Assembly (NCBI RefSeq): GCF_006345805.1
Contig: NW_021828531.1
Location: 1 to 8,175, forward strand
Reading direction: 5' to 3'
Origin: Octopus sinensis
Lineage: Eukaryota
Length of the DNA stretch: 8,175 nucleotides
Shown: positions 1 to 8,175 of the stretch, one piece after another
Numbering within the stretch: position 1 is the stretch's first letter
How the letters are laid out: each line of letters opens with the position of its first letter
The notes under the pieces: model-generated
Database searches by the model: none
What the model was told of the DNA's origin: nothing
What the model saw: only the letters and a program-made list of their open reading frames with translations
Position numbers and translations under genes: made by a program

Positions 1-204
1 CGAGAAGGAACAAACAATATATTCACCTCCTGGACGAGACGCAGGTCCGTTGCAGGACTACTCATTTCTGGCTGCCGAGTGAACTGGAGTAACACGAAAT
101 GGGGTGTTTTGCTCAAGAATACAACGCGTCACCCGGTCCAGGAATTGAAATCACAATCTTACGATTATGAGTCCAACACTCTAACTATCAACTCATGCGT
201 CCCC
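1..204 (-). mobile_element. tRNA-derived SINE, degenerate, truncated by window edge (CORE-like central domain)
   Basis: Minus strand shows a B-box-like GATTTCAATTCC (rc of ggaattgaaatc, ~140-152) followed by GTTGTATTCTTGAGCAAAACAC, resembling the start of a CORE domain. Family assignment is from recollection of octopus SINEs. Confidence 0.6.
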
Positions 205-242
205 ATACACAGACACGTGCGCGCGTGTGAGTTCGTTTACAT

Positions 243-272
243 ACATATATAATATATAATATATAATATATA

Positions 273-316
<44 letters not shown>

Positions 317-322
317 AGATAT
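243..322. repeat. (TA)n/(TATAA)n microsatellite
   Basis: Directly visible. Confidence 0.95.
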
Positions 323-325
323 ACT

Positions 326-354
326 TTGTGGTAAGTAGCTTGCTTACGAACCAC
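326..354 (+). mobile_element. SINE family A 5' head fragment
   Basis: TGTGGTAAGTAGCTTGCTTACGAACCAC matches the head of the fuller copy at 5220-5247 (1 mismatch). Confidence 0.75.
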
Positions 355-398
355 TTAGTATCTAGCATTCGTACAATCATCTTTTTTCGTTGGCATGA

Positions 399-552
399 GC
401 TGTGCTGTTAGAAGCTGCTTCCCACCCACATGGTTCCGGGTTCAATCCGACTGCATGGCACATTGGGCAAGTGTCTGCTACTATAGCCTCGGCCCGACCA
501 AACAAAGCCTTATGATTGGATTTTGTAGACGGAAACTGAAAGAAGCTCGTCG

Positions 553-556
<4 letters not shown>
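399..556 (+). mobile_element. SINE family A, 5' half (tRNA head plus core), ending in microsatellite
   Basis: B-box-like GGTTCAATCC, then TTGGGCAAGTGTC...CTATAGCCTCGG...GTAGACGGAAACTGAAAGAAGC; aligns to 5215-5370 and to the rc of 7545-7700. Confidence 0.85.
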
Positions 557-586
<30 letters not shown>

Positions 587-708
587 TGTATGCATGTATG
601 CATGTATGTATGTAGTATGTATGTATGTATGTATGTATGTATGAGTATATATATATATAATGATAATAATAATAATAATAATATTAATCAATAATAATAA
701 TAATAATA

Positions 709-741
<33 letters not shown>

Positions 742-742
742 A
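553..742. repeat. Compound microsatellite (TATG)n-(TA)n-(AAT)n
   Basis: Directly visible. Confidence 0.95.
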
Positions 743-1109
743 TTAGGGAATAAATTCCAAACTTACATGGAAAATTAGATTTAGGATTAAATCCAATTTT
801 ATAGTATAAATATATTATATTATAATTAGAGATTAAAAACCACTATTAGGCAAAATCAAACAGTGAAAAAACATAAGCCAATACATAAAATTAATTTCAA
901 AATAGAAAAGTTAAAAATAAAAAAAATTATTTAAACTTATAAATTTTAAATATATATATATTACAAATATTATATATATATATATGTATGTATTTTATAT
1001 TTTATATATATTTTATTAATTAATTAATTTTTTTATTATTATTAAAAAAAAATTTTTTTATATAAATATCAAAAGTATTAAAAGTTTAATAAAAGATAAA
1101 GAGTAAAAC

Positions 1110-1200
1110 ACTACGATCGTTTCATGCCTGTACCAATTCGAATAACAATAATTTAAATTCAATTAATAATTCGAGTTATGGTTACAGTCAATCTTCAGGT
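1110..1200 (-). ncRNA. Type I hammerhead ribozyme with extended stem II (near-intact)
   Basis: Minus strand reads AC-CTGAAGA-ttgactgtaacca..tcgaat...attcga..tggtacaggcat-GAAA-CGATCG-TA-GT. Both conserved core boxes present, palindromic stem III ACGATCGT, GUA cleavage triplet, 2-bp stem I, long imperfect stem II with a U-U mismatch at its base. Confidence 0.75.
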
Positions 1201-2137
1201 TAATTGAAATATTTTAAAAATAATCAGAAATATTTAAACAATATTTTAAAGATATAGATAATATAACAATTTTACTTATAATAAACTCTATTATCAAACT
1301 AGAAACTTAAAACTTAACAATTATGATTATATCAAAATCGATTATAATGTTAAATATTAATTTTAATTTATAAGGTAAGAAACCCACCAATAATCTAATA
1401 TCGGTAATAGTCTATATCTAATTACATAAATATAAAAAAAAAATGACTATTATATATAAATTATCAATGAAAATATATAAATGTATATACATATTATAAT
1501 TAAGATCTAAAATAATCTCTATAAATAAATATATATGCACATATAATAAAGACCTAATAAATTAATTTTTCATATTTAAGATGAAATAGCTAATTTCAAA
1601 AATACAAACAAACAAACTTAAACGAACTTTCGGAAATCTTATTTAAAATACTTATAGAAATAATCAATTCGTAGTTATATAGTATCGAATAAATACTATA
1701 AATACTATAAATATATTTATCAATGGGAATATACTAGCGAATATCAATTTAAAAAGACAATAACTAAGTTATGCTATTAACATGGCCTGGACCAATCTTT
1801 GGTCAAAACATATCTAAGTTTATCTAAGTTTATCTAATTTTAATTATAAGAAATTTAAAACTACAATTAATACTATTAATACATGTATATACAAAAACCT
1901 AACTTTAGACACCTCGTATACTTGCTATCAAACAACAAATCTATCGCTAAGTAATATCTTACGAATAAACTTAAATTTAATATCTAATAATATAGAAAAT
2001 TACGATAATTAGATCATTACATAAACAACGATATTTACATAAGAAAAATATTATTACACCAAAGACTTATAAAATATTAAAATTTACAATTTAAAGATCT
2101 TAAATATAAATAAATACTTATCTTAGCGAGGTTTTTA

Positions 2138-2220
2138 TATTTTGGAAATTGCTAATACGTGTGTTCCACACTAACCCATGGTCTCTGATCTGCTCCCGGG
2201 CAAATACATATCCGATATAT
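2138..2220 (+). repeat. 83-bp dispersed direct repeat, copy 1 (element terminus)
   Basis: 81/83 identical to 3824-3906; both run into (AT)n. Confidence 0.95.
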
Positions 2221-2330
2221 ATATATATATATATAATTAATCAATATAGGGTGGCAAAAAATTTTGTAGAATTTTTTTGCACCAGCGGCCTAGTGGGAAA
2301 AAAATTAAATAGTCAGACCATTTTAAGTTC

Positions 2331-2403
2331 AAATCAAGTCAATCTTCCATAGGCCCTTAGATTACTGACGAATCTAAGGGCCTATGGAAGATTGACTTGA
2401 TTT
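2331..2403. repeat. Perfect 33-bp inverted repeat with 7-nt loop
   Basis: AAATCAAGTCAATCTTCCATAGGCCCTTAGATT (2331-2363), loop ACTGACG, exact reverse complement at 2371-2403. Confidence 0.97.
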
Positions 2404-2457
2404 AATTTAATCAGGTTAGTTTACCATTAAACAGTAGATGAAACGGTGCTCGTATAA
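2362..2457 (+). ncRNA. Type I hammerhead ribozyme, intact core, large stem II loop
   Basis: TTA(2362-64)-CTGACGA(2365-71)-ATCTA(2372-76)...TAGAT(2435-39)-GAAA(2440-43); stem III ACG/gtgct/CGT; GUA triplet (2452-54); TAA (2455-57) pairs with TTA as stem I. Confidence 0.8.
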
Positions 2458-2583
2458 GAAATTACAGGGTAAATGTTTTTTAAATTTCTCCTGGTTTACG
2501 GAATTAATGTTTTTTTGCCGGTTTGAAGCTTTGGCTGTTATTTCTAGTGGGTGAATGGCCTATTATGGCCGTTCCTTGATGTG

Positions 2584-2592
2584 ATATATATA

Positions 2593-2634
<42 letters not shown>

Positions 2635-2682
2635 TATATAATATATATAAATACATAAAAAAATTGAAATATATATATATAT
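2584..2682. repeat. (TA)n microsatellite, interrupted
   Basis: Directly visible. Confidence 0.9.
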
Positions 2683-2733
2683 AAGGTTGCTTTCCAACCA
2701 CATAGTTCCGGGTTCAGTCCCACTACGTGGCAC
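2683..2733 (+). mobile_element. SINE family A head fragment
   Basis: TTGCTTTCCAACCACATAGTTCCGGGTTCAGTCCCACTACGTGGCAC aligns to 5232-5278. Confidence 0.8.
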
Positions 2734-2831
2734 TGACCTGAGGCTATAGGAGAAGACATTTGTCCAAGGTACCCCGAGTGGGACTGAAGCCGGAACCATG
2801 TGACTGGGAAGCAAGGTTCTAACTGCACAGC
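2734..2831 (-). mobile_element. SINE family A 5' part, reverse orientation
   Basis: Reverse complement aligns to 399-495 and 5215-5312. Confidence 0.8.
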
Positions 2832-2969
2832 CATGGCAACGATAAAAGATGATTGTGCGAATGCTAGATACTAAGTTGCCAATGTGACCTTACCAAAATC
2901 AAGACCACAATAAAAATGCTGTGTTTTTTTTTTTATAATTTCTTTTTCTTATTTCTATTTACTTTCCAG

Positions 2970-3062
2970 GCAGACTACAAAATGAAGCTGACAGCAATCG
3001 ACAGACACACGAAGAAAGTCAATTTGTGTATGTCATGGGAGATGTCCATAAAAGCATCTTAA
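2970..3062 (+). CDS. Candidate terminal coding exon of a host gene (ADYKMKLTAIDRHTKKVNLCMSWEMSIKAS*), tentatively ML-domain / GM2-activator-like C-terminus
   Basis: Long polypyrimidine tract (~2925-2967) ending TTTCCAG|G; open phase-0 frame to TAA 3060-62 in the only non-repetitive island nearby. The DY-x-hydrophobic-K...D...C-hydrophobic pattern recalls the last two beta-strands of ML domains (weak, by eye). Alternative: a 58-nt internal exon using GTATGT at 3028. Confidence 0.45.
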   Translation, partial: ADYKMKLTAIDRHTKKVNLCMSWEMSIKAS

Positions 3063-3072
3063 GGATTGGGTG

Positions 3073-3113
3073 TTTCTCTCTCTCTCAATCTCTCTCTTTC
3101 TCTATCTATCTAT
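3073..3113. repeat. (TC)n/(TATC)n microsatellite
   Basis: Directly visible. Confidence 0.85.
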
Positions 3114-3141
3114 CATCAAAACACACAAAATGACGGACTCA

Positions 3142-3324
<183 letters not shown>

Positions 3325-3422
3325 TTAATTAATTAAGAAGTATTCAACAATTTTACCTAGTAGAATTCGGTATGAAAAAGGACCATTTCAACGGTAACCT
3401 TTATTAGTAACCCTTTTATTAG

Positions 3423-3423
<1 letters not shown>

Positions 3424-3479
<56 letters not shown>

Positions 3480-3700
3480 TGTGTGGTGGTGTGTGTGTGT
3501 GTGTGTGTGTGGTATGTGTATATATATAATATATATATATGTATGTGTATATATATATATTTATATATATCTGTATATAGATATATATATACATATATTC
3601 ATTCATTCATACATACATACATACATACATACATACATACATACATACATACATACATACATACATACATACATACATACATGTGTGTGTGTGTGTATAT
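3424..3700. repeat. Compound microsatellite (TA)n-(TG)n-(TA)n-(TACA)n-(TG)n
   Basis: Directly visible. Confidence 0.95.
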
Positions 3701-3906
3701 GCAGTGAAGTCGTGTCAGTGACGAGGACGCAGTTGGAGCAACGAAAATTTTAAGACCAAATAAATGTTCAAGTGAAATTAACGGTCTTTGTTTTATTTTA
3801 TATTGTTATACTTTTTATTTTTTTATTTTGGAAATTGCTAATACGTGTGTTCCATACTGACCCATGGTCTCTGATCTGCTCCCGGGCAAATACATATCCG
3901 ATATAT
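3701..3906 (+). mobile_element. Short non-coding element with degenerate hammerhead-like motif and the shared 83-bp terminus (copy 2 at 3824-3906), element 3
   Basis: GTCa-GTGACGA(3718-24)...GTTG/CAAC-GAAA(3743-46)-ATT-TTA-AGAC, then AATAAA (3759-64), a T-rich tract and the terminus shared with 2138-2220. Confidence 0.5.
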
Positions 3907-3911
3907 GTATA

Positions 3912-4209
3912 TCCCCGTGATCACCGCGACCGACCAGGCTATCAGATGTTGCTACACATCGCTGGTCACAATGCGCTTCGCATTGTTTTATCCTTCAAAT
4001 GACGCCACCCCGCTGGCTAAGCGAGCAGGCCAACAGAGGAAAGAGTGAGAGAAAGTTGTGGCCAAAGAGTACAGCAGGGATCGCCCCCCCCCCTGCCGGA
4101 GCCTCGTGGAGCTTTAGGTGTTTTCACTCAATAAACACTCACAACGCCCGGTCTGGGAATCGAAACCGCGATCCTACGACCACGAGTCCGCTGCCTAACC
4201 ACTGGGCCA
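3912..4209 (-). mobile_element. tRNA-derived SINE family B, near full length
   Basis: Minus strand begins TGGCCCAGTGGTTAGG (A box) and has GGTTTCGATTCCC (B box); GC-rich ~300-bp body inserted in AT-repeat context. Confidence 0.85.
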
Positions 4210-4215
4210 CATATA

Positions 4216-4566
4216 TATATATAAAAGGAAATGAAGAAAATGCTGACAAAATAATTTAAGTAATTTAAGTAATTTAATTAGGTGAAAGTTCTTTTTACCG
4301 GTTGCGTATTTGTTATGCTTATCAAAATATATTTTTTAAAGAGAGATTAGATTTCCTTTTTGATAGATTTTTTTCCTCTTATCTGATAAGAGGAAAATCT
4401 ATCAAAATCTATCAAAATTTATCAGAAAGAAACTCTAATCTCTCTTTAAAAAAATATGTTTTATAAGCATAACAAATACGCACCGTTAAAAAGAACTTTC
4501 ACCTAATTAAATTACTTAAATTACTTAAATTATTTTGTCAGCATTTTTCTTTCCTTTTTTATATAT
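4216..4566. repeat. ~350-bp imperfect fold-back palindrome (element 4), apex at 4384
   Basis: Left arm ~4216-4383 and right arm 4385-~4566 are reverse complements, e.g. GCTGACAAAATAATTTAAGTAATTTAAGTAATTTAATTAGGTGAAAGTTCTTTTTA vs its rc at ~4487-4542; centre TTTTCCTCTTATC-T-GATAAGAGGAAAA. Each arm holds a decayed minimal HHR-like motif. Confidence 0.92.
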
Positions 4567-4594
4567 CACAACTCGTGTTCCACATCTCCTTTTT

Positions 4595-4632
<38 letters not shown>

Positions 4633-4650
4633 TCAGTTGTACCTGTCCTA

Positions 4651-5050
4651 CCTAAATATAGAAGAAAAGACTGGAATAGAATACAAAGGGCTTGTGATAG
4701 AGCAAACGGGGTGAACACGTGGTATAAAACCGACAAATATCAATGAGTGATGTTTGTAGAGGCCACAGCCCATGGAGAACTAATCCGTAGATTTAGGAAA
4801 GCTCTGAAGGTGACCAAACTCAATATTAAGATTGTTGAAAAGCCAAGGAGGAACTCCATCGGATAACAACTATGTAGGAGGCACCCCTTTGAGAATACCA
4901 TGTGTACCAATGATAACTGCATGGTATTTAGGATTAACTCTGACCTTAACTGCAGAACTAGAAATGTAGTATACAGCATAAGAACCATAGAAGGTGCTTG
5001 TAAAGACATGAATATGACATATATAGGGGAGACATCTAGGAGCTATAGGG
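4651..5050 (+). pseudogene. Penelope-like retroelement fragment: RT-thumb/linker end plus N-terminal half of GIY-YIG endonuclease (Naiad-like)
   Basis: Frame 1 reads PKYRRKDWNRIQRACDRANGVNTWYKTDKYQ*VMFVEATAHGELIRRFRKALKVTKLNIKIVEKPRRNSIG*QLCRRHPFENTMCTNDNCMVFRINSDLNCRTRNVVYSIRTIEGACKDMNMTYIGETSRS. VVY...YIGETSR GIY-YIG signature and Cys-rich linker; stops at 4744 and 4864. Clade call is from recalled motifs. Confidence 0.8.
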
Positions 5051-5214
5051 GTATGAGTCTCATACAGGGTGAATGTGTAGGTAGGCGTGAATAGAGATAC
5101 CACTTAAATGTTAAATTATTTAGGAATAACGGTTACAATCAAGGATTAGGGGATCTATTAGATTAAGGTTTAAAAATAAATTAAAGAATTAACAGTTATC
5201 TTCTAAGGTACTAA

Positions 5215-5594
5215 GGTTGTGTGGTAAGTAGCTTGCTTACCAACCACATGGTTCCGGCTCAGTCTCACTGCGTAGCACCTTGGGCAAGTGTCTTCTACTA
5301 TAGCCTCGGGCCACCCAAAGCCTTGTGAGTGGATTTGGTAGACGGAAACTGAAAGAAGCCCGTCATATATAAGTATATGTATATACATGTGTGCTTGTGT
5401 GCCTGTGTTTGTCCCCCCAACATCGCTTGACAACCGATGCTGGTGTGTTTACGTCCCTGTAGCTTAACGGTTCGGCAAAAGATAGAATTAGTACTAGGCC
5501 TACAAAGAATAAGTCTTGGGGGTCGATTTGCTCAACTAAAGGCGGTGCTCCAGTATGGCCGCAGTCAAATGACTGAAACAAGTAAAAGAGTAAA
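5215..5594 (+). mobile_element. SINE family A, near full length, with internal TA/TG-rich linker and (AGTAAAAG)n tail
   Basis: tRNA-like head, core, and 3' part ending GACTGAAACAAGTAAAAGAGTAAAG; reverse complement of 7293-7705. Confidence 0.9.
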
Positions 5595-5633
5595 GGGTAT
5601 GGGATAACGACCATGGAAGCATGTATGTGAGTA

Positions 5634-6128
5634 TTATGTGTGGTGGGTAAGTCTACATTTAGATTTATGGAAGAATTTAAAAGTGCGGAAGAATTTGTGT
5701 TTACACGTTGTGAAGGCTTCGTTGCGTCTGTTAAGCAATTGTGGTGAGTTATGGATTAAAATTTTGAGGGCTTCTTTTAAGCAGAATCCACAAGTGGAGC
5801 GCTGGTTTTGATTTGGGATGCCAGAATCTATCATAAACCAGGATAACCTATATTGTATTTTCCTATTAATTAGATGGTGTACGTAACTGGCTAGTGATGT
5901 GGAATTGCTATGCTCTTTATATTTAAATGAGTTTAAATGTGCAGTATATCTTTGTTTAAAAGTAGTGATCGATCCAATATAGTAGCTATCGGAGTTATTT
6001 AATATGTTGCGGACGGTGCATTGGTATACCACGTTGAATCTTCTGCATTGGGCTTGCTGCGTGCAGTCGGTCCCAGATCTGCAGTTGCAGCTATCTGTTC
6101 TAAGATGGTTAATTGGAGAGAGGGATGA
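5634..6128 (-). mobile_element. Penelope-like retroelement 3' coding end: uninterrupted C-terminal GIY-YIG endonuclease domain with Cys linker (Neptune-like), 5'-truncated
   Basis: The open frame extends upstream of the listed ORF: SCNCRSGTDCTQQAQCRRFNVVYQCTV...YYIGSITTFKQRYTAHLNSF...TSLASY...CGFCLKEALKIL...LLNRRNEAFTTCKH. GIY-YIG motifs with conserved R, E and N; no RT domain and no true start. Confidence 0.88.
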
Positions 6129-6209
6129 CTATCAGCATCAAGAAGGCTGCCTGGGGCAGAACATACTCAAGATTCAAATGTGATGATTGACAACTTGGTC
6201 ACTCAACTG

Positions 6210-6955
6210 GGTCAGGTCGTATAAATATCTGGGAAGTACTGTAGACTCCAAGAGTACTCTTGGTGATGAAATCAATGTTAGGATATCTAAAGTGCTTTTG
6301 GAAAACTTTCCTATCGTTTGTGAGATGAACACAGAGTCAGTGTGAAAACTAAAATAAGTGTATACAAATCTTGTATTTTGAGAACACTTTTGTATGGTCA
6401 GGTCATATAAATATCTGGGAAGTACTGTAGACTCCAAGAGTACTCTTAGTGATGAAATCAATGTTAGGATATCGAAAGTGCTTTTGGAAAACGTTCCTAT
6501 CGTTTGTGAGATGAACACAAGAGTCAGTCCGAAAAGTAAAATAAGTGTATACAAATCTTGTATTTTGAGAACACTTTTGTATGGTCAGGTCATATAAATA
6601 TCTGGGAAGTACTGTAGACTCCAAGAGTACTCTTGGTGATGAAATCAATGTTAGGATATCTAAAGTGCTTTTGGAAAACGTTCCTATCGTTTGTGAGATG
6701 AACACAAGAGTCAGTGTGAAAAGTAAAATAAGTGTATACAAATCTTGTATTTTGAAAACACTTTTGTATGGTCAGGTCATATAAATATCTGGGAAGTACT
6801 GTAGACTCCAAGAGTACTCTTGGTGATGAAATCAATGTTAGGATATCGAAAGTGCTTTTGGAAAACGTTCCTATCGTTTGTGAGATGAACACAAGAGTCA
6901 GTGTGAAAACTAAAATAAGTGTATACAAATGTATTTTGAGAACACTTTTGTATGG
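6210..6955 (+). repeat. Tandem array, 4 copies of ~187 bp, derived from RTE coding sequence
   Basis: Units start GGTCAGGTC at 6210, 6396, 6583 and 6770 (186, 187, 187, 184 bp); few substitutions between copies. Confidence 0.97.
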
Positions 6956-7292
6956 GGCAGAAGCACGAACACTTTATTGCAGACATAAAGAAACTCGCAT
7001 CCATTCACATGTGCTCTCTGCGCAATGTCTACAACATAAAATGTTGTTGGGTTTTGTCATGCTATTTTTAGAGCTGCTGCCCATAGAGGGATGACAAATT
7101 TCAGTTTGCATCACTATATTACGGAGGAAGAATGTTGAGTCCAGGGAGAAGATAATCTGCTCGGACTGTACCTCCTTCAAAAGCTCTACAATCTTAGAAA
7201 AATGTGATATCACCCGTATCAAAAGCATGTTGCTGAGAATCCAGGGCAGAGGTTCGAATGAAAGATGATTGCATTTCGAAAATTCTTTTGTA

Positions 7293-7705
7293 TACTCTTT
7301 TACTCTTTTACTTGTTTCAGTCATTTGACTGCGGCCATGCTGGAGCACCGCCTTTTTTTAGTCGAGCAACTCGACCCCGAGACTTATTCTTTTGTAAGCC
7401 CAGTACTTATTCAATCGGTCTCTTTTGCCGAACCGCTAAGTGACGGGGACATAAACACACCAGCATCGGTTGTCAAGCAATGCTAGGGGGACAAACACAG
7501 ACACACAAACACACACACGCATATATATATATATATATACATATATACGACGGGCTTCTTTCAGTTTCCGTCTACCAAATCCACTCACAAGGCTTTGGTC
7601 GGCCCGAGGCTATAGTAGAAGACACCGATGGTGCCACGCAGTGGGACTGAACCCGGAACTATGCGGTTGGTAGACAAGCTACTTACCACACAGCCACTCC
7701 TGTCC
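7293..7705 (-). mobile_element. SINE family A, full length, inserted in the RTE relic
   Basis: (TACTCTTT)n tail at the left, head CAGGAGTGGCTGTGTGGTAAGTAGCTTG on the minus strand at the right, B-box-like GGTTCAGTCCC; interrupts the RTE frame after LLY. Confidence 0.9.
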
Positions 7706-7723
7706 AACAAGTAGAGGGATACC

Positions 7724-8127
7724 TATTTCTTTACTACCCACAAGGGGCTAAACATAGAGGGGACAAACAAGGACAAAGGGATTAAATCGATTACATCGAC
7801 TCCTGTGCGTAACTGGTACTTAATTTATCGACCACGAAAGGATGAAAGGCAAAGTCGAATTCGGCGGAATTTGAACTCAGAACGTAACGACAGACGAAAT
7901 ACCTTTTTCTTTACTACCCACAAGGGGCTAAACACAGAGAGGACAAATAAGGACAAAGGGATTAAGTCGATTACATCGACTCCAGTGCGTAACTGGTACT
8001 TAATTTATCGACCAAGAAAGGATGAAAGGCAAAGTCGAATTCGGCGGAATTTGAACTCAGAACGTAACGACAGACGAAATACCGCTAAGCATTTCGCCCG
8101 GCGCGCTAACGTTTCTGCCAGCTCGCC
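7724..8127 (-). mobile_element. tRNA-derived SINE family C (Meta-domain-like) with a 180-bp tandem duplication and 13-bp TSD
   Basis: Minus strand begins GGCGAGCTGGCAGAAACGTTAG, B box GAGTTCAAATTCC, core TCGACTTTGCCTTTCATCCTTTC..GGTCGATAAATTAAGTACCAG. TSD GTAGAGGGATACC at 7711-7723 and 8128-8140. Confidence 0.9.
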
Positions 8128-8175
8128 GTAGAGGGATACCGCAGTAAAGGAAGACCTGCCCTTAGGTATAGATTA

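Follow-up and report, generated by a model that had tools for sequence, protein, structure and literature searches.

A perfect hairpin beside an octopus hammerhead core is probably the inversion junction of a retrozyme with Penelope-like insertion anatomy

The window analysed here, that is, the whole stretch of 8,175 nucleotides from Octopus sinensis, contains at positions 2233-2585 one insertion of a tandem repeat of ~488 bp, which carries one type I hammerhead ribozyme per unit and lies within a (TA)n tract. A hairpin next to the ribozyme core had been interpreted in the initial annotation as an antisense arm that locks an intact hammerhead. We conclude that this stretch is very probably a head-to-head insertion and that the hairpin is its inversion junction, likely produced by Penelope-type reverse transcription, beside the core of a ribozyme predicted to be inactive. 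The family to which it belongs is a non-LTR retrozyme with Penelope-like insertion anatomy, a known kind of element represented here by a new family.

The hairpin and the hammerhead core

The segments 2331-2363 and 2371-2403 are, as initially described, exact reverse complements that form 33 perfect base pairs around a loop of 7 nt (2364-2370), and they make up the sole perfect inverted repeat of complex sequence in the window with arms of at least 16 bp and a loop shorter than 60 nt. An RNA covering positions 2320-2470 folds to -66 kcal/mol (z = -11 compared with shuffled sequences). A microRNA identity for the hairpin was considered and rejected, as the Rfam microRNA matches were far under their gathering scores.

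The hammerhead core was likewise confirmed. The layout comprises the CUGANGA box (2365-2371), a stem II of 5 bp (2372-2376/2435-2439) closing a hairpin of 58 nt, the GAAA box (2440-2443), a stem III (2443-2446/2450-2453) and the GUA triplet (2452-2454), with a predicted cut after 2454. Searches against Rfam gave no hammerhead match for this ribozyme, a miss likely due to the 58-nt insert in stem II, and its assignment therefore rests on motif, fold and covariation. A second hammerhead-like motif, with the core, a long hairpin, GAAAC and GUA, was observed on the reverse strand at 1094-1198; it shows an imperfect stem II within an AT-rich repeat remnant and is likely another Penelope-like terminal repeat.

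Anatomy of the insertion

The features of the insertion and of the downstream exon are collected in Table 1. The two parts of the inverted arm are joined by a jump of ~180 nt at a short shared word.

Table 1. Coordinates of the insertion, its ribozyme and the downstream exon in the window
Feature	Positions	Strand	Description
Left (TA)n tract	2215-2233		Likely half of the target microsatellite
Inverted arm, outer part	2233-2336	-	Unit 332 to ~221, starting from the second of the two fixed ends of the family; 90% identity with the reference unit, differences chiefly gaps of 1-2 nt
Inverted arm, inner part ('antisense arm')	2331-2363	-	Unit ~42 to 10
Head-to-head junction	2362-2363		Two bases fit both arms (overlap of 2)
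Damaged type I hammerhead	2362-2457	+	Stem I of 3 bp (2362-2364/2455-2457), stem II with a 58-nt insert, stem III minus one base
Forward arm	2362-2585	+	Unit 1-224, 96%; stops at the family's main 3' end
Right (TA)n tract	2584-2683
Coding portion of an exon that is spliced and probably the last	2970-3062	+	Three runs; 97% identity with the C-terminal end of a hypothetical Octopus vulgaris protein of 194 aa

The same architecture recurs in a sample of 48 loci, obtained by grouping the 100 matches listed among 266 matches to the core and chosen for an intact core. A head-to-head inverted arm is present in 31 of the 48, and the outer ends of 28 of these 31 fall at unit positions 221-229 and 327-338, the same as in the window copy. 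Uninverted loci (n=17) stop at one of these fixed ends in 11 cases and at the other in 6. The two fixed ends are ~105-110 nt apart, and the junction points are spread over unit positions 1-440, with 8 of the 31 inverted loci being nearly symmetric.

Some additional observations concern the ends of the arms. A hairpin of 16 bp is predicted at unit ~277-315, just inside the outer end, within the unit segment 224-338 (e.g., L016:1233-1347), and this region is a candidate for a reverse transcriptase-binding or start signal. At seven loci the arms terminate on, or a short distance 3' of, the cleavage position predicted at ~unit 94 (unit 93 in L007; unit 102-119 in L057, L080, L040, L039, L063 and L085), and most arms of the family run through this site, so that cleaved RNA may be a minority template. 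Elsewhere in the window, a long inverted repeat at 4237-4547, with arms of 66 bp at 98% and inner arms of 69 bp at 86%, may be the head-to-head fold-back of another repeat.

A young family of hammerhead repeats

A search with positions 2362-2480 retrieved 1,129 candidates in the 2.72-Gb genome, and the other copies among 40 scored were 98-99% identical. An exact 23-mer of the core gave 266 matches and that of a sister subfamily 1,279, which together amount to at least 1,545 core matches. Copies at the 48 sampled loci range from monomers to tandem multimers of up to ~9 units, and nearly all of the sampled insertions are flanked by (TA)n. The element is young, with a median of 0.75% substitutions and only 2 differences in 200 scored sites for the window copy.

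At the family level, the units show the CUGANGA and GAAA boxes together with an NUH triplet, all enclosed by three helices of which helix I is the open one, as in type I hammerheads, and 97.7% of the cells are paired in an alignment of 15 hand-picked sequences (12 distinct). One pair in stem I and one in stem II differ in both bases from one subfamily to the other, and position 7 of the core, which is free, is variable, indicating that the fold is real at this level; each of these changes, taken from the same 15 hand-picked sequences, may be a single event. Stop codons break all six frames of the unit, and non-LTR retrozymes are characterised by tandemly repeated short units that encode no protein and contain a type I hammerhead each. 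Short pieces of the family also occur in contigs of probable RNA runs, a kind of contig that reveals neither strand nor circles. No paper on this family was found in a search of the openly accessible octopus literature.

The ribozyme of the window copy is damaged

The hammerhead had been described as intact, which does not agree with its comparison with relatives. The 8-nt 5' strand of stem I is present in 105 of 118 family cores and the window retains its last 3 nt only; stem I is thus reduced from 8 to 3 bp, with 5 of the 8 pairs replaced by the junction. Moreover, one base of stem III present in the relatives is missing, a variant that occurs at only 3 places of the genome. This missing base may be a consensus error, which is conceivable because a further omission of 1 nt is apparent at 2775 from a DNA run.

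Secondary-structure predictions, which do not include tertiary contacts, point in the same direction. When the active fold is forced, the relatives lie 2.8-2.9 kcal/mol above their own ensemble, in comparison with 8.3-11.2 kcal/mol for arm-free window RNA starting at 2362, 11.4 kcal/mol for RNA 2355-2470 and ~43 kcal/mol for arm-bearing RNA, for which cleavage is consequently unlikely. The predicted self-dimer through stem III also weakens, from -19.5 to -9.8 kcal/mol. The copy lacks a helix I of family length (3 of 8 bp) and, by the predicted energies, an accessible active fold, and its ribozyme is predicted to be inactive. Regarding the two mutually exclusive folds initially put forward, the arm is indeed predicted to exclude the active fold, but there do not seem to be two usable states, given the cost of the active fold in arm-free RNA (8-11 kcal/mol versus ~3 in relatives). 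The construct 2355-2470 suggested as an arm-less control would not serve as such either, since 9 bp of the arm are still present in it and are predicted to fold.

Fold-backs occur inside and outside the ribozyme

When the genome was scanned with a pattern for fold-backs with a short loop at the core, 10 places were obtained, one of them unrelated and nine belonging to the family. These nine represent 8 distinct junctions, with perfect arms of 33 (the window), 105, 35, 16, 39, 114, 58, 58 and 30 bp, and the core has been lost at the junction in four of them. At a control site outside the ribozyme (unit 183-192) the equivalent search gave 8 places, and the six inspected were all fold-backs of the family with perfect arms of 23-55 bp. 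At a second control site (unit 437-446) there were 0 fold-backs. Junction points in unit 1-20 numbered 7 of 62 against 2.5 expected (P = 0.013), a count that includes one alignment artefact and comes from loci selected for an intact core. From these 7 of 62 points and the lack of fold-backs at unit 437-446, a mild junction hot spot at the core is conceivable. Since the same geometry recurs at other core junctions and at a non-ribozyme site, protection of a host pre-mRNA by the arm, as initially proposed, is not needed as an explanation.

The perfection of the arms does not require selection. Private differences between the arms of inverted loci amount to 78 in 4,895 scored sites, from which the probability of 33 perfect base pairs is ~0.59. 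That the arms are clean among decayed neighbouring repeats is correct and, the element being young, uninformative. From the initial proposal of recent origin, gene conversion or selection, only the first is retained; the other two are needless at such a probability. The two arms in the window have in common a variant present in 2 of 118 cores, as would follow from a single template. Two near-symmetric junctions are worth describing here: a perfect hairpin of 362 bp with a 14-nt loop (L059:1368-2105) and an older fold-back (L031) with 5 of 5 rare variants common to its two arms, a pattern compatible with a divergent template or with conversion. Homogenisation of the arms is possible in such cases.

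Relationship with retrozymes and Penelope-like elements

Non-LTR retrozymes were defined by Cervera and de la Peña (2020, PMC7229834). The octopus family resembles the metazoan non-LTR retrozymes covered in the accessible portions of that work and of Li et al. (2026, bioRxiv 10.64898/2026.07.22.740005) in its non-coding and low-GC tandem units, in the single type I hammerhead of each unit and in its dispersed monomers to multimers, whereas its unit of ~488 bp is slightly above the quoted range of 150-450 bp. Head-to-head arms with two fixed ends are a feature of the octopus family that does not appear in those same portions of the two descriptions.

Partial tandems, inverted 5'-truncated copies, a tail of 30-40 bp and (TA)n targets are attributed to Penelope-like elements in the accessible text of PMC8557442. 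That of PMC11167929 describes how the Penelope-like reverse transcriptase (RT) cuts and extends both strands, with two RT start sites that bound the tail, and a hammerhead that needs protein; a palindromic helix III and dimers in Penelope-like hammerheads are treated in the corresponding part of PMC4209133. As far as these excerpts go, the octopus repeat is similar to Neptune, Penelope/Poseidon and Naiad in its partial tandems, inverted 5'-truncated copies, two fixed ends, (TA)n targets and self-complementary stem III of the hammerhead (PMC8557442, PMC11167929, PMC4209133). In contrast to Penelope-like elements as portrayed there, it has no ORF and its ends are ~105-110 nt apart and not 30-40, a spacing that speaks against a fit with the published Penelope tail; and unlike the minimal Penelope ribozymes, the family has a stem I of 8 bp and a stem II with a long hairpin. 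The available portion of a 2026 preprint derives retrozymes from Penelope-like elements in vertebrates (bioRxiv 10.64898/2026.07.22.740005). Altogether, the octopus loci combine partial tandems with an inverted 5'-truncated copy (31 of 48) and two fixed ends (28 of 31), at a spacing longer than the published tail. No paper on non-autonomous inverted hammerhead Penelope elements was found either in a search of openly accessible literature.

The 5' inversions of L1 elements that arise by twin priming also show a head-to-head junction at a few shared bases, formed during insertion. The octopus family is similar in this junction, but its putative second priming site is fixed and its arms can overlap in sequence, and it is this overlap between the two arms that gives hairpins.

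A proposed origin of the hairpin

From the anatomy of the insertions and the published work, we propose that a Penelope-like RT/GIY-YIG protein would nick both strands of a (TA)n tract and that two cDNAs would be primed at the two fixed sites on a multimeric or circular repeat RNA, these priming steps being a proposal. Both cDNAs would stop early, and their ends would be joined at a few shared bases; stops at about the same unit position would lead to a perfect hairpin with a short loop. In the window copy, ~180 nt of the inverted arm would have been skipped, either during copying or by a later deletion, leaving the 33 bp. The so-called antisense arm can in this way be regarded, with considerable confidence, as what is left of the second, inverted arm of the element itself, in all likelihood produced incidentally by the insertion. 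The copy as a whole is most likely inactive and neutral, carried along passively within an intron.

RT/GIY-YIG elements are abundant in the genome (14,003 candidates). An open frame of 804 aa (L143:1604-4015, forward strand), with RT, a zinc-finger linker and a GIY-YIG-like domain, belongs to an abundant Penelope-like family that we take to be Neptune-like by its domain order. The autonomous partner was looked for at 36 loci of one RT/GIY-YIG family, where, a neighbouring copy aside, nothing genuinely matched the unit. The window itself contains GIY-YIG-like remnants at 5634-6128 (reverse strand; weak Pfam GIY-YIG match, E 0.086) and 4867-5094 (forward strand; no match), as well as four tandem copies of 187 bp at 96% (6210-6955), a stretch that resembles a LINE RT fragment.

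Host gene context and alternative explanations

The presence of a spliced forward-strand exon downstream of the ribozyme, with an acceptor near 2969, was borne out. In three probable RNA runs, each from a different study, contigs align to 2968-3069 and run on upstream into sequence foreign to the window, so the acceptor at 2968-2969 is used; the RNA status of these runs is a guess, as none is on record as RNA. The host gene, which is uncharacterised, gives deep contigs in the three of them. Read by eye, the upstream contig sequence plus the exon corresponds to the C-terminus of the 194-aa hypothetical protein labelled Octopus vulgaris and, if the contig is right, the element lies in sense orientation in an intron of an expressed gene, before this exon. 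The upstream exon has no exact match in the assembly, only paralog-like ones at 43% and 33%; Pfam hits of the host protein (DUF1598, DUF1091) fall under the cut-off, and it has no solved relative. The exon is flanked by a 95-bp direct duplication at 96% (2132-2226 and 3818-3912), and the contig of one DNA run fits the variants of the second copy.

A real host exon on the same strand leaves room for selective filtering. A passive filter of this kind, in which the junction arose by chance and the insertion owes its persistence, in sense orientation within an expressed gene's intron, solely to having a disabled ribozyme, would agree with the position of the element upstream of an exon spliced in three studies, with the predicted inaccessibility of the active fold, with the weak excess of junctions near the core and with the depletion of retrozymes reported for Xenopus introns in the accessible part of the 2026 preprint (bioRxiv 10.64898/2026.07.22.740005). 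We nevertheless consider it unlikely: only one locus is involved, a site outside the ribozyme has fold-backs at about the same frequency, ~42-44% of the Xenopus copies are still intronic according to the same text, and Penelope hammerheads are often weak or protein-dependent in the portions seen of PMC11167929 and PMC4209133. Its extension into a rule for the family, by which sense-strand introns of expressed genes would keep only hammerheads disabled at insertion, with the fold-back as a ready-made safety lock that leaves the pre-mRNA whole, is improbable to the same degree.

Still less probable is an assembly or long-read artefact at the junction, even if the window makes up an entire small, unplaced contig (8,175 bases), in which the consensus seems to be off by 1 nt at one nearby position at least (2775). 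The inverted arm contains unit 225-332, which is absent from the forward arm and therefore cannot come from a read folded back on itself, and both ends match those of 28 of the 31 inverted loci. The assembly holds no second allele or empty site for 2820-3075. None of the contigs listed for four DNA-type runs at 90%, or for one at 98%, bridges the junction, which is no evidence, as contigs drop variants and hairpins; the insertion site is also spanned by no listed contig of other runs.

Finally, a regulated switch, whereby a long RNA would fold the arm and stay whole and an RNA starting near 2362 would fold an active ribozyme, hardly deserves credence despite the predicted mutual exclusion of the two folds and the intact catalytic core bases, given a stem I of 3 bp, an arm-free RNA predicted to prefer other folds by 8-11 kcal/mol, the weakened stem III self-dimer, the absence in sense of the segment of the unit found ahead of the ribozyme in relatives, no known start site near 2362 and a geometry that recurs with arbitrary junctions, so that the arm is not specific to the ribozyme, as the fold-backs at the control site indicate, nor are both states usable by the predicted energies.

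Implications

Under the preferred reading of the hairpin as an inversion junction left by insertion, it matters little on its own, being one of many such junctions of a mobile repeat, and the family is the more useful result. More than 1,500 near-identical ribozymes, two fixed ends separated by ~108 nt and frequent head-to-head arms constitute a Penelope-like insertion signature. The hundreds of junctions in the family offer material to learn how inversions form, and also a test set for selection against intronic self-cleavage. Moreover, the anatomy of the family supports, in an invertebrate, the link between retrozymes and Penelope-like elements that the accessible part of the 2026 preprint argues from vertebrate phylogeny (bioRxiv 10.64898/2026.07.22.740005).
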